This document shows, piece by piece, positions 1-64,000 of a stretch of DNA of 64,000 nt. A program made the position numbers and the translations under genes. Below the pieces are notes generated by a model that saw only the letters and a list, made by a program, of their open reading frames with translations, made no database searches and had not been told where the DNA came from. The stretch is taken from the NCBI GenBank assembly GCA_037189525.1, contig JBBCJC010000002.1, positions 576,001-640,000 on the forward strand, read 5' to 3'. The DNA comes from Gemmatimonadales bacterium. Lineage in GTDB: Bacteria > Gemmatimonadota > Gemmatimonadetes > Gemmatimonadales > GWC2-71-9. Numbering within the stretch: position 1 is the first letter of the stretch; every line of letters starts with the position of its first letter.

Positions 1-1542
1 CTGGCCAATCCCTTCCGACGGCAGCATCGGCTCGGCAAAGGTGGCGCGATCCCGGATCGTGTTGGGATTGAACACGACGATATCGGCGGCCAGACCAGGC
101 GCCAGCCGCCCGCGATCGTAGGCCATCACCTGATTCGCAGCGACCGCCGTCATCTTCTGGATCGCGCTTTCCAGCGACAGCGCGCCCAACTCACGGACGT
201 AGCGTGCAATGACGCGGGGAAAGGCGCCATGGCCGCGCGGGTGGGTCGAATGCCCGGCCGCCGCGGGGCCGGCGTCGGTGTCGAACGAGGTGAACTCCTC
301 CTGCATGGCCTTGATCTTGTTGGCTTCCGACATGCTCTGCGGCATCGCGGCTGCATTGCTCTTGGCCAACTCGAAGAACACGACCCAGGGATCCTTGTTG
401 ACGGCCCGGGCAATCGCAGCAAGCGACTGGCCGTTGTGCGCCTCGTAGCCGGGCAGATTGATCCGCGAGACGACGATCCGGTCCCAATCCTTCCCGGCAT
501 GGGCAAACCAGTTCTCCCAGCCGCCTAACGACTCCATCTCGCGCCGGATCTCCGCCTGCATGGCCGGGTCGTCCAGCTTCTTGAGCAGTGCGGCCTGGCC
601 TTCGGCCGCATGCCGCGGATGGATCAGCGCCCGAATGCCGAGACCGTTGTTGATATAGGGATAGACGTCGACCGCGACATGCTGGCCGCCGGCGCGCGCC
701 GCTTTGATCCGGGCCAGAGCCAAATCCATCTTGCCCCAGTTGGCCTGACCGGCGGTCTTGAGGTGATAGATATGGACCGGCGTGCCCGCGGCCTGGCCGA
801 TGCGCAGCGCCTCGTCGATCGCCTCGAGCAACTGGTCGCCCTCGTTCCGCATGTGGGTGAAGTAACGACCACCGTACTCCCCGGCGACCTTGGTGAGTTC
901 GGCAATTTCCTGTTCCGACGCATAGATGGCCGGCGGATAGATCAGCGAGGTGGAGACGCCGATGGCGCCGGCTTCCATGGCTTCCCGCACCATACCGCGC
1001 ATCCGGTCCAGCTCGGGTTGGGTCGCCTGCCGGTCGGTGTCGCCGAGGACGATACGACGGATCTGGGTATGGCCGACCGTCTGTACCATGTTGATCGGCA
1101 TCCCGGTCTGTTCGAGCCGGGTGAAGAACTGCCGCATGGTTTGCCAGCCGCGCGCTTTGGCGGCTTCCTCACCGAGCGGTGCATCGCTGGCGCCTTCGCC
1201 GGCGTTGATCGTGGTGATGCCTTGCGAGAGCAGGTTGAACGCCGAGCCGGCGTCCTGAATGAAGGGCGCGGCGGTCTGGCCCATCATGTCGATGAACCCG
1301 GGGGTGACGACCTGGCCCGTGGCGTCGATGGCCCGCCGTCCGTCGCTCGGTGCGATCCGGCCGATCGCGGCGATCTTGCCGTCCTTGATGGCCAGGTCAC
1401 CCCAGTACCATGGCGCGCCGGTGCCGTCGATGATCCGCCCGCCGTGAATCACGATATCGTAGCGCGGATTTTGCGCAGCCAGCGACGAGTGGGCGGCGGC
1501 CGCCAGCAGGCCGGCCAGCGCGATGCGTCGAATCAATTCCAT
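1..1542 (-). CDS. N-acyl-D-amino-acid deacylase family amidohydrolase with signal peptide (3' end runs off the window)
   Basis: Translated by hand (absent from ORF track): MELIRRIALAGLLAAAHSSLAAQNPRYDIVIHGGRIIDGTGAPWYWGDLAIKDGKI...PGFID. Start overlaps the stop of the upstream dehydratase. Confidence 0.85.
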   Translation of the reverse strand, partial: MELIRRIALAGLLAAAAHSSLAAQNPRYDIVIHGGRIIDGTGAPWYWGDLAIKDGKIAAIGRIAPSDGRRAIDATGQVVTPGFIDMMGQTAAPFIQDAGSAFNLLSQGITTINAGEGASDAPLGEEAAKARGWQTMRQFFTRLEQTGMPINMVQTVGHTQIRRIVLGDTDRQATQPELDRMRGMVREAMEAGAIGVSTSLIYPPAIYASEQEIAELTKVAGEYGGRYFTHMRNEGDQLLEAIDEALRIGQAAGTPVHIYHLKTAGQANWGKMDLALARIKAARAGGQHVAVDVYPYINNGLGIRALIHPRHAAEGQAALLKKLDDPAMQAEIRREMESLGGWENWFAHAGKDWDRIVVSRINLPGYEAHNGQSLAAIARAVNKDPWVVFFELAKSNAAAMPQSMSEANKIKAMQEEFTSFDTDAGPAAAGHSTHPRGHGAFPRVIARYVRELGALSLESAIQKMTAVAANQVMAYDRGRLAPGLAADIVVFNPNTIRDRATFAEPMLPSEGIGQ

Positions 1543-2513
1543 TGCATTCCCCGGATCTGGTCGAGATTGAGATTGCCGCCGCTCAGCACGCACGCCACGC
1601 GCGAGCCGGCCGGCAGTTTGACGAGTCCCTGCAGTACCGCGCCGACGGAGGCGGCCGCGGCGGCTTCCGGCACCACCTTGCAGCGTTCCATCAGCCAGAT
1701 CATGGCCTCGAAGATCTGCTGATCGGGCAGCGTGACGATTTCGTCGACGAAGCGCTGGCAGACCGAGAAGGTGTGGACCCCGACCCGCTTGACGCGCAGG
1801 CCGTCGATGACGGTGCGGCAATCGATGGTGACGAGTTCTCCGGCTTCGAGGCTCTTCTGCATGGCCGGGCCGTCGGACGATTCGACGCCGATGACGCGAA
1901 TCTTCGGATTGTGACTCTTCGCGGCCATGGCCACGCCCGAGATCAGGCCACCGCCGCCGATCGGTACCACGATCGTATCGAGTTCGGGCCAGTCGGTTAC
2001 GACCTCGAGGCCCAACGTGCCCTGACCCGCGATCAGATCCGGATCGTCGAACGGACTGATGTACGTCAAACCTTCCCGTTCGACCAGTTCGAGCGCCTTT
2101 TCATTGGCTTCATCCCAGATCTTGCCGTGCAGCACCACCTCGGCGCCATACCCCTTCGTGGCCGCGATCTTGGCCGGCGTGGCATTCTCGGCCATGCATA
2201 CGACGGCCCGGAGGCCATGCACCTTCGCAGCGAGCGCAACGCCCTGCGCGTGGTTGCCGGCCGACGAACAGACCACGCCGCGGCGCTTCTGCTCGTCGGT
2301 CAGGAAGGTGAACTTGTTGAGCGGTCCCCGAATCTTGTAGGCGCCGACCCGTTGAAACATCTCGGCCTTGAGCCGGATCTCGTAGCCCGAGAGTTCGGAC
2401 AGCTGGCGCGAGCCGAGCAGCGGGGTGTGATAGATATGGGGGGCGATCCGCGCGCGGGCCGCTTTGAAGTCATCGAGCGTCAGGGTGAGTCGAGACTGGT
2501 CGTGGGCAGACAT
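1533..2513 (-). CDS. PLP-dependent threonine/serine dehydratase (short form, no ACT domain)
   Basis: AYKIRG PLP-lysine motif, SSAGNHAQG, PIGGGGLISG, SGGN; 326 aa. Confidence 0.9.
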   Translation of the reverse strand: MSAHDQSRLTLTLDDFKAARARIAPHIYHTPLLGSRQLSELSGYEIRLKAEMFQRVGAYKIRGPLNKFTFLTDEQKRRGVVCSSAGNHAQGVALAAKVHGLRAVVCMAENATPAKIAATKGYGAEVVLHGKIWDEANEKALELVEREGLTYISPFDDPDLIAGQGTLGLEVVTDWPELDTIVVPIGGGGLISGVAMAAKSHNPKIRVIGVESSDGPAMQKSLEAGELVTIDCRTVIDGLRVKRVGVHTFSVCQRFVDEIVTLPDQQIFEAMIWLMERCKVVPEAAAAASVGAVLQGLVKLPAGSRVACVLSGGNLNLDQIRGMQWN

Positions 2514-2599
2514 CGTCGGGGGCTGTGGCTCCGAATGGAAGTGCGGGCGAGCGAAGCAATAGTCGAGGCTATCAATCTGATGCTACCTGCAACCGGAGG

Positions 2600-3598
2600 C
2601 TACCCTCGCCGGGGGCGAAGCCGGCTTTGGGACAATCGGTTTCGCGTTTCCGCCACCAGAGTCTGCACGATCGTGGCGGCGGGCGCCGTCTCCCGAATCA
2701 GGCCGACGCTCTGGCCGGCGTAGAGCGCGAGGTCGGCCGCGTTGCCCGTGGTGGCAGGCCGAGGAATGGTGTCCTCGTAGCGTTGCACCGGTTTCCCGTC
2801 GGTCTGGGCAATGATCTCTCCCTCACCGGGGCGATGGGGCGCCAGAGGCCGGCCCGCCGCTTCCCACCGCGCGACGGTTTCATTGCGGAGAGTCCGGTGC
2901 GGCGCGTCGGGCCAGCCGATATCGAACAGGCTCGAGTAGACCGTATCCGTTTCGGCGGCGGCCAGAATCCGATCGCGATAGATCGGATGGATCTCGGCCT
3001 CGTCGGCCGCCAGGAATCGGGTGCCGAGCCATCCCGCCTGCGCACCGAGCGTAATCGCCGCCGCGAGACCGCGTCCGTCGGCAATACCCCCGGCGGCCAC
3101 GACCGGCGTCGGGCCGATCGCATCGACCACCGCCGGTACCAGGATCATGGTCGACACCTCACCGCAGACGTGGCCGCCGGCTTCCCAGCCTTGGGCCACG
3201 ATGGCGTCGGCGCCCGCATCGCGGGCCTGAACGGCGCCGGCCACCGATCCGACGGTGCAGAGGACCATGGCGTTGGAGCGTTGGGCGACCGTGATATATG
3301 GTACGGGGTCGCCCCAAGCCAGTGAAATGATCCGGATCTTTTCTTCGAGGACCACGGCCAGGCGCTCCTGCTGATCCCAGGCCAGGACGAGATTGACGCC
3401 GAAGGGCCGCCGGGTCAGGCGGCGGGTGGCCCGGATCAGGGTCCGGATCTGGTCGGGCGACCGCCAGCTCAGGGCCAGCATGCCGAGCCCGCCGGCATTC
3501 GACACGGCCGCGGCGAGCGCCGGGGTGGTGGCGCTCCCGATCGGCGCCTGGATGATCGGGTACGAAATGCGTAATTGGCGACAGAGGGGCGTTCGCAT
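2600..3598 (-). CDS. nitronate monooxygenase family flavoprotein
   Basis: PIIQAPI, AAAVSNAGGLG, QGWEAGGH, AAGGIADGRG, GTRF, LYAGQSVG; start set at MRTPLC. Confidence 0.9.
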   Translation of the reverse strand: MRTPLCRQLRISYPIIQAPIGSATTPALAAAVSNAGGLGMLALSWRSPDQIRTLIRATRRLTRRPFGVNLVLAWDQQERLAVVLEEKIRIISLAWGDPVPYITVAQRSNAMVLCTVGSVAGAVQARDAGADAIVAQGWEAGGHVCGEVSTMILVPAVVDAIGPTPVVAAGGIADGRGLAAAITLGAQAGWLGTRFLAADEAEIHPIYRDRILAAAETDTVYSSLFDIGWPDAPHRTLRNETVARWEAAGRPLAPHRPGEGEIIAQTDGKPVQRYEDTIPRPATTGNAADLALYAGQSVGLIRETAPAATIVQTLVAETRNRLSQSRLRPRRG

Positions 3599-3804
3599 GA
3601 TTCGGGGGAATCTACGTCGGGCGGTCACGGCCCGTACCCCGGACCGCGCCGTCGTTCCGGGTTTGCGTCGTCCCGGTGCGTCCCCTACTATCCCGCGACG
3701 TCCGTAATCCGCTGGAAACCGGCGCCAGGAAGCGCCCGGTCGAGCCGGCGGACTGATCGGACCCGTGTCCGACGCCGATGTTTCATCCGCCTGGGGAGGT
3801 CGTA

Positions 3805-4782
3805 ATGCGCGCGATTCAGGTGCACGAGTTCGGGGATCCATCCGTGCTCAAACTGGTCGACGTGCCCACTCCGGTGCCCGGACCGGGCCAGGTGCTGGTG
3901 GCCGTCCAGGCGATCGGCGTGAATCCCGCGGAGACCTACATGCGGAGCGGGCGGTATGCGCTGCTGCCGGCGCTGCCCTACACGCCGGGATCGGACGGTG
4001 CCGGCATCATCCGGCAGGTCGGCCCCGGGGTGACCGAATGGAAGGAGAACGACCGGGTCTTCTTTCACGGCACGGCGGCAGGGCGGTCGTTTGGTGCGTA
4101 CGCGGAAATGGCGGTCTGCGAGGCTTATCAGGTCTTTCGGTTGCCGGCCAACATCGGCTTTTCCGAAGGCGCGGCCATCCCGATTCCCTATGCGACGGCG
4201 TATCGGGCTCTCTTCGGCAAGGCCGCTGCGCAGCCCGGCGAGATCGTGCTGATCCACGGCGCCAGCGGTGGGGTCGGCATTGCCGCCGTGCAACTGGCCC
4301 GCTGGAAACAGCTGCGGGTCATCGGTACGGCGGGCACGTCCGAAGGCCTCGATCTGGTGCGGGCCAACGGTGCGCACCTTGCGGTGAGCCACAAGGGCGC
4401 GCTCTATCTGGATCAGGTGCGGGACGCGGCCAACCAGGGGCGCGGGCCGGACGTGATCCTCGAGATGCTCGCCAACGTCAATCTCGATCACGATCTCGAT
4501 GTCCTCGCGCCGAAGGGGCGGATCGTCATCATCGGGAATCGCGGCCGGATCGAGATCGATCCGCGCAAGATCATGTCGAAGGACGCGGCCGTGCTCGGCG
4601 TGATGCTCTGGAACGACTCGCCGGAGGCGCTGGCGCCGGTCTTTCGGGATCTGATTCGCGGGCTGGAAGAGGGGGTGCTGGTGCCGGTGGTCGGGCGGGA
4701 AATCCCGTTGGCGGAAGCGGCGCGCGCCCACGATGCCGTGCTCGAGCCCGGGGCCTACGGCAAGATCGTGCTGATTCCGTAA
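3805..4782 (+). CDS. NADPH:quinone reductase (zeta-crystallin/MDR family)
   Basis: GVNPAETY, PYTPGSDGAG, HGASGGVG, GKIVL; GGAGG RBS before ATG 3805. Confidence 0.9.
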   Translation: MRAIQVHEFGDPSVLKLVDVPTPVPGPGQVLVAVQAIGVNPAETYMRSGRYALLPALPYTPGSDGAGIIRQVGPGVTEWKENDRVFFHGTAAGRSFGAYAEMAVCEAYQVFRLPANIGFSEGAAIPIPYATAYRALFGKAAAQPGEIVLIHGASGGVGIAAVQLARWKQLRVIGTAGTSEGLDLVRANGAHLAVSHKGALYLDQVRDAANQGRGPDVILEMLANVNLDHDLDVLAPKGRIVIIGNRGRIEIDPRKIMSKDAAVLGVMLWNDSPEALAPVFRDLIRGLEEGVLVPVVGREIPLAEAARAHDAVLEPGAYGKIVLIP

Positions 4783-4821
4783 AAACAGCGACGCGCCGGA
4801 CCGGGGGATCCGACGCGTCGC
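4781..4821 (-). terminator. intrinsic terminator on the minus strand (may also serve the convergent quinone reductase)
   Basis: GCGACGCGUCGGAUC-CCCC-GGUCCGGCGCGUCGC, 15-bp stem including G-U pairs, followed by UGUUUUU. Confidence 0.75.
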
Positions 4822-4900
4822 CAGGGAAGTTGGGCTCGGCCCTGGGGGGACAGGGACGCACCCGGGAAGGTGAGCGCCGGGTCAACGAACCGCCGCTCGC
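4781..4900 (-). ncRNA. candidate small RNA with C-rich hairpin loops
   Basis: Lies between a sigma54-like promoter (4911-4927) and a minus-strand intrinsic terminator; four stem-loops, three with CCC-rich loops. Confidence 0.55.
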
Positions 4901-4910
4901 CCCTCACAAA

Positions 4911-4927
4911 GGCAAGCGATGTGCCGA
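4911..4927 (-). promoter_or_regulatory. sigma54 (-24/-12) promoter candidate
   Basis: Minus strand TCGGCAC-ATCGC-TTGCC; GG and GC exactly 12 nt apart. Confidence 0.6.
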
Positions 4928-5081
4928 TGTCTCCCTTCGAATCACGATTTCATAAATCATTTCGTCGCAATAAGTTAATGAGTTCATAGCGCGGGCGCCC
5001 GTGCCCGGCCTGCCGAGGTTGTCGCTGTGCTCACGCCATGGTGTGGCTCAGATTCGACGCCGGTACACGCGAGGGGGATAC

Positions 5082-6242
5082 ATGATCGGTCGCTGGATGC
5101 TGGGGATCCTGCTTGTCGGCGTCGGCGGGGCGGAGTTGTCGGGTCAGGGCGCGAGACCGCGGGCGCGCGAGCTCGGAGTCGCCCCGGGCATCTTTGCGCC
5201 GGGTGCGCTCAACGCGATTACCGATGTAGGCGGGGTGCGGGTTGGCCAGGTCACCGTGATCGAGGGCGACTCGGTGCGCACCGGAATCACCGCCATCCTG
5301 CCGCACGAGGGCAATGTCTTTCTCGATCGCGTGCCCGCCGCGATCGCGGTCGGAAACGGGTACGGCAAGCTGCTCGGCGTGACCCAGGTCGCGGAGTTGG
5401 GTGAGATCGAAACCCCGATTCTGCTGACCTGCACGCTCTGCGTCTGGAAGGCGGCCGATGCCATGGTGGCGTGGCTGCTCGAACAGCCGGGGATGGAAGA
5501 CGTGGGTTCCATCAATGCGCTGGTGGGCGAAACCAACGATGGCGGCCTCAACGCCATTCGTCTCCGGCCGATCAGCCCGGCCCAGGTGCGCACGGCGCTG
5601 ACGTCCGCCCGGAGCGGACCGGTCGAGGAGGGGGCCGTGGGTGCCGGCGCCGGTACCGTGGCATTTGGATGGAAGGGCGGCATCGGGACCTCCTCCCGCC
5701 GACTGCCGGCCTCACTCGGCGGCTGGACCGTGGGTGTGCTGGTGCAGAGCAACTATGGCGGCGTCTTCCAGGTGATGGGCGTGCCCATCGGGCGCGAGTT
5801 GGGCCAGTACTCCTACCGGCGGAACGTGGAGGAACGGTCCGGTGACGGATCGATCATGATCGTGGTGGCGACCGATGCGCCGGTCGACGATCGCAGCTTG
5901 CGGCGGATCGCCAGCCGCGCATTGCTGGGGCTGGGCAATACGGGCAGTTCGATGAGCAACGGCTCGGGCGACTACGTGATTGCCTTTGCAACGCATCCGT
6001 CGGTTCGTCGCGGCCATCCCGACCGGGCTGCGCGGCGGGATTCGATCGAAACCGGCCGTCGTCTGCTCACCAACCCGGAACTGTCACCGCTCTTTGCCGC
6101 AACCGCGGAAGCGACCGAAGAGGCGATCTACAACTCCCTCTTCAAGGCTGTCACCGTCACCACTCGGAAAGGTACGGTCGAAGCCCTGCCGATCGACCGG
6201 GTGCGCGAGTTGTTGTCGCGCTATGGCGCGGCCAAACGCTGA
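5082..6242 (+). CDS. DmpA/P1 family L-aminopeptidase/D-esterase, secreted
   Basis: NAITDVGGVRVG, GNGYGKLLG, GETNDGGLN, GWKGGIGTSSR, DGSI autocleavage motif, NGSGDY; signal peptide. Confidence 0.92.
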   Translation: MIGRWMLGILLVGVGGAELSGQGARPRARELGVAPGIFAPGALNAITDVGGVRVGQVTVIEGDSVRTGITAILPHEGNVFLDRVPAAIAVGNGYGKLLGVTQVAELGEIETPILLTCTLCVWKAADAMVAWLLEQPGMEDVGSINALVGETNDGGLNAIRLRPISPAQVRTALTSARSGPVEEGAVGAGAGTVAFGWKGGIGTSSRRLPASLGGWTVGVLVQSNYGGVFQVMGVPIGRELGQYSYRRNVEERSGDGSIMIVVATDAPVDDRSLRRIASRALLGLGNTGSSMSNGSGDYVIAFATHPSVRRGHPDRAARRDSIETGRRLLTNPELSPLFAATAEATEEAIYNSLFKAVTVTTRKGTVEALPIDRVRELLSRYGAAKR

Positions 6243-6604
6243 GACCCGCCCAGAGCAAATCCGGCGGCGGTCGCCCCCAGGCTCAGGAGCACGCTGGCCA
6301 CGACATAGAACGCCGCGCTGCTCCAGGCCCCGGTGCGCAGCAGCTCGAGCGTTTCGGCGCTGAAGGCCGAGAATGTGGTGTAGCCGCCGCAGAGGCCCAC
6401 CGTCAGAAACACCCGGGCTTCCGCGCTCAGGCCCGGTGAACCCACGGCATATCGGAGTATCAAACCGATCAGGAAGGACCCGGTCACGTTGACGACCAGG
6501 GTACCGAGGGGAAAGGAACTGCCGGTCATGCGCTGGACGCCCGTGGTCACCAGATACCGGGCCAGACCGCCGAGACCGCTGCCGATCAGGACGTAGAGCC
6601 ACAT
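6221..6604 (-). CDS. crcB: fluoride efflux channel Fluc/CrcB
   Basis: GGLARY, FPLGTLVVNVTGSF, GLCGGYTTFSAF. Confidence 0.95.
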   Translation of the reverse strand: MWLYVLIGSGLGGLARYLVTTGVQRMTGSSFPLGTLVVNVTGSFLIGLILRYAVGSPGLSAEARVFLTVGLCGGYTTFSAFSAETLELLRTGAWSSAAFYVVASVLLSLGATAAGFALGGSQRLAAP

Positions 6605-6649
6605 CCCTCAAGTGTAACCCGGGTGACGGGCTACGACACGGGTCGGCGG

Positions 6650-7135
6650 CTAGAGCTTGAAGGTTTGGGGCGGCGGGCCGGCGAGGATCTGATGGATGGC
6701 TGCAATGACGCTGTCGTCGTCGCTCAGCAGCACCAGCTCGGCGCCGCGCGCGGTGGAGCGCACGGTACAGCGGAGCGCTCCCCGGTTTCCTGCCAGCACC
6801 TGCACGGCCGCTCCCTCGTTCGGGATGAAACGAACGTTGCGATAGTCGCCACGGCGGATGGCTGCCGCACTTTCGATCAGATGAGCCCGAAGCCCCTCGA
6901 GGCCGGCGGAGTCCGGACGCTGCAGGGACAGGGCAATCCGTCCCCCACTTTCATTCGCGGTGTATTCGACCACGGGGGCGGGCCGCGCAGTCGCTGCCAG
7001 GGCAACGGTTTGGGCGGCGCCCGGACGCGCGGTCTGGAGCAGCATCAGCGCGGCGACGATGCCGGACCAGCGGATGATGCCGGCCCGGGGTGCGGGTGCG
7101 GAATGGGATTTTGATCGGGTCGTCATCTGAGTCAC
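6650..7135 (-). CDS. hypothetical exported protein
   Basis: 161-aa ORF with hydrophobic signal-like N-terminus; fills the gap between genes. Confidence 0.6.
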   Translation of the reverse strand: MTQMTTRSKSHSAPAPRAGIIRWSGIVAALMLLQTARPGAAQTVALAATARPAPVVEYTANESGGRIALSLQRPDSAGLEGLRAHLIESAAAIRRGDYRNVRFIPNEGAAVQVLAGNRGALRCTVRSTARGAELVLLSDDDSVIAAIHQILAGPPPQTFKL

Positions 7136-7210
7136 ACCTCTTGGCCGACGGGACGCAGCGCAAGAGGGGTGCCATCAGAGTCAGTCGCGGTTAGGAGCCA
7201 ACGAGAGCGG

Positions 7211-7972
7211 TCAGTGACCTGCGAAGGCGCGGGAGGCCGCCACCAGTTCGTCGAACAGGCGGCCGGTCCTGGGGTCCTTGGTTTCCAGCGTTTCCGGGTG
7301 CCATTGGACGCCCACCACGAAGGGCGGGGCGTCCAGCTCCACCGCCTCCACCGTGCCGTCCGGCGCCCGGGCGGAGGCCACCAGATCGCGCCCAAGGCGA
7401 TTGACCCCCTGGTGATGCATGCTGTTGACCGCAATCGAGGGCGCCTCGAAAATGCGGGCCAGCCGAGTACCGGCCTCGAGGGTCACATCGTGGGCCAGGT
7501 GGTCGCGTGCGAACCCGGCGGTCGGGAAATAGTCGTGCTTGATCGCGTCGGGCACCAGTGCTTCCAGATCCTGAAAGAGCGATCCGCCCTGCGCGACGTT
7601 GATGATCTGATGGCCGCGACAGAGCCCCAGCACCGGTTTGCCGTCGGCAATGGCCCACCGCGCCAGAGTCAGTTCGACGGTATCGCGCGCCGGATCGATG
7701 TTGCCCAGCTTAGGGTGCGGTGTTTCACCGTAGGTAGCCGGATCCAAGTCGACGCCGCCGGCAATCAGCAGTCCGTCGAGCCGCTGGTAGATGCAGCGCA
7801 GCGTATCGAGGTCGTCGTGCAGCAGCGGCACCATCCAGGGCACCGCCCCCGATTCGGTTGCTGCGTAGTAGTAGCGCTGATTCATGACCCAGGACGCCGG
7901 CAGGCCTTCGGGAATGCCATCGATGGCGTGTAGCGTCTGGGTCGGAATGCCGATTGTCGGTCGGTAGCTCAT
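7211..7972 (-). CDS. gamma-glutamyl-gamma-aminobutyrate hydrolase family (peptidase C26, class I GATase fold)
   Basis: LDGLLIAGGVDLDP, LGLCRGHQ nucleophile elbow, VNSMHHQGV, GVQWHPE. Confidence 0.92.
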   Translation of the reverse strand: MSYRPTIGIPTQTLHAIDGIPEGLPASWVMNQRYYYAATESGAVPWMVPLLHDDLDTLRCIYQRLDGLLIAGGVDLDPATYGETPHPKLGNIDPARDTVELTLARWAIADGKPVLGLCRGHQIINVAQGGSLFQDLEALVPDAIKHDYFPTAGFARDHLAHDVTLEAGTRLARIFEAPSIAVNSMHHQGVNRLGRDLVASARAPDGTVEAVELDAPPFVVGVQWHPETLETKDPRTGRLFDELVAASRAFAGH

Positions 7973-8051
7973 AGCCGGATAAAATAACGGTGTCGTGAAA
8001 GCGTTCCTGTCAGGGGGCGGTCCGCGATAATCGGGCCACGAGCCGCCCGGC

Positions 8052-9164
8052 TTACGGAATCACACCCTCGGCCGTCTCGCGGATCAGGTGGTCGACAACG
8101 GCCTTGTAGTCGCCGCCGGAGGCCTCGAATACCGCCAGTTGCCGGTCGGCACTGGTGCCCTCCTCCAGGATCTTGTAAGCGTACTCGACTTCCTTGCGGC
8201 TGCCCAGCTCGTCGACCACGTCGCCGATGAACCACTCGAGCAGCTCGCGGATCAACTCGCGAGCGGGAAGCTGTTTGCTCTTGCCGAAGTCGATCAGCTG
8301 CCCGTCCAGTCCGTAGCGGCAGGCGCGCCACTTGTTCTCTTCGATGAACGCGGCGGGATACTGGCGCCAGCTGAGATTGTCTCTGCGCAGCTTCCAGACC
8401 TTGGCAACGATGGCCTGAAAGACGGCGGCGATACAGACGGCTTCGTCGACCCGGGTGCAGACGTCGCAGATCCGCATCTCGAGGGTCGGATAGGTCCAAC
8501 TGGGGCGGACATCCCACCAGAGTTTCGAGGCGTTGGGAATGCTGCCGGTGTCGACCAGCGTATTGACCACGGCCTCGAACTCATCCCAGTTGGACAGGCC
8601 GCGCGGGATGCCGGTGCGCGGGAAGCTGCGGAAAATGATGCTGCGGTACGACTTGAGCCCCGTCTTCCTGCCCAGCCAGAAGGGAGAACTGGTGGAGAGG
8701 CAGAGGAGATGGGGCATCATGTAGCGCGCGGCGTTCATCGCTTCGATGCGGAACTCCTGGTCCTCGATCCCGACATGCACGTGGGTGCCGAAGATCAGGA
8801 GCCGCTGTGCCAGCTCCTGCAGATCCTGCTTGACGCCCATGTAGCGGTCGAGCGGGGTGATTTCCTGGTCGAGCCAGTTCGAGAAGGGATGACTGCCGGC
8901 AGCCACCACCTTGAGTCCTCGGCGGGCCGCGAGGTCGATCACCAGGCGGCGCAGGCGAATCAATTCCTGCTTGGCTTCGGCCGGCGTGTGGCAGACCTTG
9001 GTGCCGACCTCGACCATCGACTGATGGAGCTCGGGTTTGATCTCGCCCAAGATCACCGATTCCTCGGTCAGGATCTCGGTGATGTACGACCGGAGTTCGC
9101 GGGTCTCCGGGTCGATGATCTGGTACTCCTCTTCGATGCCGACGGTCAGGCTGGGCGCTTTCAT
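8052..9164 (-). CDS. carboxylate-amine ligase, YbdK/GCS2 family
   Basis: [60 protein letters not shown]. Confidence 0.92.
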
Positions 9165-9186
9165 ACGTCGATTGCTCGGCAGAGGT

Positions 9187-10536
9187 TCAGCTGCGTGGGT
9201 CCACGACGAAGGTAGGCACGGTCGAGCCGCCCCCCGCCGTGACATTGACGAGGGATGCGGACGAAATACGGGACAGACAGCCGTCGACGATGGCGCCGTC
9301 GAAACAGTAGGGCGCGGTATCGGTGATCCGGTCGGCGTAGACGACGCCACCGTCGACGTAACTCGGATACGGTTCCGAGGGCAATGCGATTCGCTGCTGC
9401 ACGATGTGGGGATGCTCGAGCGCGCGTTGAATGGTCGCCTGCCAGACCTCGGGCGTTGCCTCCCAGCCCAGCACGACCCCGGCGCCGCCGTAGTCGTCGT
9501 TAGGCTTGAGCACGAACTCGTCTTTCCTGTCGGCGATGTAGGGAACCAGATCGACCGACTTCCCCTCGTGCGTCGTGGTGCGCTCTTCGACCACCCGGGT
9601 CCACGGAACGTGCGCCGCAATAGCCTCGCGCTGGCCGGCCGAGAAGAGATGAGCGTTTCGCTCGTCGGAGAGCACGGCCAGACTGGCCTTCTTGTGAAGG
9701 ACCTTGCACCGGAACGGGTTGACCATGCAGACCGCGCGGTCGCGCACGGCGCGGACGATCGGGTGGTCCAGACCGCCGCGCTCGACCAGTTCGCTGATCA
9801 GGACGCGCTTGTAGATCAGATCGATGGCAACCCCGTCGACGTACAACCGTCCGTTCCGGTACTCGGCGTGGCGCGGGTCGCCGATGATGCACTTGTAGCC
9901 TAACGACGAGAAGTAGTCCTGAAAGAGCAGGAACTCGCTCATGGTCGGGACCTCGTTCCAGTCGAGGATCCCGATGGTCGGCTTGGCCCAGGTTCCGGCA
10001 AATTGCTGATAGGCGTCGAGCAGCGAATGCAGGGTATTGGCCCGCGCCGGCAACGGCGTCAGGGTAAACCGATGACGGAAGCTCCGCACGACCGGGAGCG
10101 CCAGAAACAGTTTGGTCAGCGCATCGTTGTACGCGGGACCGGCCGGACACTCACCGTTGTACTCGGTGACCCGGAGCGCGCCGTCACCGGGCGAGAAAAA
10201 CGCGTCGAGCCGCGTGAGCGGCGTAGCGTTGATGCCCGGATCCTCGAGCGCCAGGGTGCGCTCCCAGGGCTCGAGCCGGAACTGATCGAGCACGGCCGGG
10301 TCGGCCAGCGCCGCGTCGAGCGCGGCGCCAAGCGCACCAAGCAGGATGGGAATCCGCTCGGCAATGACGGCGTGCTGGGCCCGGCTCAGGAACCGTGGGC
10401 GAATCACGCTGCAGAGCGCGCGGTCGCCGAAGAAGAGTCCTCGCTTGCGCAGCTCCTCGTGCAGCCACTCCCCGGACTCGGCTCCGAGTCCCGGTGTCAG
10501 CGCCTCGTGCCACGCCGCAATGGCGGTTTCGGTCAT
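9187..10536 (-). CDS. circularly permuted ATP-grasp / glutathionylspermidine synthase-like ligase
   Basis: [56 protein letters not shown] overlap with the upstream gene. Confidence 0.8.
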
Positions 10537-11489
10537 CGCGGACCCGGGCGAACCGGACGTCCTTGCAGAAACTGCTCCCAACTCGGACGCCCCGGCGGCG
10601 TCGGCGCCTTCGCGAGCCGAATGGTCAGATCGGCCATGGCGCTCACGACCCATTCGAAGTGGGTCGGGGTGAGCGAATAGATGTCCATGTCGGGTGCCGG
10701 ATTCATGAAGTCGATGGCGTAGGGAATTCCGTCCCGGATGGCCCATTCCATCGAGTTCATGTCGTAACCGAGGGCGCGGACCAGCCGGAGCGAGTCGGCG
10801 ACGACGCGGTCATGCACGGCCTGCGGCAGGAAGTCGAGTTCCTGGTGATACTTGCGTTCCTTGGGATCGTACTTGATCGGATAGATCACTTCCTGCCCGA
10901 TAGCCAGGCAGCGCACGAACTCGTCCCACTCGATGAACTCCTGCACGATCATGGTGAGCAGGCCCGAGCGATCGTAGTGGTAGAGCAGTTCTTCCAGGCT
11001 TCGGCAGATGTAGACATCCCGCCACCCGCCGCCATGCGCGTCCTTGAGGACACAGGGGAGCCCGACGTAGTCGACGATGGCCTGCCAATCGAGCGGGAAG
11101 GCCAGGTTACGGAGGCTCTCGGTGTGCACGATGCCCGGCACATACTCCTTGTTGGGCAGCACCACCGTTTTGGGACTGGCCAGGCCCAGTGATGTCGCCA
11201 GGCTGGCGCCGAAGAACTTATCGTCGGCGGTCCACATGAACGGGTTATTGATGACCGTGGCGCCCTGGAGGACGGCGTACTTGAGGTACGTCCGATAGAA
11301 CGGCACTTCGTGAGAAATGCGGTCGATGATGACCTGGTAGGGCACCGGTCCGTCCATCCGAGGGGCATCCAGCGTGACGAACTCCGCCACGACGCCCTGG
11401 TCCCGATTGTTGACTTCCTCGATGAAGGCGGGCGGCCAGCTCCATTCGCGGCCGACGATCAGGCCGATCTTCTTGGGATCCGACGACAT
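10533..11489 (-). CDS. RimK-like ATP-grasp ligase
   Basis: IIDRISH, VINNPF..ADDKFF, PKTVVLP, LKDAHGGGWRDV, QEFI, IDFMNPAPD. Confidence 0.85.
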   Translation of the reverse strand: MSSDPKKIGLIVGREWSWPPAFIEEVNNRDQGVVAEFVTLDAPRMDGPVPYQVIIDRISHEVPFYRTYLKYAVLQGATVINNPFMWTADDKFFGASLATSLGLASPKTVVLPNKEYVPGIVHTESLRNLAFPLDWQAIVDYVGLPCVLKDAHGGGWRDVYICRSLEELLYHYDRSGLLTMIVQEFIEWDEFVRCLAIGQEVIYPIKYDPKERKYHQELDFLPQAVHDRVVADSLRLVRALGYDMNSMEWAIRDGIPYAIDFMNPAPDMDIYSLTPTHFEWVVSAMADLTIRLAKAPTPPGRPSWEQFLQGRPVRPGPR

Positions 11490-11541
11490 GCGATTGTGGT
11501 CCTGTGGGATGAGAGACAGGGGATAGAGCGAATGTACGGTG

Positions 11542-11560
11542 CTTCCCGGCAACCGGGAAG
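11542..11560 (-). terminator. hairpin downstream of the HEPN toxin gene
   Basis: CTTCCCGG-CAA-CCGGGAAG perfect 8-bp stem; no clear U tract. Confidence 0.4.
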
Positions 11561-11570
11561 TCGGGTCGCG

Positions 11571-11906
11571 TCAATTCACCAGGGCCCGTTCCAGCGCGGC
11601 GACGACCGGCTCGATGTCTTCGGTGGCCACCCGCCACACGATATCAGGGTCGACGTCATCGTACCCGTGCACGATCCGGTTGCGCATCCCGATCATCTCG
11701 CCCCAGGGAAACTCGGGATGGTCGGCCCGGAAGTCTGCCGAGAGCCGGCTGGCGGCCTCGCCGAGCCGCTGGATGAGATGGAGCAACGCGAGCTGACGGA
11801 GCACATCGGTCGCGAACGCCTCGGGGGTGTGCCCGCGTACCAGGCTGCGAATCTGGCGTGCCGTGTCGAGCATCTGCTCCAGTGTGGCCCGGTCATCCCG
11901 CGGCAT
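11571..11906 (-). CDS. HepT-like HEPN ribonuclease toxin (DUF86)
   Basis: LGEAA, MRNRIVHGY (Rx4H motif with following Tyr), VDPDIVW; overlaps the upstream MNT gene. Confidence 0.9.
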   Translation of the reverse strand: MPRDDRATLEQMLDTARQIRSLVRGHTPEAFATDVLRQLALLHLIQRLGEAASRLSADFRADHPEFPWGEMIGMRNRIVHGYDDVDPDIVWRVATEDIEPVVAALERALVN

Positions 11907-12402
11907 AGAGCAGCCTCGCCGATGCCAGCACATGCCCTCGGACTCGCGGTGACAGCCCGCGGCGGGTCACCAGGTCGACTCGCCGGCCGCCAAATACGTT
12001 ACCCAGCGCCTCGGCGACCCGCACGATCCCGAACCCGGGTGTCTTTCCCGGCGCGAAGTCCACGATCACGTCCACGTCGCTGTCCGGGCGCGCCATGCCC
12101 CGTGCCTGGGAGCCGAACAGCGCTAGCCAGGTAATGTGGTGGCGACGACATGCCGCAGCCAGGGCATCGTGATCCAGGGCACTCACGAGGGGTACCGGGA
12201 GTTCGGGATCTGCCAGGTATGGAGGAGAGGCCGGTTCCCGGACCATCTGACCCGCCGGCGGGGGAACATCGTCGCGGGCGGCGTCATCCAGGATCGAGAG
12301 CAGCTCGCCGTTCAGGCTTCGACGATTGGCTGCGGCGCGGGCACGGAGTCGCTGCAGAGCGGCGTCCGGTACGCCCCGGATGGTCAGGGTACGTAAGGCC
12401 AT
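11893..12402 (-). CDS. MntA-like minimal nucleotidyltransferase antitoxin fused to an N-terminal FitA/Arc-like ribbon-helix-helix domain
   Basis: N-terminus TLTIRGVPDAALQRLRARAAANRRSLNGELLSIL; C-terminus LFGSQARGMARPDSDVD (GSx10DxD) and RRVDLV. Confidence 0.85.
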   Translation of the reverse strand: MALRTLTIRGVPDAALQRLRARAAANRRSLNGELLSILDDAARDDVPPPAGQMVREPASPPYLADPELPVPLVSALDHDALAAACRRHHITWLALFGSQARGMARPDSDVDVIVDFAPGKTPGFGIVRVAEALGNVFGGRRVDLVTRRGLSPRVRGHVLASARLLYAAG

Positions 12403-12406
12403 GACT

Positions 12407-12426
12407 GCAATATGACTTTATATTGC
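12407..12426. promoter_or_regulatory. palindromic operator overlapping the TA promoter
   Basis: GCAATAT-GACTTT-ATATTGC perfect 7-bp inverted repeat, 4 bp upstream of the start codon. Confidence 0.65.
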
Positions 12427-12474
12427 CTGCATCACAACTCTCCGACTCACGAGCAGTGCCGTTACAAGTCCTGA

Positions 12475-12535
12475 TGGTAGGAGAGCGGCAGCGCGGCGAC
12501 CACATCGCGGTAGTTCCGCAGCCCGGGCTCAGGAC
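12475..12535 (-). pseudogene. 61-bp remnant of a second copy of the esterase gene at 16070-16921
   Basis: 54/62 nt identical to 16773-16834; encodes VLSPG/LRNYRDVVAALPLSY with a 1-bp deletion. Confidence 0.8.
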
Positions 12536-12763
12536 GCGATGTGCGCGCCTATCGGAAAGGCGGGTGCCTCGTGAGCGAAGGACAGGGCTGGCCGGCGTTG
12601 ATGCTCTAAGCCGATATATGACAATATTTTGCGGATCCGTACGGCGCCGGGAGAGGCGTGACCGGTCTGCCTGGCGCCTCGCTGCCGGGGCCGATATCAT
12701 CCTACGCACCTAATCCATGCCGATTTCGGCGCACCGAATCATATCCCGCGAAGGTTTTTCTCT

Positions 12764-15700
12764 ATGCGGACGTGCATACTGGCCGGCCGAGTCATCCTCG
12801 GTCTCGTGGCGTTCCTTTCCGTGTCGGCACTCGATGCGCAGCAGGCTCCGGCGAGCTGGATGCGCTATCCCGCCATCTCGCCCGATGGTCGGACCATTGC
12901 CTTCGTCTACAAAGGCGATCTGTACCGGGTACCGGCTGCGGGCGGCACGGCGACGCAGCTGACGACGCACCCGGCGCACGATTTCATGCCGGTTTGGGGC
13001 CGGGACGGCCGCCAGCTTGCGTTCGCCAGCGATCGCTACGGCAACTTCGACATCTTCGTGATCCCGGCCGAGGGCGGCGAAGCCAAACGGCTGACCTTCC
13101 ACTCCGCCGCCGAATACCCGTATGCGTTCAGTCACGACGGGCAGCAGGTGCTCTTCGGCGCCGTCCGGTTGGACGATCGTGCCAGTCGTCATCACCCGGG
13201 TGGGTCGCAAGGCGAGCTCTATCAGGTTCCGGTTGCGGGCGGGCGTCCGGTGCAGCTCCTGACGACGCCGGCGGAGGCGGTCTCGGTCAGCCGGGATGGC
13301 CGCCGGCTGCTGTACATGGACATGAAAGTCGGCGAGGACCGGTGGCGGAAGCACCAGGTGTCCGCTGCGGCGCGGGATATCTGGATTCACGATCGCGAGG
13401 GTGGCTCGCACCGGCGGATCACCACGTTCGAAGGCGAGGACCAGCTACCGGTCTTCACGCCGGACGAACGCGCGTTTGTTTACCTCAGCGAAACGAGCGG
13501 ATCGTTCAACGTCCATCGGATGAGCCTGGACGGTGGCGCATCGCAGCAGCTTACCCGGTTCACCGGCTATCCGGTCCGGTTCCTGACCGGGGCGGAGGAC
13601 GGCACGTTGGCCTTCGGATACGACGGCCGGATTTACACGCTGGCGCCGGGCGGCGAGCCCAGGCAGGTGCCCGTGACCATCGTGACCGACGCGCATGCCA
13701 ACAACACGCGGGTAATCCCCGTGACCGGCGGAGCCGGGGAACTCGCCGTCGCGCCGAGCGGCAAGGAGGTCGCCTTCGTCTTCCGCGGCGACGTGTTCGT
13801 GACCAGCGTTGAAGGCGGGGTGACCAAACAGATCACCCGCACGCCCGAGACCGAGACCAACGTCGGCTTTTCTCCGGACGGTAAAGCGATCGTCTACGCG
13901 TCGGAGCGCGGCGGCCGATGGGGCATCTACGAAGCGCGCCGGGTGCGCGATACGGAGCCGCACTTTTACGCCTCGACGCTGATTCGGGAAACGCCGCTCA
14001 TCGTCGATGAGCGCCAGAACTTCCAGCCCGCCTATTCGCCCGACGGAACCGAGCTCGCCTACATCGAGGACGGTAACACGCTGCGCGTGCGCACGCTCGC
14101 GACCCGGCAGACGCGGACTCTGCTAACCGACCGCCACATCTTTTCGACGGGACCGAACCATCACTTCCAGTGGAGCCCGGACGGGAAGTGGATCCTGTTC
14201 GACTACAACAAGCCGGGGATCGCACCATCCGACGTCGGTATCGTAGCAACGGACGGCAAGAGCGCGCCGGTCAATCTGACGCGAAGCGGGTTCAACAACG
14301 GCACCGCCACCTGGATTCTCGGCGGGACGGCGATGCTCTGGCGCAGCAACCGAGACGGGCTCAAGTCGCTGGCGATGGGCGGCGGCACCCAGTCCGACGC
14401 CTACGCGATGTTCTTTACCCAGGCGGCGTGGGACCGGCACAACCTGACCAAGGAGGAGTTCGCCCTGGTCAAAGAGGCCGAAGAGCAGGCAGAGAAGAGC
14501 CGGCCCAAGGCGGATACGGCAAGCCCGCGACCCGTGGCGCCCGTCGCGCTCGACCTGGACGGCGCGTCCGACCGGCGGGCCCGGCTGACGATCCATTCGT
14601 CGGCCCTAGGCGACGCGCTCGTGAGCAAGGACGGCGAGACGCTTTACTACCTGGCCCGCTTCGAACGCGGACTCAATCTCTGGGCCACGACCCTGCGCAC
14701 CCGTGAGACCCGCCAGCTCGTGGCGCTCGCCGCCAACAACGGCCGGATGGTGTGGGACAAGGAGCAGAAGCACATCTTCCTGCTCGCCGACGGAGCGATT
14801 TCGCGGATCGATCCAGCCACCGGCAAGCGGGACAACGTCACGATTCGCGGCGAGATGACAGCCGATGGAGCGGCGGAGCGCACGGCGATGTTCGACCAGG
14901 TGTGGCGCCGGACGCGGGACACCTACTACACGCGCAGCTTTCACGGGGCCGACTGGAACGGTCTCCGGTCCCAGTACGAGAAGTACCTGCCGCACATCGG
15001 GAACAACTACGAGTTCGTCGAGCTCCTGAGCGAGTTGCTGGGTGAGCTCAACGTCAGCCACAGCGGAGCGCGATACACCACCTCCTCGCCGGGCGACGAC
15101 GCCACGGCGTCGCTGGGCATCTTCTACGACCAGTCGGCGGCACGAGCCGGGATCACGATCACCGAAGTGCTGCGCGGCGGGCCACTCGACAAGGCTGGCA
15201 TGAACGTCACCCCGGGTACGGTCATCGAGGCCATTGACGGCGAAGAGATCCCGGCGAACCGCGACCTGGCCGAGTTCCTGAACCGGAAAGCTGATCGCAA
15301 CGTGCATCTCCGGCTTCGCACCGGGACGACCACGCGCGAGATCGTCGCCAAGCCGGTGACGCTGGCGGTGGAATCCCGTCTCCGGTATCAGCGGTGGGTC
15401 CGCATCAACCAGGAAGAAGTGGACCGGCTGAGCAAAGGACGACTCGGCTACATCCATGTGCCCGGGATGAACGACGGCGCCTATCGCAACGCCTTCGAAG
15501 AGGTGCTCGGCAAGTTCCCCGATCGGGAGGGTCTGGTGGTCGACACCCGCTTCAACGGCGGCGGCGATCTGGTGGCCGATCTGGAGATGTTCCTGACCGG
15601 GGTCCGCTTCTTCGACTATTCCACCGACACGCGGAGCCGCGGGTTCGAGCCCAACTTCCGCTGGACCAAACCAAGCGTGGCGCTAGCCAATGAAGGCAAC

Positions 15701-16000
15701 TACAGCGACGGGCACTGCTTTGCGTGGACCTATCAGACGTTGAAGATCGGTCCCCTGATCGGGATGCCGGTACCCGGTACCTGCACCTTCTCCGGCGGCG
15801 GGCCGCTGCTCGACGGGCTCCGCTTCGGCGTGCCGGGGATGGGCGTCAAGGACGCCACCACGGGGCGGTATCTGGAAAACTGGCAGACGGAGCCCGATAT
15901 CCGCGTGGCGAACGATCCCCACGTGGTCATTACGGGGCGGGACCAGCAGTTGGAGGCGGCGGTGCGGACGTTGCTGGAGCTCGTGGATCAGCGCCGGTAG
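12764..16000 (+). CDS. tricorn-like S41 peptidase with PD40/TolB beta-propellers and PDZ domain, secreted
   Basis: WMRYPAISPDG, repeated SPDG motifs, GELNVSH, GYIHVPGM, DTRFNGGG, NYSDG catalytic Ser, DQQLEAAV. Confidence 0.92.
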   Translation: MRTCILAGRVILGLVAFLSVSALDAQQAPASWMRYPAISPDGRTIAFVYKGDLYRVPAAGGTATQLTTHPAHDFMPVWGRDGRQLAFASDRYGNFDIFVIPAEGGEAKRLTFHSAAEYPYAFSHDGQQVLFGAVRLDDRASRHHPGGSQGELYQVPVAGGRPVQLLTTPAEAVSVSRDGRRLLYMDMKVGEDRWRKHQVSAAARDIWIHDREGGSHRRITTFEGEDQLPVFTPDERAFVYLSETSGSFNVHRMSLDGGASQQLTRFTGYPVRFLTGAEDGTLAFGYDGRIYTLAPGGEPRQVPVTIVTDAHANNTRVIPVTGGAGELAVAPSGKEVAFVFRGDVFVTSVEGGVTKQITRTPETETNVGFSPDGKAIVYASERGGRWGIYEARRVRDTEPHFYASTLIRETPLIVDERQNFQPAYSPDGTELAYIEDGNTLRVRTLATRQTRTLLTDRHIFSTGPNHHFQWSPDGKWILFDYNKPGIAPSDVGIVATDGKSAPVNLTRSGFNNGTATWILGGTAMLWRSNRDGLKSLAMGGGTQSDAYAMFFTQAAWDRHNLTKEEFALVKEAEEQAEKSRPKADTASPRPVAPVALDLDGASDRRARLTIHSSALGDALVSKDGETLYYLARFERGLNLWATTLRTRETRQLVALAANNGRMVWDKEQKHIFLLADGAISRIDPATGKRDNVTIRGEMTADGAAERTAMFDQVWRRTRDTYYTRSFHGADWNGLRSQYEKYLPHIGNNYEFVELLSELLGELNVSHSGARYTTSSPGDDATASLGIFYDQSAARAGITITEVLRGGPLDKAGMNVTPGTVIEAIDGEEIPANRDLAEFLNRKADRNVHLRLRTGTTTREIVAKPVTLAVESRLRYQRWVRINQEEVDRLSKGRLGYIHVPGMNDGAYRNAFEEVLGKFPDREGLVVDTRFNGGGDLVADLEMFLTGVRFFDYSTDTRSRGFEPNFRWTKPSVALANEGNYSDGHCFAWTYQTLKIGPLIGMPVPGTCTFSGGGPLLDGLRFGVPGMGVKDATTGRYLENWQTEPDIRVANDPHVVITGRDQQLEAAVRTLLELVDQRR

Positions 16001-16069
16001 CAGCGAACGCTTCCGATTGCGGGGCGCCGGTCGGCCCGGTGGAGAGCCTTCGGCAGGACGGCTGAGCTT

Positions 16070-16921
16070 CTACCTGGGAACTTCGATCAACCCGGGCCGG
16101 TTCGGCGCATCCGTTCCCAGCAGGAACGGTAAGGCCTGACTGACCCGGGCGCCCCAGGTGGCCTCATTGTGCCGTCCGGCGGCATCCTCCACATAGTAGA
16201 ACTCGGTGTCCGACATGGATCCGTACCGGTAGATCAGATCCCGCAGCAGGCGGACATCCTCGATGGCCGACTCCGGCTCTTTGAGGCCGATATCGAGATA
16301 CAGATTACCAACCGCCAGGTCCGCATGCTCCTCGACATAGCGAAGGATCGCGCGGTTGGCAAACCAGAGTGACGGGCTCAACGCCGCGGCGCCCCCGAAC
16401 ACGTCCGCGTACCGATAGAGCGCGTACAGGCTGATCAAGCCGCCCATCGAGGACCCGGCAATGAAGGTCTGCTGGCGCTCCGGCCGGGTGCGGAAGCTGC
16501 GGTCGACCAGCGGTTTGAGGGTCTCCGCCACGAATGCGAGGTATCGGTCGCCGGCCCCGCCGCCTCGGCCGGGATGCTGGAAGGGGCTGTACTCGTCGAG
16601 GCGATGCTTGCCGCCGTTGGCAATCCCGACCACGATCGCTTCCGTGCCTTCCCGGCTCAGCTCGGCCAGGGTTTGGCTGAGCCGCCAGTCTCCCGCATAG
16701 CTCGTGGCGGGGTCGAACAGGTTCTGCCCATCCTGCATGTACACGACCGGATAGCTCCGCTCCGGATCCGTCTGGTACGACAGCGGCAGTGCAGCGACCA
16801 CGTCCCGGTAGTTCCGCAGCCCCGGGCTCAGTACCTGACGCCGGATCACGAGGGGAACCCCCTTCGGGTCCTCGGTCGGGTAAGGTTCCCACGGAGTGTC
16901 TTCGATCGCAGAAAGGGTCAT
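16070..16921 (-). CDS. alpha/beta hydrolase, putative esterase
   Basis: YPVVYMQDGQNLFD, AGSSMGGLIS, LSPSLW, YLDIG, HNEATW. Confidence 0.9.
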   Translation of the reverse strand: MTLSAIEDTPWEPYPTEDPKGVPLVIRRQVLSPGLRNYRDVVAALPLSYQTDPERSYPVVYMQDGQNLFDPATSYAGDWRLSQTLAELSREGTEAIVVGIANGGKHRLDEYSPFQHPGRGGGAGDRYLAFVAETLKPLVDRSFRTRPERQQTFIAGSSMGGLISLYALYRYADVFGGAAALSPSLWFANRAILRYVEEHADLAVGNLYLDIGLKEPESAIEDVRLLRDLIYRYGSMSDTEFYYVEDAAGRHNEATWGARVSQALPFLLGTDAPNRPGLIEVPR

Positions 16922-16970
16922 GGTAATATGCGCGGCCGCGCGTGGTCGAGCATCGACGGCCCGCTTCCGT

Positions 16971-18167
16971 CTACCGGGCTAGCGGAACGCGGACCACCCG
17001 CACGCGACTCTCGGCCGTGGATGCGCCGGGGTCGGCCCAGGTCAGATAGAGGTCATCGCCCGCCAGCGCGGTACGTGCGAACCCGGCGCGGCGGCCGCGG
17101 TCCGTGGTGGCGATACGAAACGACGGCTCCGCCGCGTTCCCAGCGGTGACTCGTCGCAGACGCCAGGTGGCAAGGCTGTCGCCGTCTTCGAGCCAGACGG
17201 CCACCGCGCGCGTCGGCGCCGTGAGCTGGAGGTGGACTCGGCCGAGCGGTTTGCCGTCGTCGAGCACCACGGGCGCATCGAAGCTGGCGCCGCCGTCCCG
17301 CGAGAAGGCCAGCCGGACTCGCGGCGTATCGTTGGCGCCCGTGTACCAACCGACCGCAACAGCCTCGCCGTCGGCAGCGATCGATGGTCCGTTGACGGGA
17401 CAGGCACGGATGGCCCAGCCGTCGTCGGCAACACGAACGGGCGTGGACCAGGCGCCGTTGATCTGACGGACCACGGCGATGTCGCGCACCTCGGCGTCGG
17501 AGCGATCACGATACGCAGCAACCAGGCCGCCGGCCGCCCGGGCCATCGAGACCTGGCAGCACTCGCAGGTGCGCGGGTCGAGCACCTGCTCATCGATGGT
17601 CGTTCCGCCGGCCGTGAAGGTGGCGTTGCGCACCGTCATGCTTCCCCCGGAGTCGACCATGCGGCCCCCGTCGAGCCAGGTGACGGCCACGCCGTCCGTC
17701 GCGTCCGGGATCATCGCGACGAAGCCGTGTTCGGTTGGACTCAGATCCTGGTGCGCCACCACCGGCGCCGACCAGGTCCGGCCGCCATCTTCGGATCGGG
17801 TCAGCATGACGTGATAGGCGTAGGTCGAGGCCGCCGTCTTTTCGAGCCAGTGGACCACCCACGCCCCGGTGCTCGTTTCGACCGCCGACGGAAAATCGGC
17901 CCAATTGACGAAGAACGGCCGATGCGAAGCTACCGTAGCCGGGGTCGACCATCCCGACGGATCGCGCCGGGCAATCCGCAGGGCAAAGGCGCTGTCACCT
18001 TCGGGCTCGAACCAGGTGAGCAGGAGGCCCCCGTCGGCGGTCGGCGTCAGGAAGGGCGTCCGGCTGCCGGCCGGTCCCGTCCAATCGTCGATCGGCGCGA
18101 GGCCGGGCGTCGTCGGGGTACACGCAGCAACCAGGGCGGTGAGGAGCAGAGCTCGGAGGGCGCGCAT
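16971..18167 (-). CDS. BNR/sialidase-like beta-propeller lipoprotein with CECC motif
   Basis: Lipobox LVAAC; Asp-boxes SEDGGRTW and SRDGGASF; FVNWADFP, TCECCQ, ACPVNGP. Confidence 0.75.
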   Translation of the reverse strand: MRALRALLLTALVAACTPTTPGLAPIDDWTGPAGSRTPFLTPTADGGLLLTWFEPEGDSAFALRIARRDPSGWSTPATVASHRPFFVNWADFPSAVETSTGAWVVHWLEKTAASTYAYHVMLTRSEDGGRTWSAPVVAHQDLSPTEHGFVAMIPDATDGVAVTWLDGGRMVDSGGSMTVRNATFTAGGTTIDEQVLDPRTCECCQVSMARAAGGLVAAYRDRSDAEVRDIAVVRQINGAWSTPVRVADDGWAIRACPVNGPSIAADGEAVAVGWYTGANDTPRVRLAFSRDGGASFDAPVVLDDGKPLGRVHLQLTAPTRAVAVWLEDGDSLATWRLRRVTAGNAAEPSFRIATTDRGRRAGFARTALAGDDLYLTWADPGASTAESRVRVVRVPLAR

Positions 18168-18241
18168 CCCGGGAATATGGCCCGGGTCCAGCGATGCCGC
18201 CACACGCCCGCGCGTGAGGCGCCCCGGGGTCGTGATCCCGG

Positions 18242-18598
18242 TCAATTGCCGCCGTTGCGGAACACGAAATAGGCGGCGGCCACCAGACAGAGCGCGGCCC
18301 ACAGGTAATCGAGCTTGAGAGGCTCGCGCATGTAGAAGATGGCAAAGGGAACGAACACGCCGAGCGTAATGACTTCCTGCAGGATCTTGAGCTGGCCCAG
18401 GTTCATCGCAGTGTAGCCGATCCGGTTGGCCGGCACCTGGATCAGATATTCGAACAGGGCAATGCCCCAGCTGACCAGCGCCGCGATATACCAGGGGCGC
18501 TGGTTCATGTTCCGGAGATGTGCGTACCAGGCGAACGTCATGAAGACGTTCGAGAGAATGAGCAGGCCGGTTGCCCGCGCAATCACGGGGATGTTCAT
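18242..18598 (-). CDS. DMT-family small membrane protein (DUF486-like)
   Basis: SNVFMTFAWYAHL, SWGIALFEY..QVPANRIGY, QLKILQEVITL. Confidence 0.85.
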   Translation of the reverse strand: MNIPVIARATGLLILSNVFMTFAWYAHLRNMNQRPWYIAALVSWGIALFEYLIQVPANRIGYTAMNLGQLKILQEVITLGVFVPFAIFYMREPLKLDYLWAALCLVAAAYFVFRNGGN

Positions 18599-18611
18599 GG
18601 AAGGTTCGCGG

Positions 18612-19607
18612 TCAGGCGTGGTCTGCCGAACGGGCAAAGTCCGCAAAGATCTCGGCCACCGGCTCGATCCGATCGATGGTGGCGACACTTTTTCCGGCCT
18701 GCCAGACGGCGCGAGCGGGGTCGTCGGCGCGGGCCTCGCCGGCAATCGAGGTTTTCTTGAGTTGGTAGAAGCCGCGCAGACCGTACCAGGCCCGGATCCA
18801 TTTCTTGGTCCGCCTGCCCCGGAAGAGCCGGCGCGCAATCGGGCCGATCCGGGTGCCGATCCGTTCGATGTACGGCGTGCGAATCACCGCAACCGGCACG
18901 CCGCTCAGCCGCTCGGTGTGCACGATGTCGTCCTCACGCGCGGCCAGGATGGCCTGTTTGTAGGCATCGCTTGCCGTGCACTCGGGAGTGGCGATCAGCC
19001 GGGTGCCGAGCTGGACGCCGGCGTATCCCATCCGGAGCGCGGCGGCGAACTCGGGGCCGGACCCGATCCCGCCCGCGCACACCACCGGCAAACCGAGGTC
19101 CTGCAATTCGGCCAGCAGCGCCTCGGGCGACCGCTCGCCCGAGTGGCCCCCGGCGCGCCGATTGACGGCGATCAATCCGTGGACGCCGCCGTCACGTCCC
19201 TTGAGCGCCCATTTGCGCTCGGTGACGTCGTGATAGACGATCCCGCCGAACGGGGTCACGGCCTTGACCACCCAGCGGGGATTGCCGAGTGATGTCACGA
19301 AGAATCGCACGCCCTCTTCCAGTGCCACGTTGACCCAGGTCACCATCCGTTCATGGTAGGACCGGGACGACGCTTCGATCAGCGCATTCAAACCGAACGG
19401 CTTGGTCGTGAGCGCCCGGATGGCGCGGAGCCCCGCCCGGTACTCGTGTCCATGGACATAGGTCAGGGAAATGGGCTGGACGATCCCGGTCCCGCCGGCC
19501 TCGGAGACGGCGGCAACCAGTTCGGCGTTGCTGCATGGATACATGGCTCCGCCGATGATGGGGAGCGCAATCCCGGCGTGCCGGGTCAGCGGCGTTTCGA
19601 GCGTCAT
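18612..19607 (-). CDS. nitronate monooxygenase family flavoprotein (second paralog)
   Basis: GGAMYPCSN, AAVSEAGG, RAGGHSG, CAGGIG, GVQLGTR, WQAGKSV. Confidence 0.88.
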   Translation of the reverse strand: MTLETPLTRHAGIALPIIGGAMYPCSNAELVAAVSEAGGTGIVQPISLTYVHGHEYRAGLRAIRALTTKPFGLNALIEASSRSYHERMVTWVNVALEEGVRFFVTSLGNPRWVVKAVTPFGGIVYHDVTERKWALKGRDGGVHGLIAVNRRAGGHSGERSPEALLAELQDLGLPVVCAGGIGSGPEFAAALRMGYAGVQLGTRLIATPECTASDAYKQAILAAREDDIVHTERLSGVPVAVIRTPYIERIGTRIGPIARRLFRGRRTKKWIRAWYGLRGFYQLKKTSIAGEARADDPARAVWQAGKSVATIDRIEPVAEIFADFARSADHA

Positions 19608-19671
19608 GAGCTGAATAAACTACCGGAGTCGGACCCCGAAGGGATGGCCTCGGGGTCCGGCAGGCTCACGG

Positions 19672-21993
19672 TCAATGGCGGTCGACCGTCCGGCGCAAAG
19701 CAATCCGCACGCCGCCGTTGACGGAACGGCCCTCGAGCAGGCTCCAGACATCGGTCGTCCACCGGCCCCCCTCGCCGCGGGTGGGGAGGACCAACGGATG
19801 AACCCGGGTCTGGCGAACGTTGGCCAGGTTCTCGCCGTTGATGAAAACACGAACCGAACCGAACTGCTGCTCAGCAAGCAATCCGACCACCAGATAGGGG
19901 CGGCTTTCCCGGCGATAGGGGTTCTGCTCGAGCGCCTGCTTCCCGGTGTAGTACAGCTCCAGGCCGATTCGGCTTTTCCCTTCGTCCTCCACACTCGCGA
20001 CCATGCCGACCGCGTGGCGTGGCGTGAGCGGGGTGACTCGGCGAAGACAGCTGCCGCTGCCGGCGCCGGGATCGCATTCGGTGCCCCGCAGATGGGTGTA
20101 GGTCGCGGTGATGCGAAGCGCGCGACCGCCATGGTGATCCGGCTCGGCGTCGGCATGCTCATCGCCCTCGTCGTCGTCGCCGTCCAACTGATGGACCAGC
20201 CTGACCAGGACTTCGCCGCCCCACATCCTGGTCGGTTCGCTCGCGTTGACCAGCTGCAGACGGCCGGCGCCGCCGGGCGCCGTGCCGATCGCCTCCTCGA
20301 CCTGAACCGGATGGCGCACCTGCGAGGCGAACAGGGTGCCGTTGAGTTCGAGTCTGCCCAGCGCCGTCGCGACCGGCCCCCCGATATCGAGCGACAGATT
20401 GCGAGCCCGTTCGGCAACGAGACCCTCGGGCGGAAGCAGCGGCGTCAAGCCGGTGACTTCGGTCACCTCCGTGAACGGCGTCGGGGCAAACGCACCCGTC
20501 CCGCCCGACAGTCGGGCCGTCCATCCTGCCCAGGCCGCGTCTTCGGTCGGCCGGCGCAACAGCAGCGAGACCCGCGGATTGAGAAACGTGCCGTACACGT
20601 TGTGCCGGTCGACGCGGCCGCTGGCCGACAGCGCAAGCCACGGAGCCGGGTCGAGGTCCACCTGCGCAAATGCCGCGGGAATAGTATGGGTGTAGTCGAA
20701 GGCGGGGACGTCGCTGGCCCGATACGCATCGCTCTGGACGGCCGCGCCGGCGACATAGGTGACCGGCCCTCGCGGAACGGTAATCGCTGCCTCCGTAAAG
20801 AAGGTCCGATGCCGGTCGTCTTCGCCGATGACGCCGAAGCGATGGGCATGCCGCTGCTCCATGGCTGAGCCGCGGACCGACACGATGGAGCCCTCCAGGG
20901 CGCCGGCCGGTACGACCCACCGGGCCAGGCCGCCCAGGTCGGCACGGTAGGTCCGCAGCGACTCCACGAAGGCCTGTCCGTCGGGCGCGGTCCGTCCCGT
21001 CAGCGTGCCGCCGTCGCGCTGTTCGGCGGTGAAGCCCGCGGTAATGAAGGCGCTCCGTCCGCGGTCGTCGCTGAAGTAGAAGCGGGGACGAACCACGGCG
21101 CGTCGATAGCCGGGCATGTCGGTCCAGCCGTCGGCGTCGAGGTCGTTGCGCGCCTGCCGATGGGCGCCGGCGAGCAGCGAGTAGCCCCAGCGCGAGGATA
21201 GGGGTGCCGCGCTGTAGAAGACCGCATCGGAGCCGCCCCGCGACGTCTGATTGAGGATCAGGGTGGCTTCCGGGTCGGTTCCGGGACGGCGTGAGATCAG
21301 GTTGACGACGCCCCCCAGCGCCGCGCTGCCGTAGAGCGCCGAGACCGAACCTTTGATGATCTCGACTCGACCCAGGTCGACGGGCGGAATCTGCAGCAGG
21401 CCGAGCCCGCCTGCCTGGCCCCCGTAGAGGGGGAGTCCGTCAGCGAGCAGCAGCGAGTAGCGGCCTGACAGTCCCTGGATTCGGACGTTGGCTCCGCCCA
21501 ACGAAGGCGACGTGGTCTGAACCCGGAGTCCGGCGGTTTCGTTGAGCATCATGGCGATGTCGCCGGGCGTCATCGCGATCTTCTCGCCGATCTCTTCCTC
21601 GTCGATGACCTCGACGCGGAGCGGCGTATCCTCGACCCGCCGCTCGCTGCGCGTGGCGCTGACGACGAGTTCGTCGAGTTCGGCCTGCAGGGTCTCGAGT
21701 GCGATGGTGAACGTCGTATCCTGTCCGCTCCGAAGCACGATGCTCGACGTGTCCGGCCGGAACCCGATGCGTGATACCATGACCGTGTGGTGCCCGGCAG
21801 GCAGGCGCAGTATCGCCCTGCCGTCCGCGTCGGTCTGGTGGACCTGGCGACCACTCCGTACCACGGCCGCCTCGACCGGACGGGCGTCATGTTCGATCCG
21901 GATGTGGGCGGTTGCGAGCGAGTCGACGCTCTGGGCGGACAGCAGTGTCGGAATCGCTGAGGAGAGGATCAGTGTGAGGCAGCCCAATCTCAC
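19672..21993 (-). CDS. TonB-dependent outer-membrane receptor
   Basis: ELVVSATR, plug motifs RIQG..GRY and [25 protein letters not shown], barrel end NGENL; start uncertain (GTG 21993). Confidence 0.88.
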
Positions 21994-22601
21994 GATTGTC
22001 TCCGGGCCAACCGCCACACGGTATGTACCCGGCACACTACGTTGCCCGCGGCGCTGAAGGCCGTCGGATCGGCGCCCGGAGATCCGGGCCGCATGGAATC
22101 GTGTCCTGCCATCGTAGAGGTCCCTGAAGTCGAAGGCCGAACGCTAAACCCTGAAGCAGGTGCAGGGTCAAGCGTTGCGGGGCTGGCGTCGGTGATTACT
22201 GTCTCGACGCGGATCTCGATTGGATCGGCCCCGACTTCCGGAACCGTGACGCGCGCCTGCGCGGTCAGCGTGCCGCGGGCTTTCTTGAGGTAGACGGCTC
22301 CGATCTCCGTTACGATGCCGCGGATGTCATCAGGCAGTGCCATCGTCATTGCCAGACCGCTCGTCAACTCACCCAGGTTGACCAGGGCAATGGCGTGAAT
22401 TGAATCGAGGTGGTTGCGGACCCGTCGACGATCCCGCAGCGTGGTTCGACAGTAGCCGGGCTCCAGCGCCCGAATCACGGCGCCGACTGATCCCGAGTAC
22501 GGCACGAATCGACCGAAGAGACGACTGAATAACCAGGGCCCGCCGGGCAGCGGAGCGAGCTTGTGCCAGAGGTTACTCAGGGTTCGGGAAGTGGAGGACA
22601 T
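21990..22601 (-). CDS. hotdog-fold thioesterase (DUF4442/PaaI-like) with a 45-aa insertion
   Basis: [35 protein letters not shown]. Confidence 0.8.
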
Positions 22602-22681
22602 GAGGTAAAGATATGACGGCGTTACGCCGGGTCGTCGTTCGTCTGGGTTTTCCCTGGAATCGGCGCTATCCTTCAGGCAAT

Positions 22682-24487
<1,806 letters not shown>

Positions 24488-24535
24488 CGACGCCCCCGCT
24501 TTTGAGTCACGGCCGGCGGGACTAATTTCCGGCCA

Positions 24536-26842
24536 ATGGATGTCCTCCTCGCTCCCGCCGGCATCCGCCTCATCGGCGTCATCGTCCAGTTCGTTGCCGT
24601 CGTGCTCGTCGGCGTTCTGGTCATGGGATTACAACACCGGGCGGGAGACCGGGGTTACCTCCCGTGGTGGAACCGGGCCCTCGTGGCACTGCTGGTTTCC
24701 CTCCTCGCCATGGGGCTTCGCTACGGGCTCGAGTTCGGGCTGTCCAGCGGCGACGAATCACTGACTTCCGTCGTCGGCTTTCTGCCCACCGCCATCCATC
24801 ACGTTGCGAAGCTGTTGTTCGTCGGCTGGGTAGCCCTCGGCGTCATCATCCTGGCCCGCGAACACCCGGCCACCCGGATCGAGCGTTCGGTCGTTCCGGC
24901 GGTCGCGACCGTGATCGGGATCGCCGTGGCCGCGTTCAGCGATCGCTTCCAACCGTTCGTGATAGCCCAGGCGGCTGTGGCGGTACCCGCCGCGGGATTT
25001 GCTGCCTGGCGCTTGCTGGGGATCAAGGAGTCCAAGCGGGGTCTCGGAACGACCATCCTGCTGCTGGCGCTCGGCTGGATGGTGCTGTCGTATGGATTCT
25101 ACTGGGCCGGGATCGTCGTGGCGGACGGTCCGGCGGGCAGGATGGGCGGGTGGCTTGGCGTCCTCCTTTCGTACAGCGCGTTCATCGATACAGCCCAGGT
25201 AGCGGCCCTGGGCGTCGGGATGGCGCTGACGCTGGTCGAACAAGGCCACCGCGAGGAGAAGGAGACCGAGCAGGAGCGCGTGACCGATGCCACCACGGAG
25301 CAGGAGCGGATCACCGAAGTGCTGCGGGCGGCGCACGACGGTATCGTCACGCTTCGCGCCGATCGGACGATCGATCTCATGAATCGTGCGGCCGAAGCAA
25401 TGCTCGGCGTCGAGGCGACTCAGGTGCGCGGCCAGCCATTCGATCAGTTTCTCAAAATCGAGGCCGGCCGGCAGTCGCTCTGGAACCAGATGGCGGTCCG
25501 GACCCGGCGGTCCGAGGCCAACCCCGATGTGGCGGTCCGGCACGAATGCATCGGCTGGCGCGCAAACGGGGACGAGTTTCCCCTCGAAGTGGCTGCTTCC
25601 ACCTTCGGTGACGGCGCCGGCCGAGGCTGGGTGTTGGTCCTGCGCGACCTGACCGAACAGATCCGGGCCCGGCACGAGTATCATCGCATGCAGGACGAGC
25701 TGGCCCAGGCGGCCCGTCTCGAGGCGGTGGGGCGGATGGTCTCGGGTGTTGCCCACGAACTCAACAATCCGCTGACCGCGATCATTGCCTTTTCGCAGGA
25801 CCTGATGGCCACCGCTCAATCCGAGGAGGATCGCGAAGCTGTTACCACGATCAACCAGCAGGCGGAGCGCTGCCGGGTCATCGTGAGCGACCTGCTCGTC
25901 TTTGCGCGCAGCAGGCGGGAGGAGCGGCGGCGAATCGACCCCGCGGAGCTGGTGGCCCGCGTGACCCGGGTCTTCGAGCGCGAAGCGGCAGCTCGGCAGA
26001 TCGAACTCGACGTCGCCATTGCGCCGGACCTGCCCTCGATCGAGGTCGACGTTACCGGCATCGAGCAGGTGCTCACCAACCTGCTGACCAACGCGTTGCA
26101 GGCCTCGCCCGCGGGCGACACCGTCGGGGTCGGCGTGTTTACCCGGGACAGCCGAGTGGTTTTCCAGGTGGATGATGCCGGGCCGGGTATTGCGCCCGAG
26201 ATCATGCTGCGTCTCTTCGAGCCGTTCTTTACCACGAAACCCGAGGGTTACGGGACCGGACTGGGCCTTTCGGTGTCGCACGCCATCGTCGACCAGCACG
26301 GCGGCACCATTACGGCAGAGAACCGCCCGACCGGAGGTGCCCGATTCACGATCGAACTTCCGATGGTCGACCGTCGCCTGCCGCCATTGCTCCTGACGGC
26401 TCAGGAGGCCGAAATTCAGAACGCGTTGGCTGCCGAGCAACCGGGGCGGGTGCTGATCGTCGACGACGAGTCCTCGATTCGGAGCGCAATGCGCCGCGCG
26501 TTCGAGCGGCGGGGCTGGCTGGTCGACGAAGCTGCGGACGGCGGAGAGGCCTGGCTTCGAATCGAAGTGGGGGGCCGCGCGGTCGACTACGATGCCGTGG
26601 TGACCGACCTCCGGATGCCGGGTGTTTCAGGGATGGAGCTGTACGACAAGCTGCGGGCCCTCTATCCCGAGCTTGCCGCGCGAACCATCGTGATCACGGG
26701 AGACACCACCTCGCCCGGCGTGGTCGAGTTTCTCGAGCGGCTGGAAGCGCCGGTGCTGCAAAAGCCGTTCGACCTCCGTCGGCTGATCGATCTGGTGGGG
26801 CGGGGCCGGCAGGAGCGCCGGCGTGAGACGGATTTCGAGTGA
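24536..26842 (+). CDS. membrane hybrid sensor histidine kinase (multi-TM, PAS, HisKA, HATPase, receiver)
   Basis: GVAHELNNPL, QVLTNLLTNA, DAGPGI, FEPFFTTK, GTGLGLS; receiver LIVDDE, TDLRMP, KPF. Confidence 0.92.
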   Translation: MDVLLAPAGIRLIGVIVQFVAVVLVGVLVMGLQHRAGDRGYLPWWNRALVALLVSLLAMGLRYGLEFGLSSGDESLTSVVGFLPTAIHHVAKLLFVGWVALGVIILAREHPATRIERSVVPAVATVIGIAVAAFSDRFQPFVIAQAAVAVPAAGFAAWRLLGIKESKRGLGTTILLLALGWMVLSYGFYWAGIVVADGPAGRMGGWLGVLLSYSAFIDTAQVAALGVGMALTLVEQGHREEKETEQERVTDATTEQERITEVLRAAHDGIVTLRADRTIDLMNRAAEAMLGVEATQVRGQPFDQFLKIEAGRQSLWNQMAVRTRRSEANPDVAVRHECIGWRANGDEFPLEVAASTFGDGAGRGWVLVLRDLTEQIRARHEYHRMQDELAQAARLEAVGRMVSGVAHELNNPLTAIIAFSQDLMATAQSEEDREAVTTINQQAERCRVIVSDLLVFARSRREERRRIDPAELVARVTRVFEREAAARQIELDVAIAPDLPSIEVDVTGIEQVLTNLLTNALQASPAGDTVGVGVFTRDSRVVFQVDDAGPGIAPEIMLRLFEPFFTTKPEGYGTGLGLSVSHAIVDQHGGTITAENRPTGGARFTIELPMVDRRLPPLLLTAQEAEIQNALAAEQPGRVLIVDDESSIRSAMRRAFERRGWLVDEAADGGEAWLRIEVGGRAVDYDAVVTDLRMPGVSGMELYDKLRALYPELAARTIVITGDTTSPGVVEFLERLEAPVLQKPFDLRRLIDLVGRGRQERRRETDFE

Positions 26843-26879
26843 GGCGCGCAGAGGCGCCTCCGACTAGACTACGGGTGCA

Positions 26880-27632
26880 ATGACGCTTCTGGGTGGTGTG
26901 CTGGCGGGTCTGATCGGGATGGTCCTGGGTATTCTCGGGGCGGGCGGCGCCATTCTGACCGTCCCCGTGCTCGTCTATGTGCTCCATTACGACATCAAGG
27001 CCGCCGTGCCGATGAGCCTGCTGATCGTGGGCGTCGCCAGCATCGTCGGCCTGATTGCCTACCAGCGGATGCAGGCCGTGCGCTGGAATGCCGTCGTGGC
27101 GTTTGCCCCTTCGGCCATGGCCGGCGCGTTCGGCGGCGGCATGGCCGCTGCGCATATTTCGTCGCGTACGCAGATGATCGTGTTCGGGGCGCTCCTGCTT
27201 GGTGCGTCGATTGCGATGCTGGCGGGGCCGACCCCCGTTTCGGTCGAGACCGAACTGGCCGGGCCGCGGCGTTCATGGTGGCTGATTGCCGTGCTGGGCG
27301 CCGCGGTCGGTTTTCTGACGGGCCTGGTCGGCGTCGGGGGCGGCTTCCTCTATGTGCCGGTGCTGACCTTGCTGGGCGGTCTGGCGATCCGTCACGCGGT
27401 CGGCACCAGCCTCGCCCTCATCGTCGTGAGCTGTACCGTGGGTCTCATTACCCATCTTCGTCATGCGGCGCTCGATTTGAGCGCCGCTTTGCTTTTCATG
27501 ATTCCGATGGTGCTAGGTGCGCTGATCGGGACGCGCCTGGCCCCGCGCGTCTCGCAGCTCGTGCTGCGGCGGGCGTTTGCAGGGCTCCTCGTCACCATTG
27601 GTCTCATCGTTCTCGTCACTGTCGGCAGGTAG
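26880..27632 (+). CDS. TauE/SafE family sulfite exporter
   Basis: Duplicated motifs GILGAGGAILTVP and GLVGVGGGFLYVP; AVGTSL; highly hydrophobic. Confidence 0.9.
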   Translation: MTLLGGVLAGLIGMVLGILGAGGAILTVPVLVYVLHYDIKAAVPMSLLIVGVASIVGLIAYQRMQAVRWNAVVAFAPSAMAGAFGGGMAAAHISSRTQMIVFGALLLGASIAMLAGPTPVSVETELAGPRRSWWLIAVLGAAVGFLTGLVGVGGGFLYVPVLTLLGGLAIRHAVGTSLALIVVSCTVGLITHLRHAALDLSAALLFMIPMVLGALIGTRLAPRVSQLVLRRAFAGLLVTIGLIVLVTVGR

Positions 27633-27639
27633 GTATCAC

Positions 27640-29079
27640 ATGTTCTTTCGACGGATTGCCAACGACCATCTCTTTCAGTCCGGGTATCTGATCGGATGCC
27701 AGGCCAACGGAACCGCGCTGGTCGTCGATCCGACGCGGGTGATCGAACCCTATCTGGACGTTGCGCGCCAGGAGGGTCTCCAGATCGTCGCGATTGCGGA
27801 CACCCATATCCACGCCGACTATGTCTCCGGGATGCGGGAACTGGCGGCGGCCACGGGCGCCCGGATGTACCTCACGGGCGCCGGGCCGTCGGACTGGCAG
27901 TACGGTTTCCGCGATGAAAGCAACGTCACCGTGATCGGCGACGGCGATACCATCACGATCGGGAATATCCGTGTCGTGGCGAAGCACACGCCGGGTCACA
28001 CGCCCGAACATCTCAGCTTCCTGGTGACCGACGGCGCGGCCGCCGAGGAGCCGATGGGGATCGTGACCGGTGATTTCGTCTTCGTCGGCGATGTGGGCCG
28101 TCCGGACCTGCTGGAGCGCGCCGCGCACATTGCCGACACGGCGGAAGCCGGTGCGAGACAGTTGTTCCGCAGCCTGCAGTGGTTCAAGACGCTGCCGGAT
28201 CATCTGCAGGTCTGGCCCGGCCACGGCGCCGGCTCCGCCTGCGGCAAAGGCCTCGGTGCGGTGCCGCAGAGTACGGTCGGTTACGAACGGCGCTACAACT
28301 GGGCGCTCGGTACGGACGATGAGGAGATGTTCGTGCGTCAGGTGCTTGCGGGTCAGCCCGAGCCGCCCGGCTATTTCGGCCGCATGAAGGTGGTCAACCG
28401 TGACGGGCCTCGCGTGCTGGGCCGGCTGCCCGAGCCCGTGCTGGTGACAGCCGATACCATTGCAGATACGGCCGCCGCTCGGAAGGGCGTGGTGGTAGAC
28501 ACTCGGCCCGCCACCCACTTTGCCGCCGGACACATTCCGGGGTCGCTCAATCTGCCTTTGACCAAGAGCTTCACGTCCTACGCAGGGTCGGTGCTGCCGT
28601 ATGACCGGCCGCTCTATTTCATCCTTCCTGACGTCGGCGCTGAGGCGGTCCGGACGCTGGTCGAGTCACTGGTGGTGATCGGTTTCGAACAGCTGGTCGG
28701 CGTGGCTGACGACAGTGTGGTGGCCGAGTGGGCGTCGCACCGCGGTAGCCTGGCAACCGCGCCGTCGCAGGAGATCGAAACCCTTCGAAGCAAGCAGGAC
28801 GGGGAGGTTCTGGTCCTCGATGTTCGGAACCGGCCGGAGTGGGACGCCGGGCATATTCCCGGGGCGCGTTTGATTCCCCTACCCGAACTGACGAGCCGGC
28901 TCGATGAGCTGCCGAAGGATGCCCCGATCCGAGTGCATTGCCAGGGCGGAGCGCGGTCGGCTGTTGCGGCCAGCGTGTTGCGAGCCAACGGCTTTACCGA
29001 TGTCACGGATCTGAGCGGTGGCTTCGCATCGTGGATGGGACGTGGCGGCGCCGTGGAGCGCGGTCGAGGCGACGGGTAA
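27640..29079 (+). CDS. MBL-fold persulfide dioxygenase fused to two rhodanese domains (CstB-like)
   Basis: THIHADY, TPGHTPEH, GDVGRPDL, PGHGAGSACGK; C-terminal HCQGGARS. Confidence 0.88.
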   Translation: MFFRRIANDHLFQSGYLIGCQANGTALVVDPTRVIEPYLDVARQEGLQIVAIADTHIHADYVSGMRELAAATGARMYLTGAGPSDWQYGFRDESNVTVIGDGDTITIGNIRVVAKHTPGHTPEHLSFLVTDGAAAEEPMGIVTGDFVFVGDVGRPDLLERAAHIADTAEAGARQLFRSLQWFKTLPDHLQVWPGHGAGSACGKGLGAVPQSTVGYERRYNWALGTDDEEMFVRQVLAGQPEPPGYFGRMKVVNRDGPRVLGRLPEPVLVTADTIADTAAARKGVVVDTRPATHFAAGHIPGSLNLPLTKSFTSYAGSVLPYDRPLYFILPDVGAEAVRTLVESLVVIGFEQLVGVADDSVVAEWASHRGSLATAPSQEIETLRSKQDGEVLVLDVRNRPEWDAGHIPGARLIPLPELTSRLDELPKDAPIRVHCQGGARSAVAASVLRANGFTDVTDLSGGFASWMGRGGAVERGRGDG

Positions 29080-29120
29080 CCTGCGCAGAAGCCGAGCGGC
29101 GGCGAACCGCCGACGCTCGG

Positions 29121-30509
29121 TCAGTTCCCGGTCGGGTACCAGGCCCCGGGCCGCCCGACCAGCGCGGCGGCCGCCAGTGTCCGAGCCGTGTCTCGTACGC
29201 CGTGGATGCGAAGATAGTCGACGCTCCATCCCGCCAGACTCTGGCCGAGCGCCATCGTCTCGATTTCCCGATCGGATGGATCCCAGCAGGGATCGCCCTC
29301 GCGCTCGGCAAACAGGGTTTTCAGGAAGGATTTGCGCGAGTGGCCCACCAACAGGCGGACGCCCAGCTGGCGGAGTTCGCCCACCCGTGAAAGCAGCTGG
29401 ACGGTCTGCTGCGCAGTTTTCCCGAATCCGATGCCCGGGTCGATGATGATTCGATGGAGCGGAATGCCGGCCTGAACCAGTCGTTCGATCCGTGCATCGG
29501 CCCAGCGGAGAATCGAATCGACCGGGTCCCGATCCGTCGGTAGCACCAGATCCGGCCGGGGCGGGACGGACAGGCTGTGCATCACGACCAGGTCGCCGTC
29601 GAAGTCCCGCACCGCGTCGAGCATCGCGGGGTCATCGAATCCGCTGACATCATTGATCCAATCGGCTCCCGCCTCGACGGCGCGCCGTGCCGTGACGGCG
29701 TGGCGAGTATCGATCGAGAGCAGCGGCCCGGCGCCGCGGCTCCATCGCTGCCTCAAGCCGGCGATGACTGGTTCGAGGCGGTGCCACTCCAGGTCGGGAT
29801 CGACCGGCGCGGCGCCCGGGCGGGTCGACTCCGCTCCGAGGTCGATGACGGAGGCGCCATCGGCAACCAGTTGCTCCGCATGGCTGGTGGCTGCGGACGG
29901 TTCGATCCAGCGTCCCCCGTCGGAAAACGAATCGCCGGTGATGTTGAGGATCCCGACCAGTTCGGTGAGGTATCGCGCCACCCGGCGGGTCCGAAACGGC
30001 ACCGCGCCCGGATCTGCGCGCCAAGGGCGGGCCAGTTCTGCCGCCGTCACGGGCCTGCCGCCGGGTTCTGCCGAGAAGCTCCAGTCGGGCGCAATATCCG
30101 CGACGGGAAGGAGCACGAAGGGTCGCCGCCCCGCCTCGCGATGCGGCAACGTCAGGCGCGGTACCGCGAGGTCGACACCCTCGATGGCCAGCAGATCCAG
30201 GTCGATCCGTCGCGGCGACCAGCGCGGCCCACTTCCTCGGCCCAGTTGCAGTTCGATCTGTTTGAGCCAGTCGAGCAGATCGAGTGGCGCCGTTCTCGTC
30301 GTGCCCAGGACGGCAAGATTGAGATAGGGGATGTTCCATTCCGGCGGGGCATCGTCCGGCAGGAGCGCATCCGATTCATAGATCGGCGAGATGCCAAGCA
30401 ACCGAAAGCGATCGTCGGAGGCCTGGCCCAAGGCCCGTACGGCCCGGCGGAGATGGCCGATCCGATCGGGCACGTTCGAGCCCAATCCCAGCAGGACCCG
30501 CTGCGTCAT
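29121..30509 (-). CDS. folKP: bifunctional HPPK-dihydropteroate synthase fusion
   Basis: N-terminal LGLGSN, YLN, GR..RWSPRRIDLDLL, LPH, RPFVLLP; C-terminal GILNITGDSFSDGG, GAESTRPG, DPGIGFGK, GHSRKSF. Confidence 0.92.
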   Translation of the reverse strand: MTQRVLLGLGSNVPDRIGHLRRAVRALGQASDDRFRLLGISPIYESDALLPDDAPPEWNIPYLNLAVLGTTRTAPLDLLDWLKQIELQLGRGSGPRWSPRRIDLDLLAIEGVDLAVPRLTLPHREAGRRPFVLLPVADIAPDWSFSAEPGGRPVTAAELARPWRADPGAVPFRTRRVARYLTELVGILNITGDSFSDGGRWIEPSAATSHAEQLVADGASVIDLGAESTRPGAAPVDPDLEWHRLEPVIAGLRQRWSRGAGPLLSIDTRHAVTARRAVEAGADWINDVSGFDDPAMLDAVRDFDGDLVVMHSLSVPPRPDLVLPTDRDPVDSILRWADARIERLVQAGIPLHRIIIDPGIGFGKTAQQTVQLLSRVGELRQLGVRLLVGHSRKSFLKTLFAEREGDPCWDPSDREIETMALGQSLAGWSVDYLRIHGVRDTARTLAAAALVGRPGAWYPTGN

Positions 30510-30877
30510 GGCGCGATGGTGCGCCGGAGCGTGACCGACGCGCCGCCCTCGACGGCCGGAATCGGCGGCCGTTCCTTGGTGACCACCAGTGTCAGGGCGC
30601 TCCCGTCGGGTAGCAAATCGCCGAGTTCGTCGGCGATGGCCCCGGCGAGCCGCTCGATCAGTTTGAACGATCGCCCCGTGACGAGATGCTCGATCCGTTC
30701 GCAGACGGCGCCGTAGTCGACGGTGTCGTCGAGTGCATCGGTATGCACCGCGGCCGGCGTCGTGGGGAGGTCGATCGTCAGGTCGAAGCGAATCGTCTGG
30801 GGTATGGCGCGCTCGGCGTCGGTCCAGCCGATCGAGACAGGCAGCCGAAGGCCGTGAACGGCAATAGTGAAAGGCAT
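30506..30877 (-). CDS. folB: dihydroneopterin aldolase
   Basis: IGW...ER...Q, DALDDTVDYG, LIERLA, VTKERPP; ATGA overlap with folKP. Confidence 0.9.
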   Translation of the reverse strand: MPFTIAVHGLRLPVSIGWTDAERAIPQTIRFDLTIDLPTTPAAVHTDALDDTVDYGAVCERIEHLVTGRSFKLIERLAGAIADELGDLLPDGSALTLVVTKERPPIPAVEGGASVTLRRTIAP

Positions 30878-30958
30878 GGCGGCTCTAAAATAGCGCCGGA
30901 GTGCCCTCGACTACGCTCGGTGCGCATCAGGCCGGCGTCGGATGCGCGCGAAGACGGC

Positions 30959-31771
30959 TCAGGGCGCGGCGCGTGGCACCAGGCCGATGACCCGAACCGG
31001 GCCTCCCGACCCCTTGGCAATCTTCATCGGGAGCGCGATGAGCGTCGCGCCGACCGGGGGAAGGCCGTTGAGTCCGGCCAGATTTTCGAGCGCGATCCCG
31101 TTTTGGGCGCTCAGGATCCGATGAACCTGAAAATCAGCCGACGGGCCGTAGTCGATCGAGGGAGAATCGATTCCGAGCCCGGTGACCTGGCGCTCTTCGA
31201 CCAGCAGCCGGGCGGCGTCGGCGCCGAATCCGGGAAAATGCAGCTTCGAGGCATCGCCAGGCGTGGTGTCGCCGAAGTAGGCCATCCGGTTGCCCCAATG
31301 ACGATCCCACCCGGTCTTGAGCAGGACGAAGGCTCCGGCTGGAATCCGGCCATGCTGCTCCTCGAAGGCGGTTACCTCCTCGACCGACAGCCGCGCATCA
31401 CGATCCTCGGCCGCTCGAGCCGAGAGGTCGATCACCACGGCTTTGCTGACGAGCTGTTCGAGCGGAATCTGGTCGGCGGTGCGGCCGCCCTCGTGGAAAT
31501 GAATGGGTGCGTCGAGGTGAGTGCCACCGTGCTCGGGCGCGGCAAACGCGTAGGACGAGTAGAACCATCCGCCCGGCGTCGGCCCGTAGGCCAGCTCATC
31601 GAGACGAAACCCCGATGGCGAGGTCGGCCAGTACAACGTTTCGGGAGTAAATGCATGGGTCAGGTCGACCAGCGCAAAGCGGGAGACATCGAACTCGGCC
31701 GCGGGAGTCGACGGGCCGCAGCCGGCCAGCGCCGCGACCGACAGCAATAGTGTAGTGCGTTTCGTTGTCAT
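30959..31771 (-). CDS. cyclase/kynurenine formamidase family lipoprotein
   Basis: EHGGTHLDAPIH, LKTGW, HFPG, GIDSPSID, ENL, GSGGPVR; lipobox LAGC. Confidence 0.88.
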   Translation of the reverse strand: MTTKRTTLLLSVAALAGCGPSTPAAEFDVSRFALVDLTHAFTPETLYWPTSPSGFRLDELAYGPTPGGWFYSSYAFAAPEHGGTHLDAPIHFHEGGRTADQIPLEQLVSKAVVIDLSARAAEDRDARLSVEEVTAFEEQHGRIPAGAFVLLKTGWDRHWGNRMAYFGDTTPGDASKLHFPGFGADAARLLVEERQVTGLGIDSPSIDYGPSADFQVHRILSAQNGIALENLAGLNGLPPVGATLIALPMKIAKGSGGPVRVIGLVPRAAP

Positions 31772-31870
31772 GGGATTGTCCCGCGCCCGGAGCGCGCCAA
31801 CGGCGTTGTGCCAACAGGAATCCCAAGTATCTACCGCACCAGCGGGTCGGGCGGAAGATGGTCCGGTGGG

Positions 31871-32326
31871 TCAGTCCAGGAATTTGGGGACCGGGATATC
31901 GAGCCCCTTTCCCGGAAGCACCATCAGGGTCGACGCACCTCTCGCCAGCAGCCTCCCGTCCTCCGACCTGACCGTCGCCTCGGCGTAGGACACGGTCCGG
32001 CCACTGCGGACCAGGACCCCCTCGGCCACCAGGCGTCCCGGGTGCCCCGCCTCGAGATAGTTGAGTTTGAGGTCCACGTTGACGAGTCCGGCATCGGCCG
32101 GAATCGGGCCGAATGCTGCCCAGAAGGTCGCGGTGTCGACCAGGGTGGCAATCACGCCCCCGTGAACGATGCCGAACGGCTGGAGGTGCTCGGTCGCGGC
32201 ATCCAGTTCGATCCGGCACCGGTCCATTTCGATGTCGACCAAGCGCATCGAGATATGGTGCGGAAACGGGGCGGATTGAACCCGGGTGAACAGGGCGGTC
32301 AGGTAGGCCGGATTGAGACGTCGCAT
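31871..32326 (-). CDS. PaaI family thioesterase
   Basis: HLQPFGIVHGGVIATLVD, VDLKLNYL. Confidence 0.9.
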   Translation of the reverse strand: MRRLNPAYLTALFTRVQSAPFPHHISMRLVDIEMDRCRIELDAATEHLQPFGIVHGGVIATLVDTATFWAAFGPIPADAGLVNVDLKLNYLEAGHPGRLVAEGVLVRSGRTVSYAEATVRSEDGRLLARGASTLMVLPGKGLDIPVPKFLD

Positions 32327-32387
32327 CCCTGAAATTAAGTCAGAATGATCCTGTCTCCACCTCGTATGCCTCTCACGATAGCAATTT

Positions 32388-32468
32388 CGGCCACAATGGC
32401 AGTGCCGGTCTTAGTAGAAAGCGGCTGTGCTGTCATTGTGGCCGGTTTTGGTGGGCACGCCAGGTGCA
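32388..32468 (+). promoter_or_regulatory. 15-bp inverted repeat plus sigma54-like promoter upstream of hsp20
   Basis: CGGCCACAATGGCAG (32388-32402) and CTGTCATTGTGGCCG (32430-32444), 1 mismatch; GGGCACG-CCAG-GTGCA at 32453-32468. Confidence 0.55.
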
Positions 32469-32540
32469 TTTGGTCCTGGCAGTCGTGAGGCCGCATGTCT
32501 CACGGATCCAGAACAACCATCTCTGAGGAGGGATGATCCG

Positions 32541-32975
32541 ATGTTGGTTCGATGGATGGAGCGCCCGGCAGAGTCTCGGCGCGCGTGGCGCGAGGTGAAT
32601 CGTCTGTTCGATGAGACCTTCGGGTTGGCAAACGGCAACGGCGCGCAGAACGGGAACGGGTGGTTTCCGGCGGTAGACGTGACCGAGGATGCCCAGGCGT
32701 ACCGGGTGGCGCTCGAGTTACCCGGCGTGAAGGCGGCGGACGTCAAAGTCGAAGTGGACGGCAACCGATTGACGGTCAGCGGCGACAAGAAAGTCGAAGT
32801 CGATACCCCGACCCGATCCGAGCGGCGGTACGGCAGCTTCAGCCGAGTCTTCACGCTGCCAGAGACGGTCGACACCAATGGGATCGATGCGCGTTCGCAG
32901 GATGGGGTGCTGACCATCACGCTCCCCAAGGTCGAGAAGGCCAAGCCGCGGCAGATTGCCGTAACGGCGAGCTAA
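32541..32975 (+). CDS. small heat shock protein Hsp20/alpha-crystallin family
   Basis: PAVDVTE, ELPGV, ERRYGSFSRVFTLP, DGVLTITLPK; GAGGAGG RBS. Confidence 0.95.
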   Translation: MLVRWMERPAESRRAWREVNRLFDETFGLANGNGAQNGNGWFPAVDVTEDAQAYRVALELPGVKAADVKVEVDGNRLTVSGDKKVEVDTPTRSERRYGSFSRVFTLPETVDTNGIDARSQDGVLTITLPKVEKAKPRQIAVTAS

Positions 32976-33001
32976 GGACCCCCCGAGGCTTCTGCCTCAC
33001 C

Positions 33002-33047
33002 ACCGCCGCCGTGCGCACCCGGACCGGGTGATGTGCGGCGGCGGTTT
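33002..33047 (+). terminator. long GC hairpin after hsp20
   Basis: ACCGCCGCCG...CACCCG-GAC-CGGGTG...CGGCGGCGGT followed by a short T run. Confidence 0.55.
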
Positions 33048-33133
33048 GGCGTCGAGATCGGAAAACACCCTGGACGCCGCTTCGACCGCTGGCGATCTTG
33101 TTCGGGCACCCCCTGACCAGCACGAGGTTTTCC

Positions 33134-34282
33134 ATGTCGACGTCCCGTCGCCAGTTTCTTCGGCGTGTTTCCGCCAGCGTGGCCGCGATGCCGTTCGTGT
33201 CGGGCCGAGGGCTCGAGGCGGGGTGGGGTGAACCGAATCGGATCCGCGTGGCGGACCCCGCGAGTCTGATCTCTCTCGACAGCAACGAGAACCCCACCGG
33301 GCCGTCGTCCCGCGCCATGGCGGCCATTCGAGACGCCGTCGCCGAGGGAAACCGGTATCCCTATGAACTGGTAGCCGCCCTGCGCGAAAAGGCGGCAGCG
33401 TTCCATGGGGTGACTACCAAAGAGATCCTGCTGGGGTGCGGTTCGACCGAGCATCTTCGGATGATCGTCGACGCCTTTGCCACCCGAGGTTCCGGCCTCG
33501 TCGCGGCCACGCCCACCTATGAGGCGCCACTCAGTGCAGCACGGCGCCGCGGCATCCCGGTCGCGGCCCCGCCGCTCACTGCGGATCTTCGCCTCGATCT
33601 GGACGCCATGCTGAACGCGGCGGCCGGAGCAGGCCTCGTCTACCTCTGTAACCCGAACAATCCGACCGGAACCATCCGCAGCAAGAGCGACATCGAGGGA
33701 TTCATTCGGGCCGTCCTGGCCAAATCACCCAAAGCCACCATCGTCGTCGATGAAGCGTACTTCGAGTACGTCGACGACCCGGCCTACGACACCGTGGTTC
33801 CGCTGGCGCTGGCCGATCCGCGGGTGCTCGTGCTCCGGACCATGAGCAAGGTCTACGGGATGGCGGGGCTTCGAATCGGCTACGCGGTCGGTCACGCCGA
33901 TACCATCGCGGCGCTTGGTGCGCACAGTCTGAATCTCAATATCAATACGGTCGGCGCCGCCGGAGCCATTGCCAGTCTCGGCGACCAGGACCATGTGCGC
34001 AAGGAGCGGAAGCGGAACGGTGAGCTGCGCGCGTCGACCCGGGCGTTCTTCGAAAAGGCCGGCTATCAGGTCGCCGTGTCGCAGACCAACTTTCTCCTGG
34101 TCGACGTCCGTCAGCCGATTGCCGATTTCCGGAAGGCCTGCCAGGATCGAGGGGTGCTGATCGGCCGCCGCTTCGCTCCGCTCGAGACGCATGCGCGCAT
34201 CACGATCGGAACGAAGGACGAGATGAAGAAGGCCGTGAAGGTCTTTGCCGACGTGCTCGGCGTCAGCGCCCAGGCGGGGTGA
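33134..34282 (+). CDS. HisC-like class I/II PLP aminotransferase with Tat signal peptide
   Basis: SRRQFL; LDSNENP, CNPNNPTG, VDEAY, RTMSKVYGMAGLRIGY. Confidence 0.88.
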   Translation: MSTSRRQFLRRVSASVAAMPFVSGRGLEAGWGEPNRIRVADPASLISLDSNENPTGPSSRAMAAIRDAVAEGNRYPYELVAALREKAAAFHGVTTKEILLGCGSTEHLRMIVDAFATRGSGLVAATPTYEAPLSAARRRGIPVAAPPLTADLRLDLDAMLNAAAGAGLVYLCNPNNPTGTIRSKSDIEGFIRAVLAKSPKATIVVDEAYFEYVDDPAYDTVVPLALADPRVLVLRTMSKVYGMAGLRIGYAVGHADTIAALGAHSLNLNINTVGAAGAIASLGDQDHVRKERKRNGELRASTRAFFEKAGYQVAVSQTNFLLVDVRQPIADFRKACQDRGVLIGRRFAPLETHARITIGTKDEMKKAVKVFADVLGVSAQAG

Positions 34283-34385
34283 CCTGCCACGACAGCAACA
34301 TCAGCTGCAGCAGCAGGTACAGCGCCAGGAGCGGCATCAGCGCCGGCAGCAGCGGATGGGTACGACGGGAACGGTAGCGCATCAT
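34263..34385 (-). CDS. putative 40-aa single-pass membrane peptide
   Basis: MMRYRSRRTHPLLPALMPLLALYLLLQLMLLSWQVTPPGR; starts 10 nt after the S9 peptidase stop; CTG-dominated Leu codons. Confidence 0.45.
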   Translation of the reverse strand: MMRYRSRRTHPLLPALMPLLALYLLLQLMLLSWQVTPPGR

Positions 34386-34395
34386 TCCCAAGGTA

Positions 34396-36612
34396 TCACT
34401 GCCCCGCCGTTCCGTCCACGCGACCCTTCAGGTGCTCGTCGTACCACGCCACGATCCGGCGATGGAAGTCCAGGAAGTCGTTCCGGTCGTTCATCGGCGT
34501 CCCATGTCCCCCGTTCATGTAGTTGACCCAGGTGACCGGTTTGCCCAGCCGGCGGAGGGCGTAGTACATCTCCCGCGTGTTGCCCGCCGGCACGTTCGAA
34601 TCCTGCTCGCCGGTGATGAGGAGGAGCGGCGTCGTGATCCGGTCCGCGAACATCACCGCCGAGTGAGCGACATACTTCTGCGGCTGCTCCCACAGGGTTG
34701 CCCCGATCCGGTCCTGGCTCTTCTCGGCCGCGTGGATGTTGCGCACGCCAAGCCGCGGCGAATCGGTGTAGAAGCTGATGATGTCGACTTTGCCGGAGAT
34801 GTTGATCGCCGCTTTGAACCGCTTGGTCTGCGTCACCACCAGATTGGTGGCGTAACCGCCGTAGCTGATGCCCTGCAGGCCCAGCCGTGACGAATCGGCC
34901 ACGCCACGCTCGATCAGATGATTAGCCGCGGCGGTGACGCCCTTGAGCCAGCCCTCGCCCGGGAAGCCCGTCTCCAGCGCCACCGATGGCTGCACCACCA
35001 CGTAGCCGTTGGCCGTCAGCGTCGCGATGATCGACTCGAAACGTTCGTCGAAGAACGACTCGTAGACGTAGAAGATGGTTGGATAGGGTTTACCGCTTTG
35101 ATAGTCGGCCGGATAGTAGACTACGCCGAGCTGGCGCTGGCCGTCGACGTCGAGATAGTTGATCAGCTCGGTCTTGCCCACAGCGACTGCGTCGAACTGG
35201 GGGTTGGTGGCGACGAGCCGGCGTGGCGCGCTCAGGTCCGCGCCGGCTACGTAGAGATCGCCGGGCCTGGCGCCTTGGGAGACGGTAAACACCGCCGTCT
35301 GCCCGTTCCGGGAGAATTGCGGCGTGCTGTAGAGGCGGGTATCGCGTACGGCCGACGTGAGCGCGCCTGCGCGCCGATCGTAGCGCGCGAAGCCGCGTTC
35401 CCACTGCCGCCGGGCGGACACGGAGAGCTGCACCGTCTGGCGATCCTCGCTCCAGCCCACCACGGTGTAACGGGGCTGGGCAATCGAATCGTCGGTGGCC
35501 AGGAACTTCGACCGCGCGCCGGTGGCGGCGTCGATGAACCAGAGCCCTTCCGAATTGCTGGCGATCAGCTCGAGCCCGTCGGTGCTCACCCGGATTGGGG
35601 TGAAGCGTTCTTTGGCCAGGCTGTCGCGCGCGGCTTTGGTCGTGTCGCCCGGCGCGGGGGGCTTGAGCGAACCCGCGATCTGTTTGGGCGTCGAGTCGGT
35701 GACGCTGCCCACCCAGAGCTTGCCGTCCTTGGCGTAGGCGTACCGCAAGCCGTCGCGCGACCAGAGCGGCCGGATCCCTTTCGTCGACGGGACCACGACC
35801 CGGTCGGTGCGTCCCTGCCGCGCCAGCACACGCGACTCCGCGCCGAAGATCACATCGTAATCCGTCTTGGGTGTAGCGTCCGCAGCGTAGACGATCGTTG
35901 AATCATCCTCCGCGACGTGCCACTCGTTGATCATGCCTTCGGGCACCAGCTCCTCGAGTTTCTCGGTGGCGACATCATACGTCACGATGGCGCGCTGGTT
36001 CCCGCGGCGGCGAAGCTCATCCCAGGCCAGGAAGGGGTCTTTGCTCGACTGTACGAACACCGGCCCCTGGGTCATCTCGGCGAACCGTGCCTGTGTGGCC
36101 GTCTTCCAGGCGCGGCTTCGGACTGCGAACACGAGCCGAGTGCCCTGCCGGTTCCAGCGCAGCGTGCTGTTCTCCGCGACATATTTGTCGGCGGGGAGCC
36201 GGAGCGTGCGAGTGCGACCCGTGGTTCGATCCCACACGATCGGGACCAGTTCGTCGCCCTCGGTCCGCACCACCAGCGCCGCCAGGTAGCGGGCATCCGG
36301 CGTCCATGCCGCCGCGCGAACGGTGCGCGACGTGGGGAACACGGCCGTGGCGTTGCCGGTGGCCGTATTGATCGCCCAGAGCCGCGCGGGCGCCGGCCGG
36401 AGGTAGGTCGGGTCCATGTCGCGCCGGTAGTCGACGTCCAGGAGGTCCGCTCGGCTGCTGGAGAGCGCCGCCACCCAGGCGCCATCCTCGCTGATGTCCT
36501 GGATGCTGTAGGTCACCACCTCGAGCGCGTGCTCGGGAGTGAAACGGACCTGCTGTGCCGCGGCCGGTCCGGCGGCGACGACGATCGAGAGAGCGAGGCA
36601 GAGCGCGCGCAT
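34396..36612 (-). CDS. S9 family (prolyl oligopeptidase-like) peptidase, secreted
   Basis: GISYGG nucleophile, GEQDSNV, GGHG; beta-propeller N-terminus; signal peptide ending AAA-QQ. Confidence 0.9.
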   Translation of the reverse strand: MRALCLALSIVVAAGPAAAQQVRFTPEHALEVVTYSIQDISEDGAWVAALSSSRADLLDVDYRRDMDPTYLRPAPARLWAINTATGNATAVFPTSRTVRAAAWTPDARYLAALVVRTEGDELVPIVWDRTTGRTRTLRLPADKYVAENSTLRWNRQGTRLVFAVRSRAWKTATQARFAEMTQGPVFVQSSKDPFLAWDELRRRGNQRAIVTYDVATEKLEELVPEGMINEWHVAEDDSTIVYAADATPKTDYDVIFGAESRVLARQGRTDRVVVPSTKGIRPLWSRDGLRYAYAKDGKLWVGSVTDSTPKQIAGSLKPPAPGDTTKAARDSLAKERFTPIRVSTDGLELIASNSEGLWFIDAATGARSKFLATDDSIAQPRYTVVGWSEDRQTVQLSVSARRQWERGFARYDRRAGALTSAVRDTRLYSTPQFSRNGQTAVFTVSQGARPGDLYVAGADLSAPRRLVATNPQFDAVAVGKTELINYLDVDGQRQLGVVYYPADYQSGKPYPTIFYVYESFFDERFESIIATLTANGYVVVQPSVALETGFPGEGWLKGVTAAANHLIERGVADSSRLGLQGISYGGYATNLVVTQTKRFKAAINISGKVDIISFYTDSPRLGVRNIHAAEKSQDRIGATLWEQPQKYVAHSAVMFADRITTPLLLITGEQDSNVPAGNTREMYYALRRLGKPVTWVNYMNGGHGTPMNDRNDFLDFHRRIVAWYDEHLKGRVDGTAGQ

Positions 36613-36705
36613 GGGCCAATCCTGATTCGAGTCGAATGCGAGTAAGATACAGGCGGCGCGGTGTTGCGGAGGAGCGGCGCCGTCGCGACCCACCCGGGAG
36701 GCAGC

Positions 36706-37563
36706 GTGATTGGCATCATTGGAGGTAGCGGGCTTTACCGGATCGACGGCCTGGACGATCCGGTCTGGCGGAAGGTATCGACCGCGTGGGGCGAACCCTC
36801 CGACGAGCTCCTGACCGGCCGCCTCGATGGACATGACGTCGTCTTCCTGCCTCGGCACGGTCGCGGTCACAGTATCTCGCCGACTGACCTCAATTCCCGC
36901 GCGAATATTGCCGCACTCAAAGAGCTGGGCGTGACCGATGTCATCTCGCTGAGTGCCGTCGGTTCCCTGCGTGAGGATCTCCCGCCCGGTACCTTCGTGA
37001 TCGTCGATCAGTTCGTCGATCGCACCTTTGCCCGCACCAAGAGTTTCTTCGGCAGCGGGCTGGTCGGGCATGTCTCGATGGCCGATCCGGTCTGCTCGCG
37101 CATCGGCGACGCCCTCGAAGGGGCGGCCCGGTCGCTCGATCTCCCCGTCGTGCGCGGCGGGACCTATCTCGTGATGGAAGGGCCGCAGTTCTCGACCAGA
37201 GCCGAGTCCGAGCTCTACCGGAGCTGGGGTATGAGCGTGATCGGCATGACCAATATGCCGGAAGCGAAGCTGGCGCGGGAAGCGGAGCTGTGCTATGCCA
37301 CCGTGGCCATGGTCACCGATTTCGATTGCTGGCATCCCGATCATGCGGACGTGACGGTCGACCAGGTAGTCCGCGTCGTCCAGGAAAATGCGGACGCCGC
37401 GCGGCGGTTGGTGCGGAGTGCGATTCCACGTCTGGCTGCGCATCCCGATCCCTGCCCGAGCCGCTGCGACCGCGCCCTCGACCACGCCATCATGACCGCC
37501 CCGTCAGCCCGGGATCAAGAAGTCGTCAAATGGATGCGGAGCATCGCGGGGCGGGTCTTGTGA
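36706..37563 (+). CDS. mtnP: S-methyl-5'-thioadenosine phosphorylase
   Basis: IGIIGGSG, FLPRHGRGH, SAVGSLRE, MEGPQFSTRAES, GMTNMPEAKLAREAE, TDFDCW. Confidence 0.95.
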   Translation: MIGIIGGSGLYRIDGLDDPVWRKVSTAWGEPSDELLTGRLDGHDVVFLPRHGRGHSISPTDLNSRANIAALKELGVTDVISLSAVGSLREDLPPGTFVIVDQFVDRTFARTKSFFGSGLVGHVSMADPVCSRIGDALEGAARSLDLPVVRGGTYLVMEGPQFSTRAESELYRSWGMSVIGMTNMPEAKLAREAELCYATVAMVTDFDCWHPDHADVTVDQVVRVVQENADAARRLVRSAIPRLAAHPDPCPSRCDRALDHAIMTAPSARDQEVVKWMRSIAGRVL

Positions 37564-38090
37564 CCGATCTGCGCCAGTTGATTCGTTCGATTCCGGATTA
37601 TCCGAAGCCCGGGATCCTGTTCCGCGACATCACGACCTTGCTGGCCGACGCCGCGGGGTTTCGCGAAACCATTCGACGCCTGACCGCCAGGTACGAAGGG
37701 CAGGGCATCGCCAAGGTCGCCGCGATCGAGGCGCGCGGGTTCATCCCGGGGGGCGGGTTGGCCGAGCGGATCGGGGCGGGGTTCGTTCCGCTGCGCAAGC
37801 GGGGCAAGCTTCCGGGTGCGTCGGTCGGATTCGACTACCAGCTCGAATACGGCACCGATCGAATGGAAATCCATCGGGATGCCATTACCGCCGGAGAACG
37901 GGTCGTGCTCGTGGATGACCTGATCGCGACCGGTGGCACGGCGCTGGCCGGTCTACATCTACTGCGGTCGCTCGGTGCGCAGGTTGTCGAAGCCTGTTTC
38001 ATCATCGATCTGCCCGATCTGGGCGGCCGGCGCCGGCTCGAAGAGGCCGGCTGCCCGGCGTTCTGTCTGATGGAGTTCGAGGGGCACTGA
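37560..38090 (+). CDS. apt: adenine phosphoribosyltransferase
   Basis: IPDYPKPGILFRDIT, IEARGF, RKRGKLP, LEYG, VDDLIATGGT. Confidence 0.95.
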   Translation: MTDLRQLIRSIPDYPKPGILFRDITTLLADAAGFRETIRRLTARYEGQGIAKVAAIEARGFIPGGGLAERIGAGFVPLRKRGKLPGASVGFDYQLEYGTDRMEIHRDAITAGERVVLVDDLIATGGTALAGLHLLRSLGAQVVEACFIIDLPDLGGRRRLEEAGCPAFCLMEFEGH

Positions 38091-39130
38091 TGCGAGTCGC
38101 CGGAGAGTGGCATCGCACCATCGGCCTGAGCGCCGACGGATGGTCGGTCTCACTGATCGATCAGACAGTTCTGCCGGATCGCTTCCAGGTGATCCTGGTC
38201 ACCGATGTCGAGCAGATGGCCGAGGCGATCCGGACCATGCGGGTGCGGGGTGCGCCGCTGATCGGGGTTGCCGCGGCGTTCGGCATGGCGCTGGCCATGC
38301 GTCACGATGCGTCCGACGCGGGTCTCGAGCGCGCTTCCCGGTTGCTCGATGCCACTCGGCCCACGGCCGTCAATCTGCGCTGGGCGCTCGACCAGGTCGG
38401 GGCGGCACTGAGGCCGCTCGCGGTTGCCGATCGCCCGGCGCGTGCCTATCAAGTGGCTGAGCAACTGGCCGACGCGGACGTCGCGACCTGCCAGCAGATC
38501 GGAGCTCACGGGGCGTTGTTGCTTCGGTCCGCCTGGGAGGCTATCGATCGGGCCCGGCCGGTCGAGATCATGACGCACTGCAATGCCGGGTGGTTGGCCA
38601 CGGTCGACTGGGGCACCGCGATGGCGCCGGTGTATCATGCCCACGATGCGGGCGTCCCGCTCCACGTCTGGGTTTCGGAAACCCGGCCTCGCAACCAGGG
38701 CCTGCTGACGGCGTGGGAACTGGGCCAGCACGGGGTGCCGTACACCATCATCACAGACAACGCTGCCGGCCATCTCATGCGACGAGGCCGGGTCGACCTC
38801 TGCATCGTCGGCACCGATCGCGTTGCACAAAACGGCAATGTCGCCAATAAGGTCGGAACCTATCTCAAAGCGCTGGCGGCCTCCGACACCGGCGTGCCTT
38901 TCTATGTCGCGGCGCCGTCGGCCAGCATCGATTGGTCGGCACCGACCGGCGACCAGATCCCGATCGAAGAGCGAGCGGGGATCGAGCTCGGACACGGGAA
39001 GTTGCCGGTGGCCAACCCTGCCTTCGACATCACGCCGGCCCGGTTGGTCACCGCGCTGCTGACCGAGCGGGGCGTGACCGAGGCATCCGCTACCGGGCTG
39101 AGACGGCTCTTTCCCGAGCGAACGGAATGA
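38090..39130 (+). CDS. mtnA: methylthioribose-1-phosphate isomerase
   Basis: VRGAPLIG, TRPTAVNL, THCNAGWLA, ETRPRNQG, ANKVGTY, NPAFDITP. Confidence 0.95.
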   Translation: MRVAGEWHRTIGLSADGWSVSLIDQTVLPDRFQVILVTDVEQMAEAIRTMRVRGAPLIGVAAAFGMALAMRHDASDAGLERASRLLDATRPTAVNLRWALDQVGAALRPLAVADRPARAYQVAEQLADADVATCQQIGAHGALLLRSAWEAIDRARPVEIMTHCNAGWLATVDWGTAMAPVYHAHDAGVPLHVWVSETRPRNQGLLTAWELGQHGVPYTIITDNAAGHLMRRGRVDLCIVGTDRVAQNGNVANKVGTYLKALAASDTGVPFYVAAPSASIDWSAPTGDQIPIEERAGIELGHGKLPVANPAFDITPARLVTALLTERGVTEASATGLRRLFPERTE

Positions 39131-39783
39131 TCTACCGCGCGGAGCGTGATCAGGTGCTGGAGGCCGCTCGGCGGTGTGTCGCCCGGGGGCTGACGCACGG
39201 GACCTCGGGAAATGTGAGCATCCGGCTTGCAAGCGGCTTTGCGGTGACCCCGACCGGCCTCGATTGTACCGAGGCCGAGCGCGAAGATATCGTGGTGCTC
39301 GACGCTGAAGGAGTGCCGCTTGCTGGGGAGCGACGGGTGCCGTCGAGCGAGTGGCCGATGCATGCGAGGATTTATCAGGCCCGCCCCGAAGTGCGCGCGG
39401 TCGTGCACGGGCACAGTCCGTCCGCAACCGCGCTCGCCTGCCTGGGGCGGGAGATTCCGCCGATCCACTATATGATTGCGATTGCCGGCGGCGATTCGAT
39501 TCGCTGCGCACCGTACCGGCCGTTCGGCACTGATGAGCTGGCCGCTGTCGCGGTCGACGCGCTGGCCGGCCGCAAAGCCTGCCTGCTGGCCCATCACGGG
39601 TTTCTGGCCGTGGGCGAGTCGTTGCCGGAAGCGTTGTCGGTAGCTGGGGAAACGGAATTTTTGGCGGATCTATACTTGCGGCTGCTCCCCCTGGGTGAGC
39701 CGCCCCTCCTTTCGCGCGAGGCCATTGCGGACGCCCTCGCGCGATTTTCGACCTACGGCCAGCCTCGTACCTTGCCGTCCTGA
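39127..39783 (+). CDS. class II aldolase (FucA/Ald2-like)
   Basis: GTSGNVS, TPTG, PSSEWPMH, VVHGHS, LLAHHG. Confidence 0.9.
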   Translation: MIYRAERDQVLEAARRCVARGLTHGTSGNVSIRLASGFAVTPTGLDCTEAEREDIVVLDAEGVPLAGERRVPSSEWPMHARIYQARPEVRAVVHGHSPSATALACLGREIPPIHYMIAIAGGDSIRCAPYRPFGTDELAAVAVDALAGRKACLLAHHGFLAVGESLPEALSVAGETEFLADLYLRLLPLGEPPLLSREAIADALARFSTYGQPRTLPS

Positions 39784-39786
39784 GCG

Positions 39787-40674
39787 TCAGTCGCGCGCCA
39801 GCATCATGATGAGCCGCGAGATCCGATAGGCCACGATACCGTCCGGCGCGCGGTAGCGAACCCGGACGCCGTTGACCCGCTCCATCCCCGGGACGAACAT
39901 CGCGGCATCGGCGTGGCTCGCGCTGGCCAGTTCGACCTCGAGAACGATCGGCGTGGTGAGCGATATCGGCCGGATGGTCGCGCGACGGCTCAGGCCCGCT
40001 TTGACGCCGTCCCCAATCCGCTGCCGTGCCGTGGCGGGACTCAAGGTCTTGGCGGCCATGAAGCCGAGCCCCTCTTTTACCGCGAGCGCTTCCACCCCAG
40101 GGAAGAACTCCCGCGCCACCTCCGCAAACGCCTGGTCGCCCGAGACAAAGACGACCGGAACGCGATGATGGCCGGCCACCATGCCGGCCGTGCCGTACTC
40201 GCCGACTTCGGTGCCGTTGATCAGAATGTGGCGGAGGGCATGGCTGTAGGTATGGCCCAGGACCGCGTTGGTTTGCGCGGCATGGCCATGGTAGCCGATG
40301 AAGATCACGGCGTCGAAGCTGCCGTCGAGCCCTTCGATCATGCCGAGTGGTTTGGATCGGCCGCTGATCAGCTGGGCGCGCGGATCGAGCTGATCGGCCC
40401 GAAGGTTGGTGTGGGACCCGTGGGCGTCGTTGACGACGACTTCCGTGGCCCCCGCCTCGAACGCGGCGACGATGGCGGCATTGACCTCGCCGAGCATCAG
40501 CGGGCGGGCCCATTCGTAGTCGGATCCGCCGGCTTGAGCGGCGGTCACGACGCCGGCAACACCCTCCATGTCGGCGCTGATGTACACCTTGAGCTTCGAT
40601 TGGGCCGACAATCCGGCCACCGAGAGATGGAGCACGGCCAGCAGGCCGACGAGGGTGCGAACGATACCCGTCAT
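39787..40674 (-). CDS. M55 family D-aminopeptidase (DppA-like) with signal peptide
   Basis: YISADMEGVAG, VNDAHG, GYH, LGHTYS, GEYG, SGDQ. Confidence 0.9.
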   Translation of the reverse strand: MTGIVRTLVGLLAVLHLSVAGLSAQSKLKVYISADMEGVAGVVTAAQAGGSDYEWARPLMLGEVNAAIVAAFEAGATEVVVNDAHGSHTNLRADQLDPRAQLISGRSKPLGMIEGLDGSFDAVIFIGYHGHAAQTNAVLGHTYSHALRHILINGTEVGEYGTAGMVAGHHRVPVVFVSGDQAFAEVAREFFPGVEALAVKEGLGFMAAKTLSPATARQRIGDGVKAGLSRRATIRPISLTTPIVLEVELASASHADAAMFVPGMERVNGVRVRYRAPDGIVAYRISRLIMMLARD

Positions 40675-40805
40675 GATTTGAGACTCGATCGAGAAGGAAG
40701 GACCGGAAAGTAGGGCGGGGCGCCGGGTGGTGCCAGACGCAGGGCTTGCCAATGGTGGCGCGGTGGCGGCATCATTGCTTCCCCCTCATTCCGCCGACCA
40801 GACCA

Positions 40806-42329
40806 ATGCGCCATCTCATTCCGCTCCTTGCCCTGCTCGGCGCCGCCTGCGCCGGCGCGACCGATACGCCATCCGGCACCACGATCACCAACGTGCAGAT
40901 CGTCGACGGAACCGGAGCCCCGAGCCGGTCCGGCGCGGTTCGCATCGTCGGCGATACCATCGTTGCCGTGGGTGACGTGAAGCCCGCGCGGGGCGATTCC
41001 GTCGTCGACGGCGGCGGGCTCACGCTGGCGCCGGGCTTCATCGATACGCACAGCCATCACGACGGCGGGCTCACCCGGACGCCCGAAGCGGTGGCCGCGG
41101 TCAGTCAGGGTATCACGACGATCATCGCCGGGCAGGACGGGGGACACCGCATCCCGCTGACCCGGAGCATCGATACGCTCACCAAGGCTCCGCCCAGCGT
41201 CAACGTCGCGTTCTACGCGGGGCACGGGTCGATTCGCGCCGCCGTCATGGGCGAGGACTTCAAGCGTCCCGCCACACCGGTCGAGCTCGATTCGATGACC
41301 GCGATCCTGACCCGCGAGCTGGAGGCCGGCGCCCTGGGGCTCTCTACCGGGCTCGAGTACGACCCCGGCATCAACTCGGCGCGCTCCGAGGTAATCGCGC
41401 TCGCCAAGGTCACGGCGGCCGCGGGTGGCCGCTATATCAGCCACATCCGCAGCGAGGACCGCTGGTTCTGGGACGCGATCGACGAGATCATCACGATCGG
41501 CCGCGAAGCGAAGCTGCCGGTGCAGGTAAGTCACGTGAAGCTGGCGATGGTGCCGCTCTGGGGCAAAGCCGACAGCCTGATCGGCATCCTGAACGCGGCG
41601 CGGGCCAGCGGCGTCGACATCACGGCCGACATCTATCCCTATCCGTACTGGCAGTCGACGCTGCAGGTGCTCTTCCCCGAGCGGAACTTCAACGACCGCC
41701 GCGAATCCGAGAAGGTGCTGCGGGAGATTGCGCCGGCCGAAGGTCTCCTGCTCGGCGATTTCGCGGCGAATCCGAGCTATGCGGGCAAGACGGTGGCGGA
41801 GATCGCCGTGCTGCGCAAGGAGCCGCCCGCCGTGACACTGCTCAACCTGATCAAGGAATCGATTGCGTGGGCCAAGGCTAACCCCGGGGGACGCGGTGGT
41901 GAGAGCGTGGTCGGCACCAGCATGTCGGAGCCGGATATTGCCAAGCTGATGGCCTGGGAGCATACCAATATCTGTTCGGACGGGTCGCTCTCGGGTGCGC
42001 ATCCGCGCGGGTTTGGCACCTATACCCGGGTGCTGGGCCGGTACGTGCGCGAACAGAAGGTGCTGACCCTCGAGGACGCGATCCGGAAGATGACCAGCCT
42101 GGCTGCGCAGCATGTCGGTCTGAGTCGTCGCGGGACCATTGCCGCGGGTCAGTTTGCCGATCTCGTCCTGTTCGATCCGGGCACCGTGATCGACAACGCC
42201 ACCCCGGCCGATCCGCACCAGGTGTCGACCGGGATCGAGCGGGTTTGGGTCAACGGACAGACCGTCTGGTCGGCAGGAGCGACAACTGCGCACCGACCGG
42301 GTCGGGTCCTGCTTCGCCAGGCCCAATGA
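40806..42329 (+). CDS. N-acyl-D-amino-acid deacylase family amidohydrolase, lipoprotein
   Basis: IVDGTG, PGFIDTHSH, GLSTGLEY, SHIRSE, ADIYPY, CSDG, HPRGFGTY, ADLVLFD; lipobox LGAAC. Confidence 0.9.
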   Translation: MRHLIPLLALLGAACAGATDTPSGTTITNVQIVDGTGAPSRSGAVRIVGDTIVAVGDVKPARGDSVVDGGGLTLAPGFIDTHSHHDGGLTRTPEAVAAVSQGITTIIAGQDGGHRIPLTRSIDTLTKAPPSVNVAFYAGHGSIRAAVMGEDFKRPATPVELDSMTAILTRELEAGALGLSTGLEYDPGINSARSEVIALAKVTAAAGGRYISHIRSEDRWFWDAIDEIITIGREAKLPVQVSHVKLAMVPLWGKADSLIGILNAARASGVDITADIYPYPYWQSTLQVLFPERNFNDRRESEKVLREIAPAEGLLLGDFAANPSYAGKTVAEIAVLRKEPPAVTLLNLIKESIAWAKANPGGRGGESVVGTSMSEPDIAKLMAWEHTNICSDGSLSGAHPRGFGTYTRVLGRYVREQKVLTLEDAIRKMTSLAAQHVGLSRRGTIAAGQFADLVLFDPGTVIDNATPADPHQVSTGIERVWVNGQTVWSAGATTAHRPGRVLLRQAQ

Positions 42330-43303
42330 ACCTCGTTGACCGGATCGGGGCTGCCGACGGCCGGATCCGTCCGCATGCGCGGGAAACGCCGCTGCTCTGG
42401 TCGCCCGCTCTGTCGGATCGGGCGGGCACCCGGATTTTCCTCAAGCTCGAGAACCTCCAGCACACCGGCTCGTTCAAGCTGCGCGGCGCACTCAACCGGA
42501 TGCTGACGCTGAGCGAGGGGGAGCGCGCCTGCGGCATCGTTACGGCGTCGACCGGGAACCACGGCGCCGCGTGCGCGTACGCCGGACAGATGAGCGGCGT
42601 CGCACCTACCGTCTTCGTGCCGACGGGTGCTGCGCCAAGCAAGGTGGCGCGGATCGAGCGTCTGGGCGGGCAGGTGCGGTATCATGGCGTCGATTCCGGC
42701 GAAACCGAGCGGGAAGCGCGCCGGCAGGCCGAAATCGGCGGGCAGTATTTCCTGTCGCCCTACAACGACGAAGAGGTCATGGCCGGCCAGGGCACCGTCG
42801 CTGCCGAGCTACTGCGCCAGCTGCCCGATATCGGTGCGGTCGTGGTTGCCGTCGGTGGCGGCGGATTGATCGGGGGTATTGCGACCCTGCTCAAGGAAAC
42901 CCGGCCCGGTACGTTCGTGATCGGCGCCTCGCCGCGCAACTCGGCCGTCATGGTGGCGTCGGTGGATGCGGGACGGATCCTGGATTTACCGTCCGAGCCG
43001 ACCCTGTCGGATGGGACGGCCGGGGGAGTCGAGGCCGATACGGTCACGTTCGAGCCGTGCCGCCGGTATGTCGATCGTTATGACCTGGTGCAGGAGGACG
43101 AAATCCGCGATGCCATGCGGCTCGTCTATGAGGCGGAAGGGCTGATCGTCGAAGGAGCCGCCGGAGTGGCCGTTGCGTCCGCGTTGCGCCTGGCTCCGGA
43201 GCTGGCGGGGCGGGACGTGGTGGTCGTCGTCTGTGGTGGCAATATCGGGCGGGGCGTATGGAGCGAAGCGCTGGAGACGGGAACCACGCCGTCTCCAGCC
43301 TGA
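42326..43303 (+). CDS. PLP-dependent threonine/serine dehydratase family (second paralog)
   Basis: ENLQHTGSFKLRG, ASTGNHG, VGGGGLIGG, CGGN; ATGA overlap with the deacylase. Confidence 0.9.
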   Translation: MNLVDRIGAADGRIRPHARETPLLWSPALSDRAGTRIFLKLENLQHTGSFKLRGALNRMLTLSEGERACGIVTASTGNHGAACAYAGQMSGVAPTVFVPTGAAPSKVARIERLGGQVRYHGVDSGETEREARRQAEIGGQYFLSPYNDEEVMAGQGTVAAELLRQLPDIGAVVVAVGGGGLIGGIATLLKETRPGTFVIGASPRNSAVMVASVDAGRILDLPSEPTLSDGTAGGVEADTVTFEPCRRYVDRYDLVQEDEIRDAMRLVYEAEGLIVEGAAGVAVASALRLAPELAGRDVVVVVCGGNIGRGVWSEALETGTTPSPA

Positions 43304-43310
43304 TGCGTGG

Positions 43311-43664
43311 CTATCGTGGTGGAATGCGCAGCGTGACCTCGTCGCCGGGCGATACGGTTATTTCATCCGAGACCGGCGTCCGGTCGCTTCCTACCGGATC
43401 GGCAAGAAAACGCAGCGGCGTCAACGACTTCACCAGGTATGCTGGCAGCCGGAACCGGGTCTGGGTATTGCCGTTGGCCAGGCCGAGTCGAATCCGTCGC
43501 CCGCCTTCCAGGACGAAGATCGTCATGTCGGAAAAGCCCTGGTTGTCGACCACGACGGTCGTGGGTGCATTCGGGTCGAGATCCGTCACCGGGCGGTTGC
43601 GATTGCAGCCGAGCAGGACCGAGGTAGCGAGAGCCAGCAGGCCGAGCGTGATGGTGCGTGTCAT
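43311..43664 (-). CDS. small hypothetical lipoprotein
   Basis: Lipobox LLGC; TAAGGAGG RBS; beta-rich body. Confidence 0.75.
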   Translation of the reverse strand: MTRTITLGLLALATSVLLGCNRNRPVTDLDPNAPTTVVVDNQGFSDMTIFVLEGGRRIRLGLANGNTQTRFRLPAYLVKSLTPLRFLADPVGSDRTPVSDEITVSPGDEVTLRIPPR

Positions 43665-43769
43665 ATCCGTCCTCCTTAACAGTGGTCCGGTTGAGCCATG
43701 TCCCCCGTCCCCGTTTGGTGACACCAGATGGTCATTCTACCCTGATCGAGATTCTACCAGAAACGTCGC

Positions 43770-44762
43770 ATGACCGATTTACCGCCAACCCTGCCGGCCA
43801 TCGATGCCGCCGCTGCCCGCCTGGCCCCGTTCGTTCGCGAAACCCCGATCTGGGAGTGGCGCGACGACCTGGTGCAGGGCCCGAGATCCGTGGTCCTCAA
43901 ACTCGAGCTCTTTCAGTACTCGGGCTCCTTCAAGGTCCGCGGCGCCCTGATGAATATGCTCGCGCTGTCTCCCGACCAGGTCAAGCGCGGCGTCACGGCC
44001 GTCAGCGCCGGCAACCATGCCGCTGCCGTATCCTACGCAGCGCGGACCTTGGGGACATCGGCCAAAGTGGTGATGCCCAAGACCGCCAGCCCCGCCCGGG
44101 TTGCGTTGAGTCAGCGGCTGGGCGCCGAAGTTGTGTTGGCGGAGGATGTCGCCGAGGCGTTCGCGCGGGTCAAAGCCATCGAAGCAAGCGAAGGGCGCGC
44201 CTTCATTCATCCGTTCGAAGGGCTGGGCACGGCAACCGGCACGGCGACCCTGGGGCTCGAACTGTGTCGCCAGGTCGATGATCTGGATGCCGTCATCGTC
44301 CCGGTTGGCGGGGGCGGATTGATTGCCGGGATTGCGGCCGCCGTCAAACAGTTCAAACCGGGGTGTCTCGTCTTCGGTGTTGAGCCCGAAGGGAACGATG
44401 TCATCAAGCGGAGTCTCGGGTCGGGTCAGCCGGAGCAGGCCAGCAGTCCCAAGACGATTGCGGACAGCCTGAGTCCGCCGTTTGCGATGCCGTACAGCCT
44501 GGGGTTGATTCGCCGCTTCGTCGACGACATCGTGCTGATCAGCGATGAGGCGCTGACCGAAGCGATGTACCTGCTGTTCGATCGGCAGAAGCTGGCGGTC
44601 GAGCCGGCCGGCGCCGCGACCACCGCGGCGCTGCTTGGTCCGCTGGCGGCGCAGTTGCGTGGCTTGCGGGTCGGTCTGATCGTGTGCGGCGCCAACATCG
44701 ACCCGGCCCGATTCGGCGACTATCTGGCCCGCGGTGAGGCCCGGTGGAAGGCGCGCGCGTGA
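43770..44762 (+). CDS. PLP-dependent threonine/serine dehydratase family (third paralog)
   Basis: ELFQYSGSFKVRG, VSAGNHA, VGGGGLIAG, CGAN. Confidence 0.9.
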   Translation: MTDLPPTLPAIDAAAARLAPFVRETPIWEWRDDLVQGPRSVVLKLELFQYSGSFKVRGALMNMLALSPDQVKRGVTAVSAGNHAAAVSYAARTLGTSAKVVMPKTASPARVALSQRLGAEVVLAEDVAEAFARVKAIEASEGRAFIHPFEGLGTATGTATLGLELCRQVDDLDAVIVPVGGGGLIAGIAAAVKQFKPGCLVFGVEPEGNDVIKRSLGSGQPEQASSPKTIADSLSPPFAMPYSLGLIRRFVDDIVLISDEALTEAMYLLFDRQKLAVEPAGAATTAALLGPLAAQLRGLRVGLIVCGANIDPARFGDYLARGEARWKARA

Positions 44763-44802
44763 GCGCTTTCGGCGTCGGCCGCAACGGGGCGGGAGGGTCA
44801 CC

Positions 44803-44976
44803 ATGATTGCGATGGTGCTCTATGCCATCATCCTGGGCGGCCTGTCGGTCCTCTTCCTGGGGGCGATCAGCGCGCTCCGGGACGCGGTACGCCAGCGGGC
44901 TCGCCTGCGCGGGTTTCTGGCGGCAATCGGTGTCGCCGTGTTGTCCCTGGCCGGCATCTTTGCCATGTTAGTCTGA
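44803..44976 (+). CDS. small two-TM membrane protein
   Basis: 57 aa with two hydrophobic helices; GGAGG RBS; TGATG overlap with the next gene. Confidence 0.6.
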   Translation: MIAMVLYAIILGGLSVLFLGAISALRDAVRQRARLRGFLAAIGVAVLSLAGIFAMLV

Positions 44977-45734
44977 TGTCCTCGCCGCGTCCGTTCCAGG
45001 ACCATTTCTCGGCCGGTTCGTCCGGCTATGCAGCGTTCCGGCCGCGCTATCCGGAGGCATTGTTTCGTTGGATCGCCGATCAGTCTCCTGCGCGCGACCT
45101 GGCGTGGGATTGCGCTACCGGCAGCGGGCAGGCTGCGGTGGGTCTGGCGCCCCTGTTCCGGCGCGTGATCGCAACCGATGCGAGTGATGCCCAGCTGGCG
45201 CAAGCGGAGGGTCGCTCCAATCTCGAATATCGCCAGGCATCGGCCGAGGTGTCGGGCTTATCCGATCGATCGGTCGATGCCGTGACGGTAGCGCAGGCGC
45301 TCCACTGGTTCGATCGTCCGGCCTTCTTTGCCGAAGTGGCGCGGGTTGCCAAACCGGGTGCGTTGCTGGCGGTGTGGACCTACAACCTGGTGCGCGGTGA
45401 CGCAGCACTCGACCGCGTCATCGATCGGCTCTACAGCGATGTTCTTGGCAGCTATTGGCCCGCCGATCGCGCGCTGGTGGAAACCGGATATCGCGACATC
45501 GAGATCCCGTTTGCCGAGCTGGCGACACCGTCATTCGAGATGACCGCGGACTGGGCGCTCGCGCAGTTGGTGGGGTACTTGCGGACCTGGTCGTCGGCCA
45601 TCCGGTATCAGGCACAGCATGGCGCCGATCCGGTGCAGGCGGTGGCCGATGAGCTGCAGGCCGCCTGGGGCGATCCATCCCGGGTTCGCCAACTCGGCTG
45701 GCCGCTGGCCGTGCGGGCGGCGCACGTCGGTTAG
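44976..45734 (+). CDS. class I SAM-dependent methyltransferase
   Basis: YAAFRPRYP, WDCATGSGQ, VAQALHWFD, YLRTWS. Confidence 0.9.
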   Translation: MSSPRPFQDHFSAGSSGYAAFRPRYPEALFRWIADQSPARDLAWDCATGSGQAAVGLAPLFRRVIATDASDAQLAQAEGRSNLEYRQASAEVSGLSDRSVDAVTVAQALHWFDRPAFFAEVARVAKPGALLAVWTYNLVRGDAALDRVIDRLYSDVLGSYWPADRALVETGYRDIEIPFAELATPSFEMTADWALAQLVGYLRTWSSAIRYQAQHGADPVQAVADELQAAWGDPSRVRQLGWPLAVRAAHVG

Positions 45735-45809
45735 ATCGGAAACACCATCCGCGGCTCGCGCGTAGATTGAAGAGGCGCGCGCCCCGAATCGTACTCAGGA
45801 GACCATACC

Positions 45810-47168
45810 ATGCTTGCCCTTTTGACCGTTCTCGCGACGGCCGTCGGCGGCGGGAACGACCCGTCCTCGCAGCAGCCGACCTACGCCATCGTCAACGTCT
45901 CGGTGATTCCCATGGACCGGGAACGAGTCCTGACTGAGCAGACCGTGGTGGTGCGGGGCGACAAGATCGTTGCCATGGGTCCGGCGCGGTCGACGCAGGT
46001 GCCGGCCGGTGCGGTCCGCATCGAGGGCAAAGGCAAATATCTGATTCCGGGGTTGGCTGAAATGCATGGCCACACTCCCCCGGGCCAGGCCTTTTCCGAT
46101 TCGACCATGGAGCGGATTCTCGCGCTCTTTGCGTTGAACGGCGTGACCACGGTGCGCGGCATGCTGGGCGATCCGCGCCACCTGCCCTATCGCGACAAGG
46201 CGGCGCGCGGCGAGATCCTCAGTCCGACCATCTATTTGTCGGGGCCGTCGCTCAACGGCAACTCGGTCAAGACCGGCCGCGATGCGATCGATTCCGTCAC
46301 CAAGTACGCTCAGGCGGGATACGATCTGCTCAAGATCCATCCGGGCATCAAGCGTGGGGTGTTCGATACCCTCGCGGCGACCGCCAAGGCAGTGGGGATT
46401 CGCTTTGCCGGCCATGTGCCGCTCGATGTGGGGATCGAGCGAGCCATCGAGGCCGGGTATTGGACGGTCGACCACTTCGACGGATACATCGAAAATCTGG
46501 CGTCGCCGTCCGCAACGCTGACTCCGCAGGAAGTCGGATTCTTCGGGCTGGGCCTGATGGACCGGGTCGACGAGAGCCGTCTTGCACAGCTTGCGGCAAA
46601 GACCAAAGCCCAGGGCGTCTGGATGGTGCCGACCGAAACGCTGATGCGGTATGTCACCGGCGGCTACACCATCGACGAGCTGCGGAGCTGGCCGGAGATG
46701 AAGTACTGGTCCAAGGCGGGGCTCGATGCCTGGGCCAGGCAGACGGCTTCATTTAAAGGTGCGAATGAGCCGCCCAAGGCCGTCCGGGACCGGTACATCG
46801 CGCTTCGGCGGAAGATCATTACGACCTTCCACAAGGCCGGCGTCGGTTTTCTGCTGGGGTCGGACGCGCCGCAGATCTGGAACGTGCCCGGTTTCTCGAT
46901 TTTCCGGGAGCTCGAGTATCTCGTCGATGCAGGGCTGACGCCCTATCAGGCCCTGGAGAGCGGCACCCGCAACGTGGCGGTGCATTTCGGCACGGAAGCA
47001 GAGCGGGGTACCGTGGCAACCGGCAAGCGTGCCGATCTGATTTTGCTCGATGGCAACCCGCTTACCGCCATCAGCAACGTGCGGAAGCAGGCCGGCGTGA
47101 TGGTCGGTGGCCGCTGGCTGCCGGCCTCAGAGATTGCGCAGCGACTGACGCAGTTGGAAGCCAAGTAG
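45810..47168 (+). CDS. metal-dependent amidohydrolase, secreted
   Basis: PGLAEMHGH, GVTTVR, LLKI, AGH, DH, GSDAP, GKRADLILL. Confidence 0.88.
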   Translation: MLALLTVLATAVGGGNDPSSQQPTYAIVNVSVIPMDRERVLTEQTVVVRGDKIVAMGPARSTQVPAGAVRIEGKGKYLIPGLAEMHGHTPPGQAFSDSTMERILALFALNGVTTVRGMLGDPRHLPYRDKAARGEILSPTIYLSGPSLNGNSVKTGRDAIDSVTKYAQAGYDLLKIHPGIKRGVFDTLAATAKAVGIRFAGHVPLDVGIERAIEAGYWTVDHFDGYIENLASPSATLTPQEVGFFGLGLMDRVDESRLAQLAAKTKAQGVWMVPTETLMRYVTGGYTIDELRSWPEMKYWSKAGLDAWARQTASFKGANEPPKAVRDRYIALRRKIITTFHKAGVGFLLGSDAPQIWNVPGFSIFRELEYLVDAGLTPYQALESGTRNVAVHFGTEAERGTVATGKRADLILLDGNPLTAISNVRKQAGVMVGGRWLPASEIAQRLTQLEAK

Positions 47169-47253
47169 CCGTCGATGTTCAAGTCGGGCATACGGCACGG
47201 CGTGGGCGTGCGGGGTTTCTGACGACGAGACGGGAGCCTGCTCCAGCGCGGAA

Positions 47254-48375
47254 ATGACGAGTACGATGTGGGTTGAGTTGTTTCTGACTGCGATGGGCGT
47301 GCTGACCGTGACGCTCAGCGTTCTTCTGGCGACGGCCTTGCTGGTTGGTCGGCCGGGAGCCCCGCGAGCGGATCGATTCCTGGCCGGCTTCCTGCTGCTG
47401 TCGGCGGTGGATCTGGCGGGCTGGACGGCCGCGCTGATGCCGACGGCAGTCCAGTCCCTTCTCGTCTTTCGTCTGCCGGTCGGTTTTCTGCAGATGCCCT
47501 GGCTTCTGGCCTATGTGTTGACGCTCAGCGAACCGAAGACGGATTGCCGTCCTCACCTGTGGGCGGGCGGGGCGCTCGCCGCCGTGTCGCTGCTGAGCCT
47601 GACGCCACGGGCCCTGAGCATGGCTGGTGTCGATTTCCTGTCCCGGCAGGTTTCGATCGACGCCGATCTGTTAGGCAACGAGGCCGTGCTTCACCTCCAG
47701 TTCTATGTCTATGCTTTCCTGATCGGCGCGAGGGTATTCTCACGCAGCGAACCGATCCCGGATCAGCGGATGCGGCGCTGGTTGAAGACGCTGCTGGCAG
47801 TCTCGCTGTCGGCCCACACCCTGGTTCTGGCGAAGAGCGTGGCCGCGGCGGCGGGAGCGGCGCGATCATACGCCGCGCTGAATCTGGCCGTCAGCGTGAA
47901 TGCGGCGGCGGTGCTGGCCGCTCTCCTGCTGCTGGTTCTCCTGAAGGGCGGCGTCGTGGCGCCCACCACGACCGCTCGGCGGCATCGTGCCTCCAACCTT
48001 GCCGACGAGGCCGAGATGGCTCGCCTTCGTGAGGTCATGTCGCGCACTCAGCCCTATCTGGATCCCCAACTCAGCCTTCGGAGCCTGGCGCGTCGAGTCG
48101 GTCTGCCCGGCCGCGAAGTGTCGCGCTTGATCAATATCTGCGGAGGCACCCACTTCTTCGACTTCGTCAATCAGTACCGGACGGGCAGGGCCGCCGAACT
48201 GCTGGCCGATCCAAGCTGGGCCGGCCGCTCCATCCTGGAGATCGCCTATGAAGTGGGCTTCAATTCCAAGTCCTCCTTCAACGCCGCGTTCCGCAAGCAT
48301 CAGGGGGTGACGCCGTCGTCGATTCGCCGCGACCCGGCGGATGACGACGCCCTCGCGACGACCGACTTCGCGTAG
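47254..48375 (+). CDS. membrane-anchored AraC-family transcriptional regulator
   Basis: N-terminal TM helices; C-terminal YLDPQLSL, FFDFVNQYR, IAYEVGFNSKSSFNAAFRK..G.TPS. Confidence 0.9.
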   Translation: MTSTMWVELFLTAMGVLTVTLSVLLATALLVGRPGAPRADRFLAGFLLLSAVDLAGWTAALMPTAVQSLLVFRLPVGFLQMPWLLAYVLTLSEPKTDCRPHLWAGGALAAVSLLSLTPRALSMAGVDFLSRQVSIDADLLGNEAVLHLQFYVYAFLIGARVFSRSEPIPDQRMRRWLKTLLAVSLSAHTLVLAKSVAAAAGAARSYAALNLAVSVNAAAVLAALLLLVLLKGGVVAPTTTARRHRASNLADEAEMARLREVMSRTQPYLDPQLSLRSLARRVGLPGREVSRLINICGGTHFFDFVNQYRTGRAAELLADPSWAGRSILEIAYEVGFNSKSSFNAAFRKHQGVTPSSIRRDPADDDALATTDFA

Positions 48376-48417
48376 TCGGTCGAGACGGGGCGAGGTCCGG
48401 TGTAGCCGTTGGGCATC

Positions 48418-50130
48418 ATGAACCGCCGGATGTCATCCATGCGCTTGCTGCTGCTTTCCGCCGCTCTTGGCCTGTCCCTCTCCCTCACGCTTGCGCCCGC
48501 CGCCGCGCAGGTTTCGCCGCAGGACGACCGGGCCGCCGCTGTTTCGAAATTGCTTCACTCGGTGGCCGGACCAGACCACCCCGGACTGGCGGTGGCGGTG
48601 CTGATGGACGGGGGCGTGGCGGTCCGCGCCGTCGCGGGCCTGGCCGACCTCGAACAGGCCACCGCCATCACTGACACGACGGTGTTCCACGCCGCGTCGC
48701 TGTCCAAGCAGTTCACCGCCTTCGCGGTGCTTCTGTTGGAGCGAGACGGCAAGCTGTCCATCGACGATCCGGTTTCAACCTATCTGCCGGACACGGGGCG
48801 ATGGCCGCCGATCACCCTGCGCCGCCTGATGGACCACACCAACGGCCTGCGCGATCTCGGGGTACTGCTGGCCATGGCGGGCTGGCGGTCCGAGGACCTG
48901 ATCACGGACCAGCAGGCGCTGGACATGGTCATGGCTCAGAACGGCCTGAACTTCCAACCGGGCGCCGCCTTCCAGTACAACAATTCCGGCTATGTTCTGC
49001 TGGCCGAAGTCGTGCGTCGCGTTTCGGGCCAGAGCCTGGCCGCCTTCTGTCAGGAGCGGATATTTGGGCCGCTGGGGATGACGCGCACGCGTTTTCAGGA
49101 CGACGTAGCCATGATCGAGGCCGGGCGCGCCCAGTCCTACGCTCCGATCCGCGGCGGATTTTCGCGCCAGGTCCTGAACTACGCCTATATCGGGCCGACG
49201 GGGCTGCAGACCACGGCTGAGGATCTGCTGCGCTGGGCGGCCAACTTCGAGAGCGGCAACGTGGGTGGCCCGGCGGTGTTCCGGCGGATGGAAGCCGTGG
49301 GTCGGCTGAACGACGGGACCGAGAGCTTCTATCCTTATGCGCTCGCTCAGGAGCGCCATGTGCGAAACGGTCGGTTGGTGTGGAGCCACGGCGGCCGGGA
49401 CGCCGGCTTCCGCAGCTTCCTGTTGCGGGCGCCTGGCGAACGTCTGGCCGTGTCGGTGCTGTCCAACCGGAGCGATGTCGATGCCTCCGCCCTGGCTTAT
49501 CGCATCGCGGACATCTATCTGCCGCCGTCCACGTCCCCGACAGAACCCGCGCAAATTCCCACGCCGGGCGACCTCGTCGCCTATGCCGGCGATTATGAAT
49601 TATTTCCCGGCCTGATCTTACATTTCTCCACGGACGGAGACCGGCTTTTCGTCTCCGTGGGCGGGCAGGAACGGGCCGCCCTGCCGCCTTTGTCGGGGCG
49701 GCGATTCGAGCTGGACGCGCGAGCCGCCATATCGGTGGTGTTCGATCCGCCGTCGGCCGGAAAAAGCCCGGGCCTCAAGTATGTGCTGGGGCTCAATGGT
49801 GCCCTGTCGGCGGCGCGTGTCGATCTGGCGCCCTTCTCCCCCGAAACGGTGCGGCCTGAGGACTATGTGGGGCGATATCACAGTGAAGAGCTGAGCACGG
49901 ACTATGTCTTCGAAATCGACGAAGGCGAGTTGGTCGCGCGCCATCCCCGCCGGCCGCCGATCCGGATGCGCGCCTATCAGCCGGACACCTTTTCCGGAGG
50001 GGGCGGGCCTCTTTCGCGCGTGCGGTTCCAGAGGGACGGAGGAGGCCGCGTGACGGGTTTCGAACTCTCTGGACCCGTGGCCGAAGGGGTCGCCTTCACG
50101 CGGGTGAGCGACATCCCCCGCCGGGATTGA
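48418..50130 (+). CDS. serine hydrolase, beta-lactamase/D-aminopeptidase-like, secreted
   Basis: ASLSKQF (SxxK), YNN, HGG; two C-terminal beta-domain repeats; start uncertain. Confidence 0.88.
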   Translation: MNRRMSSMRLLLLSAALGLSLSLTLAPAAAQVSPQDDRAAAVSKLLHSVAGPDHPGLAVAVLMDGGVAVRAVAGLADLEQATAITDTTVFHAASLSKQFTAFAVLLLERDGKLSIDDPVSTYLPDTGRWPPITLRRLMDHTNGLRDLGVLLAMAGWRSEDLITDQQALDMVMAQNGLNFQPGAAFQYNNSGYVLLAEVVRRVSGQSLAAFCQERIFGPLGMTRTRFQDDVAMIEAGRAQSYAPIRGGFSRQVLNYAYIGPTGLQTTAEDLLRWAANFESGNVGGPAVFRRMEAVGRLNDGTESFYPYALAQERHVRNGRLVWSHGGRDAGFRSFLLRAPGERLAVSVLSNRSDVDASALAYRIADIYLPPSTSPTEPAQIPTPGDLVAYAGDYELFPGLILHFSTDGDRLFVSVGGQERAALPPLSGRRFELDARAAISVVFDPPSAGKSPGLKYVLGLNGALSAARVDLAPFSPETVRPEDYVGRYHSEELSTDYVFEIDEGELVARHPRRPPIRMRAYQPDTFSGGGGPLSRVRFQRDGGGRVTGFELSGPVAEGVAFTRVSDIPRRD

Positions 50131-50161
50131 GCGCGTCGCGGGCCTGGCCCGCGCCGCGCGC
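50131..50161 (+). terminator. GC hairpin after the serine hydrolase
   Basis: GCGCG-TCGCGGG...CCCGCG-CCGCGC imperfect stem; no U tract. Confidence 0.3.
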
Positions 50162-50225
50162 CGACTCGAGTGAAGACAGCCTTGGCCTCAACGCCCGGCC
50201 GTTGGACGGGGTAAGCAACCATAAG

Positions 50226-50360
50226 ATGAGTGTCGAGTTCTCACTTCGTTGCGCTGCCCTCCTGTTCGATCTCGACGGCGTTCTCGTCGATTCGGCCGCA
50301 TGCATCGAGCGCATCTGGTATCGGTGGTCTGTCGATCATGGACTCGATCTTGCCGCCTTA
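50226..50360 (+). pseudogene. 5' fragment of a HAD-family sugar phosphatase
   Basis: MSVEFSLRCAALLFDLDGVLVDS...IERIWYRW...HGLD (DxD motif I); similarity is lost after ~45 codons. Confidence 0.75.
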
Positions 50361-50439
50361 CATGTTGGTCTATCCGATAGAGCATTGTTGGAAATCAGAG
50401 GCGTACCCGCCTCAATAGGAGTTATGCCGTCGGCGCGGA

Positions 50440-50709
50440 TCAGTAGTGATAGCGGGCCTGCAGAAACTCCACTCGATCGTCAAACACTTCATAGACGAGG
50501 CGGTCCGCTTCGTTGATCCGGCGTGACCAGACATTGCCGCCAAGATGTTTGAGCGGTTTCGGCTTTCCAATACCGGCGAAGGGATCCCGCAAGACTGCCT
50601 CCAGTAGATCGAATACGCGCAGGGCCGTTTTGCGGTTGGTGTCCACCCAGTAGCGGAGGTCCTCCAGGCATTCATCCTGGAGGACGGCCCGCCGCGAGCG
50701 GCGGGTCAG
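50440..50709 (-). CDS. yoeB: Txe/YoeB family toxin, probably attenuated (CTG start, Glu-to-Lys in GKPEPL)
   Basis: EDLRYW, DPFAGIGKPKPLK, WSRRI..DRLVY, C-terminal RYHY. Confidence 0.85.
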   Translation of the reverse strand: MTRRSRRAVLQDECLEDLRYWVDTNRKTALRVFDLLEAVLRDPFAGIGKPKPLKHLGGNVWSRRINEADRLVYEVFDDRVEFLQARYHY

Positions 50710-50993
50710 GATGCCTCGCTCAGTCCGAGGTCCTGTCGGAGAGTCGCGAGGTCGCTCGCTTTGGTCCGGCCGCGTCGGCCGCGGGTCAACGCGGCGAGCA
50801 ACCGGGCCGCGTTCTGGGGCGATCGCAAGAGATAGGCAGTCTCCCGGAGGCTGGCCAGTTCGTCGGCCGGAATGAGCGCCATGTCCTCGTGGCCGCGGCG
50901 TTGAATGACGGCGGGTTCTCGGGAGCTCTCGACTTCGTCCCAGAGGGACGCGAGGTTCTCGCGGGCGTGGCTGTAGCTGGTTTTGACGGCCAT
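50706..50993 (-). CDS. yefM: Phd/YefM family antitoxin
   Basis: SYSHARENLASLWDEV, VIQRRG, LRETAYLLRSPQNAARL; AGGAG 7 nt before ATG. Confidence 0.92.
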   Translation of the reverse strand: MAVKTSYSHARENLASLWDEVESSREPAVIQRRGHEDMALIPADELASLRETAYLLRSPQNAARLLAALTRGRRGRTKASDLATLRQDLGLSEAS

Positions 50994-51009
50994 GGGACAT
51001 CTCCTGTCT

Positions 51010-51046
51010 TGTACAGGACTATTGTACAATGGAATAGGATTGTCAA
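51010..51046 (-). promoter_or_regulatory. yefM-yoeB operator/promoter
   Basis: TGTACA at 51010-51015 and 51023-51028 (the second within palindrome ATTGTACAAT); TTGACA and TACAAT hexamers. Confidence 0.75.
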
Positions 51047-51365
51047 GGGCAGCATAACAGGGGCCCCACCGCGCAGGGCGCGATGTGGTACTACTACTTC
51101 TATTATCTCGCGGGAGCGTGCGGGCGCCTCGAGGACGGCCTGACGGCGACAAGCGGGTTGATCACCCGTGATGAACTGTCGCCGTACCTGCACGGCATGT
51201 TCGCGATTTTGCTCACGAGCCGCCGGGATCCGCACGCGCCCGAGTCGGCCATGCGGGCAACCGGCCTCGAGAGTCTTCCCTCCGAGCGTACGATGCCATT
51301 CACCTTTGCACACCCAGCGCCGGTTAACACAGGTTTGCAGCGTGTGTGGGGCGGCCGGGTGCCAC

Positions 51366-51512
51366 ATGTCGGGCGTCGAGTCCTACTATGCCGCGTGTAA
51401 AGCTCGCGGTGTCTCATTCGCGCTGGAGCTCGGGGAACGGCCGTGGGGGATGATGGATTTTCGAGTCACAGATCCCGACGGCAATCGGATTGGCTTTGGA
51501 TCGCAGTTGTAA
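51366..51512 (+). pseudogene. C-terminal fragment of a VOC/glyoxalase/bleomycin-resistance family protein
   Basis: VESYYAACKARGV...ERPWGMMDFRVTDPDGNRIGFG; N-terminal half missing. Confidence 0.7.
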
Positions 51513-51673
51513 GCGCGCCGGGACCCCACTGTCGTCGTCCGTGCCGCACCGTCAGTACCACGCTGTCGCGGGATGGGACTCCTCTTCCGGAATCGCGGCT
51601 ACGACTCCATGTTGGTTAGAGGACGGCGCGGCCGCTCGAGGCTGCCGCTGAAACCCACAGTCCACCAGCGGCA

Positions 51674-52198
51674 ATGGAGGCGGGGGTGATTGCGGAATTG
51701 CTTGCGGGTGTCGTCCTCGGTTGTGGCGGCGCCCCGATGGAGCAGCAGATACCGGTGAGCCGAGGCCGGCAGGTGGTCCGGACGATCGACACGCTCGGTA
51801 TGCAGACCTTCGTTCCGGTCGGTCCCGCGGATGTCTGGAAGACGTTGCCGGCCGTCTATAACGAGCTGGGTCTCGAGGTGAACTTTCAGGAGTCCGCCGG
51901 TTGGAGACTCGGTACCTGCTACCAGCGGCTCCGGCTCCGGCTCGGCGGACGCAATCTTTCGACCCTGCTCGATTGTGGCGACCAGCGCGGACTGCCCAAC
52001 GCCGATCGGTACGATGTGGGGTTGACGGTCCTGACCACGTTGATGCCGTCGACCGAAAACACGTCCATCTTATACATCTTCGTACTGGGCGTTGGCCTCA
52101 ATGCTTCGGGCGCTGCCGGCGACCGGATCTGGTGCTATTCGAAGGGGGTCATCGAAGAGCAGATTCGAGAGGGCGTCGAGCGCCTGAGCCGGGCCTGA
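51674..52198 (+). CDS. hypothetical protein, possibly a lipoprotein
   Basis: 174-aa ORF; VLGC lipobox-like motif; Cys-containing LDCG and WCYSKG. Confidence 0.6.
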   Translation: MEAGVIAELLAGVVLGCGGAPMEQQIPVSRGRQVVRTIDTLGMQTFVPVGPADVWKTLPAVYNELGLEVNFQESAGWRLGTCYQRLRLRLGGRNLSTLLDCGDQRGLPNADRYDVGLTVLTTLMPSTENTSILYIFVLGVGLNASGAAGDRIWCYSKGVIEEQIREGVERLSRA

Positions 52199-52303
52199 CG
52201 CGCTCCGGCAGGCTACGGAACCTGGCAATTGTATCCCGGACTGGATACCATTGCGGGTGTGCCGAAACCTCGGCCGCCCATTCCCGTATCACAACGATAG
52301 CCC

Positions 52304-52789
52304 ATGATCGACGGACTGGTTCCGACCGCGGAACTGTTTGCGCTCCATACCAGGCTCTTCATCAATTCCATCGTCGATCTCGATGACGGCGCTGCCGCCA
52401 TGCGCCCCAACGACCGAACCAACAGCATGGCGTTCATCGGCGGTCACCTGGTCGAAACACGGGCGTGGACGGCGCGGCTCTTAGGGCTCGATATCCCGGC
52501 GCCCTTCGGCGGCCAGTTGGAACACCAGACGGGTATCGAGGAGATCGCCGTGCTGCCGTCCGTTGCCGCCATTCGAGAGCAATGGAGCGAGGTCAGCCGC
52601 CGGATCGAGGCCCGATTCGACGGGATCACCGCAGCCGAACTGGCCGCGCCATCGGGGCAGCGCTTCCCGGTCGTGGCCGGCACCTTGCTCGGCGCGCTGA
52701 CGTTTCTGATGCACCACGAGGCGTATCACATCGGGCAGCTGGGATACTTGCGGAAGTTTGTCGGCTTACCGCCGATGTCATATCGATAA
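52304..52789 (+). CDS. DinB/YfiT family protein
   Basis: NSMAFIGGHL and HHEAYHIGQL histidine triad. Confidence 0.88.
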   Translation: MIDGLVPTAELFALHTRLFINSIVDLDDGAAAMRPNDRTNSMAFIGGHLVETRAWTARLLGLDIPAPFGGQLEHQTGIEEIAVLPSVAAIREQWSEVSRRIEARFDGITAAELAAPSGQRFPVVAGTLLGALTFLMHHEAYHIGQLGYLRKFVGLPPMSYR

Positions 52790-52821
52790 GGAATCATCTT
52801 CCAAGGGAAAGGCAGTCTCGG

Positions 52822-54240
52822 ATGGGCTTCGTCAGGGTGGTGGCGCTCGGCGTCGTGGCGGGCGCGGCAGCAGGCGCGTCAGCGTGCGCGGGTAGCGGAA
52901 GTGGCGGTACCGGCAGCGGCGGGAGCAGTGGCGCAACGGGCGGACCGCATGCCGCTCTGGTCGCCCGGATCGATTCCATCATCGAGGCGCCGATCAAGGC
53001 CGGGAAGGTGGTTGGCGCGTCCGTGGCGGTGGTGAAGGGACGCGATACGATCCTGGCCAAGGCATACGGTCTCGCCAATCTCGAGCTCGACGTGCCGACT
53101 CCGCCTAACGCCATCTATGAAATCGGCTCGGTCACCAAGCAGTTCACCGGCGCCGCGATCATGCAGCTGGTGGAGCAGGGCAAGATCAGCCTCGACGATG
53201 ACATCAAGAAATACCTGCCGACGTACAACACGCAGGGACGCAAGATCGTCATCCGGCAGCTGCTCGATCATACCTCGGGTATCAAGGGCTACACCGAGAT
53301 CCCGGAGTTCCGGCAGTTCGGAGCCTATCGCCTGTCGCGCGATACGCTGCTCAATCTCTTTTCCAAGAAGCCCTTCGACTTCGAACCCGGTGACGAAGAG
53401 ATCTACAACAACTCGGCGTTCTACCTTGCCGGGCTGATCATCGAAAAGGTGAGCGACCAGTCCTACGAAGACTATGTCCAGAAGAATCTCTTCGATCGGG
53501 CCGGGATGACGCACTCGCATTACTGCAGCGAATCGAAAGTCTACAAGAACAAGGTGTCGGGTTACGACAGCGACTCCGCCGGCCCGGTACTCAAGGGGCC
53601 GCTCAGCCATATCTGGCCCTATGCCGCCGGATCGCTCTGCGCTTCGGCGCTGGATCTGGTTCGCTGGAACGAAGCGCTCCATCGTGAGGGCAAGATCCTC
53701 GGGGCGGCTGCGTATCAGACCTTCATCACGCCCGACAAGTTGAACGACGGCACCACGCTCGGGTACGCCAAGGGGATTGCGACCTACGACCGTCTGGGTC
53801 GCCGGGCGCTCCACCATGGTGGCGGGATCAATGGATTCCTCTCGCAGAACACCTATTTCCCCAACGACTCCCTGAGCGTCGTGGTCCTGTTCAATACGGC
53901 AGGGCCCGGCAGTCCGGACGCCGCCGCGCAGAAGATCGCAGAAGTGGTGCTGGGTGCGCCCGCGTCGTCGGCCAAGTCGATCGACGGTGACGCCACCCGC
54001 TTTGCCGGGACCTATACCGGCCGGGGCCGCGGCCGACCGATGGAACTCACGGTTTCGGTGGATGGCAGCAATGTGAAGGTCCGATTTCCGGGAGCCGATT
54101 CGGCTGAGACCCTGACCTATCTCGGTGACAACGTCTTCGTGCGGGACGAGGCGCGCCTGATCTTTGTCGATCAGGGCGGCAAGATCGCCAAACTTCGGCT
54201 CGATGCCGGGTACGCCAACAACGTCCTGACGCGGAAATAG
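52822..54240 (+). CDS. serine hydrolase, beta-lactamase family, secreted or lipoprotein
   Basis: IGSVTKQFT, LLDHTSG, YNN, HGGGINGF; Gly/Ser linker after the signal. Confidence 0.9.
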   Translation: MGFVRVVALGVVAGAAAGASACAGSGSGGTGSGGSSGATGGPHAALVARIDSIIEAPIKAGKVVGASVAVVKGRDTILAKAYGLANLELDVPTPPNAIYEIGSVTKQFTGAAIMQLVEQGKISLDDDIKKYLPTYNTQGRKIVIRQLLDHTSGIKGYTEIPEFRQFGAYRLSRDTLLNLFSKKPFDFEPGDEEIYNNSAFYLAGLIIEKVSDQSYEDYVQKNLFDRAGMTHSHYCSESKVYKNKVSGYDSDSAGPVLKGPLSHIWPYAAGSLCASALDLVRWNEALHREGKILGAAAYQTFITPDKLNDGTTLGYAKGIATYDRLGRRALHHGGGINGFLSQNTYFPNDSLSVVVLFNTAGPGSPDAAAQKIAEVVLGAPASSAKSIDGDATRFAGTYTGRGRGRPMELTVSVDGSNVKVRFPGADSAETLTYLGDNVFVRDEARLIFVDQGGKIAKLRLDAGYANNVLTRK

Positions 54241-54434
54241 CATCCGAGCGACTTCGTCCGGCCGGGCTTCGAGAGGTTTCTCGGGGTCCGGCCGGTCGTG
54301 CTTCCGGGCCGGTTTTGGGCGATGCCCGGATCGGAAACTTTACCCGGAGGCCAGGCGTCGATTATAGATAGATATGTCGGTCGACCTCCCGACCTCTCCC
54401 GGGTCGGTGAGCGGAGCGCCGCGAGGATCGCTCG

Positions 54435-56726
54435 GTGGCCTGGTCCCCTCTGTCGGTGCCCGAGTTGCTGGTCAAATACCCTGCTCGTGTCTTCGAGCAG
54501 GGCGTGCTGGTGTGGCAGCATGCCGGGTGGCTTCGGGTGCTTGCTCCGGTCACGCTGGTGCTCATCGCGGTCACCATTCTGGGGTACCTGCGGGCCAGCC
54601 GCGCCGGGAGGGTCGATCGTGCCGTGCTGGCAACGGTGCGCAGCCTGGCCTTGATCCTCCTGGCGCTCTGCCTCCTTCGTCCCGCCCTCTTGGTCTCGAC
54701 TTCGCTTCCTCAGCAGAACATTCTCGGCATCGTCCTCGACGACTCGAAGAGCATGCAGATCCGGGATGCTGACGCCGGGACCAGGCTGGAGCTGGTTCGG
54801 CAGCTGTTCGGGGATTCCAGCGGGTCGCTGGTTCCGAGGCTGGCGGAACGATTCGCGCTTCGATTCTATCGCTTTTCCGAGGCGCTCGAACGAGTCGACG
54901 GCCCGGCGGCGCTGCGAGGCTCGGGAAGTCGGACCGATCTGGCCACGGCGCTGGACGATGCCCGTCGCGACTTTGCCGGCGCTCCGCTTGCCGGGCTGAT
55001 CGTGGTAACCGACGGCGCCGACAATGCCGGACAGGCCATCGGCGACGCGGTGCTCGGTCTCCAGGCCGCCAAGGTTCCGGTTTATACGGTGGGCATCGGG
55101 GCCGAGCGCTTTGCGCGCGATGTCGCGGTGGATCGGATCGAGTTGCCGCATTCGACCCTCAAAGGCGCGGTGCTGGTCGGATCGGTGGCGATCCGGGCCC
55201 GCGGGGTCGCAGGAACGTCGCTGGCGCTCGTGGTCGAAGACGGCAGTAAGATCGTCGCCAACCAGGACGTGACGGTGCCGCGAGGTACGGATGTCGTCAC
55301 GGTGCCGATCCGGGTGCCGCCGCTCGAAGCAGGGGTGCGTGACATCCGCGTGTCGGTGCGCCCGGTCGATGGCGAGATCCTGTCGCAGAATAACAGTCAG
55401 AGCGCCCGGGTCGAGGTTCGGGATCGGCGGGAAAAGATCCTGTACGTCGAAGGCGGCATCCGTCCCGAGTTTGCATTTCTTCGCCGCGCTGCGCAGAGCG
55501 ACAGTAACCTGCAGGTCGTGGGCCTGCAGCGTACGGCCAAGGACAAATACCTCCGGCTTGGCGTCGACGACAGCCTCGAGCTCATCAACGGATTTCCGAC
55601 CACGCGGGCCGAGCTGTTCCGATATCGGGCGTTGATCCTGGGAAGCATCGAGGCGGCTGCCTTCAGCGCCGACCAGCTCCGCATGATTGGTGAGTATGTC
55701 AGCGATCGGGGTGGCAGCCTGCTGGCGTTGGGAGGCCGGGCCGCGCTGGGCGAAGGAGCGTTCGAGGGCACCGCGCTGGCCGATGCCCTTCCCCTCACCT
55801 TCGTCAATCGCACGGCCGACTCGGCCGAGAGCCCGATCGAACTGCAGATTCGACCGACGCCGGCCGGGTTCGGCAACGCGGCCTTGCTGCTGGCTGAGCA
55901 GCCCGAGGCGAATCAGTCCCGATGGGATTCGCTGCCGGCACTGACCAGTGTGAATCGGACCACGGGTCTCAAGCCCGGCGCTACCGCGTTGCTCGATGGC
56001 CGGACCGGCGACGGCGAAACCGTGCCCGTGCTTGCCTGGCATCGGTATGGCCGCGGACGCGCGCTGGCGTTTCCGATTCAGGACAGCTGGTTGTGGCAGA
56101 TGCACGCCTCGATTTCAGTCGAGGATCAGACCCACGAAACCCTGTGGCGCCAGCTGCTGCGTTGGATGCTGGAAGAGGTTCCCGATCGGACCGACCTGGT
56201 CGTCAGCCCGAACTACCCGGCGCCGGGCGAACGAACCACCTTACAGCTGGAACTGACCGATTCCGCCTTTCGGCGCGTCAATGATGCCCAGGTGGCGGTC
56301 GATGTGGTGAGTCCGGATGGGGCGACCCGACAGGTGCCGCTGGAATGGACGCTTGGTCGGGACGGCCAGTATGCCGGAACCTTCGTGCCGACGGAAGAAG
56401 GCGAGTACCTCCTGAGCGGCCAGGCGATTATCGGGAGCGATACCGTTCGGTTGACCACGACATCGCTGGGCGTCGCCGACCGGGGTGCTGACTTCATCAA
56501 CGCCGAGATGCGCAGCGTCCTGCTGCAGCGGGTGGCGCGCGAAACGGGCGGGCGTTTCTACACGCCCGCTACGGTGGGGTCGCTGCCGGACGACGTAGTA
56601 TTTACCGAGAGCGGTGTCACGGTACGTGAGGCGCTCGATCTGTGGGACATGCCGATCGTGCTGTTCGGGTTGCTCGGCCTGTTGGGCTTCGAATGGGTCT
56701 ACCGCCGGTATCGGGGGCTGATATGA
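54435..56726 (+). CDS. membrane protein with vWA (MIDAS), Ig-like and GATase1-like (DUF1355-type) domains
   Basis: N-terminal TMs, DDSKS MIDAS, TDG, ILYVEG..RPEF.FLRR, YGRGR, WLWQM, C-terminal LWDMP plus TM; start uncertain. Confidence 0.75.
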   Translation: MAWSPLSVPELLVKYPARVFEQGVLVWQHAGWLRVLAPVTLVLIAVTILGYLRASRAGRVDRAVLATVRSLALILLALCLLRPALLVSTSLPQQNILGIVLDDSKSMQIRDADAGTRLELVRQLFGDSSGSLVPRLAERFALRFYRFSEALERVDGPAALRGSGSRTDLATALDDARRDFAGAPLAGLIVVTDGADNAGQAIGDAVLGLQAAKVPVYTVGIGAERFARDVAVDRIELPHSTLKGAVLVGSVAIRARGVAGTSLALVVEDGSKIVANQDVTVPRGTDVVTVPIRVPPLEAGVRDIRVSVRPVDGEILSQNNSQSARVEVRDRREKILYVEGGIRPEFAFLRRAAQSDSNLQVVGLQRTAKDKYLRLGVDDSLELINGFPTTRAELFRYRALILGSIEAAAFSADQLRMIGEYVSDRGGSLLALGGRAALGEGAFEGTALADALPLTFVNRTADSAESPIELQIRPTPAGFGNAALLLAEQPEANQSRWDSLPALTSVNRTTGLKPGATALLDGRTGDGETVPVLAWHRYGRGRALAFPIQDSWLWQMHASISVEDQTHETLWRQLLRWMLEEVPDRTDLVVSPNYPAPGERTTLQLELTDSAFRRVNDAQVAVDVVSPDGATRQVPLEWTLGRDGQYAGTFVPTEEGEYLLSGQAIIGSDTVRLTTTSLGVADRGADFINAEMRSVLLQRVARETGGRFYTPATVGSLPDDVVFTESGVTVREALDLWDMPIVLFGLLGLLGFEWVYRRYRGLI

Positions 56727-57688
56727 CGCATCTGATGCTGGCTCTGATGATGGGGATGTCTCAGCCGTCGAGCGAGGTAACCCAACTCCTGGTCGTGACC
56801 GGGTTGTCGGGCGAGCCGTCGTATGCTGCGACGTTGACCACGATCGGGCGCACCGTGGTCGCCGCGGCCAAAGAGCGTTGGGGTCTGGCCGATTCCAATA
56901 TCATCTACCTGGCCGAACAGCACAGCGCTACGGCCGGTACGGCCGGCCGCTCCGATCGCGACGCGGTCGTGGCCGCAATCACTCGTCTGGCGGCATCCGG
57001 CGGTGGCAATGGAGCGGTGGTGGTTTTGCTTGCCGGGCACGGGAGTGAGCAGGCAGGCGTTGCGCGCCTCAATTTGCCCGGTCCGGACCTCACCGCGCCG
57101 GACCTGGCGATGGCGTTGCAGGCATTCGGCCGTCGTACCGTCGTCCTGGTCAATGCGGCCAGCGCCAGCGGCGGGTTCCTCGAACCTCTGGCCGCGCCGA
57201 CACGAATCGTCATCACGGCGACCAAGACTGCCCTCGAACGCAACGCGACCCGGTTCGGCGAGTACTTTGCCAAAGGGCTCACGAGCGACGAAGCGGATGC
57301 CGACAAGAATGGCCGGGTGTCACTGGCCGAAGCCTATCGGTATGCGCGGCAAGAGGTAGTTCGATCGTATCAGTCGGCCCGCCGGCTGCTGACCGAGCAT
57401 TCGCAGATCGACGACGAAGGAAAAGGTACCGGTACGGCCGAGCTTGCTGCGGGGAGTGGCGCACGCGCGGCCTCGATCAGCGTGCCGCTCAAGCCGGAAG
57501 AGCGCAGTACCGATCCGCGGGTTGCGCCGCTGCTTGCCGAGCGGCAGAGGCTCGAAGCGGCGATTGCCACGCTGCGCAGCCGGAAAGCAGCGATGGATTC
57601 GGTGGCCTATGAGCGAGAACTGGAGCGGCTGGTGGTATCGCTCGCCGAGACCAATCAGTCGATCCGTGCTATTCGAGGCACCCCATGA
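56723..57688 (+). CDS. secreted caspase/C13-like (clan CD) fold protein, catalytic Cys replaced
   Basis: VVLLAGHGS ... VLVNAASASGGF ... RIVITAT ... DADKNGRVSLAEAY. Confidence 0.6.
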   Translation: MTHLMLALMMGMSQPSSEVTQLLVVTGLSGEPSYAATLTTIGRTVVAAAKERWGLADSNIIYLAEQHSATAGTAGRSDRDAVVAAITRLAASGGGNGAVVVLLAGHGSEQAGVARLNLPGPDLTAPDLAMALQAFGRRTVVLVNAASASGGFLEPLAAPTRIVITATKTALERNATRFGEYFAKGLTSDEADADKNGRVSLAEAYRYARQEVVRSYQSARRLLTEHSQIDDEGKGTGTAELAAGSGARAASISVPLKPEERSTDPRVAPLLAERQRLEAAIATLRSRKAAMDSVAYERELERLVVSLAETNQSIRAIRGTP

Positions 57689-60165
57689 TGGCGACGCGCG
57701 GACTCCGGATCGCCGCCGGGATGGTGATGCTCGCGCTGGGCGTGACGACCTGCGCCGGTAACCGAAACCCGGCTCAGCGCTCTCCGCGCTGGCTGCTCGA
57801 CCGGGGCGATGCTGAAGCCGTGATCCAGCAGGCATCCAATGATCCGCGTGGCCAGTTCTGGATGGCCGAAGCCATGGCGCTGCGGGGGCGCCTGAGCGAG
57901 GCCGAACGGCAGTTTGCCGAAGTCGCCGGTGGTGGTGGTCCGGATGCGGCGCTGGCTGCTGCGCGCCAGGCGGAGGTCATGGCTCGCGCCGGCCGTCGGC
58001 GTGACGCATTGCAGCAGGCGGATCGCCTGGCCACTGCCCTCGAGGGCCGGCGCGACCTGACGCCGCAGGAGTGGCTGGCGCTCGGCTTGGCGTATCAGTT
58101 GCTGGGCAGTGAAGAACCGGCCCAGTTCCGCGATGCGCTGGCCGCGCTCGATCGCGCCATCGCAGCCGATTCGACGCTGCTCGAAGCGCAACTCAGGCTG
58201 GGTGATCTGTTTCTCGACAAGTACAATTTTCCCGATGCGCGACGGAGCTATCAGCAGGTTCTGGTTCGGGACCCCGATAATCCGCGTGCGCAGCTCGGCT
58301 TGGCTCTGGTCGGGCAGTTGGACGGGAATCCCGGTAGCGGCGCGATGCTCGAACAATCGGTGCGAAACGGGCCAGGTCTGGCGCGGGCTCACGCTGCACT
58401 CGCCCGCCTCGATCTCGATGCCGAGTCGTTCGATTCCGCGCGGACACGCGCCGATCGCGCCATCGCGCTCGACTCTGCCGAACAGTTGGCATGGGCCGTT
58501 CGGGCCGCGACCCAGCTCGTCCGTGGCGACTCGGCCGGCTTTGTCGCGACCGAAACGCAACTGCGGGCGCGACATGCCGCGCCTGCCGATTTTTATGCCG
58601 AGACAGGCGAGGCGCTGGCCAGGCAGCGGCGCTATCGCGAAGCGGCGGATCTGGCGCGGCGGGGTGTGGTCCTCGACCCCGACCATCCCGCCGCGCTCAC
58701 CACGCTTGGGACAAACGAACTCCGGCTCGGCCGGATCGATACGGCCAGGACGCATCTCGATCATGCGTTCCGCCGCGATCCGTATCATCTGTGGAACAAG
58801 AACACGCTGGACCTGCTCGATCGATTGGCCACCTTCCGCACCATCGGCTCAAATCGGATTCAGATCGTCGCGCCGGCGGACCAGGCAGAACTGCTGGCGC
58901 TCTACCTCGTGCCGTTGCTCGAATCGGCGTACGATACGCTGGCTGCGCGCTACCGGCACAGCCCGCCGGTGCCGATCCGCCTCGAATTGTACGGGAGCCA
59001 CGCCGACTTCTCGGTGCGGACCGTCGGACTTGCCGGTATCGGCGCGCTCGGCGTGAGCTTCGGCTCGGTGCTGGCCATGGATGCCCCGTCTGCTCGGGAT
59101 GCGGGAGAGTTTAATTGGGCATCGACCGCATGGCACGAAATGGTTCATGCCTTCACGCTGGGCGCCACCGATCATCGGGTACCCCGATGGTTGTCGGAAG
59201 GGCTTTCGGTCCTCGAGGAACGCCGGGCGCGCGCGGGGTGGGGAGCGCAGGCCAGCCCTGCATACCTTGCAGCACTCAAGGGCGGACGGCTCCGATCGGT
59301 TGCTACGCTGAACGATGGGTTCGTTCGTCCCAGGTACCCGGCCGAGATTGGGTTGTCGTACTATCACGCCTCGCTGCTGTGCGAGTATCTGGAGACGACC
59401 TTCGGGTTCGACGCCATCCTGAGCTTGCTGGATGGCTACCGCCGTGGTCTGGTCTCGGCCGATGCCCTTCGTGGGGCGACCGGAATTTCAGTCGAAGATC
59501 TCGACCGGCGCTTCAATGAATGGCTGGCGCAACGATTTGCGACGCCGCTCAAGAGCGTCGCCGCCGCGCGCGATTCCATGGCCGTTCCGGGAGAACTCGA
59601 GACGCTGGTGGCGAGTGGCATCCGTCTTCGGGCCGCCGGACAGCTCGACCAGGCCGTGACCACACTGGAGCGCGCCGACCGCATGTTCCCGGATATGGGC
59701 GTCGAGGATGGCCCCGCCTGGCATCTGGCTGAGATCCATCGCGCCCGGGGTGACACGGCCCGCGCCATCGAGTACCTGAGCCGGGTAACGCGCTACAACG
59801 AGAGCCACTACGAGGCCAATCGTCGCGAGGCAGAGCTTCGAGCCGGGCAGGGAGATCCCGCCGGAGCCCTTGCTGCGCTCGAGCGCGCGATCTACATCCA
59901 CCCGTACGACCAGGCCGTACTCGGTCAGGCCGCTGAGCTTGCCGCGGCTGCAAAGGATTACGGGCGTGAAGTCCGGGAACGACGCGCCATCGTTGCGCTG
60001 ATGCCGACCGACCGGGCGGGCGCATACTACGCCTTGGCTGTCGCCTATCGGAATGCGGGCCACACCGCGGCCGCGCGACGTGAGGTACTCCGGGCGCTCG
60101 AGGAAGCGCCTTCGTTCGAACCGGCGCAGCAACTGCTGCTCGAACTGCGGGGTGGTGCCCGATGA
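57685..60165 (+). CDS. TPR-repeat protein with a peptidase MA-like gluzincin domain
   Basis: Multiple TPR-like helices; WHEMVH (HExxH) and PRWLSEGLS. Confidence 0.8.
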   Translation: MMATRGLRIAAGMVMLALGVTTCAGNRNPAQRSPRWLLDRGDAEAVIQQASNDPRGQFWMAEAMALRGRLSEAERQFAEVAGGGGPDAALAAARQAEVMARAGRRRDALQQADRLATALEGRRDLTPQEWLALGLAYQLLGSEEPAQFRDALAALDRAIAADSTLLEAQLRLGDLFLDKYNFPDARRSYQQVLVRDPDNPRAQLGLALVGQLDGNPGSGAMLEQSVRNGPGLARAHAALARLDLDAESFDSARTRADRAIALDSAEQLAWAVRAATQLVRGDSAGFVATETQLRARHAAPADFYAETGEALARQRRYREAADLARRGVVLDPDHPAALTTLGTNELRLGRIDTARTHLDHAFRRDPYHLWNKNTLDLLDRLATFRTIGSNRIQIVAPADQAELLALYLVPLLESAYDTLAARYRHSPPVPIRLELYGSHADFSVRTVGLAGIGALGVSFGSVLAMDAPSARDAGEFNWASTAWHEMVHAFTLGATDHRVPRWLSEGLSVLEERRARAGWGAQASPAYLAALKGGRLRSVATLNDGFVRPRYPAEIGLSYYHASLLCEYLETTFGFDAILSLLDGYRRGLVSADALRGATGISVEDLDRRFNEWLAQRFATPLKSVAAARDSMAVPGELETLVASGIRLRAAGQLDQAVTTLERADRMFPDMGVEDGPAWHLAEIHRARGDTARAIEYLSRVTRYNESHYEANRREAELRAGQGDPAGALAALERAIYIHPYDQAVLGQAAELAAAAKDYGREVRERRAIVALMPTDRAGAYYALAVAYRNAGHTAAARREVLRALEEAPSFEPAQQLLLELRGGAR

Positions 60166-60941
60166 GGCGAATCCTGCGAGTCGTGGCCGGCCTTGCTGCC
60201 GCGGTACTGGTGCTGGCAACGGCTGAAGCCCAGCGGCGACGAGGCGGAGAGAGCGGAGCGGACGAGTATCCGCCGAACGTACCGTACGACGGTCGCTTCA
60301 CCTTCGTGCGAATCAAGTACCAGGCCCGTAGTGGCTTCGGTGACTTCGGCTTCGGTCGCGGCGACCCGCGCTGGAATCATGATTATCCGCGCGCGGAGCA
60401 GCATTTTACCCGAATCCTGGCCGAACTGACCACGGTGCGGCCGCGGATCGACGCATCGAACATCATAACGCTCGATGATCCGGACCTGTTCAAGTACCCG
60501 GTCGCGTACCTCTGTGAACCGGGATTCTGGGCGCCGACGGAGGTCGAGGTCGCAGCCCTCAAGGCGTACATTGCCAAGGGTGGGTTCCTGATCATCGACG
60601 ACTTCGCGGGTCGCCAGATCTTCAACCTGCAGGAGCAGCTTCGGCGGGTGCTTCCGGAGGCGCGGATGCAGCCGATTCCGGTCGAACATCCGATCTTCGA
60701 CTCCTTTTACCGGATTCGATCGTTCGATCAATACGTGCACCCGTACCAGCGGGTCCCAACCGAATTCCTCGGCATTTTCGAGGACAACGATCCCACCAAG
60801 CGCCTGATGGTGGCGATCAACTACAACGGCGACATCGCCGAGTATTGGGAATATTCCGACACCGACTGGTTTTCCATCGACCTGTCGAACGATGCCTACA
60901 AGCTTGGCGTCAACTACATCGTCTATGCGCTCACCCGCTGA
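60162..60941 (+). CDS. DUF4159 domain protein, secreted
   Basis: FTFVRIKY, WNHDYPRAE, GGFLIIDDF, HPIF, GVNYIVYALT. Confidence 0.85.
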   Translation: MRRILRVVAGLAAAVLVLATAEAQRRRGGESGADEYPPNVPYDGRFTFVRIKYQARSGFGDFGFGRGDPRWNHDYPRAEQHFTRILAELTTVRPRIDASNIITLDDPDLFKYPVAYLCEPGFWAPTEVEVAALKAYIAKGGFLIIDDFAGRQIFNLQEQLRRVLPEARMQPIPVEHPIFDSFYRIRSFDQYVHPYQRVPTEFLGIFEDNDPTKRLMVAINYNGDIAEYWEYSDTDWFSIDLSNDAYKLGVNYIVYALTR

Positions 60942-60953
60942 TCGAGGTCTCGC

Positions 60954-61988
60954 GTGACCCTGACAACATCATCCATCGGATCCGATGCCGACGACCGCAT
61001 CGTCGCAGATCGCCTGCACGCCGCTGCCGGGCGCATCAAGGCGGAAATCGCGAAGAAGATCATCGGGCAGGAGCCGATCATCGAGCAGTGCCTGATTGCG
61101 CTCCTGTCCGGCGGCAACTGCCTGCTGGTCGGCGTTCCCGGCCTGGCCAAGACGCTGCTGGTGCAAACGCTGGCGGAAGTGCTGGATCTGTCGTTCCAGC
61201 GGATTCAGTTCACGCCCGACCTGATGCCGTCGGACGTGACGGGAACGGATGTGATCCAGGATGATCCCGCCACCGGGCAGCGCCGCCTGGTCTTCATGCG
61301 CGGGCCGGTGTTCGCCAACGTGGTGCTGGCCGACGAGATCAACCGGACCCCTCCGAAAACCCAGGCGGCGCTGTTGGAAGCGATGCAGGAACGCCGAGTC
61401 ACGGTCCAGGGAAAGACCTATCCGCTCGAGCCGCCGTTTCATGTCTTTGCAACCCAGAACCCGATCGAGCTCGAAGGGACCTATCCGCTGCCGGAAGCGC
61501 AGCTCGATCGCTTCCTCTTCGAAGTCGTGCTCGATCATCTCCCCGAGGCTGATGAGATCCGGGTTGCCCGGCAGACGACCGGAGTACAGGGGGGAGCGCT
61601 CGAGCGCGTCGTGTCGGGTGCGGACCTGGTGCAATTCCAGCACCTGGTACGTCGGGTGCCGGTTGCCGACCCGGTGGTCGAATACGCGGTACGCTTGGTC
61701 CGGATGAGCCGACCGGCGGCGCCGGATTCGCCGGCGTTCATCCGGCAGTGGGTTTCCTATGGCGCAAGCGTGCGAGCAGCCCAGGCGTTGCTGCTCGGCG
61801 CCAAGTCGAAGGCTCTGCTCGACGGACGGGCGCACGTCGGTTTCGAAGACATTCGTTTCCTGGCTGCGCCCGTCTTGCGGCATCGCCTGCTGCTCAACTT
61901 CCAGGCGCGGGCCGAGCGGATCACGACCGACAGTATCATCGAGCAACTGGTGGCGGCCGTTCCGGTTCCGCGTTCAGGGATGGCCTGA
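60954..61988 (+). CDS. moxR: MoxR family AAA+ ATPase
   Basis: GVPGLAKT, RIQFTPDLMPSD, DEINRTPPKTQAALLEAMQE, ATQNPIE.EGTYPLPEAQLDRF. Confidence 0.95.
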   Translation: MTLTTSSIGSDADDRIVADRLHAAAGRIKAEIAKKIIGQEPIIEQCLIALLSGGNCLLVGVPGLAKTLLVQTLAEVLDLSFQRIQFTPDLMPSDVTGTDVIQDDPATGQRRLVFMRGPVFANVVLADEINRTPPKTQAALLEAMQERRVTVQGKTYPLEPPFHVFATQNPIELEGTYPLPEAQLDRFLFEVVLDHLPEADEIRVARQTTGVQGGALERVVSGADLVQFQHLVRRVPVADPVVEYAVRLVRMSRPAAPDSPAFIRQWVSYGASVRAAQALLLGAKSKALLDGRAHVGFEDIRFLAAPVLRHRLLLNFQARAERITTDSIIEQLVAAVPVPRSGMA

Positions 61989-62884
61989 TGGCTCCGTCGC
62001 CCAGCTTGCTCGATCCCGTCGTCCTGGCCCGCATCGGCGATCTCTCGCTGATTGCGCGGACCATCGTCGACGGGTTCATGCACGGCTTGCATCGCGCGCC
62101 GAGGCTGGGCCACTCGACCGAGTTTGCGGAGCATCGATCGTATCAGCCGGGAGATGATCTGCGCCGGCTCGACTGGCGGGTCTATGGCCGGACCGATCGC
62201 TACTATATCAAGGAGTACGAGGCCGATACCAACGTCTCGGTCCTGCTGGCACTCGATGTGTCGAAGTCGATGGAGTTCGGTACCGCCGGTGTGACCAAGC
62301 TCACGTATGCCAAGATGCTGATCGCTGCGCTGGCCTGGTTTTCACAGCGGCAGGGCGACCGGATCGGGCTGGTCTTGTATGCCGACCGTGTGCTCCGATA
62401 CGTGCCACCATCGACTCGTCATCTGTGGTTGGTCTTGCACGAGCTTGCCAACGCGTCGGCCTCGGGGTCGGGTGGAGGCATCGAGGCTAATCCGGCCATC
62501 AACGAACTGCTCGATCGCGGCGGCATCACCATCTTCGTATCCGACTGGTACGCACCGCCCGAGGCCGTTACGAACGCGCTCGGCCAGGTGCGGGTACGCG
62601 GGCATGATGTGATTGCCTTTCATGTCGTCGACCCTGCTGAGCAGACCTTTCCCTATAGCGATGCGGCGAGTTTCGAAGACCTCGAAACGGGGGAGCGGAT
62701 CTCCCTGGCTCCGGAACGTCTCCGTCCGGCGTACCGGGCGGCCTACGACGAGCATCTCGCGCAGCTGGCGTCGCTGCTGTCCCGATCGAGTGTCGACTAT
62801 GAGCGGGTAGTGACATCGGATCCGCTCGATCGCGCGCTGTACCGATATCTCCACCAGCGCGAAGCGCTGGCGCGGGTACGCTGA
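61988..62884 (+). CDS. DUF58 domain protein
   Basis: EFAEHRSYQPGDDLRRLDWRVYGR, DVSKSM, VSDW. Confidence 0.92.
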   Translation: MAPSPSLLDPVVLARIGDLSLIARTIVDGFMHGLHRAPRLGHSTEFAEHRSYQPGDDLRRLDWRVYGRTDRYYIKEYEADTNVSVLLALDVSKSMEFGTAGVTKLTYAKMLIAALAWFSQRQGDRIGLVLYADRVLRYVPPSTRHLWLVLHELANASASGSGGGIEANPAINELLDRGGITIFVSDWYAPPEAVTNALGQVRVRGHDVIAFHVVDPAEQTFPYSDAASFEDLETGERISLAPERLRPAYRAAYDEHLAQLASLLSRSSVDYERVVTSDPLDRALYRYLHQREALARVR

Positions 62885-62886
62885 TC

Positions 62887-64000
62887 ATGGGACTCGGCTG
62901 GCTGGTGCCGGCGTTGCTGGCGGGGTTGGCAGCCATCGTGGTGCCGATCCTGGTACACTTGCGGCAACGCGAACGGCGTGACCCGGTCGCCTTTCCGTCC
63001 CTGATGTTCCTTCGCCGGATTCCGAGCCGTACGGCGGAACGTCGCCGGATTACCCACCCGCTGTTGCTCCTGCTTCGTGCCATTGCCGTGGCGGCTCTGG
63101 TTGCCGCGTTTGCCCGACCATTTTGGCGTCAGGCCGATCCGAGTCCTGCGGCTGGTGACGTGCGTCGGACCCTGATCGTGGCCGTCGATCGCTCGCTCAG
63201 CATGGGGTATCGCGGAGTGTGGGAGCGCGCCAGAGATTCGATCGATGCCGTGCTCGGCACGCTCGGGTCGGGCGACCATGCCGCGCTGATTGCTTTCGAC
63301 GACGCGGCCGAGATTCTGGCGCGGTCGAGTGCCGACCTGGCGAGCGTTCGAACGGTGCTCGGGTCGCTCTCGCCCGGCTCGGCCGGGAGCCGGATTGCTC
63401 CCGCCATCCGGGTTGCACGAGATCTGGCCGCCGAGGCGCGGGGCACTGCGATCGAGGTCGTGATCGTATCTGATCTTCAGCGGCATGCGCTGACCGGTCT
63501 CGAATCGGTCGAGCGTATTCCCGGGGCGACCATGCGGTTCGTCTCGGTCGCGGAGCCCGATCCCGCCAATGCCAGGGTGGTGCAGGTCGACGTCGATCGG
63601 CGGACCGAGGGGCGGCGGACCCGTCTGGCGGTTAGCGCACCGATCGCGTCGAAGGGAGCAGCCGGGCGCGACACGCGTGTCAGCCTGTTGGTCAATGGCC
63701 GTGAGCTTGCCACGACTCGGGTCACCTTGAGCGCCTCCGGCATGACGACGGCCAGCTTCGACCCTGTCTGGATTGCGGAGGGCGATGGCGTCGCAGCCGT
63801 GGCGCTGGAGCCCGATGCGTTGGCGGCCGACGACACGCTTCGGTTCTCACTCTCCGCGGCCGCGGGTGTACCGGTATTGTTGCTCGTACCACCGGGAACC
63901 TCGCAGGACGAAGCCGTATTCCTCGAACGTGCGTTAGCCATCAATCGTTCACCGGCTCTCGCAGTAACGGTCCGTCGCAGTGCCGGGCCTTCGGCTGCGG
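62887..64000 (+). CDS. BatA-domain/vWA membrane protein (runs off the window)
   Basis: Translated by hand: MGLGWLVPALLAGLAAIVVPILVHL...FPSLMFL...LLLLLR...FARP; DRSLSM MIDAS; SDLQ. Confidence 0.88.
   Translation, partial: MGLGWLVPALLAGLAAIVVPILVHLRQRERRDPVAFPSLMFLRRIPSRTAERRRITHPLLLLLRAIAVAALVAAFARPFWRQADPSPAAGDVRRTLIVAVDRSLSMGYRGVWERARDSIDAVLGTLGSGDHAALIAFDDAAEILARSSADLASVRTVLGSLSPGSAGSRIAPAIRVARDLAAEARGTAIEVVIVSDLQRHALTGLESVERIPGATMRFVSVAEPDPANARVVQVDVDRRTEGRRTRLAVSAPIASKGAAGRDTRVSLLVNGRELATTRVTLSASGMTTASFDPVWIAEGDGVAAVALEPDALAADDTLRFSLSAAAGVPVLLLVPPGTSQDEAVFLERALAINRSPALAVTVRRSAGPSAA

What the first reader, a model, noticed from the sequence alone, without database searches (positions are those of the whole stretch)
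4781..4927. Candidate sigma54-dependent small RNA with repeated C-rich loops
Seen on the minus strand of a 300-bp intergenic gap: a -24/-12 element (TCGGCAC-N5-TTGCC) predicting a start near 4900, then ~120 nt of stem-loops. These are GAGCG..CGCUC, CACCU-UCCC-GGGUG, CCCUG-UCCCCC-CAGGG, a single-stranded AACUUCCCU, and a 15-bp terminator stem with a CCCC loop plus U tract. The terminator faces away from both flanking genes, which are on +, so it implies its own transcript. Known: exposed UCCC/CCUCC loops are anti-Shine-Dalgarno seeds in base-pairing sRNAs such as RsaE and the cuckoo RNAs. Inference: a translation-repressing sRNA of a family I do not recognise.
Basis: partly seen in the sequence, partly recalled or inferred. 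Interest (0 to 1): 0.8.

Follow-up and report, generated by a model that had tools for sequence, protein, structure and literature searches.

The report
Sigma54 small RNA with C-rich loops
A non-coding unit with a sigma54-type promoter motif and hairpins carrying runs of C is conserved in 19 of 22 genomes of one Gemmatimonadota genus and matches no Rfam family; it likely makes a small RNA that is predicted to block translation by pairing with G-rich ribosome-binding sites, with targets still unproven.

Summary
Real feature. A covariance model finds the element in 19 of 22 genomes of the genus, always convergent behind the same quinone oxidoreductase gene and always with a -24/-12 motif. The RNA part is far more conserved than the adjacent spacer or silent sites, its stems show compensatory changes, and the end hairpin folds better on the minus strand in 19 of 19. 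No Rfam match; not Pxr. Forms: about 120 nt with three hairpins, a derived 75-80 nt form with two, and one complete loss. New: a conserved upstream palindrome, and no Hfq or ProQ found in this genome. Best reading: a chaperone-independent repressor working like sX13 or 6C RNA. Expression is unshown. No broad G-run regulon was detected; the only HU/IHF gene is a weak, post-hoc target lead. Not found outside the genus. The scan noted the same design in other lineages, but not this family.

The parts
5020..5047 (-). Candidate upstream activator site: half-sites GCCACA (5047-5042) and GCGACA (5025-5020); in most relatives an inverted pair GC[CG]ACA-N4-6-TGT[CG]GC at the same distance
   Evidence: Score of at least 10/12 in 14 of 19 loci at -145..-100 against 0-1 of 19 in eight other windows; this genome scores only 9/12. 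Also 11/12 in two metagenome loci not used to define it. Role inferred.
4940..4988 (-). A+T-rich spacer, possible DNA-bend (HU/IHF-type) region
   Evidence: 18 of 25 bases A/T in a 66% G+C genome; best match to the recalled IHF consensus 8 of 9 here but 5-8 in the 16 loci scored; sequence not conserved. Weak.
4911..4927 (-). Sigma54-type -24/-12 promoter motif TCGGCAC-N5-TTGCC
   Evidence: Present in 19 of 19 loci; rpoN present in the genome
4781..4900 (-). Predicted small RNA, about 120 nt (ends inferred)
4872..4898 (-). Hairpin 1: a hairpin is predicted here in every member, sequence and loop vary freely
4864..4871 (-). Linker 1, ACCUUCCC, single-stranded and pyrimidine-rich
4832..4863 (-). 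Hairpin 2 with UCCCCC loop (4850-4845); absent from the four short forms
4823..4831 (-). Linker 2, AACUUCCCU; a run of three or more C is kept here in all 19 members
4781..4822 (-). Hairpin 3 (terminator-like) with C4 loop (4806-4803) and U tract (4785-4781); loop-proximal stem sequence nearly invariant
3805..4782 (+). Convergent neighbour: NAD(P)H quinone oxidoreductase-like zinc-type dehydrogenase; its stop codon abuts the U tract
   Evidence: Pfam ADH_N/ADH_zinc_N; TIGR02824 below cut-off; same position in 19 of 19 loci
5082..6242 (+). Divergent neighbour: peptidase family S58; not a fixed partner
   Evidence: full length in 14 of 19 loci, a fragment in 1, absent in 4

Best explanation
This is a conserved non-coding unit that likely makes a 75-125-nt small RNA from a sigma54-type promoter, and its unpaired C runs are predicted to pair, without Hfq, with G-rich stretches at ribosome-binding sites of other mRNAs and so would repress their translation. 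Shown: the motif, the conservation, the compensatory changes, the C runs, no Hfq or ProQ match. Inferred: an NtrC-type activator binds the palindrome about 125 bp upstream and switches the promoter on under an unknown signal; the RNA folds into two or three hairpins and ends at hairpin 3; two to four C runs give multivalent G:C pairing on one or several mRNAs. The best target lead is the mRNA of the genome's only HU/IHF-family protein (about 15-20%).
For: Strong model hits in 19 of 22 genus genomes, 6 of them outside the 13 training sequences; promoter motif and convergent oxidoreductase in 19 of 19. RNA identity 80-98% against 54-83% for the spacer and 45-85% for fourfold sites in 9 genome pairs. 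9 of 20 stem pairs change on both sides, 98.3% of cells paired against 32-47% in slid controls. End hairpin more stable on minus in 19 of 19. Only C runs are kept in loops and linkers while hairpin 1 is free in sequence. No Hfq or ProQ match in a 98% complete genome. Precedent: sX13 (115 nt, three stems with C-rich loops, Hfq dispensable, G-rich motifs required; PMC3771888, passages) and 6C RNA (C loops bind panD and dnaB leaders without a chaperone; PMC6486639, passages). G5 is about twice as frequent at -20..-1 as elsewhere (87 of 3501 genes against 22-69 in ten other windows).
Against: No transcript data. G5 ribosome sites were kept in only 2 of 20 cases among 1000 orthologue pairs (odds ratio 5.6, against 6.0 for GGAGG), so no broad regulon signal. 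Single-genome target energies are weak and flat (best -10 kcal/mol, 2171 of the 3747 called genes scored). The HU/IHF lead was picked after the fact; its G run also stands in 4 of 6 genomes of other genera where the RNA was not found and in the genome that lost it, has a cis partner CCC just upstream in 23 of 26, and gives net energies of only -1.8 to -6.9 kcal/mol in 17 of 18 genomes. The neighbouring carA gene shows that a G run (G4 in 24 of 26) can be conserved with a cis partner alone. The upstream palindrome survives intact in G013, which has no promoter or RNA. The four short forms have no U tract.
Confidence: 0.6

Rival explanations
1. The RNA is real but works as a protein-binding decoy or scaffold: repeated C runs on stems titrate a C-binding protein (for example a KH-domain protein or Rho), and the invariant stem of hairpin 3 is a protein site.
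For: Repeated identical motifs are typical of sponge RNAs, several of which are sigma54-driven (CrcZ, GlmY; recalled). Seven of 15 pairs of hairpin 3 never vary, more than folding alone needs. No target regulon found.
Against: No exposed GGA loops or A-rich stretches of the known sponges (sequence). C-loop RNAs that were tested act through G-rich mRNA motifs. No candidate protein identified.
Confidence: 0.2
2. The RNA pairs with G-rich RNA but not to repress initiation: it sponges another small RNA, opens a leader hairpin to activate translation, or acts inside coding regions.
For: Conserved G-run leaders (HU/IHF, carA) are folded back on cis C runs, which a C-rich RNA could compete with; G-run ribosome sites show no extra conservation.
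Against: Binding the G run of the HU/IHF leader would cover the ribosome site itself; no G-rich partner RNA was looked for or seen.
Confidence: 0.12
3. No independent RNA: hairpin 3 is only the 3' end signal of the convergent oxidoreductase mRNA, and the promoter drives antisense transcription into that gene.
For: Fixed position directly behind the stop codon in 19 of 19; U tract weak or absent in several members, so read-through is possible.
Against: G-U pairs work on the minus strand only (19 of 19); no plus-strand U tract; hairpin 2 and the C runs are conserved and would be needless; G013 keeps the gene without the element, and two more distant homologues of the gene have no promoter motif behind them.
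Confidence: 0.06
4. It encodes a small peptide.
For: A GTG at 4906-4904 on the minus strand opens a frame through the region (sequence).
Against: That codon lies upstream of the predicted +1; no conserved start; promoter-to-hairpin distance takes values from 65 to 117 without keeping frame; changes compensate pairs.
Confidence: 0.02

Closest known systems
sX13 of Xanthomonas (PMC3771888; abstract and passages read)
   Same: About 115-120 nt, three stems, C4-C5 loops, high-G+C host, no need of Hfq; G-rich motifs near start codons are the expected targets.
   Different: No Rfam match at all for this element; hairpin 1 is not C-rich here and C runs also lie in linkers; sigma54-type promoter with upstream palindrome; host has no hfq match, Xanthomonas has hfq.
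Pxr of Myxococcus and relatives (Rfam RF01812; PMC5684412 first of four parts read; PMC5568312 and PMC11928866 passages)
   Same: Predicted sigma54 promoter with upstream enhancer, about 110-120 nt, three hairpins, C-run loop, conserved stem segment in the last hairpin, narrow taxonomic range, two-hairpin variants.
   Different: No match to RF01812 at this locus; in the Pxr consensus the C loop is in hairpin 1 and the last loop is U-rich, the reverse of here; pxr lies behind its activator gene, this one has no activator among the six nearest other genes scanned.
6C RNA of Actinobacteria (PMC6486639; passages read)
   Same: Two adjacent hairpins with C-run loops in a host without Hfq or ProQ; G:C-rich loop pairing.
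   Different: No Rfam match; different phylum; sigma54-type promoter; short forms keep only one C-loop hairpin plus a C-run linker.
RepG/HPnc5490 of Helicobacter pylori (seen only as a passage in PMC3771888; rest recalled), RsaE (PMC2790875, search listing only) and cuckoo RNAs (recalled)
   Same: Unpaired C-rich motif used as the seed; in RepG it is the terminator loop (recalled).
   Different: RsaE/cuckoo motifs (UCCC, CCUCC) mimic the anti-Shine-Dalgarno; here the kept feature is a plain C4-C7 run. No Rfam match.

Membership tests
Any Rfam 15 family | Covariance-model match at the gathering score | tested here: not met
   Window 3500-6500: three chance hits with E of 1.6 or more, none on the RNA body; seven orthologous loci and one look-alike: 0 hits at E<=1
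Pxr (RF01812) | Sequence/structure match to the model | tested here: not met
   Own genome: best 26.9 bits (cut-off 80), elsewhere in the genome; nothing at this locus
Pxr (RF01812) | Sigma54 promoter and three hairpins | tested here: met
   Motif in 19 of 19; three hairpins in 15 of 19; promoter activity itself untested
Pxr (RF01812) | C-run loop in hairpin 1 | tested here: not met
   Hairpin 1 loop is GUU/GAGA/UUCG/CAU and the like in most members; a C run there in G018 and partly G001; Pxr consensus
Pxr (RF01812) | Directly downstream of pxrK/pxrR, same enhancer | tested here: inconclusive
   No activator gene adjacent. Enhancers could not be compared: no Pxr locus was retrieved from 151 genomes of a myxobacterial group
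sX13-type C-loop sRNAs (functional class) | Several unpaired C4-C5 motifs on stable stems | tested here: met
sX13-type C-loop sRNAs (functional class) | Independence of Hfq | tested here: met
   No Hfq or ProQ match in the 98% complete own genome; other genomes not searched
sX13-type C-loop sRNAs (functional class) | Represses mRNAs with G-rich motifs near the start | tested here: inconclusive
   G5 enriched about twofold at ribosome sites but not conserved in excess; one weak lead
sX13-type C-loop sRNAs (functional class) | Expressed as a discrete RNA | not testable with these tools
   No RNA run was listed
RsaE/cuckoo anti-SD sRNAs | Repeated conserved UCCC or CCUCC(UCCC) motif (definition recalled) | tested here: inconclusive
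   UCCC occurs at the start of most C runs, but CCUCC only in some members; no model match

The most novel reading that the evidence does not exclude
The RNA is a sigma54-driven repressor of the cell's only HU/IHF-family protein, so an enhancer-activated RNA would tune the nucleoid protein that sigma54 promoters, its own included, need for DNA looping: a feedback loop not seen in the papers searched. It would be one case of a design (sigma54 promoter, private enhancer, poly-C loops, no Hfq) that arose repeatedly in myxobacteria, planctomycetes and Gemmatimonadota.
Probability: 0.15. Interest if true: 0.68.

Novelty: new member of a known kind. Interest (0 to 1): 0.42.

Why it matters
Gemmatimonadota are mostly known from assembled genomes, and four literature searches listed no paper whose title or abstract start described a small regulatory RNA in them. 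This gives a well-delimited family with promoter, candidate enhancer, natural truncation and natural loss, so it is directly testable on reporters. It adds a phylum to the list where poly-C loops appear to replace Hfq. Its reach is limited: one genus, unknown signal, unproven targets, and a mechanism with good precedent.

Tried and rejected
Expression: no RNA holder listed for window 4300-5400; this is no evidence either way. Paralogues in the own genome: none (blastn/nhmmer; model, next hit E 0.8). Outside the genus: model search of 151 family genomes gave six weak hits (E 2e-4 to 7e-3), none with the layout (only 20 candidates scored per genome, so distant members can be missed); promoter-plus-loop pattern in 401 family genomes gave 17 matches, 10 outside the genus, of which 4 were inspected and none had the layout; hairpin word in 301 phylum genomes gave 22 matches, 20 inspected, promoter motif in 5 of 5 genus loci and 0 of 15 others; 24 viral matches, none above 21 bits. 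A generic promoter-plus-C6 pattern matched 34 of 151 family genomes at about the rate of its reversed control, so it shows no wider class; those loci could not be inspected. Pxr enhancer comparison failed for lack of a Pxr locus. A regulon for the palindrome: 3 intergenic sites of 25 in the own genome, none with a sigma54 motif; in 2.4 Mb of G016 only the RNA's own site of 13. Activator: not identified; three of 11 activators have orthologues in G008 but not in G013, which has only 4, too unspecific. Flanking genes as targets: G5 at the start in 5 of 16 peptidase-side starts and 0 of 18 oxidoreductase starts, rejected. A genome-wide rate of G-run sites in a genus without the RNA was not measured, which leaves open whether the twofold enrichment is linked to the RNA. 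Scripts 32, 76 and 98 stopped with errors after partial output; numbers quoted come from the rows printed (16 of 19 loci, 9 of 10 pairs).

Full report
Observation. The minus strand of the 299-bp gap 4783-5081 carries TCGGCAC-N5-TTGCC at 4927-4911, which puts +1 near 4900 by the usual sigma54 spacing (established knowledge), followed by 120 nt that fold well (z -3.4; 1 of 200 shuffles) and end in a terminator-like hairpin found on the minus strand only. The promoter motif alone is common (24 YGGCAC-N5-TTGC sites in the genome). The genome has rpoN and 19 matches to the sigma54-activator domain; 11 were examined as NtrC-like proteins, 6 with GAFTGA and 2 with GSFTGA.

Conservation. BLAST of 4770-5000 against 60 relatives gave 88-90% identity in two genomes that began at the promoter and ended at the U tract. 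Of the 21 loci returned I kept 13 that held the end hairpin; all 13 had the -24/-12 motif 65-115 nt upstream. A model built from them hit 19 of 22 genus genomes at E of 4e-15 or better, 6 of them new; all 19 have the promoter motif and the convergent oxidoreductase, whereas the upstream peptidase gene is complete in 14, a fragment in 1 and absent in 4. Of the three without a strong hit, G019 (87% complete) has the oxidoreductase cut by a contig end, G020 (84%) has no close match to it, and G013 (97%, 3.1 Mb) has the gene but lacks promoter and RNA. In nine genome pairs the RNA is 80-98% identical, the spacer above the promoter 54-83% and fourfold sites of the oxidoreductase 45-85%. On the 15 long forms, 98.3% of cells in 20 stem pairs are paired and 9 pairs change on both sides; slid controls reach 32-47% and 0 of 500 shuffles reach the observed values (shuffles ignore kinship; hairpin 1 and the outer stem of hairpin 2 were left out because they do not align). 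The end hairpin is more stable on the minus strand in 19 of 19, owing to G-U pairs. An oxidoreductase tree groups the four 75-80-nt forms and G013 in one clade (100/100) nested among long forms, so hairpin 2 was probably lost once and the whole unit later.

Range. A scan of 185,579 genomes for the hairpin word alone returned 32 loci; the 11 titled Gemmatimonadota all had the promoter motif 64-114 nt upstream and the oxidoreductase, 0 of the 21 others did. These 11 overlap the set from which the word was drawn, so they fix the lineage rather than add independent support. A partial metagenome scan (18 of 64 parts, 119 loci) added two loci with one new short-form sequence. Searches of family, phylum and viral collections found no member outside the genus, with limited sensitivity. 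Two oxidoreductase homologues of another genus (54-57% identity) have no promoter motif behind them.

Upstream site. An inverted pair GC[CG]ACA-N4-6-TGT[CG]GC lies 120-140 bp above the promoter: at least 10/12 in 14 of 19 loci against 0-1 of 19 in eight control windows (the motif was defined on these loci), and 11/12 in the two metagenome loci. It stays when the upstream gene changes, and its third position varies without compensation, which fits a protein site better than a hairpin. Against: the spacer varies from 4 to 6, this genome's clade scores 8-9 and has two direct half-sites instead, and G013 keeps a perfect copy without promoter. No other sigma54 promoter shares it, and the activator was not identified.

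Mechanism. What is kept in unpaired positions is C runs: hairpin 2 loop, linker 2, hairpin 3 loop and often linker 1. No Hfq or ProQ match was found, and the U tail is short or, in short forms, absent. This is the anatomy of sX13, which represses mRNAs with G-rich motifs near the start without Hfq (PMC3771888, passages; note that compensatory mutants did not restore regulation there), and of 6C RNA, which binds G-rich leaders without a chaperone (PMC6486639, passages). I therefore commit to pairing with G-rich ribosome sites (0.6). Target tests were mostly negative. With my own gene calls (3747 genes), G5 occurs at -20..-1 in 87 of 3501 genes against 22-69 in other windows, but G5 also pairs with the anti-Shine-Dalgarno through one G-U pair, so this is expected without any RNA. 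Among 1000 orthologue pairs between this genome and 2.4 of about 3.9 Mb of G016, G5 was kept in 2 of 20 (odds ratio 5.6) and GGAGG in 30 of 96 (6.0). A simple seed-plus-accessibility scan of 2171 genes gave flat scores. One pair had G6 in both genomes: the only HU/IHF-family gene. Its site has G5-6 in 21 of 21 genus loci, 4 of 6 other genera of the family and 0 of 3 from another family (30 of 44 matches inspected). It is a lead only: chosen after the fact, present where the RNA was not found, explained in part by a cis CCC partner in 23 of 26, paralleled by a cis-paired G4 at carA in 24 of 26, and weak in net energy (-3.2 kcal/mol here; -1.8 to -6.9 in 17 of 18; -14.4 in G002).

Comparison. 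No Rfam family matches. Pxr shares the predicted sigma54 promoter, enhancer, size, three hairpins and narrow range (PMC5684412, first of four parts; PMC5568312, passages; its targets are still unconfirmed, PMC11928866, passages), but the model does not match, the C loop sits in a different hairpin and no activator gene is adjacent. So it likely works like the sX13/6C class and is wired like Pxr, without being a member of either. No supplements were read; small-RNA or motif lists in supplements, and subscription papers, could hold this element. Searches for Gemmatimonad + small RNA, Gemmatimonas + sRNA + transcriptome, sigma54 + small RNA + C-rich + ribosome binding site, Gemmatimonadota + non-coding RNA + motif and small RNA + hupB + C-rich + translation listed nothing on it; I saw listings only. 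The scan's notes have no look-alike of this stretch but describe the same design in planctomycetes, myxobacteria, Bdellovibrionales and another Gemmatimonadota family (unchecked, sequences not available to compare). One of them prompted the regulon test, which was negative here.

Verdict. A real, uncatalogued, genus-level small-RNA gene (about 0.9 that it is transcribed as a discrete RNA), a new member of a known kind. Interest 0.42.

Noticed in passing
L272:1400-1560 (minus; G023:C66, about 21250-21360): A second genus has a similar design at an unrelated locus: sigma54 motif, a hairpin with a C7 loop, a long end hairpin and U tract, about 90 nt; 28 bits to model R1, no Rfam hit, genus has one genome only. 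Analogue or distant relative.
   Followed up: partly
L249:1410-1520 (G000:C3, upstream of 700434): Leader of the only HU/IHF-family gene: TACTAT/TAGTAT box, a variable hairpin, then a conserved CCC-loop-G5/6 element over the ribosome site; kept across the family. Could be a cis control element.
   Followed up: partly
G000:C3:699220-699250 (carA-like start, in L249): GGGGCGCUC before the start codon pairs with GAGCGCCCC in codons 3-5; kept in most of 26 loci, a conserved hairpin over the start.
   Followed up: partly
L110:2475-2650: G013 shows nested deletions: truncated crcB remnant, intact palindrome, promoter and RNA gone; it also has only 4 sigma54 activators against 11 in its close relative G008.
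   Followed up: partly
window 7158-7173 (minus): A canonical TGGCAC-N5-TTGC motif 128 bp before a 130-160-aa gene without Pfam match (6650-7135) that is conserved next to crcB in the genus.
   Followed up: no
window 11571-12402 (minus): Gene pair that looks like a nucleotidyltransferase with an N-terminal ribbon-helix-helix-like part plus a DUF86/HepT-like protein (MNT-HEPN type toxin-antitoxin); label from recall of the translation, not scanned.
   Followed up: no
window 7211-11489 (minus): Cluster of a C26 glutamine amidotransferase with what look like a carboxylate-amine ligase and two ATP-grasp-type proteins (recalled from translations).
   Followed up: no
G000:C5:291651 (minus): A promoter motif nearly identical to the RNA's (17 of 18 bases) 39 bp before a gene near the flagellar cluster, without the upstream half-sites.
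   Followed up: no
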